Position numbers and translations under genes: made by a program. From Eledone cirrhosa (Eukaryota), in NCBI GenBank assembly GCA_964016885.1, contig OZ024762.1:2604001-2668000 (forward strand): 64,000 bases of DNA, written 5' to 3'. Below the pieces are notes generated by a model. It did no database searches. It was not told the origin of the DNA and worked only from the letters and a program-made list of their open reading frames with translations. This document shows positions 1 to 64,000 of the stretch, piece after piece (position 1 is the stretch's first letter; the number at the start of each line of letters is the position of its first letter).

Positions 1-3000
1 AAGACAAACTTTGTAGGTAAGACAAACTTTGTAAGACAAACTTTGTAGGTAAGACAAACTTTGTAAGACAAAGTTTGTAGGTAAGACAAACTTTGTAAGA
101 CAAAGTTTGTAGGTAAGACAAACTTTGTAAGACAAACTTTGTAAGACAAACTTTGTAGGTATGACAAACTTTGTAGGTAAGACAAACTTTGTAGGTATGA
201 CAAACTTTGTAGGTATGACAAACTTTGTAGGTATGACAAACTTTGTAAGACAAAGTTTGTAGGTATGACAAACTTTGTAGGTATGACAAACTTTGTAAGA
301 CAAACTTTGTAGGTAAGACAAACTTTGTAAGACAAAGTTTGTAGGTAAGACAAACTTTGTAAGACAAAGTTTGTAGGTATGACAAACTTTGTAAGACAAA
401 CTTTGTAGGTAAGACAAACTTTGTAAGACAAACTTTGTAGGTAAGACAAACTTTGTAAGACAAACTTTGTAGGTAAGACAAACTTTGTAAGACAAAGTTT
501 GTAGGTAAGACAAACTTTGTAAGACAAAGTTTGTAGGTAAGACAAACTTTGTAAGACAAACTTTGTAAGACAAAGTTTGTAGGTAAGACAAACTTTGTAA
601 GACAAAGTTTGTAGGTAAGACAAACTTTGTAAGACAAAGTTTGTAGGTATGACAAACTTTGTAAGACAAAGTTTGTAGGTAAGACAAACTTTGTAAGACA
701 AAGTTTGTAGGTAAGACAAACTTTGTAAGACAAAGTTTGTAGGTATGACAAACTTTGTAAGACAAAGTTTGTAGGTAAGACAAAGTTTGTAGGTAAGACA
801 AACTTTGTAGGTAAGACAAAGTTTGTAAGACAAAGTTTGTAGGTAAGACAAAGTTTGTAGGTAAGACAAACTTTGTAGGTAAGACAAAGTTTGTAAGACA
901 AAGTTTGTAGGTAAGACAAAGTTTGTAAGACAAAGTTTGTAGGTAAGACAAAGTTTGTAAGACAAAGTTTGTAGGTATGACAAACTTTCTAAGACAAAGT
1001 TTGTAGGTAAGACAAAGTTTGTAGGTAAGACAAACTTTGTAGGTAAAACAAAGTTTGTAAGACAAAGTTTGTAGGTAAGACAAAGTTTGTAGGTAAGACA
1101 AAGTTTGTAAGACAAAGTTTGTAGGTATGACAAACTTTGTAAGACAAAGTTTGTAGGTAAGACAAAGTTTGTAGGTAAGACAAACTTTGTAGGTAAGACA
1201 AAGTTTGTAAGACAAAGTTTGTAGGTAAGACAAAGTTTGTAGGTAAGACAAAGTTTGTAAGACAAAGTTTGTAGGTAAGACAAAGTTTGTAGGTAAGACA
1301 AACTTTGTAAGACAAAGTTTGTAAGACAAACCTTGTAGGTAAGACAGACTTTGTAGGTAAGACAAAGTTTGTAAGACAAAGTTTGTAGGTAAGACAAAGT
1401 TTGTAGGTAAGACAAAGTTTGTAGGTAAGACAAAGTTTGTAAGACAAAGTTTGTAGGTAAGACAAAGTTTGTAGGTATGACAAACTTTGTAAGACAAAGT
1501 TTGTAAGACAAACTTTGTAGGTAAGACAGACTTTGTAGGTAAGACAAAGTTTGTAAGACAAAGTTTGTAGGTATGACAAACTTTGTAAGACGAAGTTTGT
1601 AAGACAAACTTTGTAGGTAAGACAGACTTTGTAGGTAAGACAAAGTTTGTAAGACAAACTTTGTAAGACAAACTTTGTAGGTAAGACAAAGTTTGTAGGT
1701 AAGACAAAGTTTGTAGGTAAGACAAAGTTTGTAAGACAAAGTTTGTAGGTAAGACAAAGTTTGTAGGTAAGACAAAGTTTGTAAGACAAAGTTTGTAGGT
1801 AAGACAAAGTTTGTAGGTAAGACAAAGTTTGTAGGTATGACAAACTTTGTAAGACAAAGTTTGTAAGACAAACTTTGTAGGTAAGACAGACTTTGTAGGT
1901 AAGACAAAGTTTGTAAGACAAAGTTTGTAGGTAAGACAAACTTTGTAAGACGAAGTTTGTAAGACAAACTTTGTAGGTAAGACAGACTTTGTAGGTAAGA
2001 CAAAGTTTGTAAGACAAACTTTGTAAGACAAACTTTGTAGGTAAGACAAAGTTTGTAGGTAAGACAAAGTTTGTAGGTAAGACAAAGTTTGTAGGTAAGA
2101 CAAAGTTTGTAAGACAAAGTTTGTAGGTAAGACAAAGTTTGTAAGACAAAGTTTGTAGGTAAGACAAAGTTTGTAGGTAAGACAAAGTTTGTAGGTATGA
2201 CAAACATTGTAAGACAAAGTTTGTAAGACAAACTTTGTAGGTAAGACAGACTTTGTAGGTAAGACAAAGTTTGTAAGACAAACTTTGTAGGTAAGACAAA
2301 CTTTGTAAGACGAAGTTTGTAAGACAAACTTTGTAGGTAAGACAGACTTTGTAGGTAAGACAAAGTTTGTAAGACAATCTTTGTAAGACAAACTTTGTAG
2401 GTAAGACAAAGTTTGTAGGTAAGACAAAGTTTGTAGGTAAGACAAACTCTGTAGGTAAGACAAACTTTGTAGGTAAGACAAACTTTGTAGGTAAGACAAA
2501 GTTTGTAAGACAAACTTTGTAGGTAAGACAAAGTTTGTAGGTAAGACAAAGTTTGTAAGACGAAGTTTGTAAGACAAACTTTGTAGGTAAGACAAAGTTT
2601 GTAAGACAAAGTTTGTAGGTAAGAAAAAGTTTGTAGGTAAGACAAAGTTTGTAGGTAAGACAAAGTTTGTAAGACAAAGTTTGTAGGTAAGACAAAGTTT
2701 GTAGGTAAGACAAAGTTTGTAGGTATGACAAACTTTGTAAGACAAAGTTTGTAAGACAAACTTTGTAGGTAAGACAGACTTTGTAGGTAAGACAAAGTTT
2801 GTAAGACAAAGTTTGTAGGTAAGACAAACTTTGTAAGACAAACTTTGTAGGTAAGACAAACTTTGTAAGACAAACTTTGTAGGTAAGACAAACTTTGTAA
2901 GACAAACTTTGTAGGTATGACAAACTTTGTAGGTAAAACAAACTTTGTAAGACAAACTTTGTAGGTAAGACAAACTTTGTAAGACAAAGTTTGTAGGTAA

Positions 3001-6000
3001 GACAAACTTTGTAGGTAAGACAAACTTTGTAAGACAAAGTTTGTAGGTATGACAAACTTTGTAGGTAAAACAAACTTTGTAAGACAAACTTTGTAGGTAA
3101 GACAAACTTTGTAAGACAAACTTTGTAGGTAAGACAAAGTTTGTAAGACAAAGTTTGTAGGTAAGACAAAGTTTGTAGGTAAGACAAACTTTGTAGGTAA
3201 GACAAAGTTTGTAAGACAAAGTTTGTAGGTAAGACAAAGTTTGTAAGACAAAGTTTGTAGGTAAGACAAAGTTTGTAAGACAAAGTTTGTAGGTATGACA
3301 AACTTTCTAAGACAAAGTTTGTAGGTAAGACAAAGTTTGTAGGTAAGACAAACTTTGTAGGTAAAACAAAGTTTGTAAGACAAAGTTTGTAGGTAAGACA
3401 AAGTTTGTAGGTAAGACAAAGTTTGTAAGACAAAGTTTGTAGGTATGACAAACTTTGTAAGACAAAGTTTGTAGGTAAGACAAAGTTTGTAGGTAAGACA
3501 AACTTTGTAGGTAAGACAAAGTTTGTAAGACAAAGTTTGTAGGTAAGACAAAGTTTGTAGGTAAGACAAAGTTTGTAAGACAAAGTTTGTAGGTAAGACA
3601 AAGTTTGTAGGTAAGACAAACTTTGTAAGACAAAGTTTGTAAGACAAACCTTGTAGGTAAGACAGACTTTGTAGGTAAGACAAAGTTTGTAAGACAAAGT
3701 TTGTAGGTAAGACAAAGTTTGTAGGTAAGACAAAGTTTGTAGGTAAGACAAAGTTTGTAAGACAAAGTTTGTAGGTAAGACAAAGTTTGTAGGTATGACA
3801 AACTTTGTAAGACAAAGTTTGTAAGACAAACTTTGTAGGTAAGACAGACTTTGTAGGTAAGACAAAGTTTGTAAGACAAAGTTTGTAGGTATGACAAACT
3901 TTGTAAGACGAAGTTTGTAAGACAAACTTTGTAGGTAAGACAGACTTTGTAGGTAAGACAAAGTTTGTAAGACAAACTTTGTAAGACAAACTTTGTAGGT
4001 AAGACAAAGTTTGTAGGTAAGACAAAGTTTGTAGGTAAGACAAAGTTTGTAAGACAAAGTTTGTAGGTAAGACAAAGTTTGTAGGTAAGACAAAGTTTGT
4101 AAGACAAAGTTTGTAGGTAAGACAAAGTTTGTAGGTAAGACAAAGTTTGTAGGTATGACAAACTTTGTAAGACAAAGTTTGTAAGACAAACTTTGTAGGT
4201 AAGACAGACTTTGTAGGTAAGACAAAGTTTGTAAGACAAAGTTTGTAGGTAAGACAAACTTTGTAAGACGAAGTTTGTAAGACAAACTTTGTAGGTAAGA
4301 CAGACTTTGTAGGTAAGACAAAGTTTGTAAGACAAACTTTGTAAGACAAACTTTGTAGGTAAGACAAAGTTTGTAGGTAAGACAAAGTTTGTAGGTAAGA
4401 CAAAGTTTGTAGGTAAGACAAAGTTTGTAAGACAAAGTTTGTAGGTAAGACAAAGTTTGTAAGACAAAGTTTGTAGGTAAGACAAAGTTTGTAGGTAAGA
4501 CAAAGTTTGTAGGTATGACAAACATTGTAAGACAAAGTTTGTAAGACAAACTTTGTAGGTAAGACAGACTTTGTAGGTAAGACAAAGTTTGTAAGACAAA
4601 CTTTGTAGGTAAGACAAACTTTGTAAGACGAAGTTTGTAAGACAAACTTTGTAGGTAAGACAGACTTTGTAGGTAAGACAAAGTTTGTAAGACAATCTTT
4701 GTAAGACAAACTTTGTAGGTAAGACAAAGTTTGTAGGTAAGACAAAGTTTGTAGGTAAGACAAACTCTGTAGGTAAGACAAACTTTGTAGGTAAGACAAA
4801 CTTTGTAGGTAAGACAAAGTTTGTAAGACAAACTTTGTAGGTAAGACAAAGTTTGTAGGTAAGACAAAGTTTGTAAGACGAAGTTTGTAAGACAAACTTT
4901 GTAGGTAAGACAAAGTTTGTAAGACAAAGTTTGTAGGTAAGAAAAAGTTTGTAGGTAAGACAAAGTTTGTAGGTAAGACAAAGTTTGTAAGACAAAGTTT
5001 GTAGGTAAGACAAAGTTTGTAGGTAAGACAAAGTTTGTAGGTATGACAAACTTTGTAAGACAAAGTTTGTAAGACAAACTTTGTAGGTAAGACAGACTTT
5101 GTAGGTAAGACAAAGTTTGTAAGACAAAGTTTGTAGGTAAGACAAACTTTGTAAGACAAACTTTGTAGGTAAGACAAACTTTGTAAGACAAACTTTGTAG
5201 GTAAGACAAACTTTGTAAGACAAACTTTGTAGGTATGACAAACTTTGTAGGTAAAACAAACTTTGTAAGACAAACTTTGTAGGTAAGACAAACTTTGTAA
5301 GACAAAGTTTGTAGGTAAGACAAACTTTGTAGGTAAGACAAACTTTGTAAGACAAAGTTTGTAGGTATGACAAACTTTGTAGGTAAAACAAACTTTGTAA
5401 GACAAACTTTGTAGGTAAGACAAACTTTGTAAGACAAACTTTGTAGGTAAGACAAACTTTGTAAGACAAAGTTTGTAGGTATGACAAACTTTGTAGGTAA
5501 GACAAACTTTGTAAGACAAACTTTGTAGGTAAGACAAACTTTGTAAGACAAACTTTGTAGGTAAGACAAACTTTGTAAGACAAACTTTGTAGGTAAGACA
5601 AACTTTGTAAGACAAAGTTTGTAGGTATGACAAACTTTGTAGGTAAGACAAACTTTGTAAGACAAACTTTGTAGGTAAGACAAACTTTGTAAGACAAAGT
5701 TTGTAGGTAAGACAAACTTTGTAAGACAAACTTTGTAGGTAAGACAAACTTTGTAAGACAAAGTTTGTAGGTAAGACAAACTTTGTAAGACAAAGTTTGT
5801 AGGTAAGACAAACTTTGTAAGACAAACTTTGTAGGTAAGACAAACTTTGTAGGTAAGACAAACTTTGTAAGACAAAGTTTGTAGGTATGACAAACTTTGT
5901 AGGTAAGACAAACTTTGTAAGACAAACTTTGTAGGTAAGACAAACTTTGTAAGACAAACTTTGTAGGTAAGACAAACTTTGTAAGACAAACTTTGTAGGT

Positions 6001-9000
6001 ATTACAAACTTTGTAAGCCAAAGTTTGTAGGTAAGACAAACTTTGTAAGACAAAGTTTGTAGGTATGACAAACTTTGTAAGACAAACTTTGTAGGTATGA
6101 CAAACTTTGTAGGTAAGACAAAGTTTGTAGGTATGACAAACTTTGTAAGACAAAGTTTGTAGGTAAGACAAACTTTGTAAGACAAAGTTTGTAGGTATGA
6201 CAAATTTGTAAGACAAACTTTGTAGGTATGACAAACTTTGTAAGACAAACTTTGTAGGTATGACAAACTTTGTAGGTAAGACAAAGTTTGTAGGTATGAC
6301 AAACTTTGTAAGACAAAGTTTGTAGGTAAGACAAACTTTGTAAGACAAAGTTTGTAGGTATGACAAACTTTGTAGGTATGACAAACTTTGTAGGTAAGAC
6401 AAAGTTTGTAGGTATGACATACTTTGTAAGACAAAGTTTGTAGGTAAGACAAACTTTGTAAGACAAAGTTTGTAGGTATGACAAACTTTGTAAGACAAAC
6501 TTTGTAGGTATGACAAACTTTGTAGGTAAGACAAACTTTGTAGGTATGACAAACTTTGTAGGTATGACAAACTTTGTAGGTATGACAAACTTTGTAAGAC
6601 AAAGTTTGTAGGTATGACAAACTTTGTAGGTATGACAAACTTTGTAGGTATGACAAACTTTGTAGGTATGACAAACTTTGTAAGACAAAGTTTGTAGGTA
6701 TGACAAAGTTTGTAAGACAAAGTTTGTAGGTATTACAAACTTTGTAGGTATGACAAACTTTGTAAGACAAAGTTTGTAGGTATGACAAACTTTGTAAGAC
6801 AAAGTTTGTAGGTATGACAAACTTTGTAGGTATGACAAACTTTGTAAGACAAACTTTGTAGGTAAGACAAACTTTGTAAGACAAAGTTTGTAGGTAAGAC
6901 AAACTTTGTAGGTAAGACAAAGTTTGTAAGACAAAGTTTGTAGGTATGACAAACTTTGTAGGTATGACAAACTTTGTAAGACAAAGTTTGTAGGTAAGAC
7001 AAACTTTGTAAGACAAACTTTGTAATACAAAGTTTGTAAGACAAAGTTTGTAGGTAAGACAAACTTTGTAGGTAAGACAAACTTTGTAAGACAAACTTTG
7101 TAGGTAAGACAAACTTTGTAAGACAAAGTTTGTAGGTAAGACAAACTTTGTAAGACAAAGTTTGTAGGTAAGACAAACTTTGTAAGACAAACTTTGTAAG
7201 ACAAACTTTGTAGGTATGACAAACTTTGTAGGTAAGACAAACTTTGTAGGTATGACAAACTTTGTAGGTATGACAAACTTTGTAGGTATGACAAACTTTG
7301 TAAGACAAAGTTTGTAGGTATGACAAACTTTGTAGGTATGACAAACTTTGTAAGACAAACTTTGTAGGTAAGACAAACTTTGTAAGACAAAGTTTGTAGG
7401 TAAGACAAACTTTGTAAGACAAAGTTTGTAGGTATGACAAACTTTGTAAGACAAACTTTGTAGGTAAGACAAACTTTGTAAGACAAACTTTGTAGGTAAG
7501 ACAAACTTTGTAAGACAAACTTTGTAGGTAAGACAAACTTTGTAAGACAAAGTTTGTAGGTAAGACAAACTTTGTAAGACAAAGTTTGTAGGTAAGACAA
7601 ACTTTGTAAGACAAACTTTGTAAGACAAAGTTTGTAGGTAAGACAAACTTTGTAAGACAAAGTTTGTAGGTAAGACAAACTTTGTAAGACAAAGTTTGTA
7701 GGTATGACAAACTTTGTAAGACAAACTTTGTAGGTAAGACAAACTTTGTAAGACAAAGTTTGTAGGTAAGACAAACTTTGTAAGACAAAGTTTGTAGGTA
7801 TGACAAACTTTGTAAGACAAAGTTTGTAGGTAAGACAAAGTTTGTAGGTAAGACAAACTTTGTAGGTAAGACAAAGTTTGTAAGACAAAGTTTGTAGGTA
7901 AGACAAAGTTTGTAGGTAAGACAAACTTTGTAGGTAAGACAAAGTTTGTAAGACAAAGTTTGTAGGTAAGACAAAGTTTGTAAGACAAAGTTTGTAGGTA
8001 AGACAAAGTTTGTAAGACAAAGTTTGTAGGTATGACAAACTTTGTAAGACAAAGTTTGTAGGTAAGACAAAGTTTGTAGGTAAGACAAACTTTGTAGGTA
8101 AAACAAAGTTTGTAAGACAAAGTTTGTAGGTAAGACAAAGTTTGTAGGTAAGACAAAGTTTGTAAGACAAAGTTTGTAGGTATGACAAACTTTGTAAGAC
8201 AAAGTTTGTAGGTAAGACAAAGTTTGTAGGTAAGACAAACTTTGTAGGTAAGACAAAGTTTGTAAGACAAAGTTTGTAGGTAAGACAAAGTTTGTAGGTA
8301 AGACAAAGTTTGTAAGACAAAGTTTGTAGGTAAGACAAAGTTTGTAGGTAAGACAAACTTTGTAAGACAAAGTTTGTAAGACAAACCTTGTAGGTAAGAC
8401 AGACTTTGTAGGTAAGACAAAGTTTGTAAGACAAAGTTTGTAGGTAAGACAAAGTTTGTAGGTAAGACAAAGTTTGTAGGTAAGACAAAGTTTGTAAGAC
8501 AAAGTTTGTAGGTAAGACAAAGTTTGTAGGTATGACAAACTTTGTAAGACAAAGTTTGTAAGACAAACTTTGTAGGTAAGACAGACTTTGTAGGTAAGAC
8601 AAAGTTTGTAAGACAAAGTTTGTAGGTATGACAAACTTTGTAAGACGAAGTTTGTAAGACAAACTTTGTAGGTAAGACAGACTTTGTAGGTAAGACAAAG
8701 TTTGTAAGACAAACTTTGTAAGACAAACTTTGTAGGTAAGACAAAGTTTGTAGGTAAGACAAAGTTTGTAGGTAAGACAAAGTTTGTAAGACAAAGTTTG
8801 TAGGTAAGACAAAGTTTGTAGGTAAGACAAAGTTTGTAAGACAAAGTTTGTAGGTAAGACAAAGTTTGTAGGTAAGACAAAGTTTGTAGGTATGACAAAC
8901 TTTGTAAGACAAAGTTTGTAAGACAAACTTTGTAGGTAAGACAGACTTTGTAGGTAAGACAAAGTTTGTAAGACAAAGTTTGTAGGTAAGACAAACTTTG

Positions 9001-12000
9001 TAAGACGAAGTTTGTAAGACAAACTTTGTAGGTAAGACAGACTTTGTAGGTAAGACAAAGTTTGTAAGACAAACTTTGTAAGACAAACTTTGTAGGTAAG
9101 ACAAAGTTTGTAGGTAAGACAAAGTTTGTAGGTAAGACAAAGTTTGTAGGTAAGACAAAGTTTGTAAGACAAAGTTTGTAGGTAAGACAAAGTTTGTAAG
9201 ACAAAGTTTGTAGGTAAGACAAAGTTTGTAGGTAAGACAAAGTTTGTAGGTATGACAAACATTGTAAGACAAAGTTTGTAAGACAAACTTTGTAGGTAAG
9301 ACAGACTTTGTAGGTAAGACAAAGTTTGTAAGACAAACTTTGTAGGTAAGACAAACTTTGTAAGACGAAGTTTGTAAGACAAACTTTGTAGGTAAGACAG
9401 ACTTTGTAGGTAAGACAAAGTTTGTAAGACAATCTTTGTAAGACAAACTTTGTAGGTAAGACAAAGTTTGTAGGTAAGACAAAGTTTGTAGGTAAGACAA
9501 ACTCTGTAGGTAAGACAAACTTTGTAGGTAAGACAAACTTTGTAGGTAAGACAAAGTTTGTAAGACAAAGTTTGTAAGACAAACTTTGTAGGTAAGACAA
9601 AGTTTGTAGGTAAGACAAAGTTTGTAAGACGAAGTTTGTAAGACAAACTTTGTAGGTAAGACAAAGTTTGTAAGACAAAGTTTGTAGGTAAGAAAAAGTT
9701 TGTAGGTAAGACAAAGTTTGTAGGTAAGACAAAGTTTGTAAGACAAAGTTTGTAGGTAAGACAAAGTTTGTAGGTAAGACAAAGTTTGTAGGTATGACAA
9801 ACTTTGTAAGACAAAGTTTGTAAGACAAACTTTGTAGGTAAGACAGACTTTGTAGGTAAGACAAAGTTTGTAAGACAAAGTTTGTAGGTATGACAAACTT
9901 TGTAAGACGAAGTTTGTAAGACAAACTTTGTAGGTAAGACAGACTTTGTAGGTAAGACAAAGTTTGTAAGACAAACTTTGTAAGACAAACTTTGTAGGTA
10001 AGACAAAGTTTGTAGGTAAGACAAAGTTTGTAGGTAAGACAAAGTTTGTAAGACAAAGTTTGTAGGTAAGACAAAGTTTGTAGGTAAGACAAAGTTTGTA
10101 AGACAAAGTTTGTAGGTAAGACAAAGTTTGTAGGTAAGACAAAGTTTGTAGGTATGACAAACTTTGTAAGACAAAGTTTGTAAGACAAACTTTGTAGGTA
10201 AGACAGACTTTGTAGGTAAGACAAAGTTTGTAAGACAAAGTTTGTAGGTAAGACAAACTTTGTAAGACGAAGTTTGTAAGACAAACTTTGTAGGTAAGAC
10301 AGACTTTGTAGGTAAGACAAAGTTTGTAAGACAAACTTTGTAAGACAAACTTTGTAGGTAAGACAAAGTTTGTAGGTAAGACAAAGTTTGTAGGTAAGAC
10401 AAAGTTTGTAGGTAAGACAAAGTTTGTAAGACAAAGTTTGTAGGTAAGACAAAGTTTGTAGGTAAGACAAAGTTTGTAAGACAAAGTTTGTAGGTAAGAC
10501 AAAGTTTGTAGGTAAGACAAAGTTTGTAGGTATGACAAACATTGTAAGACAAAGTTTGTAAGACAAACTTTGTAGGTAAGACAGACTTTGTAGGTAAGAC
10601 AAAGTTTGTAAGACAAACTTTGTAGGTAAGACAAACTTTGTAAGACGAAGTTTGTAAGACAAACTTTGTAGGTAAGACAGACTTTGTAGGTAAGACAAAG
10701 TTTGTAAGACAAACTTTGTAGGTAAGACAAACTTTGTAGGTAAGACAAAGTTTGTAGGTAAGACAAACTTTGTAGGTAAGACAAACTTTGTAGGTAAGAC
10801 AAACTTTGTAGGTAAGACAAAGTTTGTAAGACAAAGTTTGTAAGACAAACTTTGTAGGTAATACAAAGTTTGTAGGTAAGACAAAGTTTGTAAGACGAAG
10901 TTTGTAAGACAAACTTTGTAGGTAAGACAAAGTTTGTAAGACAAAGTTTGTAGGTAAGACAAAGTTTGTAGGTAAGACAAAGTTTGTAGGTATGACAAAC
11001 TTTGTAAGACAAAGTTTGTAAGACAAACTTTGTAGGTAAGACAGACTTTGTAGGTAAGACAAAGTTTGTAAGACAAAGTTTGTAGGTAAGACAAACTTTG
11101 TAAGACGAAGTTTGTAAGACAAACTTTGTAGGTAAGACAGACTTTGTAGGTAAGACAAAGTTTGTAAGACAAACTTTGTAAGACAAACTTTGTAGGTAAG
11201 ACAAAGTTTGTAGGTAAGACAAAGTTTGTAGGTAAGACAAACTTTGTAGGTAAGACAAACTTTGTAGGTAAGACAAAGTTTGTAAGACAAAGTTTGTAAG
11301 ACAAACTTTGTAGGTAAGACAAAGTTTGTAAGACGAAGTTTGTAAGACAAACTTTGTAGGTAAGACAAACTTTGTAGTTAAGACAAACTTTGTAGGTAAG
11401 ACAAAGTTTGTAAGACAAACTTTGTAGGTAAGACAAAGTTTGTAAGCCGAAGTTTGTAAGACAAACTTTGTAGGTAAGACAAACTTTGTAGGTAAGACAA
11501 AGTTTGTAAGACGAAGTTTGTAAGACAAACTTTGTAGGTAAGACAAACTTTGTAGGTAAGACAAACTTTGTAGGTAAGACAAAGTTTGTAAGACAAAGTT
11601 TGTAAGACAAACTTTGTAGGTAAGACAAAGTTTGTAAGACGAAGTTTGTAAGACAAACTTTGTAGGTAAGACAAACTTTGTAGGTAAGACAAACTTTGTA
11701 GGTAAGACAAACTTTGTAGGTAAGACAAAGTTTGTAAGACAAACTTTGTAGGTAAGACAAAGTTTGTAAGACGAAGTTTGTAAGACAAACTTTGTAGGTA
11801 AGACAAACTTTGTAGGTAAGACAAAGTTTGTAAGACGAAGTTTGTAAGACAAACTTTGTAGGTAAGACAACCTTTGTAGGTAAGACAAACTTTGTAGGTA
11901 AGACAAAGTTTGTAAGACAAAGTTTGTAAGACAAAGTTTGTAAGACAAACTTTGTAGGTAAGACAAAGTTTGTAAGACGAAGTTTGTAAGACAAACTTTG

Positions 12001-12370
12001 TAGGTAAGACAAACTTTGTAGGTAAGACAAACTTTGTAGGTAAGACAAACTTTGTAGGTAAGACAAAGTTTGTAAGACAAAGTTTGTAAGACAAAGTTTG
12101 TAGGTAAGAGAAAGTTTGTAAGACAAAGTTTGTAGGTAAGACAAACTTTGTAAGACAAAGTTTGTAAGACAAAGTTTGTAGGTAAGACAAAGTTTGTAAG
12201 ACAAAGTTTGTAGGTAAGATAAAGTTTGTAAGACAAAGTTTGTAGGTAAGACAAAGTTTGTAAGACAAAGTTTGTAGGTAAGACAAAGTTTGTAAGACAA
12301 AGTTTGTAGGTAAGACAAAGTTTGTAGGTATGACAAAGTTTGTAGGTAAGATAAAGTTTGTAAGATAAAC
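1..12370. repeat. Satellite array of mixed 14-bp (AAGACAAASTTTGT) and 18-bp (AGGTAAGACAAASTTTGT / AGGTATGACAAACTTTGT) units with higher-order repeats; continues beyond window start
   Basis: Directly visible. Marker variant 'aaaccttgt' recurs at 1331, 3649 and 8386; 'gacagacttt' recurs at 1621, 1981 and 2341; position 1 onward matches 7056 onward. Array decays at ~12350-12370. Confidence 0.99.
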
Positions 12371-12544
12371 AACAATTTAGTTTATGTGTTCATGTGATCT
12401 GTAAAGACTCAGAGAAACCAGATTGAAGCTATTGTACTTACTTTGGTGTATTTACGTCTGACTCTTAACATCCTGTTATAATTGTAACAGGATAAATATG
12501 AGATTTGTCATATTGTCAATAAATGAACATAACAGAGAAGAAAC

Positions 12545-13324
12545 AGATACATATATATATATACACTACACACACACATATATATATACACTACATACAT
12601 ATATATATATATATACACTACACACATATATATATATACACTACATACATATATATATATATATACACTACACACATATATATATATACACTACATACAT
12701 ATATATATATATAAACACTACACACACACATATATATATACACTACATACATATATATATATATATACACTACACACATATATATATATATACACTACAT
12801 ACATATATATATATATATACACTACACACATATATATATATACACTACATACATATATATATATATACACTACACACACACATATATATATACACTACAT
12901 ACATATATGTGTGTGTATATATACACTACACACACACATATATATACACTACATACACAGATATATATATACACTACATACATATATATATATACACTAC
13001 ACACACATATATATATATACACTAAACACACACATATATATACACTACACACACACATATATATACACTACATACATATATATATATATACACTACACAC
13101 AGACATATATATATACACTACACACACAATAAAAGATTAATATAGAGACATCACGATCGAATGCACATTCTCATTGATTTCAATCTCTCTCTCTCTCTCC
13201 CTCACACTCTCTCTCTCTCACTCTCTCTCTCACACACTCTCCCTCTCCCTCTCTCTCTCTCACTCCCTCTCTCACACACTCTCCCTCTCACTCTCTCTCT
13301 CTCCCTCACACTCTCTCTTTCTCA

Positions 13325-13357
<33 letters not shown>

Positions 13358-13450
13358 TCTCTCTCCCTCTCTCTCTCTCTCTCTCCCTCACACTCTCTCT
13401 CTCTCACTCTCTCTCTCACACACTCTCCCTCTCACTCTCTCTCTCTATCT
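12545..13450. repeat. Compound (TA/CA)n then (CT)n microsatellites
   Basis: Directly visible. Confidence 0.95.
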
Positions 13451-13454
13451 ACAG

Positions 13455-23043
<9,589 letters not shown>

Positions 23044-23128
23044 ACTCCAAACATAGGGTCTCACCTTATTTATTTTCTGAAATCCTGACCTTTAGGATTT
23101 TTCTGTTGTAATGGACAAGAGAAGATTA

Positions 23129-23145
23129 AATAAACACATAATAAA
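23129..23145 (+). terminator. Candidate polyadenylation signals (AATAAA x2) for the LEXM-like gene
   Basis: AATAAA at 23129-23134 and 23140-23145, ~90 nt after the stop; AT-rich context lowers specificity. Confidence 0.5.
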
Positions 23146-23181
23146 TAACATTATATGAGATATACATACACCCACACAATA

Positions 23182-23247
<66 letters not shown>

Positions 23248-23251
<4 letters not shown>

Positions 23252-23875
23252 GGTATTAATTTAACAATGAAAATAATAACAACAAAGTCAAATTATTTTA
23301 CCTATTGATATCATTGTTTTACGATCGTTTCGGAGGGTTGATCATATTGACATATTGACTGATCTATAGCAGTTATAGAACTGTAGACTATCAGACCTGA
23401 TCTATAGCAGTTATAGAACTGTAGACTATCAGACCTGATCTATAGCAGTTATAGAACTGTAGACTATCAGACCTGATCTATAGCAGTTATAGAACTGTAT
23501 ACTATCAGACCTGATCTATAGCAGTTATAGAACTGTAGACTATCAGACCTGATCTATAGCAGTTATAGAACTGTAGACTATCAGACCTGATCTATAGCAG
23601 TTATAGAACTGTATACTATCAGACCTGATCTATAGCAGTTATAGAACTGTAGACTATCAGACCTGATCTATAGCAGTTATAGAACTGTAGACTATCAGAC
23701 TTCATATGTAGGTTAGATCAGACCATCTTCTTCGGAAACAATACAGTTCTATAACTGCTATAGATCAGACAATATGTCAATATGATCAACCCTCCGAAAC
23801 GATCGTAAAACAATGATATGAATAGGTAAAATAACTTGACTTTGTTGTTATTATTCACTGTTAAATTGATATCTA
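23248..23875 (-). mobile_element. Penelope-like pLTR remnant: hammerhead-like motif on the - strand (23313-23742) plus inverted partial copy (23743-23875)
   Basis: Minus strand reads ATTGTTT-CCGAAGA-AGATGGTCTGATC...GATCAACCCTCC-GAAA-CGATCG-TA^AAACAAT. 23248-23385 is the near reverse complement of 23743-23875. Confidence 0.7.
23359..23700. repeat. 38-bp minisatellite x9 (CTGATCTATAGCAGTTATAGAACTGTAGACTATCAGAC)
   Basis: 342 bp = 9 near-perfect copies; each unit is an imperfect palindrome. Confidence 0.97.
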
Positions 23876-24021
23876 ATATCAGACTCTGTATCTAAGGAAT
23901 TAACTTAGCGGAACATGGAACCTTTCTATGGATTTCACTGGATTACTGGCCATCAGACTACATTGAGTTCTCTCTACGGTACGGACCCTACCACCAAGGG
24001 TGGACCACACTGAAAAATACA

Positions 24022-24066
<45 letters not shown>

Positions 24067-24075
24067 AAAAATACA

Positions 24076-24114
<39 letters not shown>

Positions 24115-24147
24115 AAAAATACATGCATATATATATTGAAAAATACA

Positions 24148-24198
<51 letters not shown>

Positions 24199-24207
24199 AA
24201 AAATACA

Positions 24208-24245
<38 letters not shown>

Positions 24246-24254
24246 TGTATTTTT

Positions 24255-24294
<40 letters not shown>

Positions 24295-24396
24295 AAAAAT
24301 ATATGCATATATATATATATATTTACTCTACTACCCTAAGTATTGAGTACGGTGGTGCCTTATGGTCCACCAGGTATCTTCCCACACCCTCTTTGT

Positions 24397-24427
<31 letters not shown>

Positions 24428-24990
24428 GGCGTCCCTCAAAAATGTATGCATATATTTATTAGAATGCTGTTGAAGTGTGTATATATTTGGGGGGGGATAC
24501 CCTGTAAATATAAATATATATGTACGCTAAATTTATATTTATATATACACGTATATTAATATAACAGAAACAAGCGTAGCGGATTATTACAGTTAAGAGT
24601 TAGCAGTCAAAGGGAAACAACTCCTGATAGCCTGTTAAATCTGTATAGTAAGAAGTTAGGACGATGTCTTGGTTCAGGCGGTAAATAACTTTTGGTATTT
24701 AAATGATAAATTACTGGGTGAACTTACTCAGTAACGCCATCTCTCTATATAAAACAAACAACAACAGTCAAGTGTTATTGCATTTAATGCAGTGAGAATT
24801 AGAAATACGAATTTGAAACAGTTATAATTAAAATAAAAATAAAATAATAAACAGCAGGCCCTCAGTTGTATTAAAACTGGGAATAATCAGCCCCTCCCCA
24901 CACTCAAATACCTTAGTGCCACCCCTCCAAAACGTAATGGGCGTTTTTATTTAGGCCTTACATTTGGTGGATGTATTTCTTTTGTAAATC

Positions 24991-25021
<31 letters not shown>

Positions 25022-25035
25022 TACACATACACACA

Positions 25036-25099
<64 letters not shown>

Positions 25100-25118
25100 G
25101 CACATACACATACACACA

Positions 25119-25160
<42 letters not shown>

Positions 25161-25179
25161 GCACATACACATACACACA

Positions 25180-25229
<50 letters not shown>

Positions 25230-25459
25230 TGCAAACTCTGCTAAGAGTATTGCAATCGCTTGTCAAATTATAGAGTTTGGTACACTTTTAGGCTACGGCC
25301 AGCCACACGAACCTGTAGCATATTCTGAACAAGCAATGCCTGTGCTTTGAAGGTTTTTTAAGTGGGGAAAGGCCTTGCACTCGACCAATCCCACTCTCTG
25401 AGCATCGAAAACACAACCCGAGAAGGAGAACTGGTCAACATCATCAGATGCTTCTGAAG

Positions 25460-25745
25460 CTGCAGGTTTTTTGTCAGAGTTTCCCTCTCTTAGAAAGGTG
25501 ACAACAATTGGGGGCCTTTCACTCCCAGATGAAAAAAAAAAAGAAAAGAAAAAGTACTATTTGGATGGCCGTTGACTCTGCTGAGTTCCCCCACCCTTTG
25601 CTGGGTCTTGTATTTCATCCCGCAGGGTGTCCAAACATCACCCCCCCCCCTCACCAAACAAACTTGGTGGGGTTGCCAGTTTAATTGCCAACAACCTGAT
25701 CATGAGACAGGTTGTACTGGGTTACATATTACCAGTAGCACTCAA
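25460..25745 (-). mobile_element. Dispersed repeat (probable LINE 5' UTR fragment); opposite-strand copy at ~47280-47500
   Basis: Shared AAACTGGCAACCCCACCAAG, TTTGGACA.CCTGC, GAGTCAA.GGCCATCCAAA, AAACTCTGA blocks. Confidence 0.55.
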
Positions 25746-25755
25746 GAGTGGCCTG

Positions 25756-25837
<82 letters not shown>

Positions 25838-26309
25838 AGAGAGAGTGACAATAGGAAGTAAGTTTTACAGCTTGTTATGAAACTTTATTGTATATTACAA
25901 CTAGTTCAATATCGATCAGTTCAGGTATGATCAAGTGATCCTGATTCTTAATTGATACCTCTTCAGATATGTGATTTTACATGGGTCGTCTCCTCCGAAT
26001 CTGGAGAAAAGGTCTAGCTAGGGTTCATCGAAGATAACCAACTTTATCAACTCATTCCTCCCCCGTCTCTCAAAGGAGACACTACACATTCAGTTTGCTT
26101 AGAAATCAGGGAGATGAAGCCCTTTACCCAGACACAGAAACTCCGGTTCTATTGGCAAGGGCCAACTAGTTCTATTCCTGTTGGCCCTTTAACAAAGGTT
26201 AGTCCACACGCGACAGTCTATATCATCTTTCAAACTCTCTGTACACCAACAACAACAACAACAACACAGCTTTGTTTTCCTATGATATCGACAGTTCAGA
26301 CATCACTTC

Positions 26310-27039
<730 letters not shown>

Positions 27040-27040
<1 letters not shown>

Positions 27041-27604
27041 CTATTTAAGGCTGTATACAGCTATGGTGCGACCACACTTAGAATTTGCATCACCAGTCTG
27101 GAACCCCTATCTTGCTCAGGACATTGACCGCCTGGAAACTGTTCAGAGACGTGCAACCAAGCGAATACCCTCCATCAGGCATCTACAATACTCTGATCGC
27201 CTTGCTTCCCTGGGCATGGATTCATTGAAGCTCCGACGCCTGGCAACTGACTTGGTAAACACCCACAAAATTGTTAACAATGTTGCCAACAACAACCCTG
27301 AGTGCCTTTTTGATTTCCATGTGTCTAACACACGTGGACATGCCCACAAAGTAAGAAAACAGCACAGTTCCCATGACTTTCGCAAACATTTTTTCACGCT
27401 CAGAGTTGCTGAAGCATGGAACAAACTACCTGCATCAGTTGTTAGCTGTCGAGACACTGCATCCTTTAAGGCCTCCATGCTTCCCGAGATCCGCCAACAC
27501 TACAGCTAACACATACACACATGTACTTCCCTGGCATTTGTGTATTATTCTATGTACTATATTGACGAGTTGTGGTGCACCTGAGCACTTTACACAATAA
27601 TTTC

Positions 27605-27608
<4 letters not shown>
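27040..27608 (+). mobile_element. CR1/L2-group LINE 3' end (post-RT ORF2 region and 3' UTR), 5'-truncated
   Basis: [37 protein letters not shown]...L..RR, TRGH, FFT.RV..AWN.LP; stop at 27509. Confidence 0.9.
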
Positions 27609-27657
<49 letters not shown>

Positions 27658-27754
27658 AAGTATGTCTCCCTACATGCAAACTTGATTATATATATTATAT
27701 ATATATATGAATATATACATATATATATATGTAAATATGTATATATGAATATAT

Positions 27755-27810
<56 letters not shown>

Positions 27811-28259
27811 TGCTTACTTAATCATAACTTTAAAGTTCTGGTGGCCAAATTTACAGCCTCGTTTTCAACAATAAAATAATGATAGTAACCTCTTTTCTAT
27901 TGTTATGTGATACTGAGGTGTGTGTGTCTGTGTAGAGGTGTGTCTGTCTGTGTAGAGGTGTGTGTGTGTCTGTGTAGAGGTGTGTGTGTGTCTGTGTAGA
28001 GGTGTGTGTGTGTCTGTGTAGAGAGGTGTGTGTGTCTGTCTGTGTAGAGGTGTGTGTGTCTGTGTAGAGATGTGTGTGTGTGTGTGTCTGTGTAGAGGTG
28101 TGTGTGTCTGTGTAGAGGTGCCTGTGTATGTATGTATGTGTATGTGTGTCTGTGTATGTCTGTGTAGATGGATGTGTGTGTGTATGTGTATGTGTGTCGG
28201 TGTGTAGATATATGTGTGTGTTTGGGTGTGTATGTGTGGTATGTATCTGCCTGTATGTA

Positions 28260-28293
<34 letters not shown>

Positions 28294-28354
28294 ATCATCA
28301 CCGTTTTACTTCCATTCTTCCAAGCTAGCATGGGTTAGACGGGCGGTCCTGTTG

Positions 28355-28455
28355 TGGGCAGTGTCTTGCTCAAGGAAACAACACATCACCCGGTCTGAGA
28401 ATTGAACTCACAACCTTTCGATTGCAAGCCCAATGCTCTAACCACTGAGCCATGT
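28355..28455 (-). mobile_element. tRNA-derived CORE-like SINE fragment; other copies at 42750-42865 (+), 45580-45720 (+), 46045-46185 (-)
   Basis: TGGCT.AGTGGTTAGAG ... GAGTTCAATTC ... TCCTTGAGCAAGACACT. Confidence 0.7.
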
Positions 28456-28479
28456 ACCTTCACTATATATTTATATTCA

Positions 28480-28552
<73 letters not shown>

Positions 28553-28934
28553 GTATGTATGTACATATGTGTGTCTGTCTGAATATTTTAACTGGGAGAG
28601 AACTTGCCATACTTCTCATCTGAGAAGCAGACGTTCAAGTCTTTAGCCAGAAGTACATTTCCTTTCCCTTTTTTTGAAGCGAACGTTCAAGAGTGTAGCC
28701 AAACGTACACCTCATTTAACGTTCGGTTTCCCTATCCCCGCCCACTTGTATTTGCTTTAGTTTACACCGCTGTCTTCCTAAAAAAAGGGGACAGCCACGT
28801 CTACCACTGTAATATGTAAGAAACTAGACTTCTTAAATTAAACACACGTTCTACATTGAGGCCAGTTATATCTACCCCCCCCCCCCCCACTGTTAAGCGA
28901 GTGTTCAATTATGTAGCTTATACGATCATCTACC

Positions 28935-29523
28935 CCCTCCTCCTCATCCTCCTCCTCTAACACTACCGCCACCACGAACAGCTCCACCACCGCCGCCATC
29001 ACCACCACCACCACCACACCACCATCATCATCATCACCAACATCACCGCCGCCACCACCACCACCATCAACACCACCATCACCACCACCACCACCACCAT
29101 CAACACCACCATCAACTCCTCCACCACCAACACCTCCACCACCACCACCACCTCCACCATCAACACCAACACCATCACCTCCACCACCACCACCACCACC
29201 ACCATCAACACCACCATCAACTCCTCCACCACCAACACCTCCACCACCAACACCTCCACCACCACCACCACCTCCACCATCAACACCAACACCATCACCT
29301 CCACCACCACCACCAACACCACCATCAACACCAACACCATCACCTCCACCTCCACCAACACCACCATCACCACCACCACCACCATCACCTCCACCAACAC
29401 CACCATCACCACCACCACCATCACCTCCACCAACACCACCATCACCACCACCACCATCACCTCCACCAACACCACCATCAACACCAACACCATCAACACC
29501 ACCACCATCACCTCCACCATCAC

Positions 29524-29558
<35 letters not shown>

Positions 29559-29786
29559 ACACCATCATCATCATCATCATCATCATCATCACCACCATCA
29601 ACAACAACTCTATACCGAACCACTACAATAACAAGAACAACAATAGCAGCAAGCAACCATGAAACAACTAATTGATTGGTTGACTGAATGAGAGAGAGAG
29701 AGGGGGGAGGGAGGGAGAGAGAAATAGTAGGGAAGAGAGAGAGAGAGAGAGTAGAGAGAGAAAAAGAAAGAAAGAGAATGAATGGT

Positions 29787-29854
<68 letters not shown>

Positions 29855-29990
29855 AATGGTAGGGAGAGAGAAAGAGTGAAGGAGAGAGAGAGAGAGCGAA
29901 AGAAAGAGAGAGAGAGAGAGAGAGGGAAAGAGAGATAATGAATGGTAGAGAGGGAGATAGAGAAAGAAAGAAAGAAAGAAAGAGAAGACG
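28935..29990. repeat. (CAC/CAT)n then (GA)n low-complexity tracts
   Basis: Directly visible. Confidence 0.93.
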
Positions 29991-30188
29991 TTAAAGTATT
30001 TCTCGTTATATTTCTGGGGTGTTTCAGTCTCAAACAACTGCAGTGACCACACTAACATGTGAACTAACGAACCAACAACAATAGTATTAGTACTACTACT
30101 AGTAGTAATTAGTAGTATCAACAGCTTTAATCACACCAGCTGCAGTTCAAATCGTTGTTGTATCTATATACCTACCTATATATATATA

Positions 30189-30225
<37 letters not shown>

Positions 30226-30663
30226 CTCTGTCTATCTATCTATTTCTATATCCGTCTATCTATCTCGTTTGTCCCCTCACTAAATTTAAATACAACATAC
30301 TATACTATATATACTGCACACACACACATATATATACAACATAATATACTATATACTGTATATATATACACCATAATATACTATATGCTGTATATATAAT
30401 ATTATAATAATGAAATAGCAGAAGGGAAGACTGATGTATTCCACGAAACTGTGGAGGTCGACTTATGTTCGTTATCTTAACTTAGAAACCATGCAAAGGT
30501 TAGTCGACTTTTAATGTTATCAAGTATTATCTTCGTTGTTATTGTTGTTGTTATTGTCGTTGTTATCGTTGTCATTATTATTGTTGTTGTTATTCTGGTA
30601 GACCACCGAAAGAGCACCAGCCTACTAAATTATTTTATACTCTGTGTGTGTATATGTATATAG

Positions 30664-30695
<32 letters not shown>

Positions 30696-30780
30696 GCACC
30701 CCCTAGTTATCTGCTTTAGATATATATTTATGTGTGTGTGTGTATATGTATATTATATACACACACATGAATGTATAATG

Positions 30781-30825
<45 letters not shown>

Positions 30826-32091
30826 GCACACACGCGCACTCCCTAATTATTTGCATTATATATATATAACGAAGATATATGTATATTTATGTGTTTGTGT
30901 GTGTGTATATATATATGTGTTTGTGTGTATATATATATGTGTTTGTGTGTATATATATTTGTGTTTGTGTATATATATATATATATTTAGGTGTGTATAT
31001 ATATATATATATATATATGTGAGTTGTTAAGATGCTTTAGTGATAAACTTTAATACGTTTCACGCAAGGAAAACACGATTGAAAAATCTGTTTAAACCGT
31101 GAATTATTATGTGTTAAAACCTCGTCCTGATCATTGCATTAACGATAAAATACCAGTGGTGTACTGAGGAATCGAGTTAATTGAAACTATACCCTTCTAC
31201 AATAATTGCTGGTTAGGTGCCCCTGTTATAATAATAATTATTATTTAGTTAATGTAGCTCCCCCCCCCCCCATGAAACAGCCCTTTTTATGCTACTAAAC
31301 AGTATATTTTAAAGTGTTTATATTTATCTAAAAAACAAACCCTCCCCACCATAATTTTATGTAAGAACCTTCGTTAAGTTATGTTCCAAACACCCAACTT
31401 GATAATGACGGAGTTATATGATTAAATCCCTTCAATTTTCTTTATTATTTAGTAGCGAAGGAGTCGGTTAAAATGTTTATATTTATCTATATAAAAAATC
31501 TTCCTTCGTATTTTCATGTATGAACCTTTGTTAAGTTACCTTCCTAACACCAGCTTAATAATGAAAACAAACAGAAAAAAATTACAAAAAGTTAGGGCCA
31601 AGAAGGAAGCTTTAGGCTGGGTAGCAGAACTGTGAGAAAGTATTTTATTTTTGTATGTCAGAAATAGGGTTAGGGTTTGTGTGTGTCTGTGTGAAAGGGG
31701 GGGCATCTGGTTACTATACCGCCCCTGTTTTAAAACAATACCCCTTCCCTCCGTGGTTTCTACTGTGTTGGCAGAATCGGTAGAGCGTCGAATGAGATGC
31801 CTAACAGCATGACAGTACTAGATCCGGTTCTCTTTATATCTGGGGTTGATAAAATAAAGTACCAGTAATGCACTAGAGTAATTGCTGGCCTTGTGCCAAA
31901 AGTAGAAACAATTATCATTGCTACTACTGCTGATGCTACTACTGCTGATGCTGTTACTACTACTACTGTTACAGCTGCTGCTACTACTACCACTACCACA
32001 GCCAAGTATTGTGAAAATGAATCGGAAAATGGGGAGGGGGTGAAAGATTATGAAATCATTTTTGTTTTAATCCCTGTTAAAATACGTGGTT

Positions 32092-32985
32092 TTATATCCC
32101 TTGTCTTATATCCCTTGTCTTATATCCCTTGTCTTATATCCCTTGTCTTATATCCCTTGTCTTATATCCCTTGTCTTATATCCCTTGTCTTGCATCCCTT
32201 GTCTTATATCCCTTGTCTTATATCCCTTGTCTTATATCCCTTGTCTTATATCCCTTGTCTTATATCCCTTGTCTTATATCCCTTGTCTTATATCCCTTGT
32301 CTTATATCCCTTGTCTTATATCCCTTGTCTTATATCCCTTGTCTTGCATCCCTTGTCTTATATCCCTTGTCTTATATCCCTTGTCTTATATCCCTTGTCT
32401 TATATCCCTTGTCTTATATCCCTTGTCTTGCATCCCTTGTCTTATATCCCTTGTCTTATATCCCTTGTCTTATATCCCTTGTCTTATATCCCTTGTCTTA
32501 TATCCCTTGTCTTATATCCCTTGTCTTATATCCCTTGTCTTATATCCCTTGTCTTATATCCCTTGTCTTGCATCCCTTGTCTTATATCCCTTGTCTTATA
32601 TCCCTTGTCTTATATCCCTTGTCTTATATCCCTTGTCTTATATCCCTTGTCTTGCATCCCTTGTCTTATATCCCTTGTCTTATATCCCTTGTCTTATATC
32701 CCTTGTCTTATATCCCTTGTCTTATATCCCTTGTCTTATATCCCTTGTCTTGCATCCCTTGTCTTATATCCCTTGTCTTATATCCCTTGTCTTATATCCC
32801 TTGTCTTATATCCCTTGTCTTGTATCCCTTGTCTTATATCCCTTGTCTTATATCCCTTGTCTTATATCCCTTGTCTTATATCCCTTGTCTTATATCCCTT
32901 GTCTTATATCCCTTGTCTTATATCCCTTGTCTTATATCCCTTGTCTTATATCCCTTGTCTTGTATCCCTTGTCTTGTATCCCTTT
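32092..32985. repeat. 14-bp minisatellite (TATATCCCTTGTCT)n
   Basis: Directly visible, with recurrent TGC/TGT variants. Confidence 0.98.
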
Positions 32986-33104
32986 GTTAATATCCATGTC
33001 TTAATCCCCATCTTAGTAAATTGGTGGAGTCGTTATAACGTCAGAATCTTTTACAGCGTTTGTTCAGGCTCACTCTGTATCCTCAGCTGAAAATAAGTAC
33101 CAGC

Positions 33105-33680
33105 AATAGCTGTGATGGACTGGCGTCCTGTCCAGGGGGAAGATTTGTTTCACACCATGAAACTGGGATAAGCACTGGCCTAACAAGCCTTCTGGCTTAA
33201 GACAGACTTTAACCCTGCGATGGACTGGTGTCTTGTCCAGGGGGAAGATTTGTACTCTTGGTCGCTTCACGCCATGAAACTGGGATAAGCACTGGCCTAA
33301 CAAGCCTTCTGGCTTAAGACAGACTTTAACCCTGCGATGGACTGGTGTCCTGTCCAGGGGGAAGATTTGTACTCTCGGTCGCTTCACACCATGAAACTAG
33401 GATAAGCACTGGCCTAACAAGCCTTCTGGCTTAAGACAGACTTTAACCCTGCGATGGACTGGTGTCCTGTCCAGGGGGAAGATTTGTACTCTCGGTCGCT
33501 TCACACCATGAAACTAGGATAAGCACTGGCCTAACAAGCCTTCTGGCTTAAGACAGACTTTAACCCTGCGATGGACTGGTGTCCTGTCCAGGGGGAAGAT
33601 TTGTACTCTCAGTCGCTTCACGCCATGAAACCGGGATAAGCACTGGCCTAACAAGCCTTCTGGCTTAAGACGGACTTTAG
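33105..33680 (+). repeat. 117-bp tandem repeat (~5 copies) derived from a SINE 3' half
   Basis: AACCCTGCGATGGACT at 33211, 33328, 33445, 33562. Confidence 0.93.
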
Positions 33681-33773
33681 GCTCTCTGTGCTCTGAGTTC
33701 AAATCTTGCTGAGGTCAACTTTGTCTTTTCGTCCTTTCGAAGTCGATAAAAAATAAAGTACCAGCCAAGTACT

Positions 33774-33946
33774 CAGTGCTGGATTTAGGACAAATGAGGC
33801 CCTGTGCTAGGTAACTTATGAGGTCCCAAGCATTTGAAAAATTCATCATAAAAATTTTTTGGCAGGAAGATTGGCCTACCCTGGCCAGCGAGGGGGGGGG
33901 GGGCTGTGCTTAAGCACACCTAAGTACAATAGTAAATCCTGCACTG
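33774..33946. mobile_element. hAT-like MITE with 14-bp TIRs and 8-bp TSD
   Basis: CAGTGCTGGATTTA ... TAAATCCTGCACTG flanked by CAAGTACT at 33766-33773 and 33947-33954. Confidence 0.9.
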
Positions 33947-34289
33947 CAAGTACTGGAGGTTGACACTTGATACTTTCTCTATATCTCTATCTCATGTCCT
34001 CCCACTCTCCTTACTCTAGAAGAAATCTGCTGTGTTCTGACCTAGGGGATGGGCTCTGTCAGTTGTAAACAAATTCCCCGACCCTACATTGTTACTATAC
34101 CTCAATGACTGCACCATGAGTTACAGTTCTATACACACAAACAATACAATAGCTCAAAATAAGAAAATATAAATACGTCATTTCTTTTACTTGACACATA
34201 GCTTGTGCTCCACTTGTTAATCACAAGTTCTCAATATTTAATGTTCAATATTGAACCTTATTTCCTATTTTTAATAATGTGCATGTCTG

Positions 34290-34585
34290 ATTTACAATAG
34301 GTACACCATACCCCTGTGTGTACCTGGTTTACAATAGGTACACCATGTCTCTGTGTATATCTGGTTTACAATAGATACCCTGTATCCTTGTATATCTGGT
34401 TTACAATAGATACCCTGTATCCTTGTGTACCTGGTTTACAATATCTATACTATATCCTTGTGTACCTTGTTTACAATATCTACACTATATCCTTGTGTAC
34501 CTGGTTTACAATAGGTACACTGTATCCCTGTGTATATCTGGTTTACAATAGGTATGCCATATCCCTGTGTGTATCTGGTTTAAAC
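34290..34585. repeat. Degenerate ~30-37-bp minisatellite (CTGGTTTACAATAG core)
   Basis: Recurrent TGTGTACCTGGTTTACAATA. Confidence 0.85.
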
Positions 34586-34675
34586 CTGTTATGGCCCCCT
34601 GCAAGGTTAATCTGTTGTTAGGTAATTGCTTTAATCGACGACATTAATATTCCATTGTCCCATCTCAATGTTTAA

Positions 34676-35434
34676 CCCTTCAACGTTTAAACCAGCCATA
34701 TCCGACCAGAATTCTCTCACCTCTTTCTGTTCAAACCGGCTGTAACTGGCCGCTCATACTGTTGTTAAGGTATTGTTCTCAAAATAAATAATATCAAATG
34801 TCATAGATTCGATATTATGTGAGATAATTGTGTAAGATAAAAATACCACAAAAATATAATAATAAATATAGAGTAATGTAAATGTTGTGAGATATTATGT
34901 GAGGTAAAGCCTTTACCATGAAAATACAATAATAAATATAGAGTAATGTAAATGTTGTGAGATATTATGTAAGGTAAAGCCTTTACTGTGAAAATACAAT
35001 AGTATATATAGAGTAATGTAAATGTTGTGAGATATTATGTGAGGTAAAGCCTTTACTGTGAAAATACAATGAGTAATGTAAATGTTGTGAGATATTATGT
35101 AAGGTAAAGCCTTTACTGTGAAAATACAATAGTATATATAGAGTAATGTAAATGTTGTGAGATATTATGTGAGGTAAAGCCTTTAGTGTGAAAATACAAT
35201 AGTATATATAGAGTAATGTAAATATTATGTGAGGTAAAGCCTTTACTGTGAAAATACAATAGTATATATAGAGTAATGTAAATGTTATGTGAGATATTAT
35301 GTGAGGTAAAGCCTTTACTGTGAAAATACAATAGTATATATAGAGTAATGTAAATGTTATGAGATATTATGTGAGGTAAAGCCTTTACTGTGAAAATACA
35401 ATAGTATATATAGAGTAATGTAAATACTAAAGGG
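34676..35434. mobile_element. piggyBac-like MITE with TTAA TSD, expanded internally by a ~70-bp tandem repeat
   Basis: TTAA-CCCTT...AAGGG-TTAA; GAGTAATGTAAATG at 34871, 34941, 35011, 35071, 35141 and onward. Confidence 0.88.
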
Positions 35435-35669
35435 TTAATCCTGACTTCTTCAAGTCATTGTTTTAATCAAAGATATTAATATTCCAATGTTCCATCTCAG
35501 TATTTAATCCTGATGTCTTCAAGTTATTGTTTCACTCTAAAACAACTTTGTCTTCAGTTTTCTATTATTTTAATCATCAATACATTCCTCTTTCACTTCT
35601 TTCTTTACTCTTGTATTTTTTCATTTCTGCTTTTAAGTCTCTCTTCTTTTTCTTATATTTTTGGTTCTT

Positions 35670-36095
35670 TTTGTCCTCGTAATAAACCTTTTGTCCTCGT
35701 AATAAACCTTTTGTCCTCGTAATAAACCTTTTGTCCTCGTAATAAACCCTTTGTCCTCGTAATAAACCCTTTGTCCTCGTAATAAACCCTTTGTCCTCGT
35801 AATAAACCTTTTGTCCTCGTAATAAACCCTTTGTCCTCGTAATAAACCTTTTGTCCTCGTAATAAACATTTTGTCCTCGTAATAAACCTTTTGTCCTCGT
35901 AATAAACCTTTTGTCCTCGTAATAAACCTTTTGTCCTCGTAATAAACCTTTTGTCCTCGTAATAAACCTTTTGTCCTCGTAATAAACCCTTTGTCCTCGT
36001 AATAAACCCTTTGTCCTCGTAATAAACCCTTTGTCCTCGTAATAAACCCTTTGTCCTCGTAATAAACCTTTTGTCCCCAAAATAAACCTTTTGTC
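35670..36095. repeat. 20-bp minisatellite (TTGTCCTCGTAATAAACCYT)n
   Basis: Directly visible, ~21 copies. Confidence 0.98.
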
Positions 36096-36234
36096 TTTGT
36101 TATACCTTTTTCTCAATTACCATCTAATTTGTACTTTATATGAAAAGTGCCATGATGAAAAGCACCTAGTCCACCCTATAAGGTGGTAGTCTAAGTCATG
36201 ATAAAATACTTTCACCACACCCTGTAAAGTGGTC

Positions 36235-36538
36235 AGAATTAGGAAAGGTATCCAGCTTTAGAAACCCTGCTCCCAGTACACACTGTGAAGTGGGGTTGGT
36301 GATAGGAAGGACATCCAGCTGTAGAAACTCTGCTCCCAGTACACACTGTGAAGTGGGGTTGGTGTTAGGAAGGACATCCAGCTGTAGAAACTCTGCTCCC
36401 AGTACACACTGTGAAGTGGGGTTGCTGTTAGGAAGGACATCCAGCTGTAGAAACTCTGCTCCCAGTACACACTGTGAAGTGGGGTTGGTGTTAAGGACAT
36501 CCAGCTGTAGAAACTCTGCTCCCAGTACACACTGTAAA
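36235..36538 (+). repeat. 63-bp tandem repeat (~4.5 copies) derived from the RTE-tail SINE
   Basis: TGCTCCCAGTACAC at 36268, 36331, 36394, 36457; contains TTAGGAAGGACATCCAGCTGTAGAAA. Confidence 0.92.
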
Positions 36539-36544
36539 GGAAGT

Positions 36545-36985
36545 GGATTGGCAGTAGAATCAGGAGAGCATCAGGCTACATGCTATGTGGCCTATTGTAA
36601 CCTCCCTTTTCATTCTGAGTTCGAATCATGCCAAGGTTAGCTTTACTTTTCATCCTTACAGGGTTGATAAAATAAAACACCAGTAATGCACTGGGGTCGA
36701 TTTAATTGACTTTTCCTTCCCCTTAAAATTGTTGGCCTTGTGCCTAAATCAGAAATTATTAATTAGCGAAGGTGGTAGATTAACAGAGTCAGTAGAGCAC
36801 ACATAAAGTGTCATTGTGGTATATGTTCTGGCCTTTACATTCTAAGTTTCAAATCTCACCAAAATCAAACTTTGGCTTCCATCCTTCCAGGGCCATCAAA
36901 ATAAAATACCAGTCCCGTACTGGGTCAGTGTATTCCACTAACCCCCTTTTCCTTCAAATTGTTGGCCTTGTTTCTAAATTAGAAA
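36545..36985 (+). mobile_element. Two tandem tRNA-derived SINE copies
   Basis: Same family as 21135-21455, diverged. Confidence 0.72.
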
Positions 36986-37908
36986 CTATTTTTATTAATT
37001 AGAGAAGCTAAAAATATCCCCGTTTTTCCTACAGAAATCAATGTGCAATAAATTTATAGGTTACAACCATTTCTACTGGTGTTCTTCTCACTGAAAACAG
37101 TGGTTCCTCTTGTATTGTTGGTGGTGGTGGTGGTGGTGTGGTGGTGATGGTTGGAGGTGGTGTGGTGGTGTGGTGGTGTGGTGGTGTGGTGGTGATGGTT
37201 GGAGGTGGTGTTGCGGTAGTGTTGGTGATGGTTGGAGGTGGTGTTGTTGTGGTGGTGTGGTGGTGTTGCGGTAGTGTTGGTGTGGTGGTGATGGTTGGAG
37301 GTTGTGTTGTTGTGGTTGGTGATGGTGGTATGTTTGTGGTGGTGGTGGTGGTGTGGTGGTGTTGGTGTGGTGGTGATGGTTGGAGGTGGTGTTGTTGTGG
37401 TTGGTTGTGTTGTGTTGGTGGTGGTAGTGTTGTGGTGGTGGTGTTGGTGTGGTTGTTATTGGGTGTGGTGGTGTTGGTAGGGGTGTTGTTGGTAGAGATA
37501 GTAGTAGTGTTGTTGTTTATATCAGTTTTATCCTGCCACAATCAATAGAGATCTTGATAAATTTAGACAAAATATGTGTGTGTGTGTGTGTGTACATATT
37601 TGAGTGTATGTGTGTTTCTGTGTGTGTGTGTGTGTGTAGACGCTTGAGTGTATATGTTTCTCTGTGTGGGTGTGTGTGTAACCATCAACATCATTACCAC
37701 CACCACCACTATCACCACCACCATCATCATCATCACTATCACCACTATCACCACCACCATCATCATCATCACTATCACCACCACCAGCACATTACCATTG
37801 CCACCATTTTGTTTTATTTTATTTTTTTTAAATCACGATTCTAAAACTTTCTTTAATGTTTCTCTTTGATAGAAGGACTTCATCAGCCCAGAACTGCAAT
37901 ATGGTGCC

Positions 37909-40300
37909 ATGCTTCCATTCCATTCCATAATGCCATTCTTCTGGAAGTGGAATCGTAAACTGAAGCCGACGTTTGTCGCGCTTATATGCATCGGTGTTCT
38001 GCTTTTGTTGCGTAACTTGGCATTTGACAACAGCATCTACAGAAGCATCACACAGCAACAGAAGAAAGAGTATCAGCTGTTCTCGTCTTTCTATCGGATA
38101 CGAAATAGACTGAGGAGTCCGATCCAGTCGGCGGTTATTCGGTTAAATGACCTCGTTGTTTCCACCGTTCCAAACAAGACAGCCCGATCCAATGATATCG
38201 TCTGCCAACATCCAAAACTGGATCTGCAGACCGACACAAACAAAAACGCCTTCTATGACGTTGGGTCTATTCAGTGTTTCGGCTCCGAGATTTTCAGCAT
38301 GGAAAATGGGAAGTTGAAAATGGATAGATCTTTGCTTAATGGAGACCACATCAAACAGTGTACATATCAGGCAATAGAACGCATTGATGACAACTATGCA
38401 ACATATGCAGCACCTGTAGGTGGTGATGTGAATTATCCATTTAATCTTGTTATACAGAATGATTTTATCAGAGTTCAGTGCTTCCTTGAAACAAAAGATA
38501 CCACACAAGATTCAACGAGGCATCTCTTGTCTCTCTCCTCTCAATCAGGGCCAAAAAAAGACAGTGCTGTTAACTCCAAAGGCAGACTCCATCTTCACAA
38601 AAAACCGGTGTCAAACGCTAATAAATTTATTAGATATGAAGGTATGTCCAAACAGTCTGAAACGACAAATGCATCAAAGACTAGCAACGGTGATAAAGCC
38701 AACAGAAAAAGGTCTTTCACAAACTTAAAGGTTCACAAAAATAACTTATTGAATAATGCTTTAAAATTACCTAGAAATACTCCCCCCAAAATAGGCAACA
38801 AAATGGTGCGTTCTTCATTGAAAACGAATGATGATAGAATTGTTTCAAAGACGAAACATGGCGTGAAAGATATAAATAAATCCCCAACTAGAAATAAGCC
38901 CAGTTTATTGCTATCTACTGGACAAAGAGGTGAAAGGAATATCTATCAACATTTAGGTAATTTTAAATCAAGGAAAATAAATAACTCCACGTTGGGTATA
39001 TCTTTAAAAACAGCTTTTAGAACCTCTAATAAAATTTATAAAAACAATCATCCTATTGCTTCTATGAAGTCTAAATTTAATGGTAAATTCCGACAGCGTC
39101 TCGGTTCTATTTTCAATGGTGCTTTATCTCGAGACAAAAATGGTTCACAGTTAGCTAATATCACTTCACAAAAGACAAAGAAGAATACTCACCTAAATGT
39201 CCATTATTCTTCACTGAAGAAAATAGCGAACAATATATATTTCCGTAATTCAAATAACATTGCACAGCATAGAAAAATATCAAATAAAGTTACATACCAA
39301 GGCAATAAGGTTTTGCAACAAAACCACAACTACAGCCATTCCAAAGGCCCCAACCGATTCCTCAAATCTCCGGATATTATCAAATCTACACAAATGAATG
39401 CAAAAAATGTTAGTGGTTCTAGGAAAAAAAATAGCAGAATCTCTATGACTAAACAAAAATATTTACTTTTAAAGAACAGAGCTACAAAGCACATAATTCC
39501 TTCATCAAATGGTTCTCCCTTGCCAAAAATTAAATCTCCAAGTGATTTTGCTGAAGAGCAATCTTTATCTGAAAATGGTGAATCCCAAATTCCTCAGCTG
39601 CTGCTTCTCCCTACAATTTCCAAATTAAATTCTTTGATTTACCCTGAAAACCAAGACAGCCCCAAGAATCAAGACAAAGACATAGTAAATGTAAAATTCT
39701 TGAATACTCTGCCAATGAAATCTAAAACTCGATCTCGTCCAAATGATAGAATAATTTCTAAACAAGTTAGTTCACATCCAAAGATCGAAACTCTGAGACC
39801 AAACAATGCTCGTGCTAGATTCCTATACACACCAAAATCTAAAATCCTGCCAAATACTTTTCAAACTATTACGAAAAAAGTGAAAAAATTTAAGAAAAAT
39901 ACTGACAGAGAAATGAAGACACAAATTCTTCATAACTTTGACACCGGAGATATGATTGATTCCTTTTACTACGATAATTCTAAAGAAACTTATTTAAACC
40001 TACCCCCAGAAGAGTATGGTATTTACAACCAGCTCCCCGATATTGAACAGTTCTTTGTACAAATTTACCCGAAACCTGAGGTATTTCAACGTATATCAGA
40101 AACACCCCAGTTTGTTCATTTGAACACAATTCCACTGAATATTCTAATCTATGGACTTGATTCTTTGTCTCACCTGTCATTTCAACGTAAGCTACCTTTG
40201 TCATACAATCACTTGAAACATACTCTCGGTGCAGTCATAATGAATGGTTATAATATTGTAGGAGATGCCACAGCTGCAGCTATTATTCCACTTCTTACTG
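37909..40300 (+). CDS. DUF229 protein coding exon 1 (2392 nt, includes basic low-complexity insert)
   Basis: Long non-repetitive ORF; acceptor-like TTTGATAG at ~37872 upstream of ATG implies a non-coding upstream exon; CTG|GTAGGT donor. Confidence 0.9.
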
Positions 40301-40454
40301 GTAGGTCACAAGCGCTCTCTTTTGTTTTCATATTTTTTTCTCTTTTTATATTTCTTTTCATATTTTATAACTTTTTTTCAAGATCAGTATATATATCCGA
40401 TTGGATTTGTTAGCTTAGCTGCAGCTAGAGCTTTGATTATTCTCTACTTCCATT

Positions 40455-40489
<35 letters not shown>

Positions 40490-43400
40490 GTTTCTTTATT
40501 AGCCACAGGGGCACAAAAGAAGGGGACAAATACAAAGGGGGAAGTTTACATACAATAAAAACGTGTAAAATAATATCACAAATGCAATTTTAAAAAATTA
40601 GTCGATTTTCCCCAATAGGGGGAGACGGTTCATATGGGTAACACATACCCCTGAAAAAATGTGCAACCCTCATCTCCAGGAGTACGAAGAGTTTGTACCC
40701 CTTTGCTCTCTTCCTCTTTTTCCTCAACCTACATGCTGATATAGAGAGAAGGCCCATTCACTCGGGCCATTCTCGCCACTTTCACCCACCTTTCATAAAA
40801 CTTGCTGGGGTACTACTACTACTACTACTACTAACCCTACCCCTCCCTCATTCTTATTTCTTTATTTATTTTTTATTTATTTATTTTTCAGGAAGGACCG
40901 AAACTGAATTACCTGAAGTCCGTAAGAACCAACTTACTTCGGGATTTGTCGATGATTATCCTCTGGTGTGGAACAAGTTCCGTTCCAAAGGTTACGTTAC
41001 ATTGTTCGCTGAAGACTGCCCTAGCCTCGGTGTCTTTAATCTACGCTTCAATGGTTTTTACAATGCACCAACAGACCACTACATGCGACCTTTCTGGCAG
41101 GCCATCAGTGAATCTGTGCTGGACGAACGCAGCATCAACTTCTGTCTGGGTTCCAAACCGAAACATCAATTCACATTGGACTACGTCAAGGACTTTTTCC
41201 AGAAGTACGACAATGTTTCCAAGTTTGCGTTTGCTTTCCACGGAGAGTTGTCTCACAATGACAACAATCCAATACAATATCTGGACAAGGACCTGTTGTC
41301 CTTCTTACAGTCCATGGAGAAGGGAAACCACTTAAACAACACCTTGTTGATAGTCATGAGTGACCATGGAGCACGTTACAGCAACGTACGTAACACAGTT
41401 CAGGGCAAACTGGAGGAGCGTTTACCCTTCATGTCGTTTGTGTTCCCTAAATGGTTTCAGTCAAAATACTCATACTTTATGAAGAATCTGAAGGGCAACC
41501 AAGAGAGGCTGGTAACTCCGTTTGACGTCCACGAGATGATGTTGGACATCCTTGACTCGGCCCGTATGTTTGAACCCGTTGATTACTCTACTCGTGGTCT
41601 CAGTCTCTTGCAGCCAATCCCACTAAACCGGACATGCAAATCTGCCGGGATTGCCATGCACTGGTGTAGCTGCCTGTCGAGATACCCTGTTGATCCATCC
41701 AGCCAACTTGTTCGTACTTCCATCCAGAAGATTATGTCCTATATTAGGACTCTTCTGAAACCCGCCAAGCAATTCTGCGCTCAACTTTCACTGAAGAAGA
41801 TATTCTCGGTTTACCTCGTGTCCCCAAACGAGAAGGTTTGTAACACATTTAAATACCTTTCGTTACCATATTTCTGTTGAATGACGGACACGGACACGGA
41901 CGGACGGACGGACGGACGGACGGACGGACGGACGGACGGACGGACGGACGGAGTTGACGTCATCTCCGGCATCATAAACCTGACAGCCCCTCCCCCTCCA
42001 CGTCTGAATACAACCAGTTTCTTCCTCAGGAGAGAGAGAGAGAGAGATCTAGAGGAAGATTTGACCCCAGTACAACCGGTCAAACCCATGCCAACATAGT
42101 AAAAGAGATGTACAATGACAGGATGACTGAGCCCCTCTCCTGATCTGGACAGGGAGAGTCGACCCCAATATAAACGGTCGAACCCATTTCAGTATAGTAA
42201 ATCAGACGATGATGATGATTGCTTCTTGCTGACTCAGAAGCAGTGGGGGTGGTGGTGGTGGAGTGATGGGGGTGGGCGTAGGTTAGCAGTAGTATTGGTA
42301 GAGCGTTGGACAACATGCTTCGCGACATAGTGTTATGGCCCTTTATATTCTGAGCCTTTATAATAGCTCTGCCTTTCCTCGTTATGGGGTCAATAAAATA
42401 AAATCCCAGTTATTCACTGGGGTTGTTTGTATTGACCCCCCCCCCCCCGCCGCCTCTCGAAAATTGTAGGTCTTGTGCCTAAATCAGGAGCCATTATTAA
42501 TGGCGGTGGATTGGTAGGGATCGGTAGAGCGTCAGACGTGCTTTGCAGCATAGAGTTATGTCCCTTTTTGTTCTGTGTTCAAATTTCACTGAGATCAACT
42601 TTACCTTTTATGCTTACAAGGTCGATAAAATAAAGTACCAGTAATGCACTGGGGGTGATTTAATCGACTTTCCCTTTCCCCCCAAATTGCTGGCCTTATC
42701 CCTATACTAGAACTCATTATTATTATTTACATGTTATATATGTAAAGAAGGCACGTGGCTGAGTGGTTAGAGAATTGGATTGGCAATCTTGAGGTTGTGA
42801 GTTCGATTCCCGGACCGGGTGATGTATTATGTCCTTGAGCAAGACACTTTATTTCACGTTGCAACTGATAGATAGTATTAGCAATTGGAAAGACCAATGG
42901 AAACAGTTTCCCTGGTCTGATTCGTTAAGCAAATGAGGACTGGGATCTTGTCGATATATGTAAACCCCCCACTGTCCCTGTCTATTGTATTGTCCCCTAT
43001 ATGTAGGACCTTGTGGCCAATAAAGAAATCATAGTGGGAAGAAAACTGGAAGAGGGCACATGCCCTAGCGGTCAGAGTAACTGGCTTTTTTGTGGGCTTT
43101 CTCCATGAGCGACCCTCGGAAGTCTCCCCCCTATTGGAGAATTTTTCATTGTTTTCTTTTTTTGTTACATCCTCTGTTTTTGTATTTTTTACAAGCAGAA
43201 ATGCCCATTTGTACTGTCCTGTGTTGTCCTGTACCGTCCTGTGTTGTCCTGTATTGTCCTGTACCGTCCTGTGTTGTCCTGTACCGTCCTGTGTTGTCCT
43301 GTGTTGTCCTGTACCGTCCTGTGTTGTCCTGTACCGTCCTGTGTTGTCCTGTGTTGTCCTGTACCGTCCTGTGTTGTCCTGTACCGTCCTGTGTTGTCCT

Positions 43401-44009
43401 GTATTGTCCTGTACCGTCCTGTGTTGTCCTGTGTTGTCCTGTACCGTTCTGTGTTGTCCTGTATTGTCCTGTACCGTCCTGTGTTGTCCTGTACCGTCCT
43501 GTGTTGTCCTGTACCGTCCTGTGTTGTCCTGTACCGTCCTGTGTTGTCCTGTGTTGTCCTGTACCGTTCTGTGTTGTCCTGTGTTGTCCTGTATTGTCCT
43601 GTGTTGTCCTGTATTGTCCTGTGTTGTCCTGTATTGTCCTGTGTTGTCCTGTATTGTCCTGTACCATCCTTAATGTTATACTTTGTGTCAACTCTTGTGG
43701 TTAATAAAGAAAGCATTATTATTATTCTTCTAATTACAGGTCCTGAAATTCATCAGTTCCAAGGATCCTGATAACCGAATCGCTAACTTCAGTCGGCAGA
43801 CAATGTTGGACACCTTAAATTATCAACTGACCTTTCAGACGAACCCAAACGATGGCCTCTATGAAGCCAGTGTTAAGGTCAACCTTCAAAACCAAAATTT
43901 CCAGGTTTTCCCTGAAATCAGCCGCCTAAATAAATATGGAGACCAGCCAAATTGTATCAAAGAGAAATTCCCAGATCTTCGGAAGTACTGTTATTGTAAG
44001 AAGGTTTAG
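37909..44009 (+). CDS. DUF229-family protein (alkaline phosphatase/sulfatase superfamily), N-terminal signal anchor, ~1201 aa, 3 coding exons
   Basis: Exons 37909-40300, 40892-41835, 43740-44009 join in frame (phase 1, then 0). Motifs NILIYGLDSLS, FQRKLP, GYNIVGDAT, WNKF..GYVTLFAED, PTDHYMRPF, SHND, MSDHGAR, GKLEERLPF, LVTPFDVHE, RTC..AGI..HWCSC, ISRLNKYGDQ..C..LRKYCYC are typical of DUF229. Hydrophobic FVALICIGVLLLL near the N-terminus. Confidence 0.92.
40892..41835 (+). CDS. DUF229 protein coding exon 2 (catalytic core)
   Basis: TTTTTCAG acceptor; AAG|GTTTGT donor; SHND and SDHG metal-ligand motifs. Confidence 0.93.
42285..42865 (+). mobile_element. SINE cluster in DUF229 intron 2
   Basis: Two Meta-like SINE copies followed by a CORE-like SINE head. 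Confidence 0.75.
43210..43668. repeat. 10-bp minisatellite (GTGTTGTCCT / GTACCGTCCT / GTATTGTCCT)
   Basis: Directly visible, intronic. Confidence 0.97.
43740..44009 (+). CDS. DUF229 protein terminal exon (VLKFISSKD...LRKYCYCKKV*)
   Basis: TACAG acceptor; family-typical C-terminal SR..YG.Q..C...KYCYC; TAG stop. Confidence 0.9.
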   Translation, partial: VLKFISSKDPDNRIANFSRQTMLDTLNYQLTFQTNPNDGLYEASVKVNLQNQNFQVFPEISRLNKYGDQPNCIKEKFPDLRKYCYCKKV

Positions 44010-44514
44010 GTTTGAGAAGTAGGGTGGGTGGTGGTGTTTCCAGTGGTCAAGACCTTGGACTACCATTTGGTCAAATCAGTCATTCACCCCTCAGGGACAG
44101 AACTGACCTCTGAGGGGTCAATGACTGACCCTGTGTTTTTTTTTTTTTTAAACTGAAGTTGACAATTTTGTGTGTGTGTATGTATATGTATCTCTGTCGT
44201 GTGTGTGTGTGCATGTATATGAGCGTGCATGTGTCTCTGTGTGTTTTTACATGTTTGCACACACGTGTGTGTGTGTGTGTCTTTCTATATATATATATGC
44301 ATGCACATGTATGCACCAGCATGTGTGTGTGAAGGTGCACCAGCTGTGCTGGTAATGTGTGGGGGTGATGGGGCTCTGGTTTCATTGCTTCTTTCTTTTT
44401 CTTATCATCATCATCATTAACATCATCATCATTAACATTAACATTAAATAGTATTATCAACAATTATTTTTTTCTCTTTACATTGGTCTGTATTATTATT
44501 ATTATTATTATTAC

Positions 44515-44855
44515 GCCGAGGTTAACTTTGCCTTTCATCCTTACGGGGTCGATAAAATAAAGTACCAGTAATGTACTGGGGTAATTGCTGGCTTTGTGCC
44601 AAAAGTAGAAACATTATTATTATTAAACCATAGTAGGCCAGTGGATTGGCAGTAAGCGGTTGAGCGTCGGACAACATGCTGTGCAGCATAGAGTTATGTC
44701 CCTTTATGTTATGAATTAACATAATCCCGCCGAGGTTAACTTTGCCTTTTACTCTTACAGGTGTCGATAAAATAAAGTACCAGTAATGTACTGGGGTCAA
44801 TTTAATCGACTTTCCCTGTCCCCTCAAATTTCTGGCCTTGTGCCGAAAGTAGAAA
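44515..44855 (+). mobile_element. Two tandem tRNA-derived SINE copies
   Basis: CCGAGGTTAACTTTGCCTTT...GATAAAATAAAGTACCAG. Confidence 0.8.
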
Positions 44856-46444
44856 TCATCATTATTATTATTTTTTACATGTTATATATGTAAAGAAGGC
44901 ATGTGACCAAGTGTAACCAGCCAAGCTCATGGATGTTATCCAACCATCTTGCTTGGAGTCTACTCCTGGGTCTTCTCCCGGTTGGTTCGGAGAAATAGCA
45001 GCTCTACCTGGAGAAATTCTTTAATGTCCCAGCTACATATTCTATTGGGTAATGTCACTCCAAAGACCCTTTGGAGGAACCCCATTCTAAACCCATGCCC
45101 ATAGTATCATAGCTGTGATCGCTCACATCAGAGAAGTAGCAGCTCTACCTGGAGTGACTCTCTCATCTCCAAGTTACTCTATCGAGTAACATTACTTCAA
45201 AGACCCTTTTGAGTAATGTTACCCTATTTCGGCCGCTTGTATTCGTGATCGTATTCTTCCGGTCATTACCCAAGATTCCTGACTATAGGCAAGACTAATA
45301 ATAATAATAACAATGATGATAATAATGATAGTAATGATAATAAAGTAATGGAAAGAAGGGAGAGAGAAAGATAATTGATGAGAGAACAATTTTTCTTTTC
45401 AAAAATATGTAAATAGAATATAAATAATATTTCTTCCTCCATATAAATAAATAAAACAAAATATTTGCAAACTTTTGAAGTATTGTTATTTTTTTTTTTT
45501 TTTTTTGGGGGGCTTTGTGTGTAGGGGGTTCCTTCCTTTGACATTATCAGAAAACAAAGTATTTTCCATAAATAGCTGTGTAAGGTTGTGAGTTCAAATC
45601 ACAGACTCGGGCAGTGCGTCATGTCCTTGAGCAAAGCACTTTATTTCATGTTGTTCCAGTTTACTCAGCTGTAGAAATGAGATGTGACATCACTGATCAG
45701 TCATTACCTTTCCCTTGAACAACATATATATAGTGTGTATATACTCTATACATATACAGTGTATATTTAATGTGTATATATAGTTGTGATACTTTCTAGG
45801 TGCAAAACCATGGTTATTCGTAACCGAAGAGGGCCTATATATATATGTATTTCATTTCATTTCATTTTACGTCCGCTTTACCCTGCTTGCAAGGGTGGGA
45901 CGGGAACTGATTCTGGCTTGATTTCTACAGCTGGATGCCCTTCCTAACACCAACCTCATTTACAGTGAGTGCTGGGTGCTTTTTTGCCATGGCACCTCCA
46001 CGACCACTTTTCAGTGGAATGATAAGGACCCCAGTCCCTATTATCTCATTTCTACAGCTGAGTAAAGTGGAGCAATGTGAAATAAAGTGTCTTGCTCAAG
46101 TAAACAACACATCACCCGGTCTGAGAATTGAACTGACAACCTTTCGATTGCAAGGCCAATGCTCTAACCACTAAGCCATGTGCCTATATATATATATATA
46201 TAATGTATATACACAAATTTAAACGATATATGAAATAGTCTTTCATATATCTAGTTAAGAAACAACTGGTATTATTTGAAGAATTGAGCCAAAATTGTCT
46301 AAATTATGCTCTGAGCGTTAAATCTATACACATAATGTATATTGATTAAGTAAATTAATCAATATATATTATATGTATATTGATTAAGTAACTTAATCAA
46401 TATTTAACCTAATATATATTTTTATATATATCTATCTATCTAAA

Positions 46445-46487
<43 letters not shown>

Positions 46488-46511
46488 GAATTTTATGTGT
46501 ACGTGTACATG

Positions 46512-46553
<42 letters not shown>

Positions 46554-46599
46554 CAGATGTTTTAATAAACTCAATGAATTCATATTTGTGAACAGTATG

Positions 46600-47035
<436 letters not shown>

Positions 47036-49631
47036 TGTGCCTTAATTAAAAAAAAAAAAAAAAAAAAAAAAGATTAAAAAAAAAGCCCATAAGAAACATG
47101 GGTGTTGCCATCAGAGAAAGGTATCTGGTCTTGTAATTCCACAGATTCCAGCTTAGAAAAATCCAGAAGAAGGAATGCATGCTTGGGCTGTAACTTCTTC
47201 ACCTACTCTTATCTGTTTTTGAATAAGAGAACGATTTCTTGTAAACTATATATATATATATATATATATACACAATCTGTCCCATGGTCGGATCGTTGGC
47301 GACTAAACTGGCAACCCCACCAAGGTTTCTTGGTGAGGAGGGTGACTTTGGACATCCTGCAGGACTAAAAACAAAACCTGTCAAAGGGCAAAGGAGCTCT
47401 TAAGAGTCAATGGCCATCCAAAATCACTGGCAGAGATGACCCCTTAGCCTTTGTCAAGGCAGAATTCTAGGAGAAGGAAAACTCTGATATAATACCTGCA
47501 ACTCTGATGGTATCCAATGATGTTGACTTGTTCTTCTTTTTGGTAAATATCATCTTGGTTAAGAGAGTGGGACTGGCTTTGTGCAGTGCCTTTGCTCACT
47601 ATAAAAGCTTCACGGTACAGGCATTGCTTTATATCTGGAGATCTCTCTGCACTTGTCGTCACATGGTACCATGGGCCCAGCACTATGTGTCAATAATTGT
47701 CACAAGTGTAGTGTTTGTACCAGAGTTTTCAAGTCGCTGGCTGGACTAAAAAGTCACACTCGTTCAGCGCATCGGTAGGGGTTCTCCTACATGGATATAA
47801 AGTAGTGGCCATACTCGAAAACGAGTTGGCAGCCACCATATATATATATATATATATATACACTCTTTTACTTGTTCCAACCATCTGGCTGAGGCCATGT
47901 ATATCTATGTGTGTGTCTGTGTATTTATATATGTAAATCAGAATGGATTTAGTTAGAAACTAGTTAGACTGCTGAAACAGCATGAGCTCAGCCGTTGGGG
48001 TCCTGACTCATTCATATTTATATATATGATATATGTATATCATTATCATTGTTTAACGTCAATTTTCCACGCTAGCAATGCATCCTTCATGTTTTATGCC
48101 GGCAGTTATATGTAGATAATAAATGTAACTACTATTTCTAGCAAGTTTAATTACCGCCTTCCTCTCCTGTTGATCTGTGGCGGCGGCTGAGATTTGTAAG
48201 AAGTTATGTAGAGTAGTCCCCCCTTCTACTACTGTGCCGCTCTTTTGTGTTTCTTGTAGTAATATTAGTGTAACTCTCCTGTGTTGTAGATGTGTAGGAC
48301 GGTAACAATAGCAACACACACACACACACACACACATACCGTCATCTCCGGCATCATAAACCTGACAGCCCCCCCCCCCCCTTCCACGTCTGAACACAAC
48401 CAGTTTCTTCCCCAGGAGAGAGAGATCTAGAGAAAGATTTGACCCCAGAACAACCGGTCAAACCCATGCCAACATAGTAAAAGAGATGTATAATGACAGG
48501 ATGACAGAGCCCCTCTCCTGATCTGGACACAGGTAATTTCTTCCAGAGAGGGAGAGTCGACCCCCAATACAACCGGTCGAACCCATTTCAGTATAGTAAA
48601 TCAGACGATGATGATGATTGCTTCTTGTTGACTCAGACCATTTAAAACACTTCCTGAAGTCATAAAAATAACAGCTGTTTCTTTCAAATAACAAATATTG
48701 TAGGACGAAAACAATAGCAACCACACACGCACACACACATATATATACACACACACATATATATATATATTGGAGATATATTGAACCTGAATTGATCTTC
48801 TCCCACTCTCTCTCTCTTTCTCAAGGTAAGAATATATTTTTATTTCCATCGATTTTAGCTGTGTAAACTTCTGGTGTCCTTGGCCCGCTGAGCACCTCCC
48901 TACACACCACCCTTGACCCTAGGCCTCTTCCTACTCACAACCATCGGCTTATGGTGTCATTGACCCTAGGACCACCTCCCAACTCACCACCATGGTCACA
49001 GAGTTGGCTACCCGTATGTGTGAGCCCCTCTACCTGGGCTGGTTGCCCTTCCAACACGTCTCCTTCCACATCCTCTGGGGTAACACCTTCTCTAATCTGT
49101 CCACTGAGACACCGAATTGTGGGGCCCTATTTGCTCACAATAGAGAGAGAGAGAGGGGGGGGAGGCAGTGAACATAAAATCTATTACTTTACCCTGAATG
49201 AAATTATTACACACACATCGATTGATTGTCTACGTGTATATATATAGTGTATATATATATATATATAACCTTTTCAATTAATGTTTATATATACAGGGTA
49301 TCCCAAAAATGTATACACACTTCAACAGCATTCTAATAAATATTGACTGTACAGGTAATCAAAGTGTATATACAATCTATACATACGTATAAACAGTGGC
49401 GGACTGGGTCTAAAATATTGGGTGCCAGGAGATGAAGGGGGCCCACCTACATATAGAATGCTATTAATTTTTATAATGAATAAATAACATTTTCGAAAAA
49501 TACAAAAGTGGAAACAAAACAGTGCAATCTAATTTTTGCGGAAAAATAAAAAATAAGTATTTTGCGAAATCCAGAGACTTTCAATAATGACCAGAAGTCC
49601 ACCCTAAAGATTACTAATAGCTCTAGGAAAG

Positions 49632-49987
49632 CCATGAACGACACCACATGTTTTTAACTTCGATTTTGAAAGTAGGTTTATAATTATCAACTTTCATTAT
49701 ACTTTTGTAGCTGTCTCGGTGGCCTAGTTGGAGGAGTCATAGACGGTGGTGATCCTGGTCTGAGGTTCAATCCTGGTTGGGAGTAGGGTTGCCAGTAAAC
49801 CTTTTCAGTTTTTTTCTGTGGGTTGTAAAATAAAAACTTGATCTGGATTGAACCCAAGACCAGGTTCTCCACCGTCTCTAGTACCTACCGCTCGGCCACA
49901 GAGACAACTACGAAGGACTTAAGAAAATTCACACTTATAAACCTACTTTCAAAATTTTCAAAACAAAGTGTTGTGGTGTCGTTCATG
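49632..49987. other. Inverted-repeat element containing two convergent tRNA-like (A box/B box) units
   Basis: Outer arms CATGAACGACACCACA...TTTTGAAAGTAGGTTTATAA and its reverse complement; inner units 49713-49785 (+) and 49838-49905 (-). Confidence 0.75.
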
Positions 49988-50220
49988 TCTCTCTTAATGT
50001 TATTGCTCCTACTTAAGGTTGACTTCTAAATCATTTGGGTGTTCCATAATCTAAATCCTCGTTTTGTTTCTCATCTATCTATAGATGACGGTGACGTCCT
50101 TGATGTGGTTATAATAAGCTAACATGCAAATCTTTTTCTTCCAGTTTGAATGTTTAGGCTGCTTCAGCAATTTCAACACAACCTGTCATACAAGTCTCGT
50201 CACAGCTGACTGGTTCGACA

Positions 50221-50592
50221 ATGCAGTCGGGACGTGAGGACAACTTGGAGGCAAGTTATGCAATAAAGTTTTGTGTCAAACTCGGCAAAAACGCTGCTGA
50301 AACCTACGAAATGGTCAAAACTGCTTACGGACTAAATCTCATGAGCCGGCCGACTGTTTTCCGTTACCACAAGAGGTTTCAGAAGGGCAGGGAGCATGTG
50401 AGGGATGACGAAAGGTGTGGCAGGGAGAAAGACATTAGGGCGCCAAAGTTGGTTGACAAAATTCGTAAATTGCTGGACGAGGACCGTCGTGTATCTCTTC
50501 AGACTATTGCTAAAGAGTTTGAAGTGGCTGAGGGCGCTGTGCACAGGGTCATTCATGACGATTTGAACATGCACAAAGTCTGTGCTGAATGG
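50221..50592 (+). mobile_element. Mariner (Mos1-type) transposase N-terminal HTH region, catalytic domain missing
   Basis: YAIKFCVKLGKNAAETYEM..AYG...SR.TVFR.HKRF.KGRE.V.DDER.GR, DRRVS...IA, VH.VIH.DL.M.KVCAEW; ends at W of the WVP motif. Confidence 0.9.
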
Positions 50593-51813
50593 AAAGGGGG
50601 AGGGAGAGAGAGAGACAGACAGAGAATGAATAGTAGAGAGAGAGAGTGAGAGAGAGACGGAATGAATGGCAAGGGAGAGAGAGGAAGAGCGAAGAAGAAA
50701 GAGAGAGAGAATGAAAGAAAGAGATGTTTAAGTATTTCTTGAGTGTCTGTCAGTCTTTCTGTCTCAAACACAACTGCAGCGACCACATGTCGCATGTTTC
50801 ATCATCATCATCATCATCATCATCGTCGTCGTCATATAGAATATAAATAACATTTCTTCCTCCATATAAATAAATAAACCCAAATATTTGCAAACTTTTG
50901 AAGTATTGTTGTTATCTTTTTTTATTTTGAGGGAGATTTTATTGTGAGATCACAGCTCCGATATTATGGGGATGTGGTTAGAATGTCTCAGGAAATAATC
51001 GCAGGACAGATTTTTAGGCAAAACCAACTGACAGGAGACCCAGGGGTAGACTCTGACCAAGATGTTTGGATAACATCCATGAGCTTGGCTGGTCTCGTTT
51101 GAGAATCTAGCCGGGTTAGTTGGAAACGGTTGCTTCTAACAGGGCCTTCTTGAAGGAGTGTTTGAGGACTCTGTCCCCACAAACATCTCAGGAATAAGTG
51201 GGCGAAGAAAAAGAAAGGGTTTTATTTTTGAGTGTATGTGTATGCGAGAGGTTCCTTTGACATCCTCAGAAAACAAGGAATTTTCCATCAATAGCCGTTT
51301 CAACATTTAGTTACAGTGTGGAACTAGCTGTTAAAACGGCAAGAGCTCAGCCGCCAGGTCTCGGCTCTTTATAATATAATATAATTGTTTCTACTTTAGG
51401 CACAAGGCCAGCAATTACACAGTACATTACTGGTACTTTATTTTATCGACTCCGTAAGGATGAAAGGCAAAGTTAACCTCGGCGGGATTTGAACTCAGAT
51501 CATAAAGGGACGTAACTATGCTGGAAAGCATGGCGTCGTGTGTGTTTAATCTGAAATCAAAAGTTTATATGGTTCGTTGATTATTCAACGAATTCAATTT
51601 TACAATAGATTAGAAGCATTCGACAATCTTTATCTGGAGTATCTATAATATTATTCAAAATATTAATAAATGAGAAATATTATCATAACCAAAGTATATA
51701 TTTTGTTATACATATTTCAAAGGTACAATGGTGTTTTCATCAGATAAAATATATAAGAGATTGGTTATACGACATACCCCTAAGGTCTTGAATCTTCAAT
51801 TCCTGTAGTGGTA

Positions 51814-51864
<51 letters not shown>

Positions 51865-52664
51865 GTAATAAACGACACAATATAATTATTCCATTATCCA
51901 AGGTTTCACGAAGTCATACGATTTTAACAGAGGCGTCTGAATCCGTTTATCAGATAGACATCTTTGGGGTAATGGAATAATTATACTGTGTTGTTTATTA
52001 CATGATTATATAGCTCTGTACTATACATAGAGCACTCCTCTCTCCTTTACCTTTACCACGGAAATACTTAACACATATATATAAAAGAAGGAATGCATCC
52101 TTCATGTTTTATGCCGGCAGTTGTGATATGTAGATAATAAATGTAACTACTATTTTTAGCAAGTTTAATTACCACCTTCCTGTCCTGTTGATCTGTGGCG
52201 GCGGCTGAGATTTGTAAGAAGTTATGTAGAGTAGTCCCCCCTTCTACTACTGTGCCGCTCTTTTGTGTTTCTTGTAGTAATATTAGTGTAACTCTCCTGT
52301 GTTGTAGATGTGTACACAATAATGTGTAGGACGGTAACAATAGCAACACCTCACTGACACACACAGACACACACACATATATTGGAGATATATTGAACCT
52401 TAATTGATCTTCTCCCTCCCTCTCTCTCTTTCTCAAGGTAAGAATATATTCTTATTTCCATCGATTGATTGATTTGATTGATTGTCTTCGAGTACTTTTC
52501 AATTCATTGCATCTGGTTCTTTCGTAAAAAAATCTATCACAGTTCCATCAACACGTCTGTCTATCAATCTAAATAGCTCTCTGTCTAACCCTCTCCCTCA
52601 CTCATATATATATATACATACTCATACACACACACACATATACACATACAGAAAATAATATATA

Positions 52665-52700
<36 letters not shown>

Positions 52701-52705
52701 ATATA

Positions 52706-52803
52706 CAGGGTGTTCCCCAAAAATGTATACACACTTAGATTACCTGTGCAGGCAATATTTATTAGAATGCTGTTGAAGTGTGTATACATTCTTTTAGGAC
52801 ACC

Positions 52804-52806
<3 letters not shown>
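52706..52806. mobile_element. Tc1/mariner-like ~100-bp MITE (CAGGGTGT TIR, TA flanks); other copies at ~24424-24506, 49295-49375, 54101-54160, 60084-60155
   Basis: TA-CAGGGTGTTCCCCAAAAATGTATACAC ... GTGTATACATTCTTTTAGGACACCCTG-TA. Confidence 0.85.
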
Positions 52807-52850
<44 letters not shown>

Positions 52851-53039
52851 TACAGTATATATATGTATATATAAACACAGGAGAACCCTAATACTAACAT
52901 GTTTCATAAATTCAATGAACCAGACGATATATTTTGTTTTCAACTTATTGTCAAGAATTTCTCAGATTTTTGTTTGAAATATTCATATCTTATTTATATA
53001 TACATATATTTGTTATATATATATATATATAGGAGAAAG

Positions 53040-53222
53040 TAAGACCCCGACGGCAGAGCTGAAGCCGTTTCGACGGCTATTTCTGGACTAAATAGCCGTC
53101 GAAACGGCTTGAGCTCTGCCGTCGGGGTCATACTTTCTCCTATTGCCCACTCTACTACCCTAAGTATTGAATACTCTGGTGCGTTATGATCCACCTGGTT
53201 CCTTACCACAACTCCTTTGTTA
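53040..53222 (+). mobile_element. (TA)n-associated fold-back repeat family; copies at ~24325-24400, 58160-58370, 58993-59133
   Basis: Shared CTCTACTACCCTAAGTATTGA..ACT.TGGTGCGTTATG.TCCA.CTGGTTCCTT body and GACCCCGACGGCAGAGCT.AAGCCGTTTCGACGGCTA arm. Confidence 0.75.
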
Positions 53223-53355
53223 TATATATATATATATATATAGCAAATAATTGTTTCTACTTTAGGCACAAGGCCAGCAATCACCCAGTGCATTACTGGT
53301 ACTTTATTTGATCGACCCCGTCAGGATGAAAGGCAAAGTTAGCAAATAATTAATG

Positions 53356-53405
<50 letters not shown>

Positions 53406-53448
53406 AGTTTAATGACAGGAGGCAGGACTGATGGAATTCCTTATTATA

Positions 53449-53506
53449 AACACTGCACCTTTCAATGAGCGGGCTCTGCAAGAACCCGGTGACATCATCA
53501 GGTGTT
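53449..53506 (-). ncRNA. Degenerate minimal hammerhead ribozyme motif
   Basis: Minus strand: AACAC-CTGATGA-[..CGGGTTC ttgca GAGCCCG..]-GAAA-GGTG-CA-GTGTT. Stem I perfect, core intact, but U16.1 replaced by C and base of stem II mismatched. Confidence 0.6.
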
Positions 53507-54789
53507 ACGAAATTTATCTAATAAAGGAATATAATTATGGTAGACACAATCGAAGGGGCTGAACAGTAGAGGCAAATGTTTTAAGACCCGAAGGCGGCCG
53601 GAGCCAGTAGTGGCCAGCCTGGGTGACCACCTATATATAGAGGAAATATATCGTCTGGTTCATTGAATTCATGAAACATGTTAGGATTTGGCTTTGGGAT
53701 CTCCCGCTGTCTCCTGTGTATACATCTATATACACACATGTATACATACATGTGTGTATATATATATGTGTATGTGTGCGTCTATATATATATATATATA
53801 TATGTATGTATATATATGTATATATGTATATATGTATATATATGTATATATGTATATATATGTATATATGTATATATATGTATATATGTATATATGTATA
53901 TATATGTATATATGTATATATGTATATATATGTATATATGTATATATGTATATATATGTATATATGTATATATATGTATATATGTATATATGTATATATA
54001 TGTATATATGTATATATATGTATATATGTATATATGTATATATATGTATATATGTATATATGTATATATATGTATATATGTCTATATATCTATATATATG
54101 CAGGGTGTCCCCCCAAAATGTATACACTTTGATTACCTGTTCAGGCAATATTTATTAGAATATATATACACCCCGTGTGTGTGTATATATATATATACAC
54201 CCCGTGTGTGTGTGTATATATATATACACCCCGTGTGTGTGTATATATATATATACACCCCGTGTGTGTGTATATATATATATACACCCCGTGTGTGTGT
54301 ATATATATATATACCCGCTGGAGGGAGTGTGTGGGGACTCCTCTCCAAAGACCCTCTCGTGGCGAAGGAGATTTATATATATAAATCCTTTATTATACAA
54401 AATTCTACGGTTTCATATTAGAGCCCTTAGAATATTTCGAAGGATGTTTTGAAGAAACCCCTTAAAATATTTTAGTGAGGCTTTTGGGTTCCTACGACTG
54501 TTGGTTGGGGGCTCCTGTCTTAAAACATAAGGTGGGTTTTGTGAGAGAATTTAGCTGCTATTTCTAGCTGATCGTGTGACCATGTAGAGGTTCCTCTTGT
54601 CTGTTGGGGATGGTGGTGTCGGGACGATGATGTTGGTAATGGTGATGGTAGTGGCGGTGGCGGTGGTAGTGGTGGTGGTGGTGGTGATGGTGGTATTGTA
54701 GATGGTGGAGGTGGAGGTGGAGGTGATGGCAGTGATTGTGTGAGTTGGTATTGTAGGTGTCTATTGATGTTGATGGAAGTATTGCGTTG

Positions 54790-57700
54790 TTGTTGGTGGT
54801 GGTGGTGGTGGTAGTGGTGGTGGTGGTGGTGTAGTGGTGGTGGTGGTGGTAGTGGTGGTGGTGGTGGTAGTGGTGGTGGTGGTGGTAGTGGTGGTGGTGG
54901 TGGTGGTGGTGGTGGTGGTAGTGGTGGTGGTAGTGGTGGTGGTGGTGGTAGTGGTGGTGGTGGTGGTGGTGGTGGTGGTGGTGGTAGTGGTGGTGGTGGT
55001 GGTAGTGGTGGTGGTGGTGGTGGTAGTGGTGGTGGTGGTGGTGGTGGTGGTAGTGGTGGTGGTGGTAGTGGTGTAGTGGTGGTGGTGGTGGTGGTGGTGG
55101 TGGTGGTGGTGGTAGTGGTGGTGGTGGTGGTGGTGGTGGTGGTGGTAGTGGTGGTGGTAGTGGTGGTGGTGGTGGTGGTAGTGGTGTAGTGGTGGTGGTT
55201 GTGGTAGTGGTGGTGGTGGTGGTAGTGGTGGTGGTGGTGGTAGTGGTGGTAGTGGTGGTGGTAGTGGTGGTGGTGGTGGTAGTGGTGGTGGTGGTGGTGG
55301 TAGTGGTGTAGTGGTGGTGGTTGTGGTAGTGGTGGTGGTGGTGGTAGTGGTGGTGGTGGTGGTAGTGGTGGTGGTGGTGGTAGTGGTGGTGGTGGTGGTG
55401 GTGGTGGTGGTGGTAGTGGTGGTGGTGGTGGTGGTGGTAGTGGTGGTGGTGGTGGTAGTGGTGGTGGTGGTGGTGGTGGTAGTGGTGTAGTGGTGGTGGT
55501 TGTGGTAGTGGTGGTGGTGGTGGTAGTGGTGGTGGTGGTGGTAGTGGTGGTGGTGGTGGTGATGGTGGTGGTGGTGGTGGTGGTAGTGGTGTAGTGGTGG
55601 TGGTGGTGTGGTGGTGGTGGTGGTGTGGTGGTGGTGGTAGTGGTGGTGGTGGTGGTGGTGGTGGTAGTGGTGTAGTGGTGGTGGTGGTGTGGTGGTGGTG
55701 GTGGTGTGGTGGTGGTGTAGTGGTGGTGGTGGTGTAGTGGTGGTGGTGGTGGTGGTGTGGTGGTGGTGTAGTGGTGGTGGTGGTGGTGGTGGTGGTGGTG
55801 TAGTAGTGGTGGTAGTGGTGTAGTAGTGGTGGTAGTGGTGGTGGTGGTGGTGGTGGTGTAGTAGTGGTGGTAGTGGTGTAGTGGTGGTGGTGGTGGTGTA
55901 GTGGTGATGGTGTAGTAGTGGTGGTGTAGTGGTGGTGGTGGTGTGGTAGTGGTGGTGGTGGTGTAGTGGTGGTGGTGGTGGTGGTGTGGTGGTGGAGTTC
56001 CTGGCAGTGTTCCGGTTTGTTGAAAATCCATTCGGTGTCTCCCATTCAAAGTCACCTCACCCCGCCTCCTTAAATTGAGGTGTGTACATGTCTGTATATG
56101 TTTGTGTGTGTATATGTTTGTGTATGTGTGTATGTATCATTGTTTGTGTATGTGTGTATGTGTGTATGTGTGTATGTGTGTATGTCCCCCTGTGTCCCCA
56201 TCATGATGAGGAGGGAAGGGAACCTTGATAATAGTTGATGCTGTCACCTTATTGGTGTCAGCATCTATTGTCATTGTGTGATGACAATTATTGTGGTAGT
56301 GGTAGTAGTAGTTGTGGTGGTGTTGGCTGTGTGGCAGTTGAGATGGTGGAGGTAGTGGTGGTGGTGGTGGTGGAGGTAGTGTTGGTGGTGGTGGTGGTGG
56401 TGGAGGTAGTGGTGGTGGTGGTGGTGGTGGAGGTAGTGTTTGTGTTTGTGGTGGTGGTGGAGGTATCGTTTGTGTTGTTGGTGGTGGAGGTAGTGTTTGT
56501 GTTGGTGGTGGTGGTGGAGGTAGTGTTTGTGTTGGTGGTGGTGGAGGTAGTGTTTGTGTTGTTGGTGGTGGTGGAGGTAGTGTTTGTGTTGGTGGTGGTG
56601 GAGGTAGTGTTTGTGTTGGTGGTGGTGGAGGTAGTGTTTGTGGTGGTGGTGGTGGTGGAGGTAGTGTTTGTGTTGGTGGTGGTGGAGGTAGTGGTGGTGG
56701 TGGTGGTGGTGGTGGAGGTAGTGGTGGTGGTGGTGGAGGTAGTGGTGGTGGTGGTGGAGGTGGTGGAGGTAGTGTTTGTGGTGGTGGTGGTGGTGGAGGT
56801 AGTGTTTGTGGTGGTGGTGGTGGAGGTAGTGTTTGTGGTGGTGGTGGTGGAGGTAGTGTTTGTGGTGGAGGTGGTGGTGGAGGTAGTGTTTGTGGTGGAG
56901 GTAGTGTTGTTGTTGGTGGTGGAGGTGGAGGTGGGGGTAGTGGTGGAGGTGGAGGTAGTGTTTGTGTTGGTGGAGGTAGCTGGGGATGATAGTGTTTGTT
57001 TTGATACAGTGCTCGCTGTTGCTGCAGCTGCTGCTGTTATTGCTGTTGTTGTTGTTGTTGTTCTGTCCCTACAACACCGAGTCAGATGGTGTTAAACCTT
57101 CCTCTACCATCTTTCTCTATCTCTGTCTTGGAGAGATAAAAAAATATCCTGACAGTCTGCCAGCCTGTCTGTCTGTCTGTCTGTCTGTTTCTCTGTCTGT
57201 CTGTCTGTCTGTCTCTGTCTGTTTCTCTGTCTGTCTGTCTGTCTGTTTTTAAATCTATATTTTGGTCTGCTAACAACAGTTTAGCACCATCTTGTGTGTC
57301 TGTCACGGGTCTATATTTTAGACCACCACCATACCACCACCGTAACTGTCTTGTTACACCACCACCACCATACCACCATAACTGTCTTGTTACACCACCA
57401 CCATACCACCACCGTAACTGTCTTGTTACACCACCACCATACCACCACCGTAACTGTCTTGTTACACCACCACCATACCACCACCATAACTGTCTTGTTA
57501 CACCACCACCATACCACCACCATAACTGTCTTGTTACACCACCACCACCACTACCACACCACACCACCACCACACCACACCAGCCCCCCCCCCCCCACAC
57601 ACACACACCACCACAACACCACCACCACACCACACCACACCACACCACCAGCCCCACACCACACCAGCCCCACCACCACACCACCACAACACCACCACCA

Positions 57701-57880
57701 CACCAGCCCCACCACCACACACCACCACACCACCACACACCACACCAGCCCCACCACAACACCACCACCACACCACCACACCACACCACACCACACCACC
57801 ACCACACCAGCCCCACCACAACACCACCACCACACCACACCACACCACACCACCACCACACACCACCACACCACCACCAG
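54790..57880. repeat. Cluster of (GTG)n/(CAC)n microsatellites and a 36-bp minisatellite (57320-57540)
   Basis: Directly visible. Confidence 0.93.
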
Positions 57881-58116
57881 TTTAACACTATCCTAGTCTT
57901 GTAAGTCTCAGTTCTCTATCGATCGCCCCCCCCCCCACTAAGTCCACACAATATAATTTTATTTATAAACTCTCTCCCAATATTATCCTCACCATTCCCC
58001 AGCCTCGCTTCTTCTTCCTCTTCTTCTTCTTCTTGGACTATTCCTCCATTGCTTTCTTCTGTCTTCAGAGTTCTTCCCTTCTCTCTTCTCACATTCCTCT
58101 GAAAAAAGAAGAACAA

Positions 58117-58162
<46 letters not shown>

Positions 58163-58368
58163 CGAAGGAAATGTGGTAAGGAACCAGATGGACCATAACG
58201 CACCAAAGTACTCAATACTTAGAGTAGTAGAGTGGGTAATAGGAACAAGTAGGACCCCGACGGCAGAGCTCAAGCCGTTTCGACGGCTAATTCAGGACTA
58301 AAAAAAAAAAAAAATAGAATTAGCCGTCGAAACGGCTTGAGCTCTGCCGTCGGGGTCCTACTCGTTCC

Positions 58369-58399
<31 letters not shown>

Positions 58400-58705
58400 T
58401 TGTATATATATATATATACATTTAAAGCGTCCCCAAAATCTCATATAATCTCCCTCCACTAGTTGACCCTCCTCCCGGGGGTGACGGGACGGGGATATGA
58501 TGACCGCCTGGCTGGTCACTCACTGGTTGTTGAGTCACAACAACCAACCCACCCACCGTTCCAACCCCTGTTTATTATCTTCACCCAGCCTCGACCCACG
58601 TTCGTCCCCCCCCCCCGGCACACGTATCTTGTTTGAATATATTTGAATATTATTTGCATGATTTAATAAATTTTCGTTCGTGACTTAAAATAAAAGTGCT
58701 TCTCC

Positions 58706-58800
<95 letters not shown>

Positions 58801-58960
58801 CATACACTTGTGTGTTTGTATATATATATATATATATATTATAAAGAATCAGGACCCGACGGCTGAGCTCTTGCCGTCTCAGCAGCTAGTTCCACACTCA
58901 GGGTTTCTCGTATATATATGATGATTTCCTTCGAATGAAACGGTTCTAGTCCTGTAGAAA

Positions 58961-58995
<35 letters not shown>

Positions 58996-59131
58996 GTCCT
59001 GAATTAGCCGTCGAAACGGCTTGAGCTCTGCCGTCGGGGTCCTACTCGTTCCTATTACCCACTCTACTACCCTAAGTATTGAGTACTTTGGTGCGTTATG
59101 GTCCATCTGGTTCCTTGCCACATTTCCTTCG

Positions 59132-59279
<148 letters not shown>

Positions 59280-59387
59280 ATATATGCTCAGAAACCCTGA
59301 GTAGCAACTGACGAAAGCTCAGCTTTAAATAAATACTATTTCACTTCTAGTTGGCAGTCTCTCTCTCTCTCTCTCTCTCTCTCCCTC

Positions 59388-59437
<50 letters not shown>

Positions 59438-59594
59438 CATATACACACTTCCAAGCCATCCCATCGTGAAAAGCAGACGTAAAATTATGATTATATATAT
59501 TTATTTATATAAATCGTGTATGTGTGTGTGGTAAACCCTTCCTAAGGGCCCTGTTTACCTTACACCCCCTCCCCCACGAAAAAGGGGCACGTGC

Positions 59595-60030
59595 ATACAC
59601 ACATACAGACACACACACACACACACACACACAGAGACATACACACACATACACAGACATACATACATACAGACACAGACATACACACACATATACTCAT
59701 ACGCGCAGACACACACACACACACACACACACACAGATATACAGACACACAGACACTCACATATACACACATACATGCACAGAGAGACATACACATACAG
59801 AGACAGAGAGACATAGACACAGACAATCACGTACACATATTCTTAGTCGATTTGTTTCTCTTTATAAAGATCCCCCCCCCCCCCCACATCTCTTTTATTC
59901 TTCCTTCCTTCCTTCCTTTCGTCTTTCTCTTTCATTTGGTGAGTTTTCATTCTACCAAGAATTTCATTTAGGTAAGCGGGGTTCTTTTTTTAATTATACA
60001 TGTGTGTGTATATGTGAGTGTGCATGTATC

Positions 60031-60087
<57 letters not shown>

Positions 60088-60214
60088 TGTCCCAAAAAAT
60101 GTATACACATTTCAATAACATTCTAATAAATATGTGTATATATTTGACACCCTGTGTGTATATATATATGTATATATATATATCTGTATGTATGTATGTA
60201 TATATGTATGTATG

Positions 60215-60248
<34 letters not shown>

Positions 60249-60401
60249 TGTATGTATATGTATGTATGTATGTGTATATGTATGTATGTATGTGCATGTA
60301 TTATATATGTATGTATGTGTGTAGATGTATGTATGTATGTGTATATGTATGTATGTATGTGCATGTATGTATGTATGTATGTATGTATATATGTATGTAT
60401 G

Positions 60402-60432
<31 letters not shown>

Positions 60433-60523
60433 ATATGTATGTATGTGTGTATATGTATGTATGTATATATATATGTATGTATGTATATATGTATGTATGT
60501 GTGTATATGTATGTATGTATGTA

Positions 60524-60559
<36 letters not shown>

Positions 60560-61672
60560 TGTGTGTATATGTATGTGTATGTATGTGTATATGTATGTAT
60601 GTATGTGCATGTATGTATATATGTATGTGTGTAGATTGTCTCTCTGTCAATGTGGACTATATTCCGCGAAGCTGGTGAATGTAGACATCAGGAATATATA
60701 CAAGGCACACATGTAGCAATTACCCCCCCCCCTACCCCTCTGAAATGCAAGAAATTGTAGAGTACATGTACACATACACATGTACACATACACACACACA
60801 CATGTACACATACACACACACATGTACACATACACATGTACACATACACACACACACATGTACACATACACACACACATGTACACATACACACACACACA
60901 TGTACACATACACTCAGACATGTACACATACGCATACACACACACATGTACACATACACACACACGCATGTACACATACACACAGACATGTACACATACA
61001 CATGTACACATACACACACACACATGTACACATACACACAGACATGTACACATACGCATGTACACATACACACACACATGTACACATACACATGCACACA
61101 CACATGTACACATACACACACACACACATATACACATACACACACACATGTACACATACACATGTACACATGCACACACACACATGTACACATACACACA
61201 CACACACACATGTACACATACACATGTACACATACACACCTGTACACATACACACACACATATATGTATTACGTGTTTCAGCCGAGAGACTGTGGCCTTG
61301 CTGGGGCAATGCGATATTAGCAATTTTGCTTTTATTTTGGAGGGTTGGGTGAACATGCACACACATTATATACACACACACACACACACTCTTTATGTAT
61401 ATCTATCTATCTATCTCTATATATATATACATATATATATGTGTGTGTGTTGGTGTGTGTCTGTATGTATGTATATCTATCTATCTATCTATCTATCTAT
61501 ATATATATATATACATATATATATATGTGTGTGTGTGTGTATAATATATATATGTGTGTGTTGGTGTGTGTCTATGTATGTATAGCTATCTATCTATATA
61601 TATATACATATATATATGTGTGTGTGTTGGTGTGTGTCTGTATGTATGTATATCTATCTATCTATCTATATA

Positions 61673-61703
<31 letters not shown>

Positions 61704-61865
61704 GTGTGTGTGTGTATAATATATATATGTGTGTGTTGGTGTGTGTCTATGTATGTATAGCTATCTATCTATATATATATACATATATATATATGTGTGA
61801 TCCATATATACATATATATATATATGTGTGTGTGTGTGTATAATATATATATGTGTATTTTGGTG
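59595..61865. repeat. Cluster of (CA)n, (TATG)n, ACATGTACAC and TA/TG compound microsatellites
   Basis: Directly visible. Confidence 0.93.
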
Positions 61866-62268
61866 TGTGTCTTGCTATCTATCTATCCATACTTCCATCC
61901 ATCTATCTGTCTGTCTGTCTAGCTATCTACGGGTGTGTGTAACACTCACAGAGACACACACATATATATATGTATATCATACACACACACATACTCTGTG
62001 TGTGTGATAATACCGGGTCACCGGCCGGGTCACCAGCCGGGTTAGAATTTGGAGAGATTTAACAACGATAAAACTCAACTAAAACAACAAGAGAAACCCC
62101 TAACTGACCCCCTAACTAAACGGTTGTTATGCCAGCCCCTACATGGGAGGTCCAGTGGATTGAAGGAGTGGAACAGTGGAAATATTTTGACAGGTTTCAC
62201 ACACAGCATAGGAAAAGGTTGTTATTGTCAAAACTTAACTCTTGTAACACAACTCCATACTACCACAT

Positions 62269-62330
<62 letters not shown>

Positions 62331-62463
62331 ATCTATCCTTGTTTCTCTTTCCTCCATCCCCACCTCTATCTACCTCACTCTGCTTCTCTCTCTCTCTCTC
62401 TCTCACTATCTATCTATCCTTGTTTCTCTTTCCTCCATCCCCGCCTCTATCTATCTCACTCTG

Positions 62464-62497
<34 letters not shown>

Positions 62498-62637
62498 CCC
62501 CCCCCCCAATCACACACAAGACCTGTCAAAGATGTATTATTCCAAAGACTGCGACACACTGCTGTTTGTTTGGATTTTCAGCTGTGGAATAGTTTTGGCT
62601 TCATTTCACCATTATTGCTTGTGGCTATAATTGATAG

Positions 62638-62722
<85 letters not shown>

Positions 62723-63307
62723 TAGATAGATAGATAGAGAGAGAGAAAGGGGGATAAATCTACATGTATATCTATGTCTCTTTCTCTCTCAGTCTGTGAG
62801 AGAGAGATCTACACATTTTTGTTCACACACACACACACACATATATACACACAATGTATACATACATATACATACACATACATACATCTGCATAGACATA
62901 TCCACCATATATAAATGTATACATATATACACATATATTTCACTTATATATATGTACACATAAATACATACATATATATATATATATATATACATTATAT
63001 ATATATATATATGTGTGTGTGTGTGCGTGCATGTTTGTATAATTATATATTGTAGCCAACAATACCCTAATCACATCGTTTAAGGACCAATTATTCTAAC
63101 AACGTGTAAGTGGAGTGGGGTTACACTAAGTTGTAAGTTTTAACACCCTGTTCCACACGAAGTCACATTCTTGAAAAGTACCAAACAGCAATATGACTGC
63201 ATCACATTAGATAATACTGCAAATTGTGACACAACGATCTGTTCACTGGTAAAGATACTTTAAACATTTTGATTAACAAACCACATGAAAGAGTGCTTAG
63301 CTTGGAG

Positions 63308-63805
63308 ATCACCACCATTACAACCACCATCAGCACTACCATCATCATCAGCACTACCATCATCATCATTACCATCATCATCACTATCATCACCATCAGT
63401 ACCTCCACCATCACCATCACTACCATCATCAGCACTACCATCATCATCATTACCATCATCATCACCATCATCACCATCAGTACCTCCACCATCACCATCA
63501 CTACCATCATCAGCACTACCATCATCATCATTACCATCATCATCACCATCATCACCATCAGTACCTCCACCATCACCATCACTACCACCATCAGCACTAC
63601 CATCATCATCATTACCATCATCATCACCATCAGTACCTCCACCATCACCATCACTACCATCATCAGCACTACCATCATCATCACCATCATCACCACCATC
63701 ACCATCACTACCTCCACCATCTTCATCACTACCATCATCATCACCATCATTACCTCCACCACCATTATCCTCATTACTTCTACCACCATCATCATCATCA
63801 TCGTA
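63308..63805. repeat. (CAT/CAC)n low-complexity repeat with 81-bp higher-order period
   Basis: CAGCACTACC at 63430, 63511, 63592. Confidence 0.9.
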
Positions 63806-64000
63806 ATCATGCTCACTAATGAGTAGGCAGCATTACGTGGGGTAGGAGAGTGGGGAGGTCCTTTATCACTAACCCTTACCTACACTTTATCCCCCCCCCT
63901 CCTTAACCTTCAACTACCTCTGCAGTTTTACAAGCTCCCCTCCCTCTCCTGACTCCACCCCATCAACCCCCACCCCACCGACCCCCAGCCCAACGACCCC

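Follow-up and report, generated by a model that had tools for sequence, protein, structure and literature searches.

Intronic minisatellites that reiterate splice donors are the closest described counterparts of the locus studied here. In one set, which comprises the human 37-bp VNTR of F7 intron 7 and the repeats of 6-16, CBS, LAMIN B2 and PDGF, the exon-intron boundary falls inside the first monomer and the copy number is 5 to ~25 (PMC1557585). Two outcomes are described there: the F7 pseudo-sites did not compete with the real donor despite their higher complementarity to U1, whereas the human 6-16 and CBS repeats use proximal pseudo-sites. The 25-bp VNTR of ABCA7 intron 18, which includes the canonical donor, reaches 10,678 bp (about 427 units) in some alleles; its polymorphism and splicing effects have been measured, the latter comprising exon skipping and splicing at a cryptic donor that lies one unit into the repeat and leads to a premature stop (PMC5954066). 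Juxtaposed YAG/GT junctions (the slash marks the splice boundary) are also the hallmark of the ratchet points of recursive splicing in Drosophila (PMC6110457) and human (PMC10156609). Known points are sparse, an intron in flies holding at most seven, and they are conserved and backed by reads; with few exceptions, more than 1 kb separates one from the next.

Here we describe a 15-kb minisatellite of Eledone cirrhosa that occurs at a single locus, the second intron of an intact LEXM/CIMAP2 gene. From its observed position, size, unit structure and flanking duplicate, together with the intact frame and the colinear exon 2-exon 3 junction of its host, we infer both an origin and a mode of splicing: probably, the array arose from a ~100-bp duplication, its 535 donor-like copies are silent, and splicing takes out the intron as a single piece. 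A literature search, with most subscription journals outside its coverage, found no paper on this array.

The host gene

The window, that is, the whole 64,000-nucleotide stretch of DNA analysed, begins inside the array. The exon at 13455, described in an earlier note on this DNA as opening at an acceptor without a Met, was seen again, and the discovery by homology of exons 1 and 2 upstream of the window (Table 1) bears out that note's placement of the repeat in an intron, on the sense strand of a LEXM-like gene. The ten exons join into an open reading frame of 1,200 nt (399 aa) with no internal stop, and the predicted protein is identical to the LEXM-like isoform X2 of Octopus sinensis at 223 of 399 residues. 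Homologs of the gene carry the names LEXM and CIMAP2, and full-length orthology assigns it to this family, which is marked by SHIPPO (PG-rich) repeats. When nine exons were searched singly, four gave PF07004 matches, all weak and below the cut-off; neither single-exon homolog searches nor searches of PDB and the Atlas yielded a match. In mammals, CIMAP2 is sperm-specific (PMC11779644).

Two possibilities concerning the gene itself were rejected. A missing micro-exon inside intron 2 is not indicated by the exon 2-exon 3 junction, which is colinear with the O. sinensis LEXM-like protein. Relaxed constraint on exons 2 and 3 is likewise not seen, their conservation (12/25 and 30/53 residues identical to O. 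sinensis, respectively) equalling that of the rest of the protein.

Table 1. Coordinates of the LEXM/CIMAP2 exons, the intron 2 array and its flanking copies; C23 denotes positions on the contig, the others are positions in the window
Feature	Position	Strand	Remarks
LEXM/CIMAP2 exon 1 (ATG)	C23:2595978-2596045		upstream of window; by homology
LEXM/CIMAP2 exon 2	C23:2601222-2601297		upstream of window; by homology; phase 0, donor TCA/GTAAGT
Copy 1 of ~100-bp segment	C23:2601302-2601402		upstream of window
Minisatellite, in-window part	1..12369	+	total C23:2601399-2616369
Exact 2,346-bp repeat	793..5456	+	offset 2,318 (793 and 3111)
Copy 2 of ~100-bp segment	12360..12451	+	other flank of array
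LEXM/CIMAP2 exon 3	13455..13613	+	starts at acceptor, without Met
LEXM/CIMAP2 exon 4	14272..14394	+	
LEXM/CIMAP2 exon 5	14739..14858	+	
LEXM/CIMAP2 exon 6	18045..18188	+	
LEXM/CIMAP2 exon 7	18678..18842	+	
LEXM/CIMAP2 exon 8	20989..21114	+	
LEXM/CIMAP2 exon 9	22040..22164	+	
LEXM/CIMAP2 exon 10	22950..23043	+	coding part up to stop

Structure of the array and its genomic background

The more than 12 kb of repeat reported earlier for positions 1..12370 is present, but it belongs to a longer array of 14,971 bp that extends 2.6 kb beyond the upstream edge of the window, starts 105 nt after the exon-2 donor and occupies 93% of the 16,157-nt intron 2 on the sense strand; minus the array, the intron measures 1,186 nt. 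TRF reports a period of 18, 754.8 copies and 14% indels for window 1-12369. The whole array comprises 914 units (533 18-mers, 378 14-mers and three others), and the 750 units in the window divide into 441 18-mers, 303 14-mers lacking the AG and six of other lengths. The 18-mer is made of a donor-like 11-nt head and a 7-nt tail ending in TAG, while the 14-mer is the same unit minus its last 4 nt. Back-to-back TTTGTAG/GTAAGA motifs thus occur in hundreds of copies on the + strand, as the earlier note held, but not in every unit: the 535 AG/GT sites are borne by 18-mers only, which make up ~58% of the units. The words TTTGTAGGTAAGA and TTTGTAGGTATGA occur 354 and 77 times, respectively, in window 1-12375 and never in the remaining window. 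Across the 533 18-mers, columns T14-G18 and T2-A3 are invariant and the C and G cores, which define two variants that are reverse complements of each other, stand near 1:1 (272:261); GTATG, a variant that weakens the donor, has become established in 112 units.

A 24-nt unit pattern searched genome-wide matched 367 times, always inside the array. It is hence a single-locus minisatellite rather than the satellite that it was first called, and an origin as a dispersed satellite family or from a mobile element was rejected on the same count. A 109-bp flank matched itself alone in a search that is insensitive at 79% identity, and an Rfam scan of L001, which excluded the window itself, gave no match. 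Multi-kilobase, locus-specific minisatellites are routine in the E. cirrhosa genome: 564 kb hold 90 complex minisatellites, 11 of them exceeding 1 kb. Tandem AGGTAAG arrays are also common genome-wide, a pattern of three AGGTAAG words giving 8,950 matches, of which 191 come from the LEXM/CIMAP2 array, against 5,735 for the control. With a stricter pattern pairing acceptor and donor, 14 matches at four loci were found outside the array (control, 19); the LEXM/CIMAP2 array, accounting for 282 of the 296 genome matches, is by far the largest of this motif class. At the four other loci, none of 104 motif-strand reading frames (203 frames listed) had a Pfam match that might name a host gene.

The array also contains larger repeats. 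The exact 2,346-bp repeat is enclosed in a ~7.06-kb block duplication (an upstream part versus 5130-9890). The blocks agree at 285 of 290 units and differ by four mismatched units and indels. An exact duplicate of this length at an offset of 2,318 could mean that part of the array is an assembly artefact and that the true array is shorter. We regard this as exceedingly unlikely: the region is free of N, both array ends join unique and related flanks, the 7-kb blocks differ from one another as a real recent duplication would, and the array would exceed 12 kb even minus the duplicate.

Origin of the unit

The two flanks of the array are copies of one ~100-bp segment. Copy 1 begins 4 nt past the real exon-2 donor and runs into the first AG/GT site, with which it ends; copy 2, its best non-self match within 164 kb, lies at the far end. 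They are identical at 70 of 89 aligned bases (79%), with an alignment score of 42 (the shared 11 nt excluded) that none of 2,000 shuffles reached (maximum 30). With its two parent copies still in place on either side, the array has an unusually legible origin. The array unit equals the first 11 plus the last 7 bases of the segment, which suggests that the splice-like motif was likely inherited from the junction of the duplication; the TAG tail is found in copy 1 and in the array and is absent from copy 2. In the scenario that we propose, the first ~100 bp of intron 2 would have been duplicated in tandem, and one copy would have collapsed between short similar words near both of its ends, leaving the 11-nt head joined to the 7-nt tail. 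A 4-nt slip may then have produced the 14-mer, and unequal exchange may have multiplied units as well as whole blocks (2.3 kb, 7 kb). Divergence among units (0.65% differences from the commonest letter, two common polymorphic columns excluded) is low against the 70/89 identity of the flanks, which points to an expansion younger than the duplication.

The GTAAG of the unit can be traced to the real donor, where a GTAAG-TAAG run occurs, and selection need not be invoked to explain the splice-like motif. By chance, YAGGTRAG would appear on the given strand in a shuffled 18-mer of the unit's composition with P=0.0018, a value tempered by this local supply of GTAAG and by the many such arrays genome-wide. 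There is no sign of purifying selection on the motif within the array: the 18 distinct types of substitution include five in motif columns, against an expected share of 0.41 (p=0.18), a test of little power with 18 events. As to what drives expansion, hairpin formation was rejected as a general driver, folding and length being uncorrelated across 80 arrays (Spearman 0.07, p=0.56); the unit of this array folds well (z -3.0 versus shuffled units), and hairpin-driven expansion may apply here.

Splicing of intron 2

The array sites differ from the nine real acceptors of the gene, a comparison of n=9 in which four DUF229-gene splice sites were left out of all counts. The pyrimidine fraction at -20..-4 averages 0.40 over the 535 array sites versus 0.59-0.88 for the real acceptors; an upstream AG lies within -30..-3 at all 535 array sites but at one of the nine; and a YTNAY branch motif accompanies one of 535 versus four of nine. 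A Y5+N0-4YAGGT filter, passed by one array site and three real acceptors, is a weak discriminator. The UUUGU tract is moreover predicted to be base-paired (unpaired 0.01 in the RNA fold), which agrees with the doubt about acceptor strength that the earlier note had raised over the short tract. With a pyrimidine tract this short and predicted to be paired, the AGs of the array would not serve as acceptors.

The recursive-splicing ladder proposed in that note fares poorly against these values. With 535 YAG/GT junctions on the sense strand, intron 2 might leave stepwise at one or a few of them, the best candidate being the first (+105 nt), where the pyrimidine fraction peaks at 0.65 and a CTAAC closely precedes the site. 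The CTAAC adenosine lies 9 nt from the 3' end, however, closer than is usual for U2 introns. Adjacent sites stand 18-68 nt apart in all 534 cases, which is below or near the minimal intron of ~60 nt (PMC3265369) and far below the >1-kb segments of flies (PMC6110457). A ratchet step would regenerate the donor TCA/GTAAGA, for which the U1 duplex calculation gives -4.5 versus -9.4 for the next array donor, and use of the latter would insert a stop or a frameshift, as do all 534 adjacent segments; among 5,534 site-to-site inserts of up to 300 nt, none is both in frame and stop-free. Nor is a ratchet needed for an array-free intron of 1,186 nt. Stepwise removal is thus very improbable; a literature search leaving most subscription journals outside its coverage did not find recursive splicing in cephalopods.

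The donor halves are another matter. That the pre-mRNA would carry hundreds of donor-like sites matching U1 finds agreement in the calculated duplex, -9.4 kcal/mol for the array donor, whose 7-mer is predicted to be exposed (unpaired 0.85). The real exon-2 donor reaches -7.2 and is predicted to be paired (unpaired 0.004 in the equilibrium fold), and this counts against silence. Given this calculated advantage in U1 pairing over the real donor, some leaky use of the array donors is plausible. A fuller version, modelled on ABCA7, holds that the repeat arose by accident, that its first donors compete to give a stop-bearing transcript and that array length tunes the amount of protein. The first array donor (C23:2601402) would indeed extend exon 2 by 105 nt, in frame and open for 34 codons, ending exactly in the stop TAG, and the ABCA7 cryptic donor (PMC5954066) and the proximal pseudo-sites of 6-16 and CBS (PMC1557585) offer precedents. 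We nevertheless consider it unlikely, given that LEXM/CIMAP2 is intact with exons 2-3 not relaxed, and that the F7 pseudo-sites did not compete (PMC1557585). Were this or the ratchet reading true, the amount of a sperm-tail protein would be tied to a hypervariable repeat.

A further possibility is that the nascent intron forms long duplexes by way of the palindromic core of its units, presents AGGUAAG in loops and, as a U1 sink or nuclear RNA scaffold, binds many U1 particles or ADAR in spermatocytes. Its appeal lies in the sperm-specificity of mammalian CIMAP2 (PMC11779644), in the near 1:1 ratio of complementary cores and in a predicted fold that leaves the donor 7-mer open and the tract paired, with z=-11.0 versus dinucleotide shuffles. 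Any palindromic-unit repeat would fold likewise, so the z-score is no evidence of function, and we are dealing with a single locus of recent expansion that bears no signal of selection. The array contains no AATAAA or ATTAAA, leaving nothing to protect. Set against a cell's whole pool of U1, the intron of one gene could absorb little, and we give this reading very little credence. Quite improbable, too, is a composite in which the duplication built, at a stroke, a 105-nt mini-intron with AG/GT at its end, and the amplified junction forms a folded scaffold with 535 acceptor tracts buried in stems and 535 U1 sites exposed in loops; in spermatocytes, the first site would then serve as ratchet or poison donor, and array length would set the dose of the sperm-axoneme protein; if true, it would mean a repeat-built splicing dial and evidence of cephalopod recursive splicing.

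Under the reading that we favour, silent donors and one-step removal, the first donor after exon 2 would be chosen as in human F7, assuming that the behaviour transfers to molluscs. Besides the donor energies, the size of the array, by far the largest of its motif class, the invariant columns T14-G18 and T2-A3 and the absence of the TAG tail from copy 2 weigh against this reading. If it holds, the case would be extreme yet ordinary: 535 downstream donors with a better U1 match than the real one would be ignored, and the choice of the first donor could be tested cleanly on a natural locus beyond the mammals.

Comparison with known systems

Partial overlap with several systems is apparent. Like the introns of Drosophila Y-loop genes, intron 2 is filled with repeats and belongs to the gene of a sperm-axoneme protein, but the comparison, drawn in the earlier note, fails on scale, at 16 kb (16,157 nt) versus megabases (PMC6508621). 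The AGGT route of intron gain, also invoked there, shares the creation of AG/GT junctions by tandem duplication; it operates, however, on coding sequence inside exons and creates an additional intron (PMC3265369), whereas the LEXM/CIMAP2 duplication is wholly intronic and added none. With ratchet points (PMC6110457, PMC10156609) the array has in common sense-strand YAG/GT junctions within an intron. It differs in having 535 of them, 18-68 nt apart at 534 of 534 adjacent pairs (a measure that concerns adjacent sites), with weak acceptors that are poor in pyrimidines and almost never accompanied by a branch motif.

The closest fit is with the F7 and ABCA7 class. The array is a head-to-tail intronic minisatellite on the sense strand, beside a real donor; its unit goes back to the sequence next to that donor and reiterates a donor-like site. 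As in the F7-type repeats, donors are reiterated behind the real one and use of the first donor would keep the gene intact (PMC1557585), and as in ABCA7, a donor-bearing unit has enlarged the intron several-fold (PMC5954066). Unlike the F7-type repeats, it starts 105 nt inside the intron, runs to 914 units, adds YAG before the GT and probably stems from a duplicate of the donor-adjacent segment that collapsed; unlike the ABCA7 VNTR, it excludes the canonical donor, the real TCA/GTAAGT lying outside the array and TAG/GTAAGA being the donor repeated. Its copy number is 20 to 100 times that of the F7-type cases and, in terms of donor count, ~2x that of the longest ABCA7 allele. By analogy with these cases, the LEXM/CIMAP2 array likely works like a member of the F7/ABCA7 class, though not in the strict form.

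The array and its host intron

The tandem array occupying window 1-12369 (G000:C23:2604001-2668000, genome size 3.0 Gb) begins at C23:2601399 and spans 14,971 bp, with 914 units and 535 AG|GT sites. The earlier note had read it as 18-bp units that each carry an AG|GT junction. The array and its hundreds of sites are real, but only 441 of the 750 units parsed in the window are 18-mers, and these alone end in TAG and hence create an AG|GT where the following unit joins; 303 are 14-mers and 6 have other lengths. A 24-nt unit pattern searched genome-wide gave 367 matches, all 367 inside the array and none on the reverse strand. Read on the minus strand, window 1-12369 has stop-free frames as long as 4,478 codons; these are explained by the absence of stop codons from the unit in that direction and carry no coding evidence.

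A search with exon 3 retrieved a 402-aa relative (P0003), whose homologs, the Octopus sinensis isoform P0096 among them, go by the names LEXM or CIMAP2. The best named homolog suggests an octopod as the source of the DNA. Exons 1 and 2 are short and weak in tblastn taken alone (E 6.8 and 0.086).

Upstream exons of the LEXM/CIMAP2 gene
Feature	Position	Basis of placement
Exon 1	C23:2595978-2596045	homologs; splice signals, phase, full alignment
Exon 2	C23:2601222-2601297	homologs; splice signals, phase, full alignment

The ten joined exons encode 399 aa with no internal stops, identical to P0096 at 223 positions and colinear with it across the exon 2-exon 3 junction. With exons 1 and 2 thus found by homology upstream of the window, the array is intronic and on the sense strand, as had been proposed; it makes up 93% of intron 2 (16,157 nt), which without it would be 1,186 nt. 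In PMC11779644, mammalian CIMAP2 was detected in sperm axonemes only.

Elsewhere in the gene, exon 3 has lost its first PG-rich motif (window 13455-13484), which O. sinensis, P0003 and P0005-P0007 have; the loss involves no indel relative to O. sinensis. The intron 3 donor at window 13614, CAG|GTTTTT, is unusually weak (U1 duplex -5.6) and is backed by phase and homology. On the opposite strand, TAG|GTAAGT recurs in a 40-bp minisatellite that lies about 2.2 kb upstream of the LEXM ATG (L002:9580-9790 (-), G000:C23:2593568-2593791), with no adjoining exon seen. Downstream is a DUF229 (PF02995) gene (window ~37900-43990 (+); exon 40894-41835, E 1.1e-93), whose large first exon has, by eye, an apparent long low-similarity insert.

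Credible donors, non-credible acceptors

Donors were paired in calculation with the U1 5' end. The 406 array donors TAG|GTAAGA reach -9.4 kcal/mol, against -7.2 for the real exon-2 donor, while 109 TAG|GTATGA and 345 TTT|GTAAGA donors give -5.6 and -4.3 kcal/mol, respectively; the gene's own nine donors range from -3.2 to -12.3 kcal/mol. Set beside the latter, the modeled energies make the donor half of the motif credible and sustain the notion of U1-pairing sites in the hundreds. The first array donor might then act as a leaky poison donor beside the real one: the latter is predicted to be paired at equilibrium (unpaired 0.004), and use of the former would add to exon 2 a 105-nt stretch that closes with TAG. 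Such leaky use is therefore plausible, albeit rather improbable in our estimate.

The acceptor half, judged by its sequence, is not credible. The pyrimidine fraction of the 535 array acceptors averages 0.40 and peaks at 0.65 in the first of them, while the nine real acceptors span 0.59-0.88, in line with the doubt already voiced about acceptor use. An AG lies upstream in 535/535 array sites versus 1/9 real acceptors; YTNAY occurs in 1/535 versus 4/9, and the looser TNAY in 124/535 versus 5/9. The Y5+N0-4YAGGT filter for recursive sites, as worded in PMC10156609, is passed by 1/535 array sites, its acceptor part by only 3/9 real acceptors. The unit has a palindromic core, and strong folding is predicted for the array (z -11.0 as RNA, -12.5 as DNA); for the 58 sites of its first 3 kb, the predicted unpaired probability is 0.01 for the UUUGU tract and 0.85 for AGGUAAG. 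That the array serves as a U1 or ADAR scaffold we consider very unlikely.

The recursive-splicing ladder suggested in the earlier note is not supported by these comparisons. Besides having weak acceptors, the AG|GT sites lie 18-68 nt apart, and in-frame stop-free inserts arise from 0/534 adjacent segments and 0/5,534 site pairs within 300 nt. A ratchet step would regenerate the donor TCA|GTAAGA (U1 duplex -4.5), so that a ladder would tend to pass splicing to a stronger neighboring donor, inserting a stop. Recursive sites as described in PMC6110457 and PMC10156609 have acceptors and a spacing that the array lacks, and there is little chance that its AG|GT sites are used recursively.

A probable donor-derived origin

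The array is instead likely to be a neutral, donor-derived minisatellite whose origin is still legible. The 101 nt from 4 nt past the real donor to the first AG|GT (copy 1) resemble the ~92 nt directly after the array (copy 2), with 70/89 aligned bases identical. With 11 unit-shared nt removed, the local score is 42, equaled by 0/2,000 dinucleotide shuffles (maximum 30), and this is the top non-self match in 164 kb. The 18-mer equals the first 11 bases of the flanking segment plus a 7-base tail (TTTG as at the end of copy 2, TAG as at that of copy 1), and its GTAAG appears to be supplied by the GTAAG-TAAG of the real donor. Hence, the segment behind the real donor was probably duplicated, one duplicate probably collapsed internally, and the collapsed unit would then have been amplified. 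Units diverge by 0.65% (two polymorphic columns excluded) versus 21% between the flanks. Together with two longer internal repeats, one exact over 2,346 bp and the other a ~7.06-kb block (285/290 units matching), this points to recent unequal exchange. A partial assembly artefact seems very unlikely. The eight motif columns account for 5 of the 18 distinct types of substitution, against an expected share of 0.41 (p=0.18, a weak test), and the donor-weakening variant is present in 112 units.

Genomic background and other loci

The 564 kb around the locus hold 90 complex minisatellites, 11 of them >1 kb, this array being the largest. AGGTRAG occurs on either strand in 2/80 units (one family merged; one is this array) versus 1.0 expected, and YAGGTRAG in 2 of the same units versus 0.41. 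Genome-wide, three AGGTAAG within 5-30 nt match 8,950 times, and the reversed control 5,735 times. Of the 8,950, 191 come from this array, and among the matches listed at least 10 loci lie on one contig. The TTTNYAG|GTAAG pair gives 296 matches, 282 in this array and 14 at four other loci, versus 19 in the control; the array is therefore an outlier in size, and its motif class is not enriched.

Other repeats were seen in passing. Small, independent tandem arrays of a 60-72-bp unit lie at window 34851-35425 and ~10 other places in C23:2304001-2868000, which suggests one dispersed repeat that seeds minisatellites repeatedly. At C1:50102534-50170142 (L013-L016), 27-bp units that contain a palindrome form an array of ~68 kb, its ends read and its middle inferred from pattern matches; AG|GTAAG is a minority variant in the fetched ends (99 vs 658), and a 24-bp array of >8.4 kb lies 20 kb upstream. 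At C13:30805561-30806167 (-) (L062), 16 tandem 36-40-nt units joined as TTTACAG|GTRA each look like a whole mini-intron. A 20-nt stretch resembling a micro-exon, with a long T tract and a GTAAGT donor, precedes them by 276 nt; by sequence, this locus is more promising for piecewise splicing than the intron-2 array. A Pfam search of reading frames on the motif strand gave no host gene there. A single site at C2:33585081 (+) (L065), with a long pyrimidine tract and CAG joined directly to GTAAGT, fits a genuine ratchet point much better than any array site does, or else an exon of zero or very small length; a Pfam search of 6 kb on the (+) strand found no host gene for it.

Comparison with known systems

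The Y-loop likeness raised earlier falls away, as a 16,157-nt intron does not have the size of Y-loop introns given in PMC6508621. The array likewise departs from known recursive sites, as sampled in PMC6110457 and PMC10156609, in acceptor and spacing features. Closer relatives are the human F7, 6-16, CBS, LAMIN B2 and PDGF minisatellites, which reiterate donors behind a real donor; according to PMC1557585, splicing there uses just the first donor or the first few, and F7 pseudo-sites of higher U1 complementarity do not compete. Exon skipping and the use of a cryptic donor are seen with the ABCA7 intron-18 VNTR, of up to 10,678 bp (PMC5954066). By analogy, the present array would resemble the F7/ABCA7 type in reiterating a donor behind the real one, with the difference that here the real boundary lies outside the array.
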